Below are positions 1 through 3,375 of a stretch of 3,375 bases of DNA, one piece after another (within the stretch, counting starts at the first letter, position 1; each line of letters begins with the position of its first letter). The DNA comes from Escherichia coli. Its GTDB lineage: Bacteria > Pseudomonadota > Gammaproteobacteria > Enterobacterales > Enterobacteriaceae. The position numbers and the translations under genes are program-made. Below the pieces are notes generated by a model, which saw only the letters and a program-made list of their open reading frames with translations, did no database searches and was not told where the DNA came from. The stretch is from assembly GCF_024298765.1 (NCBI RefSeq), contig NZ_CP101216.1; one strand, given 5' to 3'.

Positions 1-210
1 TGACGCGCCCCGTGATCGATGGCCTTGGCTCCGTCCGGCATATCGAGAGCGGCAAACTACCCGTCCCTTCACTGGGAGGGGTGAGTTGTTGCCGTTCCCT
101 CCAACCTTTCACCATCCGGCATATCGCACGATCCCATGTGCACCGCAACTCCTGATAACTCCAGTGCAAAAAAAAAAAAAACGGATCTGCATCACAACGA
201 GAGTGATCCC
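1..210 (+). other. ColE1/pMB1-type replication origin, distal part (3' region of the RNA II primer and presumed RNA-to-DNA switch); RNA II promoter and RNA I lie outside the window
   Basis: Position matches the pMB1/pBR322 layout (ori, then bom, then rop). Window 211-226 ACCGCTCGCCGCAGCC and 259-272 GGAAGCGGAAGAG closely match the pBR322 segment between ori and bom as I recall it. The A14 run at 168-181 followed by CGG sits where pMB1 has its A5-CGCC switch motif. Positions 1-160 are too diverged to align by eye, so the boundaries are approximate. Confidence 0.45.
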
Positions 211-394
211 ACCGCTCGCCGCAGCCCCAGCGACCGAACGTAGTGAGCGAGTGGGCGAGGAAGCGGAAGAGTCACAGATGCAAGCATTGTGCACTTACGC
301 GCCTGTGCCAGTGTCCGCGTGTGTGCTGTTTATCGGGTGCGCTGTTTTTACATCTGTGCGGCTTTTTACTCCTGACATGGTGCACTTCCCATCC

Positions 395-560
395 ATGTCT
401 GCACCGATGCAAAATGAGATAAGCCAGTATACACATCGCTATCGCTCTGTGAACTGGGTCAGGGCTGCGCCCCGACACCCGCACTGACGCGCCCTGGCGG
501 GCTTGTCTGCTCCCGGCATCCGCTCACAGGCAAGCTGTGAACGTCTCCGGGAGCTGCATG
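395..560 (-). other. oriT / bom (basis of mobility) of the ColE1 family, with predicted nic site between 424 and 423 on the minus strand
   Basis: Reverse complement of 417-435 reads TGTGTATACTGGCTTATCT, matching the conserved ColE1/pBR322 nic region GTGTATACTGGCTTAAC. The flanks are near-identical to pBR322 bom as recalled: revcomp of 458-478 GGGTGTCGGGGCGCAGCC, of 500-526 GCGGATGCCGGGAGCAGACAAGCCCG, and of 543-561 ACATGCAGCTCCCGGAGAC. The nick position CTGG/CTTA is from memory of the ColE1 literature. Confidence 0.8.
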
Positions 561-562
561 TT

Positions 563-754
563 TCAGTTGCTTTCACCGTCATCGCCGAAGCGTGCGAGGC
601 AACTGCGGTAGAGTTCGTCGGCGTGGTCGTGAAGTGATTCGCAGATGTCTGCCTGTTCGTCCGCGTCCAGATCGTTGAGTTTTTCCAGCAGGGTTAGCGT
701 CTGGCTTCTGATAAAGCGAGCCATGTTAAGGGCTGTTTTTTCCTGTTTGGTCAT
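563..754 (-). CDS. rop: Rop/Rom, RNA I-RNA II interaction modulator (plasmid copy-number control), 63 aa
   Basis: Translation MTKQEKTALNMARFIRSQTLTLLEKLNDLDADEQADICESLHDHADELYRSCLARFGDDGESN is near-identical to ColE1/pBR322 Rop as I recall it (E to D at residue 27, last residues differ). ATG start with an AGGAG Shine-Dalgarno on the minus strand (revcomp of 763-767) about 8 nt upstream; TGA stop. Confidence 0.95.
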   Translation of the reverse strand: MTKQEKTALNMARFIRSQTLTLLEKLNDLDADEQADICESLHDHADELYRSCLARFGDDGESN

Positions 755-802
755 GGTCTTAAGGCTCCTTGTATGGGGGATTTGTTAGGGGGAATGATAC
801 CG

Positions 803-1141
803 ATGAAACGCGAGAAGATGCTCACGATACGGGTTACCGATGAGGAGCACGCCCGGTTACTGGAACGCTGCGAGGGTAAACGACTGGCGGAATGGATGCG
901 GCGGGTCTGTCTGGGGGAGCCGGTTGCACGCACAGGAAAACTGCCGACACTATCGCCGCCATTGCTGCGGCATCTGGCTGCCATCGGGAACAACCTGAAC
1001 CAGACAGCCCGGAAGGTGAACAGCGGCCAGTGGTCTTCGATTGACCGGGTTCATGTGGTGGCCGCACTGATGGCCATCGAGGGTGAATTGCGCCAGTTGC
1101 GGCAGGCTGTCAGGGAACAGGGGGTACGGGATGATAGTTAA
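803..1141 (+). CDS. mbeC: MbeC/MobC relaxosome accessory protein (ribbon-helix-helix nicking accessory protein)
   Basis: Sequence MKREKMLTIRVTDEEHARLLERCEGKRLAEWMRRV... matches the ColE1 MbeC family; the same start (ATGAAACGAGAGAGGATGCTCACGATACGGGTTAC) survives as a remnant upstream of rop in pBR322. Start is ambiguous: 803 has the best SD spacing (AGGGGGAA at 786-793); 818 (MLTIRV..., 107 aa) and 794 are in-frame alternatives. The TAA stop at 1139-1141 overlaps the mbeA ATG at 1131. Confidence 0.9.
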   Translation: MKREKMLTIRVTDEEHARLLERCEGKRLAEWMRRVCLGEPVARTGKLPTLSPPLLRHLAAIGNNLNQTARKVNSGQWSSIDRVHVVAALMAIEGELRQLRQAVREQGVRDDS

Positions 1142-2705
1142 ATTTCATGCCAGGGGGAAAGGCGGTGGAAGTGGCCCGGTCGATTACCTGCTGGGGCGGG
1201 AGCGTAACCGCGAAGGCGCAACGGTGCTCCGGGGTAACCCGGAAGAAGTGCGGGAACTCATTGATTCCACGCCATTCTCGAAGAAATACACTTCAGGCGT
1301 TCTGTCGTTCGCGGAGAAGGAGTTACCGCCGGGTGAACGCGAAAGAGTGATGACGAGCTTTGAGCGTGTTCTTATGCCCGGTCTCGAAAAAGACCAGTAC
1401 AGCATTCTCTGGGTGGAACACCAGGATAAGGGGCGGCTCGAACTGAATTTTGTCATCCCGAACATGGAGCTACAGAGCGGTAAGCGCCTCCAGCCGTACT
1501 ACGACCGCGCGGACAGGCCGAGGATAAATGCCTGGCAGACGCTGGTTAATCATCATTACGGGCTGCGTGACCCGAACGCACCGGAGAACAGACGGACGCT
1601 TGTCACGCCAAATAATCTGCCAAAAGCGAAACAGGAGGCCGCAGAAGCGATTACACGGGGTCTTGAGGCGCTTTACCATGCCGGAGCAATAAAAACGCGT
1701 CAGGATGTCACTGGGGCGCTCACAGCGGCAGGTTTTGAGGTGGTGAGGACAACCAGAAGCAGTATCAGTATTGCCGACCCGGAGGGTGGGCGGAATCTCA
1801 GGCTAAAGGGGGCGCTGTATGAGCAATCTTTTACAAATGGGAACAGACTTCGAGAAGAAACTGAAAGAGCGAGCCGCTTCTACCGAGAACATGCTGAACA
1901 GCGAGTTCAGGAAGCTCGAAGAGTCTGTAGACAAGGCACTGAGCTTAAACAGGCAGAAAATCAGAGACGCTATCAGCGGACATACAACATCCGTGAAACA
2001 GCAACTGGATACACTGAGCGCCACCGTGAGCACGCAGTTCAGCACCACAGAGGCCGAACTGTCCCGGCAGCAGAAAAAACTGCTCTGGCAGGTGATCAAA
2101 GGGCGGATACTGTTTCCGGCGCTGACCGCGCTCAGCGTCACGGGCGGCATTTTCCTGGGGTGCTGGGGGCTGATGGAGTGGCAGGAAAGCAAGATTGCGA
2201 AAAATATCCTGACTATCAGAGAGCAGGAAAACACGCTGGCGAAACTCGAGGCAAAAACCTGGGGGGTGACGTTCGTCAATGGCGAGAACGGGAAATTTCT
2301 GGTGTTGCCGGACGGGGTGAAAGGGGAAAACACCTGGACGGTGGGCGACAAGAACGCCGTGAGGCTGGTCAGGGAGTAAACGAGTATGACGGAACTGGAA
2401 GGGCATTTGCTGAACGCCTTAGAGCATTTGCAACAGGACTATATGCGGCGGCTGAACGAGTGGGAGAGCGCCTTCGCGGAATTGCAGAAGATGCACGAGG
2501 TTACGCAACGGAACAACGCGATACTGAACGAGCGCGTCGTGATATTGAGTCAGCAGGTGCAGAGATTAGCCGGGCAAGTGGATCGCTTGAGTCGGTTATT
2601 TATCGCGAACAACAGCTAAGGGATGAACAGGAGCGTGCCCGGTACAGACATGAGGTACAGGAACGCGCGGCACGGGTTCGGAGTGGGCCATCAATGGAGA
2701 TGTGA
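1131..2705 (+). CDS. mbeA: MbeA/MobA relaxase, MOB-P5 (HEN) family, 524 aa
   Basis: N-terminus MIVKFHARGKGGGSGPVDYLLG places the catalytic Tyr at residue 19 as in ColE1 MbeA. WVEHQDKGRLELNFVIPN carries the H-E-N signature. The C-terminal half is R/E/G/A-rich low complexity, as in MbeA. I chose the 1131 ATG over the ORF-track start at 1083 because of homology and overlap coupling with the mbeC stop. Confidence 0.95.
   Translation: MIVKFHARGKGGGSGPVDYLLGRERNREGATVLRGNPEEVRELIDSTPFSKKYTSGVLSFAEKELPPGERERVMTSFERVLMPGLEKDQYSILWVEHQDKGRLELNFVIPNMELQSGKRLQPYYDRADRPRINAWQTLVNHHYGLRDPNAPENRRTLVTPNNLPKAKQEAAEAITRGLEALYHAGAIKTRQDVTGALTAAGFEVVRTTRSSISIADPEGGRNLRLKGALYEQSFTNGNRLREETERASRFYREHAEQRVQEARRVCRQGTELKQAENQRRYQRTYNIRETATGYTERHREHAVQHHRGRTVPAAEKTALAGDQRADTVSGADRAQRHGRHFPGVLGADGVAGKQDCEKYPDYQRAGKHAGETRGKNLGGDVRQWREREISGVAGRGERGKHLDGGRQERREAGQGVNEYDGTGRAFAERLRAFATGLYAAAERVGERLRGIAEDARGYATEQRDTERARRDIESAGAEISRASGSLESVIYREQQLRDEQERARYRHEVQERAARVRSGPSMEM
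1819..2379 (+). CDS. mbeB: MbeB/MobB mobilization protein, 186 aa, one predicted transmembrane segment (ILFPALTALSVTGGIFLGCWGLM)
   Basis: Lies entirely inside mbeA in the +1 frame, the hallmark ColE1 arrangement. Strong SD (AAGGGGG at 1806-1812) 6 nt before the ATG. Sequence has the MbeB-family character of a coiled N-terminal region followed by a TM helix. Confidence 0.85.
   Translation: MSNLLQMGTDFEKKLKERAASTENMLNSEFRKLEESVDKALSLNRQKIRDAISGHTTSVKQQLDTLSATVSTQFSTTEAELSRQQKKLLWQVIKGRILFPALTALSVTGGIFLGCWGLMEWQESKIAKNILTIREQENTLAKLEAKTWGVTFVNGENGKFLVLPDGVKGENTWTVGDKNAVRLVRE
2386..2619 (+). CDS. mbeD: MbeD/MobD-like protein, 77 aa, predicted coiled coil
   Basis: Same +1 frame as mbeB, starting 7 nt after the mbeB stop with an AGGGAG SD at 2370-2375; nested inside mbeA as in ColE1. 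Assignment rests on position and size; I cannot verify the sequence residue by residue from memory. Confidence 0.75.
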   Translation: MTELEGHLLNALEHLQQDYMRRLNEWESAFAELQKMHEVTQRNNAILNERVVILSQQVQRLAGQVDRLSRLFIANNS

Positions 2706-2805
2706 CCGGGGAAGTGACGAAATCTTGCCATTTTGACCAGTTCGACGGCTGGGGCGAGCGAAACAAATCGTGTGCCGTATTTGTGCATAGCTATGCAACA
2801 TCCTG

Positions 2806-2826
2806 AAAACGCATTTCACGCGTTTT
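2806..2826. terminator. Short hairpin (7-bp stem AAAACGC/GCGTTTT, 7-nt loop) about 100 nt downstream of the mbeA stop; weak candidate terminator in either direction
   Basis: Seen directly in sequence. The U-tract is mostly inside the stem, so termination efficiency is uncertain. Confidence 0.3.
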
Positions 2827-2833
2827 TGGGGAT

Positions 2834-3375
2834 TCAGCCAGGGGAAAACATGGTTTTTTTACTTTTTGAGCGTAAAGACGTGAAAAATCTCGTTATTGCA
2901 CTTGCGATCTTTCGTCGGCGGGCGTAGAACGAAAACAGCTCGCCAGGAAGGCGAGCTGTTTCGGGTTCATTGAGGTCTCTGACCTCCTCAATGTTCCTGT
3001 GGAAACTGTTGAGATCCACAACAGAAACCAGTTCATTCAGTTTGCATGAGCCTTCTGTATTCTTCAAGAATTTTTCAACAGCACAGTCTCCCAGGAACCC
3101 CGAAAAAAACCTGTTTTTGCAGATACTTGCGTATTTGCGAGAATCGTTTGCGGTTGGGGGAGCTGTGACGACGGCGACCGCACGCGTGAGAGTTCCGCTA
3201 CCGGCGCAGAGAGTTTCATCGACAGCGGACACCTGATGAGTTGCCACAAAAACCGTATGTAGCGCGGCTAGATTGGTTGAGTTAGACCTTGGCGGCAGTT
3301 CCCGGTATGTGGTGGCGTGACGGGTGAGATGGTGCGGCGAAGACGCATACGTCACGCAGGCGCGGGTTCTTCCAC
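2834..3375 (-). CDS. Hypothetical protein, 5'-truncated by the window edge (frame stays open past 3375); no recognisable domain
   Basis: A stop-free minus-strand frame of at least 180 codons, ending at a TGA (revcomp of 2834-2836) and convergent on the mob operon. Against it: no ATG anywhere in the frame (the listed start at 3353-3355 is GTG with no SD), and the strong hairpin at 2933-2961 lies inside it. Composition of the central part (KYASICKNRFFSGFLGDCAVEKFLKNTEGSCKLNELVSVVDLNSFHRNIEEVRDL) looks protein-like. Confidence 0.3.
   Translation of the reverse strand, partial: GRTRACVTYASSPHHLTRHATTYRELPPRSNSTNLAALHTVFVATHQVSAVDETLCAGSGTLTRAVAVVTAPPTANDSRKYASICKNRFFSGFLGDCAVEKFLKNTEGSCKLNELVSVVDLNSFHRNIEEVRDLNEPETARLPGELFSFYARRRKIASAITRFFTSLRSKSKKTMFSPG
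2850..2927 (+). CDS. Candidate small peptide, 25 aa (MVFLLFERKDVKNLVIALAIFRRRA), hydrophobic with a basic C-terminus; function unknown
   Basis: ATG at 2850 preceded by AGGGGA (2840-2845); TAG stop at 2925-2927, followed 5 nt later by a perfect GC-rich hairpin. No homology recognised. It overlaps the 3' end of the convergent minus-strand ORF, so at most one of the two readings is likely to be real. Confidence 0.2.
   Translation: MVFLLFERKDVKNLVIALAIFRRRA
2933..2961. terminator. Perfect 12-bp stem-loop (AAACAGCTCGCC, loop AGGAA, GGCGAGCTGTTT); candidate rho-independent, possibly bidirectional, terminator
   Basis: Seen directly in sequence. On the minus strand the stem is followed by TTTTCGTTCT; on the plus strand by TCGGGTTCATT. 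Confidence 0.45.

Follow-up and report, generated by a model that had tools for sequence, protein, structure and literature searches.

The window, by which we mean the whole stretch of 3375 bp that was analysed, is a complete small circular plasmid of 3.37 kb, and it is mobilizable. The ORF list and Pfam identified Rop, a MobC/NikA-like protein, an MbeA-type relaxase, MbeB and MbeD, and the gene order is that of ColE1. The rop (rom) gene occupies 563..754 on the minus strand (Pfam Rop, full length, E = 2.5e-37), is annotated in the closest database record, NZ_CP123259.1, and is transcribed towards the origin; its product binds the kissing complex of RNA I and RNA II. Window positions ~212-760, which hold an n'-pas-like block, the bom/oriT region and rop, align well with ColE1. 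The bom/oriT homologue also contains a sigma-70 promoter-like site on the minus strand (TTCACA-16-TATACT, 10/12, at 426-453) that points at the origin.

The RNA I and RNA II 5' control region was located at 2932..3051 by folding, consensus helices and alignment with ColE1. Judging from that alignment, RNA II would start near 2930-2938, and its stem-loops were found at 2936-2958, 2962-2999, 3006-3024 and 3031-3051. An RNA I-like antisense RNA folds from the minus strand (~3045..2932) into three stem-loops followed by a terminator hairpin and UUUU, with a folding energy of -45.3 kcal/mol (z = -4.9, 0/200 shuffles). The helices of this region recur in the consensus fold with compensatory pairs, and the region aligns with ColE1 RNA I. 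Taken together, the gene order, the ColE1-alignable segment 212-760, Rop and the RNA I-like fold place the plasmid in the ColE1 superfamily, of which it is a discrete side-branch, and identify the plus strand as RNA II-sense. The initial annotation had proposed this strand assignment and had taken the start of the window as the origin-proximal end of a ColE1-type RNA II replicon. The former is borne out by the minus-strand position of rop and of the RNA I-like RNA, and the latter by the ColE1 alignment, Rop, the RNA I-like fold and the consensus fold of RNA II. A 173-aa ORF (2834-3355, minus strand) runs antisense to most of RNA II, and hypothetical proteins are annotated there in some records; it is probably spurious, since it overlaps a structured RNA gene.

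A search with the window gave 137 plasmid records at a coverage of at least 80% and identities up to 99.9%, and most of these were 3371-3375-bp plasmids of E. coli or Salmonella. NZ_CP123259.1 differs from it by two substitutions and by one A fewer in the homopolymer described below (A13), and pSL476_3 of S. Heidelberg SL476 is another close relative (A12). The replicon is fairly common, being carried by 178 of the 72,556 database plasmids (PLSDB) and by 100 of the 5,426 complete E. coli genomes, and an exact match to the window occurred in none of those 100 genomes. When the RNA II segment was used as the query, three divergent members of different clades each returned the same closed set of 178 plasmid records, and these three "distant" searches revealed no bridge to the canonical family. 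The set comprises sub-clades that are ~92-94% identical, with MOBQ backbones and without rop, and others that are ~72-78% identical, and it includes plasmids of 1146, 1177, 1541 and 1552 bp. Since Rop is missing from the relatives with MOBQ backbones, it is not essential to the replicon. No similarity between the RNA II of this lineage and that of ColE1 was detected by blastn. An Rfam scan of the window at E <= 1 gave no match, the RNAI family included, so that RNAI membership could not be used to recognize the replicon, and MOB-suite assigned it no replicon cluster or type. The lineage is a previously untyped one that lies in a blind spot of Rfam RNAI and of MOB-suite replicon typing. Our literature search found no paper that names pSL476_3 or maps an origin in this lineage.

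Some individual records stood out. The plasmids pF200-6 (L004, 1146 bp) and pZ1323HEC0422-10 (L115, 1177 bp) are near-minimal, with the RNA I/RNA II region, an A-run (A13 and A12, respectively) and a pas block, and show no convincing gene. NZ_CP080517.1 (L003, 3383 bp) differs from the window in two ways: its run is three A's shorter, and it has an 11-nt tandem duplication (GTCTCGAAAAA) after window position 1380. The duplication lies inside mbeA and shifts the relaxase reading frame, and MOB-suite typed the relaxase of this plasmid twice.

The 3' part of RNA II crosses the start of the window and contains two G-runs. RNA II is described as having two G-rich stretches, the downstream one lying over a C-rich template and nucleating the persistent hybrid (Masukata and Tomizawa 1990, as cited in PMC4412123, through which the reference to Itoh and Tomizawa 1980 was also taken). 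In the window, G-run 1 (3156-3160) belongs to the segment GCGGTTGGGGGAGCTGTGA at 3150..3168 on the plus strand and is kept in all clades. G-run 2 (GGGAGGGG, 74..81, plus strand) is likewise kept in all clades, reaches G7-G8 outside the clade of the window, and is the 3' strand of a hairpin with covarying pairs (58-67 with 74-83). It aligns collinearly with the G6 of ColE1 and is probably the counterpart of that G-run, which lies at -20. The spacing between the two G-runs is 294-305 nt, compared to 247 nt in ColE1. In the consensus fold of the whole RNA II, the G-run 1 segment is the 5' partner of two long-range helices, helix A (3156-3168 with 89-101) and helix B (3150-3154 with 142-146). Helix A formed 12/13, 12/13, 10/13 and 12/13 pairs in register in four clades, compared to 10 at most in slid registers, and showed two double-sided changes; helix B had 5/5 pairs in all clades. 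Because both helices are in register across the four clades, the RNA II fold takes in bases 3' of G-run 2.

G-run 2 is followed by a C/A-rich, G- and T-poor stretch at 82..167 on the plus strand, which shows no indels across clades and an identity of 0.61-0.93 with no drop. There was no conserved local RNA structure within 82-167 (alifold -1.9 kcal/mol). The A-run comes next, 86 nt after the end of G-run 2 in the window and 86-100 nt after it across the lineage. The junction between the run and the pas block (182..211, plus strand) has an identity of 0.59, with its first ~20 nt poorly conserved, and holds a GATC-armed inverted repeat (GGATC at 183-187, GATCC at 204-208). The clades of the window and of L005 align without indels over 82-167 and cannot be aligned over 182-205. 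At 212..271 on the plus strand is an n'-pas/ssiA-like block (CCGCTCGCCGCAG...GAGCGAGGAAGCGGAAGAG; also CCGCTCGCCGCAG...GAAGCGGAA) that aligns with ColE1 1310-1365, with high identity to the ColE1 block downstream of the origin and an identity of 0.9-1.0 among clades. The ssiA/n'-pas element is a primosome assembly site (PMC3167613), and this is the putative function of the block here. A genome-collection scan anchored on the pas block also found it in an unrelated Rep-type mini-plasmid backbone that has no A-run, and the block is therefore a portable module. The scan hits in question (L010-L025) are contigs of ~1.4-1.6 kb that carry the exact 29-nt block (window 212-240) and encode a 158-aa HTH_36 protein, probably a Rep. 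They are filed under implausible hosts (Flagellimonas, Micromonospora, Mycobacterium, Clostridium, Bradyrhizobium and others) and probably represent a stray enterobacterial plasmid or contamination in those assemblies.

The A-run consists of 14 consecutive A residues at 168-181 on the plus strand, with GC before and CGG after it, as had been read from the letters in the initial annotation, and it places T14 on the RNA II template strand. It is the sole run of at least eight A or T within the 3375-bp window. An A8 pattern had seven matches, all within the run, against 0.17 expected, and 0/200 dinucleotide-preserving shuffles reached seven. An A-run was present at the same place in 34/34 sequences, comprising 14 complete plasmid records and 20 independent metagenome assemblies and including clades down to ~72% identity. 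Its length was A10 in three, A11 in 12, A12 in 12, A13 in six and A14 in one, the window, so that the mode is 11-12 and 14 is the range maximum. Every plasmid relative fetched had GC followed by A11-A13 at this place, and the metagenome scan, whose anchors flanked the run on both sides without requiring it, recovered 20 genuine relatives, whose runs were all A10-A13. Where the backbone or the downstream pas variant (L115) is a different one, the run goes with the RNA II side, and it is kept in the 1146-bp and 1177-bp plasmids.

In four sets of replicons, 705 flanking bases (660 nt upstream of the run and 45 nt downstream of it) are identical and run length was the sole difference, with lengths of 11, 11, 13 and 14 as an example. 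Such sets mean that the tract slips or is miscalled, or both, the share of sequencing error being inseparable from that of slippage. Whichever applies, the A-tract is the most changeable site of the replicon, and the comparison of clades indicates that it is under selection to stay long. The initial annotation had called the run unusually long and prone to slippage. Its length indeed far exceeds the A4-5 of the seven canonical plasmids compared below, and its variation between otherwise identical replicons fits slippage. Two other roles for the run were considered and rejected. ORFs at 86..487 (plus strand) and 109..294 (minus strand) cross it, and they are not coding, because their frame would change with the run, which varies from 10 to 14 in identical replicons. 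A role as an antisense promoter or UP element was dropped since no convincing -35/-10 was found beside the run.

The textbook example of replication primed from an R-loop is the ColE1-type origin, on which most cloning vectors are based. To our knowledge, the switch motif of this origin type (G6, 12 nt, A5) is treated as universal. In the general mechanism, RNA II forms an R-loop, RNase H and Pol I act on it, and n'-pas and PriA follow (PMC3167613, PMC5703827). The core GGGGGG-CGGAGCCTATGG-A4/5 was invariant in 7/7 canonical plasmids from five replicon clusters (ColE1, pK, pPAB19, pC-CRECL421, pMUT1, Kp_P3 and Kp_P5), and the distance from the canonical switch to CCGCTCGCC was variable, at 65-111 nt. 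This core, with its G6, 12-nt spacer and A4-5, was missing from the window and from all clades of the lineage. The lineage resembles the canonical ColE1/pMB1/p15A origin, at which RNase H cuts in the A5 of GGGGGGCGGAGCCTATGGAAAAAC and Pol I extends, in several respects: it is an RNA II-type replicon with Rop, two G-runs and an antisense RNA of the RNA I kind, its conserved primer region finishes on the 3' side in an A-run with C/G behind it, and an n'-pas-like block lies downstream. It differs in that its A-run is 10-14 nt long instead of 4-5, lies 86-100 nt after the G-run instead of 12 nt, lacks the spacer CGGAGCCTATGG, and is ~30 nt from CCGCTCGCC instead of 65-111 nt.

The initial annotation had equated the run with the pMB1/ColE1 motif GGAAAAACGCC. 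A global MAFFT alignment put the ColE1 switch opposite window ~92-100, away from the run, and the A-run opposite the DnaA-box region of ColE1. Local alignment of 82-167 with the ColE1 post-origin and pre-origin segments was no better than with shuffled sequences (272/500 and 159/500, respectively), and an alignment at chance level cannot place the switch and neither confirms nor refutes the proposed equivalence. Positional homology of the A-run to the ColE1 A5 is thus established in neither direction by alignment, and the missing core and the G-run 86 nt upstream speak against it. The distance from G-run 2 to CCGCTCGCC is 130 nt, compared to 129 nt in ColE1, and this match is weak evidence because the canonical spacing covers a wide range.

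Other properties of the two families were also compared. In the canonical plasmids, identity fell from 0.85-1.0 ahead of the A5 switch to 0.18-0.36 directly behind it. In the lineage, values of 0.70-0.83 held from G-run 2 as far as the A-run, with a single dip in the ~20 nt after the run. The GC skew of 94-167 was -0.43 to -0.46 in three clades, compared to -0.10 to -0.43 in canonical post-switch DNA, and sliding skew profiles superimposed when window 90 was set to ColE1 +1. The T fraction of the stretch up to the run was 0.13-0.23, compared to 0.27-0.41 in the canonical plasmids. The stability of the RNA-DNA hybrid minus that of duplex DNA was estimated with nearest-neighbour parameters attributed to Sugimoto 1995 and SantaLucia 1998. 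In the canonical plasmids the difference reached -6 to -7 kcal/mol in a trough between -20 and -10 and was positive after the switch. The only trough in the lineage was at G-run 2, the only strongly hybrid-favouring element near the RNA II 3' end (-4 kcal/mol in the window, -8.8 in L005); the balance turned unfavourable at 90-100, and this comparison showed no hybrid-favouring trough beside the A-run. The segment 95-181 was hybrid-neutral (-1.1 to +1.3 kcal/mol per 20 steps), in contrast to canonical post-switch DNA (+1 to +4). Thus, 94-167 is G-poor but also T-poor, so that a hybrid is not disfavoured there, and the argument from composition that it is post-origin DNA is weakened. No A-run was found near 85-100 in any clade.

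The reading that we prefer is that the A-run takes the role of the canonical A5, at which RNase H cuts RNA II, as a functional analogue and not as a positional homologue, and we put its probability at roughly 0.45. RNA II, starting near 2930-2938, would be under the control of RNA I and Rop at its 5' end, and a persistent RNA-DNA hybrid would nucleate at G-run 2, aided by G-run 1. The hybrid would persist across the C/A-rich, U-poor 82-167, where it is predicted to be about as stable as duplex DNA. We infer that RNase H would then cut within the rA:dT tract and that DNA polymerase I would extend from a 3' A, so that the n'-pas block of the displaced strand would become accessible to PriA almost immediately. 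Since the primer could end at any A of the tract, length changes between 10 and 14 would be tolerated and the tract would be free to slip.

This functional analogy, the part of the proposed equivalence that is still plausible, draws on several observations. The run was found in all 34 relatives, those ~72-78% identical and the 1146- and 1177-bp plasmids included, and the 85-100 region collinear with ColE1 has no A-run, although A4-5 is invariant in 7/7 canonical plasmids. The drop in conservation directly after the run mirrors the one at the canonical switch, the covarying helices extend the RNA II fold to 89-101 and 142-146, and the A(n)-C-G context resembles the canonical AAAAACG. Since 95-181 is T-poor and hybrid-neutral, a hybrid nucleated at G-run 2 could reach the run. 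Several points count against the analogy. The canonical G6-N12-A5 core is missing, the G-run is 86 nt upstream, and there is no trough beside the run. Collinearity with ColE1 from both sides would put the switch near 92-100, and 94-167 is G-poor, as canonical post-switch DNA is. RNase H would also be expected to cut a 100-nt mixed-sequence hybrid before the run is reached. Lastly, substitutions between the closest clades, those of the window and of L008, accumulate from ~100 onward, although recombination could also produce this pattern.

The main rival reading puts the switch directly behind G-run 2 (~85-100), at the place collinear with ColE1, where it would work without an A-run; the A10-14 would be a separate element ~75-90 nt into the leading-strand region, just before the pas block. 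We regard this arrangement as possible but less likely than the preferred one. The run might then keep the displaced strand unstructured by the primosome site, or might be a remnant or variant of a DnaA box. The collinearity and the 130/129-nt spacing to CCGCTCGCC are what this arrangement predicts, except that the alignment of the stretch is at chance level and the wide canonical range makes the spacing match weak. The sole hybrid-favouring trough is at G-run 2 and gives way to unfavourable values at 90-100, as at canonical switches; G-run 2 sits within a hairpin, as does the -20 G-run of ColE1; and the G-poor 94-167, the superimposed skew profiles and the start of substitutions after ~100 in the closest clades all agree with it. 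The indel-free 82-167 is unlike canonical post-switch spacers, however, an A-run invariant in canonical origins is not found at 85-100, and the strong selection for at least 10 A's would be left without a defined function. With regard to the DnaA box, Seufert and Messer reportedly implicated, in 1987, the box of ColE1/pBR322 in an alternative route of DnaB loading. That box (TTATCCACA; TGTGGATAA in ColE1) lies between the origin and pas, and the run occupies the collinear position, which precedes CCGCTCGCC by a few tens of bases. At the run's 5' edge stands TTTTGCACT, one mismatch from the consensus TTWTNCACA (171..163, minus strand); L004 and L009/L118 have a perfect TTTTGCACA there. However, the 9-mer has 2-3 mismatches in the L008 and L005 clades, which keep the run, and a DnaA box needs no 10-14 A's; a DnaA box was therefore rejected as the identity of the run.

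On the minus strand, the tract could instead be the U10-14 of an intrinsic terminator after a small hairpin formed by the GATC-armed repeat, stopping transcription from rop and the oriT-region promoter before it meets the origin and RNA II head-on. Both rop (754..563) and the promoter-like site at 453..426 point at the run, relatives with other backbones also have a minus-strand ORF converging on it, and a long U-tract would tolerate length changes. A hairpin whose end lies 0-2 nt from the start of the U-run can be drawn in every clade; that of L004 is strong (-17.4 kcal/mol, z = -3.4), and that of the L005 clade arises from a different sequence (GAUCCUGUGGGGAUC). The resemblance to intrinsic terminators, a minus-strand hairpin then a long U-tract facing convergent transcription, is offset by a generally weak, chance-level hairpin, a U-tract longer than is typical, and the absence of the site from the calls of a terminator scan. 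Hairpins constrained to have their 3' arm directly next to the U-run had energies no better than those of shuffled sequences in any clade (best 46/300), and the hairpin of the window had a z of only -0.6. In addition, no minus-strand gene is evident in the 1146-bp and 1177-bp plasmids, which keep the run, and the canonical family manages without such a tract. We therefore think a terminator improbable. Still less credit is due to the view that the run is a sequencing or assembly artefact, which had been raised in the initial annotation, or a neutral slippage-prone relic without function. The count of 14 is unique to the window, and otherwise identical replicons report 11, 13 and 14, a pattern that long-read homopolymer miscalling can produce. 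Yet at least 10 A's were present in 34/34 sequences, from complete plasmids and from independent metagenome assemblies retrieved with anchors not requiring the run, and the run has survived a divergence of ~28% between clades, over which a homopolymer free of selection would be expected to decay. We reject an artefact for the run as such, whereas its length of 14 may have been over-called by 1-3 bases.

A bolder extension of the functional-analogue reading, which we consider a long shot, is that the switch moved ~85 nt downstream of an ancestral site close to the G-run, onto a poly(rA):poly(dT) that abuts the primosome site. Slippage between 10 and 14 would then act as a heritable, reversible dial of primer processing and copy number, that is, a contingency locus in an origin. 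Like contingency loci, which are slippage-prone homopolymers, the run differs in length (10-14 nt) among otherwise identical sequences; unlike them, it lies outside a coding region or promoter, and part of its variation may be sequencing error.

The lineage keeps the RNA I/RNA II/Rop logic and the primosome site without the canonical motif, and has a conserved, length-variable A10-14 instead. Should the switch lie in this tract, primer processing would be less fixed in position and sequence than the canonical model has it, and copy number could be modulated by an origin element that is prone to slippage. The homopolymer will also yield spurious length variants in assemblies.

A further observation concerns GATC sites. 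A GATC occurs within 0-2 nt after the run in every clade, despite the differing surrounding sequence, and six of the nine GATC sites of the plasmid fall within the ~690-bp replicon (14, 130, 184, 205, 2906 and 3013). One of them lies inside the -35-like element of RNA II (TTGCGATCT), as is also the case in ColE1 (TTGAGATCC). Such a cluster could subject the origin to Dam/SeqA control.

Follow-up and report, generated by a model that had tools for sequence, protein, structure and literature searches.

Our analyses of the window, by which we mean the whole 3,375-nt stretch of DNA, revealed that it is one complete, unit-length circular natural plasmid of the pSL476_3 type, 3.37 kb long and mobilizable, and that this plasmid is a mosaic of two modules. 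The first (~211/351 to 2705) consists of a ColE1-family bom/oriT, rop and mbeC-mbeA(-mbeB-mbeD). The second, which extends from ~2713 through the circle junction to ~300, is, as judged from its sequence, a separate protein-free replicon of a sequence family distinct from that of ColE1/pMB1.

Identity and natural origin

Searches of PLSDB returned 2061 matching records; a single match spanned at least 80% of the window in 137 of them. Full-length matches at 99.5–99.9% identity and 100% coverage came from more than 100 natural plasmids of 3.37 kb in E. coli, Salmonella and Klebsiella, and the sources of matching plasmids included chicken, turkey, cattle, pig, dog, human and river-water isolates. 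Among these relatives, pSL476_3 of Salmonella Heidelberg SL476 (NC_011082.1) is the same plasmid, with the same gene order on the same circle and identity in that same range over 100% of the window. It and the near-identical plasmids are 3371–3376 bp long and have 3 to 16 point differences from the window, those of pSL476_3 lying mostly within 1670–2090; NZ_CP123259.1 has only three differences. The length of an A-tract, which is 14 nt in the window versus 12–13 nt in pSL476_3-type records, explains one or two of the few differences that separate the window from its nearest records. In two circular records of a near-identical plasmid the end of the window joins its start without a break. An earlier sequence-only reading had proposed a wild plasmid and pointed to plasmid databases and contig circularity as the places to look, and both bear that proposal out. 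Larger relatives of the plasmid are either an assembly dimer or carriers of an IS91 insertion. Of 5426 complete E. coli genomes, 143 have the replicon, and plasmids account for 181 of the 182 matching places. In the supplements of a 2021 ColE1 census (PMC8683028), a sister plasmid of the same strain is included and NC_011082 and NZ_CP012934 are not.

The plasmid is cryptic and cargo-free because the replicon, rop, bom and mob between them occupy every stretch of it. The remark that plasmids of this kind commonly carry colicin, resistance or defence genes is therefore inapplicable here. The colicin, immunity, lysis and exclusion genes of ColE1 are missing, and no recognisable Xer/cer core site was found in the window.

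For comparison with vectors, NZ_CP011006.1 served as a proxy for a pBR322-type vector, and a pMB1 reference sequence was validated by its 100% identity to four records. Contamination of the assembly with a pBR322/pMB1-derived cloning vector might be suspected, as the rop/bom block is recognisably akin to pBR322 and such contamination is known in public records, plasmid pAG001 of 'Psychromicrobium lacuslunae' being a pBR322 derivative with TEM and tet(C). However, blastn alignment to the vector was confined to 351–905 (84.2% identity, 70 mismatches, six gap openings) and 211–308 (77.6%), and the vector RNAII/ori had no match anywhere in the window. The pBR322-like block is thus 211–905 and not 1–760, the interval named in the sequence-only reading, and across the latter interval identity to the vector is 78–84% where the two can be aligned at all, nowhere approaching 100%. 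In addition, no marker genes were found in the window, bla and tet of the vector being absent, the mob operon that was deleted from pBR322 is intact, and the full length corresponds to the wild-isolate plasmids described above. Contamination, already refuted by the vector alignment, has a negligible probability, and we regard a natural plasmid as virtually certain.

The bom, rop and mobilization module

The features of the first module are as follows.

321–350, plus strand: terminator-like hairpin and T-run, inside a 52-bp insertion (283–334) relative to ColE1 and pBR322
351–500, minus strand: bom/oriT, with the conserved nick-region core GTGTATACTGGCTTAT at 434 to 419; 83.6% identity to ColE1 and 84.2% to the vector
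563–754, minus strand: rop, 63 aa, ATG start; Pfam Rop 127 bits, PDB 1ROP E=6e-37
818–1141, plus strand: mbeC, MobC/NikA-like relaxosome accessory protein, 107 aa; Pfam MobC, NikA-like; 88% identity to ColE1 MbeC; annotated by PGAP in a near-identical record
1131–2705, plus strand: mbeA, relaxase of MOBP5/HEN type, 524 aa; NCBIfam relax_MbeA_E1 724.9 bits (cutoff 500)
1819–2379, plus strand: mbeB, 186 aa, nested in another frame of mbeA; Pfam MbeB_N 77.6 bits; 45% identity to ColE1 MbeB
2386–2619, plus strand: mbeD, 77 aa, nested in mbeA; NCBIfam plas_excl_MbeD 123 bits (cutoff 60); 71% identity to ColE1 MbeD

The order and orientation of ori, a block resembling the ColE1 primosome-assembly site (pas), bom, rop, mbeC and mbeA(B,D) are those of ColE1 (NC_001371.1), to which the window is 83.6% identical at the nucleotide level over 351–1973. 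Within bom/oriT, TAAGCCAGTATACAC is invariant across the window, ColE1 and the vector, and relative to both of these the region has an 8-bp deletion as well as the 52-bp insertion. Rop is identical to ColE1/pMB1 Rop at 60 of 63 residues, and its gene starts with ATG, versus GTG in both ColE1 and the pBR322-type vector. The sequence-only reading was therefore accurate in describing a bom and rop that differ from pBR322 at many positions, an ATG start where the vector has GTG, and an intact mob operon, as mbeC, mbeA, mbeB and mbeD are all intact. Its assignment to the ColE1 family holds for the bom-rop-mbeCABD module but not for the replicon proper. MbeA is 61% identical to ColE1 MbeA over residues 1–522 and has Y19, H97, E104 and N106 (the H-E-N motif). 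This HEN-type relaxase, aided by MbeC, would nick oriT, and the transfer apparatus would be supplied by a co-resident conjugative plasmid.

The replicon module

The features of the second module, in their order along the circle, are as follows.

2713–2885: upstream part of the module, with an ARG-box-like palindrome TGCATAGCTATGCA at 2785–2798
2902–2930, plus strand: putative RNAII (pre-primer) promoter; TTGCGA, 17-nt spacer, TAGAAC; weak consensus match
2932–3033, minus strand: putative RNAI-like antisense RNA, ~102 nt, with three stem-loops (2933–2961, 2962–2999, 3000–3030), then a U-run
2937–3375, plus strand: putative RNAII pre-primer, first part, running on across the circle junction
3039–3067, minus strand: putative RNAI promoter; TTGAAG (3067 to 3062), 17-nt spacer, CAAACT (3044 to 3039); weak consensus match
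1–181, plus strand: putative RNAII pre-primer, second part, with a G-rich stretch (74–81) and its end at the A-tract; conserved among variants
168–181, plus strand: A14 tract, proposed RNA-to-DNA switch point (ori)
211–272: block homologous to the stretch that follows ori in ColE1/pMB1, containing GAAGCGGAAGAG; putative PriA primosome-assembly site

The ori had been said to resemble that of pBR322, which our searches contradict: the primer/origin region (2713–3375 and 1–210) has no similarity to ColE1/pMB1, and only the 60-bp block is common to them. Nothing detectable was found when positions 1–210 and 2629–3375 were compared with ColE1 and with the RNAII/ori of the vector, whether by blastn with 7-nt words or by profile nhmmer run without filters. 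The covariance model of Rfam RNAI, which finds ColE1 at 73.8 bits, had no match in the window. The sole ColE1-like part of the module is 211–272 (profile nhmmer, E=5e-13 to ColE1 and 1.3e-15 to the pBR322-type vector), which we take, from the ColE1 literature, to be the PriA primosome-assembly site. A canonical ColE1/pMB1-type replicon whose primer region has merely diverged from pBR322 would account for this block, for the homologous bom and rop, and for promoter hexamers and spacing colinear with those of ColE1. However, all three search methods were negative over ~870 bp, whereas identity to ColE1 is 84% in the neighbouring bom-rop-mob. Such an abrupt step in similarity between the modules is better explained by their exchange than by uniform divergence. 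In two relatives (L007 and L009), moreover, the replicon lies beside unrelated MOBQ genes, and simple divergence is thus highly improbable.

Homology to the rop-less relatives L008 and L009 starts at 2713, just past the mbeA stop codon. The module occurs without rop and with MOBQ mob genes in L007 and L009, and on 1.2–1.5-kb mini-plasmids in L005, L006 and L008, and one 1166-bp relative is almost entirely replicon module, with no annotated CDS. In pLAO79 and pLAO16 (OP242288, OP242246), similar 1.2–1.5-kb E. coli mini-plasmids and 3.1-kb MOBQ plasmids (such as p965-2 and pXD35008), the module is 73–88% identical to that of the window, and the shared span starts at the putative RNAII promoter and runs as far as the pas-like block. 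The three stems, the G-runs and the A-tract all recur in these plasmids, which nevertheless lack rop and ColE1-type mob genes and differ in their loop sequences.

Conservation among replicon variants was high at several of the proposed elements. CTTGC and GTAGAACGAAAA at the putative RNAII promoter were invariant in all 12 variants, and the block CTTCAAG...GCATGA at the putative RNAI promoter was conserved in all of them, although a promoter scan of the window called neither promoter. The G-run GGTTGGGGG at 3152–3160 was likewise conserved in all variants, and GC followed by a length-polymorphic A(10–14) was at the same position in every variant examined. Folding of 2932–3033 gave –44.2 kcal/mol, with z=–4.5 for the minus and –5.6 for the plus strand, and the 618-nt equivalent of the pre-primer in a near-identical record gave –242 kcal/mol (z=–5.2). 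In the 12 variants, 16 of 22 loop columns of the predicted stem-loops were variable, compared with 12 of the 63 columns outside the loops (p=9.5e-6), loop 3 having 10 different sequences. Covariation was thin, with one compensatory pair, a few wobble changes and mostly invariant stem positions, and stem-loop II was fixed by the search pattern itself.

Mode of replication

The anatomy of the module suggests that it probably works by ColE1-style RNA-primed replication. This is because it combines stem-loops with hypervariable loops, the lack of a conserved ORF, the A-tract, the 60-bp block and rop, and because the pre-primer region is strongly structured and its G-runs are conserved. An RNAII-like pre-primer of ~620 nt would start near 2937, be transcribed rightwards across the junction, hybridise to the template, be processed at the A-tract (168–181) and prime DNA polymerase I, with a presumed dependence on RNase H, after which the putative primosome-assembly site at 211–272 would load the replisome. 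An RNAI-like antisense RNA of ~100 nt (3033 to 2932) may kiss the nascent pre-primer via three loops and so set copy number and incompatibility, with Rop potentially stabilising the complex. Control would be like that of ColE1, whose RNAII promoter (TTGAGA-17-TAATCT) is colinear with the putative one of the window. The RNAI promoter of ColE1 has the same –35 hexamer as the putative one here, and in both cases the RNAII promoter is about as far away. At its ori ColE1 has GGAAAAAC, where the A14 tract is proposed for the window. Two differences tell against this reading: the A-tract is only ~30 bp from the pas-like block, versus ~110 bp between ori and that block in ColE1, and the RNAI loops of ColE1 are uniformly 6–7 nt whereas those predicted here are 5, 10 and 7 nt.

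Two other modes of replication were weighed against RNA priming. An initiator protein might be encoded by the 173-aa open frame that crosses the region (2834–3355, minus strand), or by another small ORF; the frame is called a 'hypothetical protein' by PGAP in some records, and tblastn aligns it in L008 and L009 without a change of frame. In L005 and L007, however, its pieces fall in three frames. There are 1-nt and 2-nt indels within it, and these, by breaking the reading frame, mark the region as non-coding. Relatives have no stop-free stretch longer than 96–111 aa, the ORF has no Pfam or NCBIfam match, no ORF of the window or its relatives matched a Rep family in either database, and nucleotide conservation peaks over the stem-loops at all codon positions. 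We thus consider a Rep-dependent replicon very unlikely. Somewhat less remote, but still improbable, is a protein-free replicon that uses a mechanism other than RNAII priming, such as a different host-primed origin at which the stem-loops are a single-strand initiation or termination signal. Compatible with it are the absence of homology to the ColE1 primer region, the weak promoter matches, an unusually long A-tract (10–14 nt) at the putative ori, and the label 'replication mechanism unknown' given to two mini-plasmids with the same replicon in Table S4 of a 2023 survey (PMC10272864). Variability focused on the loops, though, is a signature of antisense kissing-loop specificity, and the ColE1-homologous block lies immediately downstream. 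In addition, the replicon is linked with rop in its commonest member, and to our knowledge the only role of rop is to act on RNAI-RNAII complexes.

Standard plasmid-typing schemes miss this replicon: MOB-suite assigned no replicon type, and AP039422, a plasmid with an identical replicon, has '-' in the replicon column of a published table (PMC12024320). Taken as a whole, the evidence is very likely best explained by a natural, cargo-free mobilizable plasmid built as a two-module mosaic, with a replicon that would be RNA-primed. The plasmid itself is ordinary and has been sequenced many times already; the exception is its replication region, which is unlike that of classical ColE1/pBR322.

Identity of the plasmid and the vector question

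Comparison of all 3375 bases with 72,556 plasmid records by megablast revealed 2061 records that match the window, in 137 of which a single match covers at least 80% of it. The best matches are circular plasmids of 3371–3383 bp with 99.5–99.9% identity across 100% of the window. Their hosts are E. coli, Salmonella enterica and Klebsiella isolates, obtained from food and river water as well as from humans, chicken, turkey and cattle. In two circular records, pSL476_3 of Salmonella Heidelberg SL476 (NC_011082.1) and pYZMc17-1_3k (NZ_CP123259.1), the final 40 bases of the window lead straight into its first 40, so that the window is exactly one circle unit without terminal overlap. pYZMc17-1_3k differs from the window at three positions and pSL476_3 at sixteen; 14 of the latter differences fall within 1670–2090 (420 bp, mbeA/mbeB), clustering that suggests a patch exchanged by recombination and not mutations scattered along the plasmid.

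As vector reference we used the pMB1/pBR322 ori-bom-rop block (1172 nt), which was validated by 100% full-length matches in four records. One of these, deposited as 'Psychromicrobium lacuslunae plasmid pAG001' (NZ_CP011006.1), is listed as an actinobacterial 'plasmid' of 3716 bp and carries TEM and tet(C); it is plainly a pBR322 derivative, and its presence under that host name looks like contamination. Against this record, window positions 351–905 align at 84.2% (70 mismatches, 6 gap openings) and 211–308 at 77.6%, and the RNAII (pre-primer) and origin of the vector gave no alignment to the window. No selectable marker ORF (bla, tet etc.) was found in the window, and the mob region is undeleted. 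The sequence-only reading had argued for a natural plasmid rather than a vector, a view that near-100% vector identity across 1–760 would have overturned. The identity found was 78–84% over 211–905 only, as opposed to 99.5–99.9% at full length to plasmids of wild isolates, and two of the checks it had proposed, on plasmid databases and circularity, agree, with more than 100 near-identical natural plasmids in the database and ends that abut in circular records. The window is a real, very common and cargo-free small plasmid of enteric bacteria and no vector artefact, which settles the quality-control question of the genome scan. As an object the plasmid is already known, having been deposited more than 100 times since pSL476_3 with annotated Rop and Mbe proteins. 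In open-access text, we found no published characterisation of its replicon and no paper on pSL476_3, only incidental listings.

The mobilization and rop genes

The half of the plasmid that contains bom, rop and the mob genes is an ordinary ColE1-family member, with the following features:

351–500: bom, 84% identical to ColE1 and pBR322
563–754, minus strand: rop; Pfam PF01815, 127 bits over positions 1–57 of 57; PDB 1ROP, E=6e-37
818–1141, plus strand: mbeC, 88% identical to ColE1 MbeC
1131–2705, plus strand: mbeA, 524 aa; NCBIfam relax_MbeA_E1 (NF047848), 725 bits (cutoff 500)
1819–2379, plus strand: mbeB, nested in another frame of mbeA, as in ColE1
2386–2619, plus strand: mbeD, nested in another frame of mbeA, as in ColE1

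All four mob genes are present, so the operon is intact as had been read from the sequence. Also borne out were the resemblance of bom and rop to pBR322 despite differences at many positions (84.2% identity over 351–905) and the ATG start of rop, which is GTG in ColE1 and the vector. The translated Rop (63 aa) matches the Rop family, retains Phe14 and differs from the ColE1/vector protein at three residues, E28D, N62S and L63N. MbeA aligns end to end with the 517-aa ColE1 MbeA at 61% identity and keeps the catalytic Y19 as well as H97, E104 and N106 of the H-x6-E-x-N (HEN) signature, making it a MOBP5/HEN relaxase. In near-identical RefSeq records, PGAP either leaves mbeA out or calls it an incomplete pseudogene (1444–1761 in one such record, L003). 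Since the 524-codon frame is open in the window and also in pSL476_3 and pYZMc17-1_3k, the nested mbeB and mbeD have probably misled the annotation.

The nick-region core TAAGCCAGTATACAC (419–434), which adjoins rop, is invariant across the window, ColE1 and the vector within the 84%-identical block. In ColE1, MbeA with MbeC nicks inside the bom core, and transfer requires a helper conjugative plasmid; if the window plasmid behaves likewise, its MbeA and MbeC would be predicted to nick in the 419–434 core. MOB-suite types the plasmid as mobilizable. Between bom and a ColE1-like block at 211–272, the window carries 52 bp that ColE1 and pBR322 lack (region 283–350); a terminator-like hairpin with a T-run in this region (321–350, plus strand) is positioned to stop read-through of a primer transcript.

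The remark that such plasmids commonly carry colicins, resistance or defence cargo found no counterpart in the window. No other window ORF has a family match, and because colicin, resistance, toxin-antitoxin and defence genes are absent, the plasmid is cryptic. A match of MbeB to the DISARM protein DrmD (18.9 bits, cutoff 950) was taken as coiled-coil noise. Larger relatives were also rejected as cargo carriers. One of them has an IS91 insertion. The other (NZ_CP021100.1, 6162 bp) has two replicon copies with duplicated and partly truncated rop and mbe genes; it looks like a partial dimer of the 3.37-kb plasmid, whether real or produced by mis-assembly.

The replicon module and its layout

Blastn with 7-nt words identified similarity to ColE1 (NC_001371.1) at four places only, 211–268, 351–1973 (83.6%), 2215–2316 and 2387–2628, and none in 2629–3375 and 1–210. 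In ColE1, rop and the primer are transcribed towards each other, so it is this last interval that must hold the pre-primer promoter, RNAI (the antisense copy-control RNA) and origin if the layout follows that of ColE1. The Rfam RNAI model (RF00106), which detects ColE1 RNAI at 73.8 bits, had no match in the whole window at E≤1 or in the 211-nt candidate region at E≤10, and Rfam scans of the window gave only chance miRNA and leader matches. An nhmmer profile built from six versions of the replicon region and run with all filters off (--max) matched ColE1 (E=5e-13) and the vector (E=1.3e-15) only at the ~60-bp block 211–272. That block is homologous to a ColE1/pMB1 segment in the corresponding position downstream of ori, which we take to be the PriA primosome-assembly site. 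The earlier description of an ori, bom and rop block resembling pBR322 is correct for bom, rop and 211–272 and fails for RNAII, RNAI and ori; similarly, membership of the ColE1 family applies to the mob-rop half and not, by sequence homology, to the replicon. Judged by homology the replicon falls outside the ColE1-like replicons, whereas its apparent architecture would place it among them.

Typing tools and surveys are in keeping with this. MOB-suite (via PLSDB) gives the plasmid relaxase type MOBP and no replicon type, and assigns ColE1 and the vector to rep_cluster_2350. Long-read sequencing often under-represents small plasmids, which bears on the one published copy-number estimate cited here. 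The 3373-bp plasmid AP039422, which is 100% identical to the window across a 491-nt primer-region query (2885–3375), appears in a 2025 paper with '-' as its replicon and a copy number estimated at 2.5 per chromosome (PMC12024320, Table 2). A 2021 census of 1,035 ColE1-like plasmids, compiled with ori and RNAI HMMs plus PlasmidFinder, includes NZ_CP012933, which is a different small plasmid from the same strain of Salmonella, and omits NZ_CP012934 and NC_011082 (PMC8683028 supplements).

Alignment of the module, which runs from 2713 through the circle junction to ~300, across its relatives enabled the following features to be read:

2902–2930, plus strand: putative RNAII promoter, invariant CTTGC, 17-nt spacer, GTAGAACGAAAA; colinear with ColE1 TTGAGA-17-TAATCT
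2933–2961, 2962–2999 and 3000–3030: three hairpins of the predicted fold
3067 to 3039, minus strand: putative RNAI promoter, conserved block with TTGAAG-17-CAAACT; −35 hexamer the same as in the ColE1 RNAI promoter
3152–3160: G-run GGTTGGGGG, conserved across relatives
74–81: second G-rich stretch
168–181: A-tract, A14 here; every variant has 10–14 nt of it, following GC
211–272: ColE1-homologous block, downstream of the A-tract
2834–3355, minus strand: 173-aa ORF antisense to the putative primer, 'hypothetical protein' by PGAP in some records

Both promoters are weak and read by eye, since none reached the tool threshold in a promoter scan of the window. At 14 nt, the A homopolymer of the putative origin is the longest seen among relatives (10 to 14 nt); tract length explains most of the 3371–3376-bp size scatter among records, and its polymorphism may in part be sequencing error.

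Three stem-loops are predicted on either strand of the 107-nt hairpin region (−44.2 and −46.5 kcal/mol; z-scores −4.5 and −5.6), a stability that none of 200 shuffled sequences reached. Their predicted loop sizes are irregular. The 618-nt putative pre-primer, in its pSL476_3 equivalent, has a predicted fold with z=−5.2. Among 12 distinct variants, drawn from plasmid records and from 23 contigs of gut metagenomes, the stems are nearly invariant, with one compensatory A-U to C-G pair and two U-A to U-G changes, which renders classical covariation nearly uninformative. For that reason, the distribution of variable columns between loops and stems was used instead. With pattern-fixed columns excluded, 16 of 22 loop columns vary compared with 12 of 63 other columns (Fisher's p 9.5e-6), and loop 3 has ten different sequences in the 12 variants. 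Such loop-centred variation is expected of kissing-loop specificity determinants in an antisense RNA that controls copy number. One metagenome contig (ERZ837590...13116) has a chimeric RNAI region, its promoter and stem-loop I being identical to the type of a mini-plasmid (L008) and its stem-loop III to another variant type (L014), a sign that replicon variants have recombined within the antisense region.

An alternative is that the 173-aa ORF encodes a Rep initiator, an idea prompted in part by pKL1, a 1.5-kb plasmid that encodes Rep. The ORF is open in the window, but in relatives it is broken by 1- and 2-nt indels, lies in pieces in three frames in a mini-plasmid (L005) and a rop-less MOBQ plasmid (L007), and has a longest stop-free stretch of 96–111 aa. 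No Rep family match was found in any ORF of the window or its relatives, and a 1166-bp relative is almost wholly replicon module without an annotated CDS. The ORF was rejected as Rep on its indels, frame switching and lack of a family match, and together with the 1166-bp relative these observations make any plasmid-encoded protein initiator unlikely. By analogy with ColE1, replication would probably start instead from an RNAII-like primer processed at the A-tract (168–181), an RNAI-like antisense RNA of ~100 nt would inhibit that primer, and Rop would act as a helper in their control. We infer this mechanism, in its every step, from the conserved layout of promoter-like elements, hairpins and A-tract, the loop-centred variation and the lack of a protein initiator. 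Whether the module represents a never-characterised lineage of RNA-primed, RNAI/RNAII-controlled replicons we consider evenly balanced; such a lineage would have diverged too far to be caught by Rfam RNAI, ColE1 HMMs, PlasmidFinder or MOB-suite.

Spread and probable exchange of the module

An 881-bp replicon query matched only 182 plasmid records, versus 2061 for the whole window. The replicon-bearing plasmids form three groups: the 3.37-kb plasmids, MobA/MobL (MOBQ) plasmids of 3.07–3.17 kb without rop (L007 and L009; 74–88% identity), and plasmids of 1.17–1.55 kb (L005, L006 and L008; 73–80%). Homology to the mini-plasmids spans window 2885 across the junction to ~300, and in L008 and L009 it starts at 2713–2719, directly after the mbeA stop codon. 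Because ColE1 similarity steps from 84% to nothing and the module also stands beside unrelated mob genes, this arrangement points to module exchange.

The 2713–2885 stretch also contains a perfect palindrome, TGCATAGCTATGCA (2785–2798), resembling the ArgR box of cer in ColE1, as well as 17 nt matching that cer site (2724–2741). A functional cer was nonetheless rejected: the whole plasmid lacks a XerC/XerD core site, the best arm match is 14/22, which is chance level, no XerD-arm match lies within 2 mismatches, and local alignment to ColE1 cer scored no better than shuffled sequence.

The module was found in 143 of 5426 complete E. coli genomes, where 181 of the 182 matching places are on plasmids and PGAP gives no feature or only a hypothetical protein beneath it. 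A scan of species-representative genomes with the stem-loop II pattern gave one match, a 519-bp contig with 1x coverage in a Spongiactinospora (actinomycete) assembly (NZ_POUA01000830.1). Over the 202-nt stretch around the stem-loops that was compared, this contig matches the window exactly; it is probably contamination.

Two 1.2–1.5-kb mini-plasmids with the replicon have been listed as 'replication mechanism unknown' (PMC10272864, Table S4). If the RNA-primed reading is true, replication of such E. coli mini-plasmids would be explained, and rop would have been recruited to a heterologous antisense pair via module exchange at oriT and the mbeA end. Tools for replicon typing, and also a census dedicated to ColE1-like plasmids, have overlooked a replicon that occurs in ~2.6% of complete E. 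coli genomes; if typing databases included the RNAI/RNAII-like module, a small gap in plasmid surveillance would be closed. The replicon is also a candidate high-compatibility replicon for multi-plasmid systems.

Follow-up and report, generated by a model that had tools for sequence, protein, structure and literature searches.

Organization of the plasmid

The window analysed here, a stretch of 3375 bp from Escherichia coli, represents an entire circular plasmid and belongs to the pSL476_3 type. Its only protein genes are rop, mbeC, mbeA, mbeB and mbeD (Table 1), and it encodes neither a coupling protein nor a type IV secretion system. The mob operon, mbeC-mbeA with mbeB and mbeD inside mbeA, lies on the plus strand and diverges from rop, which sits between the oriT and the mob operon in the position and on the strand that it has in ColE1. 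The separation of oriT from its relaxase operon by rop, pointed out in the preliminary description, reproduces the order found in ColE1; it is the normal arrangement and no peculiarity.

Table 1. Features of the 3375-bp plasmid (positions in the window; strand left empty where none applies)
Feature	Position	Strand	Evidence
ssiA-like segment, contains GAGGAAGCGGAAGAG at 257-271	205-272		ColE1 homology
Nick-region motif GTGTATACTGGCTTA	420-434	-	Unique match, 0/200 shuffles
Conserved 61-bp putative oriT core	420-480	-	Distant blastn and multiple alignments
Nick-proximal inverted repeat CCAGT (457-453) / ACTGG (428-424), inner CACA/TGTG	424-457	-	ssDNA fold
Hairpin GTCGGGGC-GCA-GCCCTGAC, read on the nicked strand	458-476	-	ssDNA folds
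46-nt compound hairpin GCTCCCGG...CCGGGAGC	509-554		Inverted repeats and fold
rop, 63 aa	563-754	-	Pfam Rop, 127 bits
mbeC, MobC-family ribbon-helix-helix nicking accessory protein, 107 aa	818-1141	+	Pfam MobC, NikA-like
mbeA, MOB-HEN (MOBP) relaxase, 524 aa, intact	1131-2705	+	NCBIfam relax_MbeA_E1
mbeB, nested in mbeA, other reading frame	1819-2379	+	Pfam MbeB_N, 77.6 bits
mbeD, nested in mbeA, other reading frame	2386-2619	+	NCBIfam plas_excl_MbeD, 123.4 bits; Pfam MbeD_MobD

MbeC, for which an upstream ATG at 803 offers an alternative start, is 88% identical to ColE1 MbeC, and its counterpart in NC_011082 is annotated as a member of the MobC family; in the same record mbeB is annotated as MbeB family. 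MbeA matched the model NF047848 (relax_MbeA_E1) over residues 1-511 with 724.9 bits, for a cut-off of 500. It is 61% identical to ColE1 MbeA overall, its N-terminal half being highly conserved and its C-terminal half divergent, and it retains Tyr19 of motif I as well as His97, Glu104 and Asn106 of motif III. This HEN variant of motif III defines the relaxase subfamily to which MbeA belongs (PMC12857230). The relaxase had been described as intact, and the 524-aa reading frame with Tyr19 and the HEN residues bears this out. In the RefSeq records of two near-identical plasmids, mbeA is nevertheless flagged as a pseudogene "missing C-terminus". We set these flags aside, since none of the four copies examined has an interruption in the reading frame, and plasmid records that differ in length do so in an A-run at 168-181. 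We regard them as annotation artefacts, for which the nested mbeB and mbeD are a plausible cause.

The plasmid is widespread. By megablast, 137 PLSDB records cover at least 80% of its 3375 bp. The top-listed full-coverage matches measure 3372-3499 bp and are 99.5-99.9% identical; each aligns in two pieces, which identifies them as circular permutations of the same plasmid. Among the near-identical matches is pSL476_3 of Salmonella Heidelberg SL476 (NC_011082), typed by MOB-suite as "mobilizable; relaxase MOBP". A literature search for pSL476_3 returned no paper naming the plasmid. The hosts of the near-identical plasmids include Salmonella, E. coli, Klebsiella and Enterobacter, and such a presence in several genera is expected if the plasmid moves between hosts.

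Replication region

The part of the plasmid that lacks ColE1 homology comprises 2706-3375 plus 1-205. A sensitive blastn comparison of window 2651-3375 plus 1-420 with ColE1 560-1480 returned only 211-308 and 351-410, both downstream of ori, and no similarity to ColE1 RNAII, RNAI or ori upstream of window position 205. Rfam scans gave chance-level matches only and none to the RNAI model (RF00106), whether the whole window was searched at E<=0.1 or 2700-3375 at E<=10, while ColE1, used as a control, scores 73.8 bits. MOB-suite assigned no replicon type. The classic ColE1 layout announced in the preliminary description therefore holds for oriT, rop on the minus strand and the divergent mbeCABD genes, but not for a ColE1 ori recognizable by blastn or Rfam.

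This replication region occurs in 182 PLSDB records, including 3.1-kb MOBQ plasmids and pF200-6, and no ORF is conserved across these relatives. A 173-aa ORF on the minus strand (2834-3355) was discarded as a candidate for a Rep protein: searches against Pfam and NCBIfam gave no match, it shows no similarity to the helix-turn-helix protein of the Col(MG828) plasmids, and its reading frame is lost in pF200-6. On the minus strand, from about 3045 to 2922, analysis of the fold (z = -4.87) revealed three stem-loops and, at the end, a strong terminator-like hairpin (2934-2960) with a U-run behind it. This RNAI-like fold is kept in five relatives, with just two compensatory pairs. A conserved TTGCGA-17-TAGAAC element at 2902-2930, a candidate primer promoter, faces the opposite way, and the A-run at 168-181 lies about 600 nt downstream. 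The region looks like a ColE1-style replicon, RNA-primed and antisense-controlled, that would have diverged beyond sequence recognition; we infer this from the RNAI-like features together with rop. The type of replicon leaves the verdict on oriT unaffected.

The nick-region motif

The motif GTGTATACTGGCTTA is present as a single copy on the minus strand. No further copy was found elsewhere in the plasmid when up to two mismatches were allowed, and none appeared in 200 dinucleotide-preserving shuffles. The preliminary description was thus right to recognize a conserved ColE1 nic motif on this strand, although its coordinates (421-435) were off by one. Across 15 diverse plasmids, 14 of the 15 motif positions are invariant, and the remaining one, 421, is A in 14 of the 15. 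The unique 15-mer includes the octamer CTGGCTTA (minus strand, 427 to 420), identical in the oriT of ColE1, where it contains the cleavage (nic) site of the relaxase (PMC5703827). Full-text literature searches retrieved unrelated primer sequences only for CTGGCTTAA, and no match on pBR322 bom. Following the ColE1 literature, we take the nicked bond to be the one between CTGG and CTTA, which places it between 424 and 423, directly 3′ of the second stem arm. On the ColE1 model, this 424/423 bond of the minus strand is the most likely site of cleavage by MbeA.

A 61-bp core conserved on one side of the predicted nick

A distant blastn search with 395-560 matched 4,432 plasmid records, 4,095 of which are typed mobilizable. 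With megablast, 853 of 5,426 complete E. coli genomes gave a match to the same interval, and 1,172 of the 1,175 matching places are on plasmids. The alignments of distant relatives start at query positions 26-28 (window 420-422), at the first bases of TAAGCCAG, and end at 483-507, so that homology among distant plasmids stops at 420, beside the octamer. An alignment of 15 plasmids from Escherichia, Salmonella, Klebsiella, Enterobacter, Citrobacter, Erwinia and Aeromonas showed the same pattern: 420-480 is almost invariant, divergence is immediate to the left of 420, and a spacer of variable length follows after 480. In the 1146-bp plasmid pF200-6, only 420-480 is retained from the interval 395-560. 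With the octamer at 427 to 420 and the alignments ending there, conservation is confined to the 5′ side of the nick. Conservation 5′ of the nick on the nicked strand is the usual pattern, reflecting the relaxase recognition and termination sequences, and 420-480 is presumed to be the region recognized by the relaxase and MbeC.

Judged from these alignments, the family-wide conserved oriT core is limited to 420-480, with 481-560 made up of a variable spacer and a rop-linked hairpin. Of the interval 395-560 previously put forward as oriT, the first of these two parts stands and the second does not belong to it.

Comparison with ColE1 and other relatives

The 15-mer recurs in ColE1 (NC_001371) at 1462-1476, some 135 bp past the stop codon of rop. 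Alignment of window 395-560 with ColE1 1437-1610 gave 147 identities over 163 aligned bases, with 16 mismatches and 11 gap columns. The expected alignment around the ColE1 motif was therefore obtained, and the homology of the flanks to bom is real, but "near-identical" overstates a value of about 90%, calculated against ColE1 and not pBR322. Eight of the 11 gap columns correspond to one deletion of CTAAAACC-type spacer, which leaves the spacer of the window 8 bp shorter at 481/482. Over 415-480, 59 positions are identical, five are mismatched and two are gap columns.

In ColE1, the motif is followed by rop (1612-1803, minus strand), a MobC-family gene (1867-2190, plus strand), then MbeB and MbeD. 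The two plasmids share the order and orientation of the ssiA-like segment, oriT, the opposing rop, mbeC and mbeA with nested mbeB and mbeD, and they share the inverted repeats of oriT. The ssiA-like segment is where homology to ColE1 starts (aligned from about ColE1 1307; by local blastn, window 211-308 corresponds to ColE1 1308-1403), and it is conserved in all plasmids that share this replicon; by homology, it is a putative ssiA, a site described for ColE1-type plasmids. Compared with ColE1, the window has five changes beside the nick in its core, roughly 65 extra bp on the leading side (273-339), and the divergent C-terminal half of MbeA. It lacks colicin and exclusion genes, and its replication region has no detectable similarity to RNAII, RNAI or ori.

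A closer relative of the mobilization region is pSN11/00Kan (NC_014003), a ColE-type kanamycin-resistance plasmid from Salmonella Newport. Its MobA is 93% identical to the MbeA of the window, its MbeB and MbeD have equal lengths, and the DNA between 482 and the start of mbeC, rop included, shows about 98% identity. Its oriT is of the same type (87.7% over 163 nt), and the oriT-rop-mob arrangement is the same. Unlike the window, it combines the consensus version of the oriT core with a replicon typed as ColRNAI and carries an aph(3')-Ia cassette. pSN11/00Kan was mobilized by IncP tra functions at 0.78 and was not mobilized by F (<1e-7), while a related plasmid with an oriT but without mob genes was not mobilized by IncP (PMC9282650). 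Together, these results support a mechanism in which oriT acts in cis with the cognate mob proteins. Since F did not move pSN11/00Kan, mobilizability depends on the helper, and the list of IncF, IncI and IncP helpers given in the preliminary description should not be assumed to apply as a whole to a plasmid judged by this analogy.

ColE1-type oriTs also occur as orphans. Col(MG828) plasmids such as pHUSEC2011-3 (1549 bp), and pF200-6, share the 61-bp core, and pF200-6 in addition shares the core variant and the replication region of the window. Having no relaxase gene, pHUSEC2011-3 and pF200-6 would need the enzyme in trans, whereas the present plasmid has a full cognate mob operon.

Motif, homology, pattern of conservation, gene layout and intact proteins with their catalytic residues are all direct observations. 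In all likelihood, as judged from sequence comparison, 420-480 is the functional core of a ColE1-type oriT (bom) on a 3375-bp mobilizable cryptic plasmid.

Predicted structures of the nicked strand

Folding of the minus strand as single-stranded DNA yielded three structures, in the 5′ to 3′ direction: the 554-509 hairpin, the 476-458 hairpin and the 457-424 stem. The last of these contains a tandem hexamer, ATCGCT repeated twice as a direct repeat (plus strand, 435-446), and the nick is predicted immediately 3′ of its second arm (428-424). Across the 15 plasmids, one of its five outer pairs is broken in one sequence and the other four never vary; of its four inner pairs, three are invariant. 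Invariant pairs are neutral and neither support nor oppose the structure. For the 458-476 hairpin, 98.3% of cells are paired over the same alignment. At its outermost pair, seven plasmids have G-C and seven others T-A, a switch that probably corresponds to a single evolutionary event separating two clades and gives the hairpin weak support. Taken together, the two nick-proximal structures have 93.7% of cells paired, versus 18-39% with slid partners. The whole interval 395-560 folds better than all 200 shuffles (z = -3.36), and the fold of the 81-nt core alone is unremarkable (z = -1.72).

The hairpin adjacent to rop

The compound hairpin at 509-554 is delimited by the perfect 8-nt repeat GCTCCCGG / CCGGGAGC (509-516 / 547-554). 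Nested within it is a second repeat (521-543), in which TCACAG (524-529) and CTGTGA (535-540) extend to 9-nt arms at 521-529 and 535-543 that are 89% complementary. The inverted repeat noted earlier at 524-540 is thus genuine, but it belongs to this larger structure and lies outside the core oriT. The hairpin starts 8 nt past the rop stop codon on the minus strand. It differs from ColE1 by one mismatch in 46 and is identical in pSN11/00Kan; both of these plasmids have a rop gene closely related to that of the window. From about 513 onward, similarity is lost in two plasmids that have another rop allele, and it is lost further upstream in the relatives displaying mobC beside the core. From its distribution, the hairpin appears to be a separate rop-linked element, outside the conserved oriT core.

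For this element only, we tentatively favour, at slightly less than even odds, a function as a single-strand initiation signal, an ssiB-type primosome assembly site on the nicked strand that would not be part of oriT, over a function at the end of the rop transcript. Such a site would serve leading-strand priming or complementary-strand synthesis in the recipient. The hairpin is the strongest predicted single-stranded structure in 395-560 and, conserved in ColE1 and pSN11/00Kan, it is missing from other plasmids with the oriT core, among them pF200-6 and the relatives in which mobC adjoins the core. We tentatively equate it with ssiB; the L-strand factor Y site of pBR322 covers the homologous hairpin. 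Against this assignment, the presence of the hairpin tracks this rop allele, with which a rop-linked role fits equally well. ColE1-type plasmids are reported to possess ssiA directly downstream of ori and, at a greater distance in the same direction, a second primosome assembly site, ssiB (PMC3167613).

The same element could instead terminate the rop transcript or, as a stem-loop at its 3′ end, stabilize it, which we regard as rather unlikely. Its start so close beyond the rop stop, on the rop strand, fits this role, as does its occurrence in relatives with this rop allele and the divergence from about 513 in the two plasmids with another allele. However, no T-run follows it on the minus strand, and a terminator scan listed it on neither strand.

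A variant core and a possible mosaic origin

Comparison of the core with pSN11/00Kan, ColE1 and most relatives revealed AT for TC at 435-436, CT for AC at 447-448, and one extra base near 453. At the changed positions, 13 of 15 relatives carry the consensus bases. All five changes map to the stretch that separates the nick from the 458-476 hairpin, no more than about 30 nt 5′ of the former, and they count against a functional oriT because this is where recognition is expected. The same substitutions are found in pF200-6, which has no mob genes and shares the replication region of the plasmid, so that the variant seems to travel with the left-hand (replicon) side. This distribution fits a mosaic junction in or near oriT. 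We think that the variant is tolerated rather than disabling, because it is fixed in about 90 near-identical records and the proximal stem gains a base pair.

There is an outside chance that the five changes define a distinct oriT specificity variant, which would travel with the unclassified replication module and not with the relaxase. As homology ends at the nick octamer, it could have arisen by relaxase-mediated recombination at nic. If this were true, the histories of oriT and relaxase would differ, and the plasmid would be a natural hybrid.

It is quite improbable that the oriT is instead decayed or shifted in specificity, the changes 5′ of the nick weakening or altering recognition by MbeA or MbeC and leaving poor transfer, or transfer only with a variant partner. 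Consensus bases at these positions in such diverse relatives would agree with a loss of this kind, and so would the relaxase, which is 93% identical to that of pSN11/00Kan, whose core is the consensus: the DNA has changed, and the N-terminal relaxase domain shows no change to match. Yet the variant is fixed at at least 99% identity in the roughly 90 records, from several genera, and is found again in pF200-6 on an unrelated backbone, with all mob ORFs of the present plasmid intact. Moreover, kp5152_p5 also varies at these positions, which indicates that change there is tolerated, and the nick-proximal stem is not broken by the changes but becomes one pair longer (CACA/TGTG).

Least probable of all, and very unlikely in our estimate, is that conservation at about 426-453 reflects a sigma-70 promoter on the minus strand firing towards the replication region and not relaxase recognition: TTCACA-16-TATACT is the sole promoter-like site in the scan (10/12 consensus matches), and its first hexamer, GTCACG in ColE1, is created by the plasmid-specific extra base, but one site was found against 1.2 expected by chance, the improved -35 hexamer is particular to this plasmid while the conservation is family-wide, and a promoter would leave the end of homology at the nick octamer unexplained. 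We judged this site over the nick to be at chance level.

Proposed mechanism of mobilization

The preferred reading of 420-480, as the core of a ColE1-type oriT, suggests the following course, modelled on ColE1. MbeC would bind double-stranded oriT DNA and assist MbeA in melting the minus strand and cutting it inside CTGGCTTA, with 424/423 as the most likely bond. Tyr19 of MbeA would become covalently joined to the 5′ end, with the HEN residues H97/E104/N106 holding a metal ion. The segment 424-480, with its two inverted repeats and the tandem hexamer, would constitute the recognition and termination element. Because the plasmid has no coupling protein or type IV secretion system, the MbeA-DNA complex would have to use those of a conjugative plasmid present in the same cell. 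Transfer of the nicked strand would run 5′ to 3′, towards decreasing coordinates, and the recipient would thereby receive the ssiA-like segment and the replication region first, rop and the mob genes last. It is from ColE1 and its relatives that we infer the nicking, the strand and the exact bond cut, the direction of transfer and the helpers likely to work.

Significance

The element is an ordinary ColE1-type oriT of a common 3.4-kb cryptic plasmid of E. coli and Salmonella, of a kind already known, and its exact sequence is already deposited, though unannotated, in about 90 plasmids. As the ColE1 oriT is a textbook element, it carries little weight as a discovery. ColE1-type oriTs are nonetheless present in about 16% of complete E. 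coli genomes, and the practical value of the present identification is in annotation: the oriT is unannotated in the RefSeq records, and an intact mbeA is flagged as a pseudogene in some of them. For these reasons, common 3.4-kb plasmids could be scored as non-transferable though they are probably mobilizable.

Replication region of the plasmid

The replication region (positions 2706-3375 and 1-205) showed no nucleotide similarity to the ColE1 origin, and an Rfam search revealed no RNAI match in it while the ColE1 control was positive. MOB-suite assigned no replicon type to the plasmid. All three negative results contrast with the presence of rop. The region is found in only 182 PLSDB records, including MOBQ plasmids of 3.1 kb and one plasmid of 1146 bp, and the plasmids sharing it have no conserved open reading frame there. 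On the minus strand, from 3045 to 2922, the predicted fold comprises three stem-loops followed by a terminator (z = -4.87), and a conserved promoter-like pair of hexamers is present on the plus strand (see table). The region looks like a strongly diverged replicon of the RNAI/RNAII type. Plasmids with the same replication region also keep, slightly altered, a palindrome lying shortly past the end of the relaxase gene mbeA, which is a possible regulator site or accessory site for multimer resolution.

Sequence features of the plasmid
Feature	Position	Strand	Remark
Perfect 14-bp palindrome TGCATAGCTATGCA	2784-2797		
Conserved TTGCGA-17-TAGAAC	2902-2930	plus	
Terminator hairpin of the 3045 to 2922 fold	2934-2960	minus	followed by a U-run; predicted fold
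Terminator-like hairpin, then TGTTTTT	321-342	plus	in segment 273-339
Sigma-70-like site TTCACA-16-TATACT	426-453	minus	promoter scan, 10/12 matches

Between the replication region and oriT

Positions 168-181 form an uninterrupted run of 14 A that precedes the ssiA-like segment by about 25 nt. This run varies from 11 to 14 A across otherwise near-identical records, which explains their different lengths (3372-3375 bp). It is possibly an RNA-to-DNA switch region, or else just a homopolymer in which slippage occurs easily during sequencing or replication. The stretch from the ssiA-like sequence to oriT includes a segment of about 65 bp (273-339) that neither ColE1 nor the 1146-bp plasmid pF200-6 has; the MOBQ plasmid pSH12_6 has part of it in common with our plasmid.

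Annotation of mbeA

In the near-identical plasmids NZ_CP060993.1 and NZ_CP123259.1, mbeA carries a pseudogene label in RefSeq ("incomplete; missing C-terminus"), and the PLSDB gene table lacks a relaxase entry even for ColE1. The 524-amino-acid open reading frame (1131-2705) is intact in all copies checked, and the pseudogene call is probably an annotation artefact tied to mbeB and mbeD, which lie nested within mbeA.

Variant oriT core

Compared with the consensus of 13 of the 15 relatives aligned, the oriT core differs at positions 435-436 and 447-448 and carries an extra base near 453. This base, specific to our plasmid, creates the good -35 hexamer of a sigma-70-like site that overlaps the nick motif and is directed towards the replication region; it was the sole promoter-like site found in the scan, for a chance expectation of 1.2. 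Both substitutions, without the extra base, are shared with pF200-6, which has no relaxase, while pSN11/00Kan, whose relaxase is 93% identical to that of our plasmid, has the consensus core. This distribution in the compared sequences suggests a mosaic junction near oriT.

Follow-up and report, generated by a model that had tools for sequence, protein, structure and literature searches.

The genes rop and mbeC diverge across an interval of 48 bp, which is too short for two independent promoters and two leaders, so the signals of each gene must lie in or beyond the 5′ end of the other. The question raised by this locus was where transcription of each gene begins and whether copy control and mobilization interfere. 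The window (the whole stretch of DNA that was analyzed, 3,375 bp) was compared with its plasmid and metagenome relatives. Taken as a whole, the answer preferred here stands at about even chances: the junction is the standard one, the rop promoter would lie on the mbeC side of the gap, and the mbe operon would be transcribed from upstream. Under this joint estimate the 48 bp would be mostly two 5′ leaders with their ribosome-binding sites, head to head, and would hold no dedicated regulatory module.

The window is a complete ColE1-like cryptic plasmid of 3.37 kb, as judged from full-length nucleotide matches. Complete circular plasmids of 3,371–3,383 bp from E. coli and Salmonella were 99.5–99.9% identical to it over its full length; pSL476_3 (S. 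Heidelberg SL476) and pYZMc17-1_3k both reached 99.9%. PGAP annotation of the identical plasmids agreed with a gene set of rop, mbeC, mbeA, mbeB, and mbeD. The order that marks a ColE1/pMB1 rop-mbe module was present, namely a Rop gene, a divergent mbeC, and then mbeA with nested mbeB and mbeD:

563–754, minus strand: rop (rom) coding sequence, 63 aa, ATG start (ORF list; Pfam Rop PF01815, E = 2.5e-37, full-length match, 1–57 of 57)
803–1141, plus strand: mbeC, MobC-family ribbon-helix-helix relaxosome accessory protein, 112 aa (Pfam MobC 6.5e-12, NikA-like 8.7e-12)
1131–2705, plus strand: mbeA relaxase, 524 aa (Pfam Relaxase 6.6e-7), overlapping the 3′ end of mbeC by 11 nt
1819–2379, plus strand: mbeB, nested in mbeA in another frame (MbeB_N 9.1e-22)
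2386–2619, plus strand: mbeD, nested in mbeA in another frame (MbeD_MobD 2.9e-33)

The geometry of the junction was as the earlier note had read it from the sequence. The two genes diverge from ATG codons at 754 (minus strand; the complement of cat at 752–754) and 803 (plus strand), 755–802 being the 48 bp between them, and both Shine-Dalgarno sequences fall inside this gap, AGGAG for rop and AGGGGGAA at 787–794 for mbeC. The elements of the gap were:

755–802, no strand: 48-bp interval, its left part (755–792) lineage-variable and its right part (793–802) invariant
765–769, minus strand: rop Shine-Dalgarno sequence AGGAG (complement of ctcct), 10 nt before the ATG (sequence, alignments)
775–792, plus strand: two G-runs, 775–779 and 788–792 (sequence, alignments)
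793–802, no strand: invariant block AATGATACCG, identical in 32 of the 34 unique junction cores among the matches listed

The junction was found in 1,115 PLSDB records (at least 80% coverage of window positions 640–840) and in at least 120 metagenome contigs. The metagenome scan was anchored only on the rop N-terminus and on mbeC codons 6–8, and left 793–802 unconstrained. Among the matches listed, 137 junctions had full flanks, with the window and the PLSDB loci counted in, and 34 were unique. Three junction lineages were distinguished: A (ColE1-type), B (the type of the window), and C (a third type). The rop-mbeC arrangement is conserved far beyond chance. It is the standard ColE1/pMB1-type layout, already known and not peculiar to this plasmid.

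Within the gap, the three lineages differed over 755–792, where bases were substituted, inserted, or deleted and the G-runs varied in length, while AATGATACCG stayed unchanged. The GGAG core of the rop Shine-Dalgarno sequence was kept in all three, at a spacing of 5–11 nt, as was a G-rich Shine-Dalgarno sequence for mbeC; the rop start codon, ATG in the window, was GTG in ColE1 and most relatives. The second G-run (788–792) is likely the mbeC Shine-Dalgarno sequence, the AGGAG of rop-less relatives aligning no more than 2 nt away from it. Among natural variants, represented by otherwise near-identical metagenome junctions, the G-runs of the gap ranged from 4 to 8 G. This variation could be real slippage or assembly error; if real, it would shift the spacing between the mbeC Shine-Dalgarno sequence and its start codon, the second run being that Shine-Dalgarno sequence.

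In ColE1 (NC_001371), rop occupies 1803..1612 on the minus strand and mbeC begins on the plus strand at 1843, 1852, or 1867. Junction nucleotide identity to ColE1 was 84.2% over 642–840. The two plasmids share the order ori - oriT - rop - mbeC - mbeA (with mbeB and mbeD nested), the same divergence, an identical AATGATACCGATGAAACGCGAGA block, and a matching GGAG/G-run layout. They differ in the rop start (GTG with a Shine-Dalgarno spacing of 5 nt in ColE1, ATG with 10 nt here), in the left half of the gap (CTGATGCCTCCGTGTAAGGGGGATTTCTGTTCATGGGGT in ColE1 vs. GGTCTTAAGGCTCCTTGTATGGGGGATTTGTTAGGGGG here), and in the colicin, immunity, lysis, and exclusion genes, which ColE1 carries and this 3.4-kb plasmid lacks.

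BLAST of window positions 600–960 returned three classes of match: the full junction, rop alone, and mobC alone. Homology in the rop-alone class stopped at the rop start codon, and in the mobC-alone class it began at 805–806. Representatives of the latter are rop-less mobCABD plasmids of the ColE1 superfamily, among them those of the pSW200 type and 3–5 kb plasmids of Klebsiella or Enterobacter (L015–L019), which share the 3′ end of ori and the oriT core with the window. Their MobC genes showed ~70–75% nucleotide identity from the start codon on, with a Shine-Dalgarno sequence at the same aligned position and a TTG or CTG start two codons 5′ of the 803 equivalent. In these plasmids a CGGGAAA..TTCCCG hairpin lies within the ~62 GC-rich bp that link oriT to mobC. 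pSW200 itself has been described as bom-mobCABD (PMC3628316).

The size of the gap depends on the start codon of mbeC. Four in-frame candidates (773, 794, 803, and 818) were all in use in databases. A start at 773 gives 122 aa and a gap of 18 bp; the 794 equivalent gives the 115 aa of UniProt MBEC_ECOLX of ColE1 and a gap of 39 bp; 803 gives 112 aa and 48 bp; and 818, the usual PGAP call, gives 107 aa and 63 bp. The start at 818 is unlikely because the KR.K codons upstream of it are kept in rop-less relatives with synonymous changes. That at 773 is unlikely because its ATG is missing in close variants and G-run changes in lineage A break the frame. Rop-less relatives showed a strong AGGAG-N6-TTG, and lineage C showed GGAGG-N6-ATG at the 794 equivalent, clearly the mbeC start there, with just a GTG at the 803 position. 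From these comparisons the mbeC initiation zone is likely 794–803, so 48 bp is a fair figure for the gap. By the same comparisons, MbeC/MobC probably loses 5–8 residues when annotated from 818, the common PGAP start.

PGAP itself was inconsistent for MbeC/MobC (107 vs. 112 aa), and the 107-aa call loses the conserved KR.K residues just 5′ of the ribbon-helix-helix strand. Clustering at 90% identity placed the 112-aa (803) and 107-aa (818) forms of the window's MbeC together in cluster 1, and the ColE1 forms of MbeC, UniProt MBEC_ECOLX included, in a separate cluster 2. The four-way annotation of MbeC/MobC start codons is a by-product of practical use.

Promoter prediction on both strands across 600–950, by a sigma-70 scan and a PWM scan, gave no site that stood out. 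With spacer and TG terms included, the best PWM score on either strand of 600–950 was ~6; as a positive control, the probable RNA II promoter TTTGCA-17-GAGAAT at 3116–3144 scored 10. On the plus strand, no site in 700–800 scored above ~6, and inspection by eye found no TAnnnT hexamer in 700–792. The sigma-70 scan of 400–1200 and of the whole plasmid returned a single site, the one in oriT. For all three lineages, RNA folding of the plus-strand and rop leaders gave z-scores of -1.3 to +1.2, none significant. No inverted repeats were found in 360–860, and direct repeats shared with the gap were at chance level; the same repeat search found no MbeC operator overlapping the oriT-side promoter or the gap. 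The name of control region that the earlier note had given the interval thus found no promoter, operator repeat, or RNA structure above chance in the gap to rest on.

Several candidate elements were rejected. A conserved attenuator was one, since just two lineages formed the small CUCC...GGGG hairpin with its U-rich tract downstream. The putative operator repeats TACCGATGA (two copies, 798 and 835) and ACCGATG... (403 and 799) were at chance level and were not kept in ColE1 or lineage C. A leaderless mbeC mRNA started from a plus-strand AATGAT -10 was set aside in view of the Shine-Dalgarno sequence conserved upstream and the GTG of lineage C at 803. CsrA-type GGA pairs in the two G-runs failed on the second GGA, missing in the commonest ColE1-type variant GGGGTAATG.

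The plasmid's best sigma-70-like site, TTCACA-16-TATACT (10 of 12 matches; 426–453, minus strand), lies 3′ of rop within the conserved nic region (oriT core 421–463) and faces the origin. The -35 hexamer is complementary to TGTGAA, which belongs to a CRP-like TGTGA-N6-TCAGG at 448–463. The site may be a promoter long ago described in pBR322.

These scans bear first on the model that follows from the earlier note, in which promoters lie face to face or overlap within ~60 bp of the gap, that of mbe in the first rop codons and that of rop in the first mbeC codons, so that polymerases compete and copy control and mobilization are mutually repressive. Overlap is indeed forced by geometry if each gene has a proximal promoter. 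A weak plus-strand TTTCCA-19-TCTGAT at 682–712 recurred in lineage C, an ATGTTA-17-TTTAGT was present in ColE1 and lineage C, and the best-conserved stretches of the sampled junctions included the beginning of rop and the first 35 nt of mbeC. However, all plus-strand candidates scored at most 6.5 and no one site ran across all lineages, the stretch 700–792 was without the TAnnnT hexamer, and in rop-less relatives, L017 excepted, the 62 bp leading up to mobC were devoid of promoter-like sequence. The conservation, too, was in part forced by the search pattern and in part explained by protein coding. Synonymous-site constraint was uninformative as a footprint of an embedded promoter, because a few lineages dominate the sample and the search pattern forced some of the conservation. 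This arrangement of paired proximal promoters is unlikely, if still deserving some weight. What stands of the overlap claim is its geometric logic, together with a candidate rop -10 in the mbeC initiation region; its other half is weakened in that the mbe promoter may be distant.

On the side of rop, the reading preferred here places the promoter on the mbeC side of the gap. The rop strand of the invariant block reads CGGTATCATT, in which 799->794 is TATCAT; this -10, the complement of AATGATACCG, would sit between the mbeC Shine-Dalgarno sequence and start codon. TATCAT is the best candidate for the rop -10 because the block is invariant, is absent from rop-less plasmids, and is kept in a rop-only lineage. 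The block was unchanged across three lineages that differ elsewhere in the gap by substitutions and indels. In rop-less mobC plasmids it was missing, and the spacer between Shine-Dalgarno sequence and start was unrelated. In the rop-only lineage without mbeC, homology upstream of rop reached just to TTATCAT, a retention that represents a single evolutionary event. The -35 of this candidate would fall in the following region:

817–825, minus strand: region for the rop -35, inside mbeC codons 5–8; candidates weak (AGCATC at 17 bp, TGAGCA at 19 bp)

Transcription of rop would then start near 786, with a leader of ~32 nt, and RNA polymerase at the rop promoter would cover the mbeC initiation region. 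The candidate scored 5.5 by PWM, a level frequent by chance, with a poor -35 and no TG extension. The vector pBR322 keeps rop, the whole gap, and, on the opposite strand, the ~30 first codons of the mbeC homologue; GGTATCATTACCCCC upstream of rop is among the sequence kept. Its rop still functions, which implies that rop can be expressed with no more upstream DNA than this. With its mobilization genes deleted, pBR322 allows no interplay with mbe transcription.

The rop-only lineage is non-mobilizable and was represented by NZ_CP051732 and CP057881. It has lost mbeC by rearrangement, with a breakpoint at the ~800 equivalent, exactly at the edge of TATCAT.

The plus strand of AATGATACCG carries the in-frame ATG at 794 where UniProt MbeC starts, and conservation of the block might just as well reflect its role as codons 1–3, ATG ATA CCG, of the 115-aa form. 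On this observation rests a second alternative, without coupling of the two genes. It takes the gap as two leaders and AATGATACCG as kept because it encodes Met-Ile-Pro, the N-terminus of MbeC, and provides the context of initiation; rop would be expressed from an unrelated weak promoter and mbe at a very low level, so that encounters between polymerases would be inconsequential. The UniProt ColE1 MbeC begins at the ATG within the block, lineage C has its ideally spaced GGAGG-N6-ATG there with the GTG alone at 803, and promoter, repeat, and structure signals were all within chance. Against it, three codons without a synonymous change in three lineages are unusual where neighbors vary, the codons are not kept in rop-less relatives, and the 794 ATG of lineages A and B is just 1–2 nt from the G-run, a poor Shine-Dalgarno spacing. 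Retention of TATCAT in the rop-only lineage, which lacks mbeC, also speaks against it. The absence of any coupling was accordingly judged improbable, a shade more so than paired proximal promoters.

For the mbe operon, the reading preferred here looks beyond the gap, in or beside which no recognizable promoter would serve the operon. The features concerned lie on the far side of rop:

421–507, no strand: oriT/bom core AAGCCAGTATACAC ... GGGCTTGTC, common to ColE1 and rop-less mobC plasmids (alignment, BLAST boundaries)
386–415, plus strand: promoter-like TTCCCA-18-CAAAAT, candidate mbe promoter; rop-less and rop-bearing relatives have a site of this form at the position that aligns with it

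In an alignment of 230–562 with ColE1 and other plasmids, oriT/bom fell 3′ of rop and separated that gene from the origin of replication. In an aligned set of five rop-less mobC plasmids, the window plasmid, and ColE1, homology with the rop-less plasmids covered the ori 3′ flank and oriT up to GGCTTGTC (507) and resumed at ~805, at the mobC start. The spacer between oriT and mobC was ~62 GC-rich bp in rop-less plasmids vs. ~295 bp, including rop, in the window. By this comparison rop is located between oriT and the mob operon, so mbe transcription probably enters from upstream and passes antisense through rop. The lack of a promoter-like site in the 62-bp spacer of the rop-less relatives, L017 aside, suggests that transcription of the operon normally comes from a point 5′ of this spacer.

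The 386–415 site lies just 5′ of the oriT core and is directed to rop (antisense) and mbeC. The best plus-strand candidates of rop-less plasmids also lay just 5′ of the nic-region core (TTGATT-16-CATAAT, TTCATA-16-TAACAT, and TTCACT-17-CAACAT). Across 90 unique oriT contexts a site of this form recurred, its -10 ending 2–7 nt before GCCAGTATACAC; on the plus strand of rop-bearing and rop-less plasmids, TTCAxx-16/18-CAxxxT was conserved in position. The median PWM score of the oriT-side site was 6.3 against a background of 4.7 +/- 2.6, and ~25% of background windows reach that median. The site lies in sequence conserved for oriT function anyway, and its -10 in ColE1 is poor (CATGGT). On these comparisons the gap may have no mbe promoter near it; the operon may instead be served from oriT, ~385 nt off, or from a point 5′ of oriT. 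The mbe start would be either this oriT-proximal promoter, common to rop-less relatives, or a weak site inside rop; in either case the transcript would traverse rop in antisense before reaching mbeC. That mbe transcription begins upstream of rop and crosses it in antisense was rated somewhat better than even, with an oriT promoter, a weak promoter inside rop, and RNA II read-through taken together. The earlier note had expected starts mapping far upstream to mean that the two transcripts share no regulatory sequence; this inference is inverted, since for divergent genes starts farther upstream give more transcript overlap.

The plus strand is RNA II-sense 3′ of the origin, as taken from the ColE1 alignment and from the pUC/pMB1 ori sequence, and rop is the only protein gene opposing the co-directional RNA II, oriT, and mbeCABD. 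A whole-plasmid scan found no strong plus-strand terminator between oriT and mbeC. From the origin to mbeC, the terminator-like hairpins on the plus strand were a moderate one at 321–342 and a weak one at 765–779, with no others. Followed by TGTTTTT, the former was the one reasonable terminator-like candidate that the plus strand offered from the origin to oriT; in this plasmid lineage it could limit RNA II read-through. Compared with ColE1 and the rop-less plasmids, the window carries extra stretches in this part, a larger one at ~250–290 and a smaller one at ~310–322.

The remaining alternative, that non-priming primer transcripts continue through oriT and antisense through rop into mbeC and so tie mobilization gene expression directly to replication control, draws on the RNA II sense of the plus strand, the candidate RNA II promoter at 3116–3144, and the two modest hairpins on the way, but it was thought very doubtful, as the 321–342 hairpin and T-run, in a lineage-specific insert, could halt such transcripts, and it is compatible with the other models.

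Returning to upstream transcription of mbe, mob operons with an oriT promoter and relaxosome autoregulation (R1162/RSF1010, pMV158 MobM, RA3 MobC) likewise have a MobC-type ribbon-helix-helix first gene by oriT, and here too a promoter-like site lies at the oriT core. The difference is that in the window rop, of opposite polarity, separates oriT from the operon. RA3 MobC represses its own promoter (PMC4175270). Autoregulation of ColE1 mbe was undocumented in the accessible literature. Mapped rop or mbe promoters were likewise absent from the accessible full-text literature.

Both promoter positions, and with them any interference between rop and mbe, are inferred; as a hypothesis, interference is plausible. 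Its strongest form is that mbe transcription, from an oriT-proximal promoter or from RNA II read-through, would run head-on across rop and its promoter and would reciprocally couple Rop and copy number to mobilization output. The route would be polymerase collision, promoter occlusion, or a long antisense RNA, and the coupling would have begun when, in some ancestral plasmid, rop took its place between oriT and mobC. Such reciprocal coupling was given as small a probability as transcription by RNA II read-through.

As found, the junction is of little import, being part of the textbook ColE1/pMB1 backbone that is present in pBR322-type vectors. If interference between rop and mbe were true, it would be of modest import, linking copy-number control to horizontal mobilization in one of the commonest families of small plasmids of enterobacteria. 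An explanation would also be at hand for the apparent travel of rop and the MOB-HEN relaxase as one module; the two co-occur and seem to co-evolve as one region between oriT and cer (PMC8683028). That co-occurrence fits a linked module and is silent on transcription.

Some observations concerned the plasmid as a whole. The replicon looks ColE1-like. The ori 3′ flank aligned with that of ColE1, and the RNA II-like promoter candidate at 3116–3144 would give a predicted RNA II of only ~400 nt. An Rfam search of the whole plasmid returned zero matches, with no RNAI at E <= 1, and PLSDB assigned no replicon type to the identical plasmids. The part formed by 2700–3375 and 1–250 thus seems to contain an RNA I/RNA II region so divergent that standard typing does not detect it. 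A run of ~14 A at 168–181 occupies the position equivalent to the ColE1 RNA-DNA switch; that polymorphism of this homopolymer, or sequencing error in it, accounts for the length spread of 3,371–3,383 bp is only a guess. In the PLSDB gene tables of all records inspected, ColE1 included, mbeA was absent despite an intact ORF. It was probably dropped as a pseudogene or for want of a protein accession, in turn probably because mbeB and mbeD are nested inside it.

Follow-up and report, generated by a model that had tools for sequence, protein, structure and literature searches.

Two genes nested in the +1 frame of the mbeA relaxase gene in a small ColE1-type mobilizable plasmid, and the selection on both frames

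This locus raises the question whether half of a relaxase gene can also code for two further proteins in a second frame and, if so, which frame is held by selection. The window, by which we mean the whole stretch of 3,375 nt that was analysed, is an entire cryptic plasmid of 3.37 kb, of the pSL476_3 type. An earlier note had placed mbeB and mbeD inside mbeA in the +1 frame, each with its own Shine-Dalgarno sequence. The ORF list and direct translation give exactly the same positions (Table 1), and both Shine-Dalgarno sequences can be read in the DNA. The differences 1819-1131 and 2386-1131 both leave a remainder of 1 when divided by 3, therefore both genes lie in the +1 frame of mbeA. Together they make 795 of its 1575 nt dual-coding (50.5%). 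We are highly confident that the window carries a ColE1-type mob operon: mbeC comes first and mbeA follows, its distal half overprinted in the +1 frame by mbeB and mbeD. The overlap is real and, as the earlier note had also said, it is not new: it is already known for the ColE1 plasmid family, and both the overlap and the roles of the proteins in ColE1-superfamily plasmids are described in PMC5935869 and PMC6118388.

Table 1. Features of the mob region, in window coordinates for DNA and in codons or residues for protein segments
Feature	Position	Strand	Description
oriT core GTGTATACTGGCTTA	420..434	-	presumed MbeA target; 15-mer identical in ColE1
mbeC	818..1141	+	MobC/NikA-type ribbon-helix-helix nicking accessory protein; final 11 nt shared with the mbeA start
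mbeA Shine-Dalgarno AGGGGG	1119..1124	+	6 nt ahead of ATG 1131; read from the sequence
mbeA	1131..2705	+	MOB-HEN (ColE1-type) relaxase, 524 aa; ATG 1131, TGA 2703-2705
MbeA catalytic N-domain	codons 1-229		Y19, H97, E104, N106
MbeA conserved helix	230-285
MbeA hypervariable linker	~286-418
MbeA conserved helical block	419-496
MbeA tail	497-524
mbeB Shine-Dalgarno AAGGGGG	1806..1812	+	6 nt ahead of ATG; within MbeA Leu-Lys-Gly codons
mbeB	1819..2379	+	186 aa, +1 frame of mbeA, MbeA codons 230-417
MbeB N-terminal part			MbeB_N region
MbeB predicted transmembrane segment	97-115		one segment
MbeB C-terminal part			'AKTWGV.FV...KFLVLP' block
mbeD Shine-Dalgarno AGGGAG	2371..2376	+	built from the final two mbeB codons; adjoins the mbeB stop; 9 nt to ATG
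mbeD	2386..2619	+	77 aa, +1 frame, at MbeA codons 419-497; predicted role in mobilization and entry exclusion

We will start with the plasmid itself. Over the whole window it is 99.5-99.9% identical to pSL476_3 and to further cryptic Col-type plasmids of 3.37 kb found in Salmonella and E. coli (NC_011082, NZ_CP123259), which are therefore the same plasmid. They differ from it by single-base changes and by the length of an A-run at 168-181, with 14, 13 and 12 nt in the three records. ColE1 (NC_001371) shares the order mbeC, mbeA, mbeB, mbeD with rop and oriT upstream, the overlap of mbeC with mbeA and the nesting of mbeB and mbeD in the +1 frame, with mbeB starting at nt 689 of mbeA in both plasmids. 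However, ColE1 carries colicin, immunity and exc1/exc2 genes which are absent here, and the replication-control region of the window shows no DNA similarity to ColE1 over about 965 bp. An Rfam scan of the whole window gave no match at gathering thresholds and none at E up to 1, so that the region is not explained by any known RNA element.

In the proximal part of the operon, MbeC matches Pfam MobC (46.2 bits) and a NikA-like family (45.5 bits) and is 88% identical to MbeC of ColE1. Its frame has further ATG codons upstream, at 803 and 773; the start given by RefSeq in NZ_CP123259 corresponds to position 818 of the window. A cognate ColE1-type oriT/nic sequence is present in cis with mbeA on the minus strand, in a region 89% identical to ColE1 which lies between rop and the origin. 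The nic site is presumably found between G424 and C423, a position which we take over from the bom region of ColE1/pBR322.

The mbeA frame is open from GTG 1083 already; its conserved start is found at 1131. Its product reaches 724.9 bits with the NCBIfam model relax_MbeA_E1 (NF047848, cut-off 500), covering residues 1-511 of 524, and 30.1 bits with Pfam Relaxase (PF03432, cut-off 24.6), over residues 51-126 only. PMC3447787 gives Varsaki 2003 as the source of the HEN-type assignment of MbeA and describes an atypical motif III, in which H-E-N replaces the three-histidine motif. None of the residues Tyr19, H97, E104 and N106 varies among 17 homologues, and all are present in ColE1 as well as in the window. 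All of them lie upstream of codon 230, where the overlap begins: the catalytic N-terminal domain is free of overlap, as had been claimed. On the other hand, the description of the overlapped half as low-complexity holds only in part. The fraction of R+E+G+A+D is indeed 0.48-0.63 in the overlapped segments, compared with 0.40 in the N-domain, but at residues 230-285 and 419-496 conservation exceeds that of the control frame, and a structural model shows helices there. The AF2 model of MbeA is of low confidence (16-sequence alignment, overall mean pLDDT 55) and served for an order/disorder profile only: pLDDT is below 50 over residues 280-426, there is no secondary structure from about 315 to 420, and helices appear at 240-307 and 421-517. 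Conservation and model together indicate that residues ~286-418 are probably an unconserved and disordered linker. No solved structure was matched when PDB sequences were searched with MbeB, MbeD and an MbeA profile.

The nested genes are also recognized by protein families. MbeB matches Pfam MbeB_N (PF04837) with 77.6 bits (cut-off 22; 9.1e-22) over 1-52 of 52 positions. MbeD matches Pfam MbeD_MobD (PF04899) with 114.3 bits (cut-off 21.6; 2.9e-33) and NCBIfam plas_excl_MbeD (NF033829) with 123.4 bits (cut-off 60). All four mob proteins, MbeC included, score above the curated cut-offs of their families. The families MbeB_N and MbeD_MobD were themselves built from such nested ORFs, therefore these matches demonstrate homology, not translation. 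Homology searches did not fail for any of the three proteins: identity to ColE1 is 61% for MbeA, 45% for MbeB and 72% for MbeD. MbeB has 172 residues in ColE1, fewer than in the window, and mbeD starts with GTG in ColE1 instead of ATG. All three proteins were reportedly produced in ColE1, in work of Boyd, Archer and Sherratt from 1989. An exclusion factor of ColE1 is how MbeD appears in PMC2831885, which refers to Yamada 1995.

The arrangement is found again in many relatives. An intact mbeA with nested mbeB and mbeD in the +1 frame is present in 15 of 17 related loci, which are not phylogenetically independent; they span E. coli to Dickeya and Aeromonas, with MbeA identity as low as 43%. In two loci (L007 and L008) mbeA is frameshifted, and mbeB and mbeD are intact. 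The mbeB Shine-Dalgarno sequence is kept as AAGGAG, AAGGGAG or AAGGGGG in all 17 loci, and the ATG after it is always at mbeA nt 689. In most loci GGAG adjoins the mbeB stop, and in 14 of 17 the mbeD start follows this stop after 0-6 nt, a geometry which suggests translational coupling. Farther away, a nested pair of +1 ORFs is also found in plasmids of Proteus (MbeB_N 66 bits), Acinetobacter and H. pylori; those of Acinetobacter and Helicobacter stay under the Pfam thresholds. The closest known systems also include the mobA/mobB/mobC/mobD modules of the ColE1 superfamily (ColA, ColK, pCS36-4CPA, pUB6060, pHel4). In its distant members the relaxases are longer, up to 660 aa, and for mobA of pCS36-4CPA 'Two entirely and one partly overlapped' ORFs are described (PMC5935869). 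Non-overlapping mobB or mobD, which would bear on the question of the ancestral frame, were sought as well: both are nested in all the relatives that we examined, as far out as Helicobacter.

Which of the frames is under stronger constraint can be seen from the related plasmids. In the ColE1 clade the diversity of the N-domain is 0.28 at codon position 3, compared with 0.09 and 0.06 at positions 1 and 2. Across the overlaps the profile is flat, and in the tail past mbeD the excess at position 3 reappears (0.44 compared with 0.26 and 0.27). We have also translated the same DNA in three frames and determined the mean identity over 120 pairs, given here in the order MbeA frame, mbeB/mbeD frame, +2 control: 0.75, 0.43 and 0.44 in the N-domain; 0.56, 0.48 and 0.40 over MbeB 1-55; 0.28, 0.32 and 0.27 from MbeB 56 to its end; 0.48, 0.55 and 0.37 over mbeD. 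Substitutions affecting both proteins at once are rarer than expected over MbeB 1-55 (0.38 observed, 0.58 expected) and over mbeD (0.38 observed, 0.53 expected). These comparisons, together with the synonymous randomisations given below, show that selection acts on both frames and keeps them open. Dominance shifts from one frame to the other along the gene: it lies with MbeA over the first 55 residues of MbeB, with MbeD over its own span, and weakly with MbeB in the hypervariable centre.

The centre deserves attention. In these central 130 codons, which in ColE1 are essentially unalignable with MbeA of the window, conservation of the MbeA frame does not exceed that of the unused +2 control frame, and its coding status would there follow only from the absence of stops. 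We give about an even chance to a reading in which control of sequence evolution changes hands along 0.8 kb, from MbeA to MbeB and then to MbeD, and the central ~130 MbeA codons are a pure frame-keeping spacer, near-neutral but never interrupted by a stop. If this were true, the MbeA linker would be carried along in the evolution of MbeB. The two proteins may instead diversify together, for example to match different helper conjugation systems or exclusion specificities. A limited literature search found no published quantification of such alternating dominance.

The poor conservation of the centre also agrees with a different view, in which the relaxase is short and consists of the N-domain only, mbeB and mbeD stand alone, and what follows codon ~230-290 of mbeA is either a pseudogene in decay or read-through that is not translated. 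The limited extent of the Pfam Relaxase match points in the same direction, as do the annotations: PGAP marks only window 1131-1448 in NZ_CP123259, as a partial MbeA pseudogene, and nothing in pSL476_3 and ColE1. We consider this view very improbable. The NCBIfam model spans nearly the whole protein, as given above, and the regions 230-285 and 419-496 of MbeA are better conserved than the control frame. Over mbeB the MbeA frame has no stop in any of 16 loci, whereas with MbeB fixed it stays open in 0-0.2% of randomisations with N-domain codon usage (0-8% in within-gene shuffles). The 28-codon tail past mbeD has, besides its third-position excess, an excess of synonymous change (0.37, with 0.24 expected), and for 487 plasmids the pseudogene calls have been reported as errors (bioRxiv 10.1101/2023.11.08.566193).

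The opposite view, that mbeA is the only gene and the 186- and 77-codon ORFs are by-products of R/E/G/A-rich codons which rarely make +1 stops, has next to no probability. It is true that under synonymous randomisation of the window, with the MbeA protein kept, the +1 frame remains open in 7-17% of cases over mbeB and 27% over mbeD, and that 11 of 17 loci have an open but unconstrained +1 ORF at 1147-1350; ORF length by itself is not decisive in the window. However, when pairs are compared over mbeD, conservation of the +1 frame exceeds that of the MbeA frame in 114 of 120 and that of the +2 control in all 120. The wobble periodicity of MbeA is lost exactly over the nested genes and comes back after them. 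The position of the nested starts, the Shine-Dalgarno sequences and the position of the stops are kept in all loci, mbeB and mbeD are intact in the two loci with a frameshifted mbeA, and a hydrophobic 19-mer of MbeB (KD at least 1.69), its transmembrane segment, is present in 16 of 16 homologues despite sequence turnover. The exclusion function reported for MbeD speaks against it too. The nested genes stand above chance because homology, recurrence in 15 of 17 loci and frame-specific constraint come together.

Taking the overprinted operon as our preferred reading, gene geometry and the ColE1 literature lead us to propose how it may work. One transcript, starting upstream of mbeC, would be read by ribosomes that initiate independently. 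MbeA would be made at full length, and its N-terminal HEN-type nuclease domain would nick oriT through Tyr19, with MbeC, a ribbon-helix-helix protein, as helper; a flexible linker would connect this domain to the helical C-terminal region. MbeB would be a single-pass membrane protein acting as accessory factor of the relaxosome, and MbeD a small helical protein with roles in mobilization and entry exclusion, its translation probably coupled to that of mbeB. The plasmid itself appears to lack a mating apparatus and would depend on a co-resident conjugative plasmid.

The overlap raises no new question; its main importance is in annotation. The mob region has DNA matches in about 3,000 PLSDB records. 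Small plasmids of this kind are very common, and because of the overlap with two named genes their relaxase is dropped or shortened by automated pipelines. In RefSeq mbeA is truncated, a pseudogene or absent (NZ_CP123259, pSL476_3, ColE1), and mbeA pseudogene calls have been described as an annotation error that can mislead mobility typing and pseudogene surveys (bioRxiv 10.1101/2023.11.08.566193). The RefSeq wording 'missing C-terminus' implies a relaxase limited to its N-domain. The locus is also a clean and deeply conserved example of bacterial overprinting, which could test methods for detecting dual coding.

Other ORFs of the window were considered and rejected as genes. The +1 ORF at 1147-1350, within the N-domain, has a conservation of 0.434, compared with 0.437 for the +2 frame. 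On the minus strand the ORF 2834-3355 (173 aa) has no family match and no RefSeq annotation. The antisense ORFs 1803-2351 and 1945-2406 have no Pfam match and their position and extent are not kept among relatives; stop-complement codons are scarce, which probably accounts for these ORFs.

The relaxase gene mbeA of this plasmid contains two other genes in its +1 frame, mbeB and mbeD, which together give a dual-frame share of 795 of its 1575 nt (50.5%). The coordinates and the +1 offset proposed in the earlier note are exact. Each nested gene has its own Shine-Dalgarno sequence, as had been claimed: that of mbeD is formed by the final two sense codons of mbeB, immediately 5' of the mbeB TAA. 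The catalytic residues Tyr19 and H97/E104/N106 are also found where they had been placed, 5' of the overlap.

Features of the mob region and of the rest of the plasmid
Feature	Position	Strand	Remarks
mbeA	1131 (ATG) to 2703–2705 (stop)	plus	524 aa
mbeB	1819–2379	plus	186 aa; +1 frame of mbeA
mbeD	2386–2619	plus	77 aa; +1 frame of mbeA
mbeC	818–1141	plus	shares 11 nt with the mbeA start
mbeB Shine-Dalgarno	1806–1812		AAGGGGG
mbeD Shine-Dalgarno	2371–2376		AGGGAG
four-gene mob operon		plus	with rop and ColE1-type oriT on the same plasmid
rop	563–754	minus	Pfam Rop, 127 bits
oriT core	420–434	minus	GTGTATACTGGCTTA; identical to ColE1 oriT

The HMM searches and protein alignments suggested earlier identify all the products. 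MbeA matches the Pfam Relaxase domain and NCBIfam relax_MbeA_E1 (724.9 bits, cut-off 500, residues 1–511); MbeB matches Pfam MbeB_N (E = 9.1e-22); MbeD matches Pfam MbeD_MobD (E = 2.9e-33) and NCBIfam plas_excl_MbeD (123 bits); MbeC has Pfam MobC and NikA-like matches. With ColE1 (NC_001371) as reference for the four Mob proteins, identity is 61% for MbeA, 45% for MbeB, 72% for MbeD and 88% for MbeC. By all sequence-level criteria tested the region belongs to the ColE1 mob family. ColE1 has the same nested layout. The nesting is confirmed and its interpretation supported, and it is an already known feature, as the earlier note had stated.

The comparison set was 17 related mob regions, pMUT2 included, with MbeA identities from 93% down to 43%; the genera represented are Escherichia, Salmonella, Klebsiella, Enterobacter, Erwinia, Dickeya, Citrobacter and Aeromonas. 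An intact mbeA with MbeB- and MbeD-like ORFs in the +1 frame is present in 15 of them; in the other two (L007 and L008) mbeA is frameshifted, with mbeB and mbeD intact. In all loci the mbeB ATG is at nt 689 of mbeA, 3' of a conserved AAGGAG-like site. Most loci have a gap of 0–6 nt between the mbeB stop and mbeD; in one clade it is 60 nt. MbeB varies from 145 to 186 aa and has a single hydrophobic segment of 19 residues (Kyte-Doolittle mean at least 1.69) in 16/16 loci, the sequence of which turns over. Distant relaxases of Proteus, Acinetobacter and Helicobacter pylori each have two consecutive +1 ORFs; a nested ORF gives MbeB_N 66 bits in Proteus and carries MTELETQLL... in Acinetobacter.

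The MbeA N-domain also matched 143 Neisseria records. In a cryptic plasmid of Neisseria gonorrhoeae (L021, NZ_CP045710.1, about 1989–3393) the MbeA homologue is divided over two frames, which overlap at about 2473–2618; the downstream part carries an intact MbeB_N gene (72.7 bits) in its +1 frame. The division could be a fixed frameshift, a pseudogene or recoding.

Nucleotide diversity in the N-domain (codons 1–229) within the ColE1 clade is 0.09, 0.06 and 0.28 at codon positions 1, 2 and 3, the signature of a single gene. Over the nested genes the profile is flat, and 3' of the mbeD stop the position-3 excess is restored (0.26, 0.27, 0.44). We also translated the same DNA in all frames and aligned each frame independently in 120 pairs.

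Mean identity of each frame by segment
Segment	MbeA frame	B/D frame	+2 control
N-domain	0.75	0.43	0.44
MbeB 1–55	0.56	0.48	0.40
MbeB 56–end	0.28	0.32	0.27
mbeD	0.48	0.55	0.37

Over MbeB 1–55 the MbeA frame is dominant and both frames exceed the control. From MbeB 56 onwards the MbeA frame exceeds it in only 68/120 pairs, and over mbeD the MbeD frame is above the MbeA frame in 114/120. Substitution classes, scored in five moderately close pairs, are consistent with these results: changes which alter both proteins are depleted in both conserved overlaps, and in the centre MbeB-silent changes are enriched (0.31 vs 0.23 expected) and MbeA-silent ones are not (0.23 vs 0.26). Both frames are selected, the dominant one varying by segment. 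The centre, window 1980–2380 (mbeB codons about 55–186, MbeA about 286–418), is hypervariable, and DNA matches to other clades are split in two around it.

The view that mbeA is the only real gene fails: the mbeD frame is conserved above that of MbeA, the nested genes have conserved starts and stops, the MbeB membrane segment is conserved, and some loci with a broken mbeA keep mbeB and mbeD intact.

A short or pseudogene mbeA is implied by the RefSeq annotation. In L001, L002, L003 and most other fetched plasmid loci RefSeq/PGAP omits mbeA or gives a partial pseudogene ("missing C-terminus", equivalent to window 1131–1448), with the ORF intact. This reading also fails: the HMM match spans almost the full length of MbeA, its frame is conserved at residues 230–285 and 419–496, the tail 3' of mbeD has single-frame periodicity, and the frame is maintained. 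When synonymous codons are randomised with the MbeB protein fixed, the MbeA frame stays open in 0–0.2% of trials if codon usage is that of the N-domain, and in 0–8% of within-gene shuffles; over mbeB it is open in 16/16 real loci. The central sequence of MbeA is unconstrained, yet its frame is never broken. Erroneous pseudogene calls for mbeA have been described in 487 plasmids (bioRxiv 10.1101/2023.11.08.566193). The reverse is found in a Proteus plasmid (L022) and an OXA-181 Klebsiella plasmid (L017), where annotation covers the relaxase and leaves out the nested genes. The converse test, with MbeA fixed, is weaker, the +1 frame over mbeB being open in 1–33% of trials, so that it is homology and constraint, rather than ORF length, that make the case for the nested genes. 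The sole increment over what was known is the mosaic of frame dominance, now quantified, together with a relaxase linker that keeps its frame but is not conserved; it is modest and descriptive.

The AF2 model of MbeA has low overall confidence (mean pLDDT 55, below 50 at residues 280–426). It has helices at 240–307 and 421–517 and no secondary structure from about 315 to 420, which fits a predicted nuclease domain, linker and helical C-terminal region.

Other ORFs were rejected. A +1 ORF of 67 codons in the N-domain (1147–1350, plus) is shared by ColE1 and open in 11/17 loci, with frame conservation not above +2; it is probably no gene. Opposite the dual-coding region, antisense ORFs 1803–2351 (182 aa) and 1945–2406 (153 aa), both on the minus strand, gave no Pfam match and are likely a compositional by-product; relatives have long antisense open runs at shifting positions. 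ORF 2834–3355 (minus, 173 aa) coincides with the presumed replication-primer region; neither Pfam nor NCBIfam gives a match, RefSeq leaves it unannotated, and it is probably spurious.

We find two overlapping conserved frames under two-frame selection, internal ribosome-binding sites, the mbeB–mbeD junction geometry and a matching oriT. From the ColE1 literature, one transcript would have several translation starts. MbeA and MbeC would form the relaxosome that nicks oriT (roles summarised in PMC6118388), with HEN-type catalysis (PMC3447787). MbeB would serve the relaxosome as an accessory protein, and MbeD would act in mobilization and entry exclusion (PMC5935869; Yamada 1995 as cited in PMC2831885); transfer would require a helper conjugative plasmid.

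The 3375 bases are a complete small circular plasmid. Cryptic 3.37 kb plasmids known from E. coli and Salmonella, among them NZ_CP123259.1 and pSL476_3 (NC_011082), are 99.5–99.9% identical to it end to end. In PLSDB, 137 records have a coverage of 80% or more; pSL476_3 has no replicon type there. A ColE1-type RNAII/RNAI/origin is expected within 2620–3375 plus 1–210 (about 965 bp). This region has no blastn similarity to ColE1 and no Rfam match, even at E up to 1; in ColE1 itself Rfam detects RNAI. Three stem-loops are predicted at 2925–3045 on both strands (z about -5), with a strong hairpin and then Us at the end of the minus-strand RNA; this resembles an RNAI/RNAII control region that has diverged. 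The A-run at 168–181 adjoins ...CGGATCT, the probable RNA-to-DNA switch of the origin. The run has 14 nt here, 13 in NZ_CP123259 and 12 in NC_011082, and its variation accounts for most length differences among the near-identical plasmids.

Follow-up and report, generated by a model that had tools for sequence, protein, structure and literature searches.

The presence of two adjacent inverted repeats downstream of mbeA in a small plasmid of Escherichia coli raises the question of which function they serve. The window, that is, the whole stretch of 3,375 nt that was analyzed, is a complete circular plasmid of about 3.37 kb of the pSL476_3 type, and the queried 676 bases (2700–3375) share 100% identity with 3.37-kb records such as pSL476_3. 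The initial annotation had regarded the repeats as a bidirectional terminator or insulator at the boundary of the mob module. They do lie where it had placed them. The first repeat (hairpin 1, 2933–2961, both strands) consists of the arms AAACAGCTCGCC (2933–2944) and GGCGAGCTGTTT (2950–2961), which are 12 nt long and 100% complementary and enclose the 5-nt loop AGGAA. The second repeat (hairpin 2, 2968–2993) begins 6 nt further on with the arms CATTGAGG (2968–2975) and CCTCAATG (2986–2993), which form an 8-bp stem with a 10-nt loop and have an alternative bulged register. We consider it likely, with a probability of about 80%, that these repeats belong, as hairpins 1 and 2, to an antisense cassette of three hairpins controlling a ColE1-type origin that is RNA-primed and protein-free. 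The control of RNA-primed plasmid origins by antisense RNA is a textbook mechanism, and therefore the biology of the two hairpins is expected once they are correctly placed. The locus is judged to be a divergent, unannotated member of this well-known mechanism.

The placement of the repeats became evident from the comparison with related plasmids. A module of about 915 bp, extending from 2780 over the window end to 319, is the sole DNA common to the window and the MOBQ plasmids L004, L007 and L008; a further MOBQ plasmid, L009, was compared from partial sequence only. The same module is also the sole DNA common with L010 (1166 bp), L035 (1552 bp) and L036 (a 2117-bp plasmid). L010 and L035 are without any annotated gene, so that relatives of the module include gene-less plasmids of 1.1–1.5 kb. 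In the most distant relatives, L035 and L036, the homology starts at 2885, just upstream of the hexamer TTGCGA (2902), and the segment from 2885 over the window end to 300 matches L035 at 74% identity. Since gene-less plasmids have nothing but this module in common with the window, the module must provide for replication without the help of a plasmid-encoded protein. Judged by these comparisons, the shared module is the replicon. The initial annotation had proposed to compare the module boundaries of related plasmids, and this proved informative: different backbones are joined on the left at about 2715, 2780 or 2885 and on the right at about 300–319. The repeats thus lie 50–220 bp within the shared module, or about 150 bp when counted from 2780, and 228 nt separate the end of mbeA (2705) from hairpin 1 downstream of it. 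The proposed boundary of the mob module is therefore not located at the repeats. Another hairpin followed by a T run is present at 2802–2830, where it is better placed for ending mob transcription.

The coding content of the region is consistent with this assignment. Two open reading frames were listed here, one of 173 aa on the minus strand (2834–3355), overlapping the hairpins, and one of 88 aa on the plus strand (2970–3236), and a Pfam match was found for neither of them. The 173-aa frame is not conserved; it is reduced to 45 aa in L007 and L008 and is broken by single-base insertions or deletions among close relatives. Conservation among the relatives was seen for none of the ORFs that span the hairpin cassette or follow it. 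In RefSeq, the region is unannotated in most records, and a hypothetical protein is annotated in a few. As in ColE1-type plasmids, there is no sign of a plasmid-encoded initiator protein, as gene-less relatives exist and no conserved or Pfam-matching ORF covers the hairpin cassette. The window also contains rop, an optional trait of ColE1-type plasmids (Rop/Rom), at 563–754 on the minus strand (Pfam PF01815, E = 2.5e-37), the product of which is 97% identical to ColE1 Rop. Rop is a protein that stabilizes the RNAI–RNAII kissing complexes. The gene is not part of the shared module and is missing from the MOBQ and gene-less relatives; it is therefore weak evidence on the nature of the module and may have come along with the ColE1-like mob backbone as a passenger.

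The 12-bp stem of hairpin 1, the longest perfect short-loop hairpin of the window, is far beyond chance: none of 200 shuffled sequences contained a stem of this length, the maximum being 10 bp. The isolated hairpin has a folding energy of -23.6 kcal/mol on the minus strand (z = -6.9) and of -23.3 kcal/mol on the plus strand (z = -5.7). A hairpin of at least 8 bp was found somewhere in the window in 44 of the 200 shuffles, and hairpin 2 alone is therefore within chance. Both its arms are invariant in 19 of 19 distinct relatives, and its variable positions, 2977–2981, belong to the loop. The inner AGGTC/GACCT is no additional nested stem but overlaps the outer stem at 2973–2975. It represents a less stable alternative register, with -4.9 to -7.4 kcal/mol compared with -8.6 to -9.1 kcal/mol for the main one. 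A third hairpin, which had been overlooked, is found at 3006–3024 and is composed of CTGTTG, the 7-nt loop AGATCCA and CAACAG; it is possibly extended by pairing of 3000–3002 with 3028–3030. Its stem is kept among the relatives with wobble or C·A changes, the minus strand carrying a C·A mismatch in 10 of 13 variants and the plus strand a G·U wobble, and its loop is hypervariable, with 11 different sequences of 6–7 nt. Hairpin 3 belongs with hairpins 1 and 2 in one unit, and the three form a cassette (2933–3024) between two convergent promoter candidates.

The first of these candidates is located on the plus strand. Its putative -35 element TTGCGA (2902–2907), of which TTGC is kept in all relatives, aligns with the -35 element of ColE1 RNAII, CTTGAGATC. 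The putative -10 element TAGAAC (2925–2930) contains GTAGAACGAAAA, which is invariant in 19 of 19 relatives and aligns with GCGTAATC of ColE1. The sequence of the 17-nt spacer between them varies among the relatives, and its length is constant. A transcription start near 2937 is predicted from the spacing. The second candidate lies on the minus strand. Its putative -35 element TTGAAG (3062–3067), read on the plus strand as part of CTTCAAG, is invariant in all relatives and aligns with the ColE1 hexamer CTTCAAGAA; the spacer, again of 17 nt, is variable in sequence. The putative -10 element CAAACT (3039–3044) is conserved, being CACACT in L010. It is separated by 6 nt from the predicted start A3032, as is the case for TACACT-AGAAGG-A of ColE1, as read in L003, the ColE1 reference record. 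A promoter consensus scan of the window placed both candidates below its cut-off; the pre-primer promoter was passed over because its -10 element lacks the final T.

The minus-strand promoter would give rise to an RNAI-like antisense RNA of about 104 nt (2929–3032, with ends predicted from the promoter and the terminator) containing the three hairpins. All 13 variants of this predicted RNA, which are 100–103 nt long, adopt the same three-hairpin fold, hairpins 2 and 3 included. The plus-strand promoter would produce an RNAII-like pre-primer, the first part of which (2937–3375) lies in the structured module shared with L035. As the plasmid is circular, the pre-primer would run on past the window end, and its predicted second part (1–181) ends at an A run at 168–181, the candidate site of the RNA-to-DNA transition and thus of the origin. 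The A run is kept at 11–14 nt in the relatives and is about 620 nt past the predicted pre-primer start; its role as the origin transition is suggested by analogy with GGAAAAACGCC of ColE1. Folding of the alignment gave 16 compensatory and 31 one-sided pair changes with -162.9 kcal/mol on the plus strand, and 21 compensatory and 12 one-sided pair changes with -147.5 kcal/mol on the minus strand. The modeled folds indicate that the module is a structured region. The compensatory pairs are about equal on both strands; a long RNA on the plus strand is suggested only by its excess of one-sided (wobble) changes and its lower folding energy. Within the shared module, the segment 211–268 (no strand assigned) shares 84% identity with ColE1 1308–1364, just past the ColE1 origin. 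By analogy with pBR322 and ColE1, we take it to be a probable primosome assembly site.

Hairpin 1 would fulfil a different task in each of the two RNAs, forming the 5′ hairpin of the pre-primer on the plus strand and the 3′ terminator of the antisense RNA on the minus strand. The U-rich tail after the first stem, reported earlier for the minus strand, is present and reads UUUUCGUUCU from 2935 down to 2926, where the 3′ end of the antisense RNA is predicted. The run is longer in the relatives (UUUUUUCGUUCU). On the minus strand, a G+C-rich hairpin is therefore followed by a U run, as in an intrinsic terminator, and the two elements most likely constitute one. The plus-strand tail is only UUUCGGGUU, which is poor as a U run. 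In respect of the minus strand, the initial proposal of a terminator is supported. Hairpin 1 was not listed in a terminator consensus scan of the window, apparently because its maximal stem takes in the first U residues, according to the rule of the tool as we interpret it. In most relatives, hairpin 1 is fully paired on the minus strand only, with U·G where the plus strand has C·A, and the minus-strand G·U wobble occurs in 11 of 13 variants. The pair 2936/2958 shows one compensatory change, from C-G to A-U, and is broken in 2 of the 13 sequences. Three further pairs show one-sided changes that keep the pairing as G-U or A-U. The loop is AGGAA, ATTA, GTTA or AGAT among the relatives.

Sequence variation is unevenly distributed over the cassette. 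Variable columns make up 16 of the 22 loop positions compared with 15 of the 94 positions elsewhere (Fisher p = 5e-7). Between the window and its nearest relative, L004, all 19 differences over about 690 bp (2786 over the window end to 102) fall within 2936–3020, as would be expected of an incompatibility determinant. Two different loop sets are present in three of four double-replicon (cointegrate) records, namely L037, L039 and L040, and L022 carries a mosaic loop allele. As the family is shallow, the three hairpins show hardly any covariation: there is a single compensatory pair, and 45 of 500 shuffles did equally well. The fixed stems with hypervariable loops fit interacting RNA hairpins.

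The arrangement of the locus was compared with that of ColE1. Both contain, in collinear order, a promoter, three hairpins, an opposing promoter, about 600 nt and an A run, the promoters of the window being candidates. After the A run, the two are again alike, with the 84%-identical segment, the transfer-origin region and a convergent rop. The convergent promoter candidates of the window are about 100 nt apart, like the promoters of ColE1, and the predicted antisense RNA, like RNAI, has about 100 nt, a short 5′ tail and a terminator as its last hairpin. The distance from the predicted start to the A run is about 620 nt in the window and about 550 nt in ColE1. The order of cassette, transition and primosome site is that of a ColE1 origin, provided that the A run is the transition. 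Loop sequences differ between plasmids in ColE1 and in the window family alike. There are also differences. The stem of hairpin 3 is shorter than that of ColE1 (6 bp, or 9 bp with an internal loop), the loop of hairpin 2 has 10 nt instead of the 5–7 nt typical of ColE1, and, unlike in ColE1, hairpins 2 and 3 are separated by a 12-nt linker. The predicted pre-primer start falls within the 5′ arm of hairpin 1, and rop is not within the shared module.

At the level of primary sequence, the likeness is far smaller. BLAST against ColE1 revealed homology only at 211–268 and 351–800, a family nhmmer profile gave no match to ColE1, and neither the pre-primer nor the origin showed homology in sequence to ColE1-like origins already known. 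The Rfam RNAI model (RF00106) has no match at its gathering threshold (47 bits) in the whole window. RNAI is also absent at E values up to 10 over 2800–3375, where only chance-level matches such as mir-237 and the Trp leader were returned. As a positive control, the same model scores 73.8 bits for ColE1 (L003 645–749, minus strand). The predicted antisense RNA has the architecture described by RF00106, with about 100 nt, a short 5′ tail, three hairpins and a U tract at the end. Its loop lengths within the family are 7, 10 (5 in the alternative register) and 4–5, compared with 7, 5 and 4 in the Rfam RNAI consensus. For the reciprocal search, a covariance model (R1) was built from the 13 antisense variants of the window family. 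Its best match in ColE1 is the RNAI locus itself (L003 636–749, minus strand), which is covered at full length and aligned hairpin by hairpin with 14.4 bits and a rough E value of 0.006, the next ColE1 match having 11.1 bits. The match is weak, though specific. A global-alignment scan of 2896–3070 against ColE1 also ranked the RNAI locus first, narrowly, with scores of 82–86 compared with 77–79 for unrelated windows.

From the features described above, we infer as follows how the RNAs are transcribed and where they end, that the A run is the site of priming, and how replication is regulated. The promoter TTGCGA-17 nt-TAGAAC would start the pre-primer of about 620 nt near 2937 on the plus strand, and this RNA would cross the window end to the A run at 168–181, where DNA synthesis would begin. 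The convergent minus-strand promoter TTGAAG-17 nt-CAAACT would start the antisense RNA near 3032, and the sequence of this RNA would be the exact complement of the pre-primer's 5′ end. The antisense RNA would terminate at hairpin 1 and its U tract, so that the first repeat would be its intrinsic terminator; the pre-primer, on the plus strand, would have to read through hairpin 1. Loop–loop kissing of the three hairpins of both RNAs would block the maturation of the primer and thereby set the copy number, and it would depend on the loop sequences whether two plasmids are incompatible. Rop (563–754) may stabilize the RNA complex.

Four other explanations have to be weighed against the antisense cassette. 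The bidirectional terminator or insulator, which would close the mob operon and shield the neighboring region, draws on the strength of hairpin 1 on both strands, on its A-rich 5′ and U-rich 3′ flanks on the minus strand, on its position downstream of mbeA and on a weak alignment of the Trp-leader terminator model to it (E = 1.4). We consider it unlikely, as the end of mbeA (2705) is 228 nt away with a conserved promoter-like element (2902–2930) in between, the plus-strand tail is just UUUCGGGUU, and the module junctions at 2715–2885 are away from the hairpins. The hairpins occur equally in plasmids with another mob system or with none (L007, L010, L035), and the hairpin with the T run at 2802–2830 is better sited for the end of a mob transcript. 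A pure terminator also leaves hairpins 2 and 3 and the pattern of fixed stems and variable loops unexplained. Instead of the mob operon, the terminator would serve the antisense RNA of about 104 nt inside the replicon. The initial annotation would have fallen if the repeats were not conserved in relatives; they are conserved, so it does not fail on that ground.

The antisense RNA could alternatively control the translation of a replication or other protein, in the manner of ColE2 RNAI or R1 CopA, and not the formation of a primer. Short hairpin antisense RNAs with variable loops control rep translation in ColE2-type and IncFII plasmids. The ColE2 case is summarized in PMC6856555. The ColE2 and R1 RNAs resemble the one predicted here in being short hairpin antisense RNAs that set the copy number and define incompatibility, as is predicted for the window. 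They act on a Rep mRNA, whereas the window is without a rep gene. The 173-aa minus-strand ORF overlaps the region, but neither conservation nor a Pfam match was found for the ORFs that span the cassette or follow it, the 1166- and 1552-bp relatives have no annotated gene, and it is RNAI that the family model matches best in ColE1. This makes translational control quite improbable. An even smaller chance is left for a DNA-level site, be it a protein operator, an iteron-like origin element or a Xer/cer-like recombination site; the initial annotation had considered a protein-binding or recombination site as well. Inverted repeats are palindromic DNA, and small ColE1-type plasmids usually possess a multimer-resolution site, none of which was located in the window. 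However, a recognized sequence would be conserved, yet the loops are hypervariable: the central, loop-equivalent bases are the most variable and the arms are fixed. The G·U wobbles in hairpin 1 (minus strand) and hairpin 3 (plus strand) keep the RNA pairing and break the DNA dyad symmetry. No likeness to the consensus of the XerC/XerD core was seen by eye, and no direct repeats of the motif occur elsewhere in the window. The least probable explanation, with next to no chance, is that the repeats are part of a protein-coding gene, the 173-aa (minus) or 88-aa (plus) ORF. Both are in the ORF list, and a few records annotate a hypothetical protein; against this, neither has a Pfam match, the 173-aa frame is broken by single-base indels in close relatives (45 aa in L007 and L008), and most RefSeq records leave the region unannotated.

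Returning to the antisense cassette, its distribution among plasmids allows a further, tentative proposal, to which we give somewhat less than even odds. The replicon may represent a lineage of its own among protein-free origins, with Col(MG828) as a relative and with a likeness to ColE1 that reflects only remote kinship or convergence. The 85-nt cassette would act as a natural compatibility barcode that can be swapped. No fewer than 11 loop alleles, of which some are mosaic (L022), would then be carried on otherwise near-identical backbones and move among MOBP, MOBQ and gene-less plasmids, and several copies of essentially one replicon could co-reside in a cell. PMC9458437 describes ColE1 origins that became mutually compatible through altered hairpin loops of RNAI/RNAII, the backbone being otherwise identical. 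Like those laboratory-evolved origins, the window and L004 differ, over the roughly 690 bp compared, in the cassette only (19 of 19 differences), and different loop sets occur together in cointegrate records. Unlike them, the variants of the window family are natural, and their compatibility is a prediction. Recognition of the cassette would allow the typing of such plasmids, would explain the coexistence of near-identical small plasmids and would supply vector design with naturally occurring origins that are probably orthogonal.

Among 5,426 complete E. coli genomes, 143 contain the replicon, which also occurs in many plasmids of Salmonella; the records number 178 in PLSDB and 145 for E. coli. 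It has neither a RefSeq RNA annotation nor a MOB-suite replicon type, and pSL476_3 is missing from the 1,035-plasmid ColE1 list of PMC8683028, the largest survey of ColE1-like plasmids. The annotation and typing tools that were checked do not detect the origin, as it has diverged too far. A 1552-bp plasmid was typed as Col(MG828) by PlasmidFinder, and a 3374-bp plasmid was left without an Inc group (PMC8000739); from size alone, we infer that the former corresponds to L035 and the latter to the window type. The antisense cassette of L035 (1552 bp) is nearly identical to that of the window, and the two plasmids also share the promoter elements, the A run and the post-origin segment. A published account of function was found neither for the Col(MG828)-type 1.5-kb replicon nor for the window-type replicon, and literature searches on pSL476_3 and on 1.5-kb cryptic plasmids returned nothing useful. 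Two described replicons were considered as counterparts and rejected: the ColpVC plasmid of S. Heidelberg has 2.2 kb and encodes a Rep protein, and pIGWZ12 is a Rep_3/iteron replicon. A scan of contigs for the hairpin 2 arm gave as its sole match a low-coverage contig of 519 bp in an actinomycete assembly, which is identical to the window and presumably represents contamination.

The window represents a complete small circular plasmid. A query with its 676 bases from 2700 to 3375 matched many 3.37-kb Salmonella and E. coli records at 100% identity, among them pSL476_3 of S. Heidelberg SL476. The rop gene (563-754, minus strand) matches Pfam PF01815 (E = 2.5e-37), and its product shares 97% identity with ColE1 Rop. 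The genes mobC (797-1141) and mbeA (1131-2705) follow, the latter with mbeB and mbeD nested within it. The relaxase reading frame of mbeA (1083-2705) is intact: a GTG start gives 540 amino acids, and an ATG lies at 1131. In a plasmid of identical size, RefSeq annotates mbeA only as a 106-codon 'incomplete' pseudogene and PLSDB lists no mbeA, which is probably an annotation artefact of the nested mbeB and mbeD frames. Between 2705 and, past the window end, 562 there is no conserved gene, and because the plasmid is a circle the replication origin must lie there.

We propose, with a probability of roughly 80%, that the two inverted repeats described in the initial annotation are hairpins 1 and 2 of the 5′ leader of a pre-primer RNA and, equally, hairpins 3 and 2 of its antisense inhibitor. 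The coordinates of both repeats were correct. In hairpin 1 (2933-2961), a 12-bp stem without mismatches closes the loop AGGAA; this stem length was reached in 0 of 200 shuffles, and the fold amounts to about -23.5 kcal/mol on either strand (z = -5.7 to -6.9). The reported minus-strand U tract, UUUUCGUUCU, is indeed present directly after it. Hairpin 2 (2968-2993), located 6 nt further on, has arms of 8 bp, a length that alone lies within chance in shuffles; the arms are unchanged in every relative. The inner AGGTC/GACCT pairing does not add a stem; it is an alternative register overlapping the outer stem of hairpin 2. A third hairpin (3006-3024; CTGTTG, 7-nt loop, CAACAG) had been overlooked and completes the cassette. 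In most relatives, with the changes at 2940/2954, hairpin 1 is complete only in the minus-strand RNA (U.G, against C.A in the plus-strand RNA). Hairpin 3 shows the opposite strand asymmetry: with the changes at 3010/3020, it is complete only in the plus-strand RNA. Both hairpins pair perfectly on both strands in the window itself.

The cassette is flanked by two convergent promoter candidates. The relatives conserve both hexamers of the putative plus-strand pre-primer promoter, TTGCGA (2902-2907) and TAGAAC (2925-2930), and the spacer between them is variable in sequence and fixed at 17 nt. Conserved hexamers around a variable spacer of constant length are the signature of a likely promoter. 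The same holds for the candidate antisense promoter of the minus strand (TTGAAG, 3067 to 3062; CAAACT, 3044 to 3039). The predicted starts lie near 2937 and 3032, respectively. The antisense RNA would extend from about 3032 to about 2929 (about 104 nt) and comprise a short tail, hairpin 3, hairpin 2, hairpin 1 and the U tract; its minimum-free-energy fold contains these three hairpins in all 13 distinct variants. The predicted pre-primer, of about 620 nt, would reach a conserved A run at 168-181, a candidate RNA-to-DNA transition point. The segment following this run (211-268) shares 84% identity with the ColE1 sequence just past the ColE1 origin. The run has 14 A in the window and 11-14 among relatives, and otherwise identical records, 3370-3376 bp in size, probably owe much of their length variation to this run. 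In ColE1, an interaction between G-rich and C-rich segments stabilises the primer-template hybrid. A predicted long-range pairing of the invariant G-rich GGTTGGGGGAG (3148-3162) with the C-rich TTCCCTCC (88-102) near the A run recalls this interaction.

Hairpin 1 and the U tract would together act as the terminator of the antisense RNA. Kissing of the complementary loops, which Rop may assist, would block primer maturation and thereby set copy number and incompatibility. From the sequence we infer that both RNAs are transcribed, where they begin and end, that the A run is the priming site and that replication is regulated in this way. The order of elements matches ColE1 one for one, where RNAI (645-749, minus strand, Rfam), the origin (near 1195, located by eye in the sequence) and rop (1612-1803, minus strand) are found. 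The Rfam RNAI model, which scores 73.8 bits on ColE1, missed the cassette at every threshold applied, and neither BLAST nor an nhmmer family profile revealed similarity to ColE1 across the pre-primer. In a global alignment of 2896-3070 with ColE1 both promoters line up, and the ColE1 RNAI locus ranks first, by a narrow margin, among 1,330 windows. A covariance model built from the antisense-RNA variants of the window's family has its best ColE1 match at the genuine RNAI locus and strand, full length and hairpin to hairpin (14.4 bits, rough E = 0.006). Taken together, we regard these results as a sign of genuine though very remote kinship, or at least of a shared architecture.

Variation among the relatives is concentrated in the loops: 16 of 22 loop columns are variable versus 15 of 94 others (Fisher p = 5e-7), and the stems are fixed. 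Eleven different sequences occur in the loop of hairpin 3. Compared with a close MOBQ relative (L004) between 2786 and, past the window end, 102, the window has 19 differences, every one of them within 2936-3020. Three of four two-replicon records hold two different loop sets, and L022 has a mosaic of two cassette types. Such a pattern would be expected if the loops set interference between plasmids, a role that is established for the loops of ColE1 RNAI/RNAII and summarised in two papers (PMC8683028; PMC9458437). Covariation is almost nil: a single pair, 2936/2958, shows a compensatory change (C-G to A-U), and 45 of 500 shuffles score as well. It is uninformative because the family is too shallow. 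The four two-replicon records may be cointegrates or assembly merges: L037 (6548 bp) and L039 (6541 bp), a China/Viet Nam pair, are one and the same MOBP+MOBQ fusion, whose antisense cassettes differ; L040 (6055 bp) joins two MOBP units with differing cassettes; and in L038 (6162 bp), a partial dimer, the cassettes are identical.

The initial annotation regarded the repeats as a terminator or insulator at the mob boundary. Several points make this unlikely: the end of mbeA is 228 nt upstream and separated from the repeats by a conserved promoter candidate, the tail on the plus strand is poor, and the cassette is equally present beside other mob systems or without any. A plus-strand hairpin at 2802-2830 (CCUGAAAACGC / AUUUCAC / GCGUUUUUGGG, with a T run), between the mbeA end and the candidate pre-primer promoter, is better placed for ending mob transcription, though the fold of this segment shows no significant stability (z = -1.8). 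Nor do the repeats mark a module edge. Junctions in related plasmids lie at 2715-2885 on the left and 300-319 on the right, so the repeats are internal, 50-220 bp inside the shared module.

Antisense control of a rep mRNA is very unlikely and is set aside because there is no conserved gene. A protein-binding or recombination site, the other option originally offered, is highly improbable, as the arms are constant and the centre variable, and the substitutions keep RNA wobble pairs yet break DNA symmetry. That the region codes for protein is hardly credible because insertions and deletions break the frame; a long minus-strand reading frame across the hairpins is not conserved among relatives and has no Pfam match.

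Comparison of relatives showed that several unrelated backbones have a module of about 915 bp in common, which runs from 2780 past the window end to 319. These are the MOBQ-relaxase plasmids L004, L007 and L008 and the 1166-bp L010, which has no annotated gene. The part from 2885 to 300 is also common to L035 (1552 bp, no annotated gene) and L036 (2117 bp). Since the module is the sole common DNA, we take it to be the replicon, which would function without a plasmid-encoded protein. Rop is dispensable for the origin, since its gene is located outside the module and the relatives lack it. L010 (NZ_CP132735.1) and L035 (NZ_OP242246.1) are complete circles with little beyond the module; L010 carries about 300 bp of unrelated sequence besides.

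The proposed antisense copy-control mechanism is classical, which makes the finding ordinary in kind, and the lineage appears unrecognised. RefSeq annotates no RNA at the cassette, MOB-suite assigns no replicon type, and the plasmid type is missing from a survey of 1,035 ColE1 plasmids, in which Col(MG828) was not counted as ColE1-like (PMC8683028). A 3374-bp plasmid reported as untypable beside a 1552-bp Col(MG828) plasmid (PMC8000739) is linked to the window's type by size class only.

A perfect 14-bp palindrome, TGCATAGCTATGCA (2784-2797; chance expectation 0.01 matches), lies at the left edge of the module common to L007, L008 and L010. It is mostly kept in relatives, with 1-2 changes in L007, L008 and L009 (another MOBQ relative), and could be a junction, recombination or protein-binding site. 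A 24-nt block of the ColE1-like transfer-origin region (457-480), overlapped by a promoter-like minus-strand site at 453-426, is 100% identical in L035 and 96% in L036; MOB-suite types both as 'mobilizable' despite no relaxase being listed. An assembly of the actinomycete Spongiactinospora includes a 519-bp contig (NZ_POUA01000830.1; coverage about 1x) that is identical to the window's cassette region and is almost certainly enterobacterial plasmid contamination.
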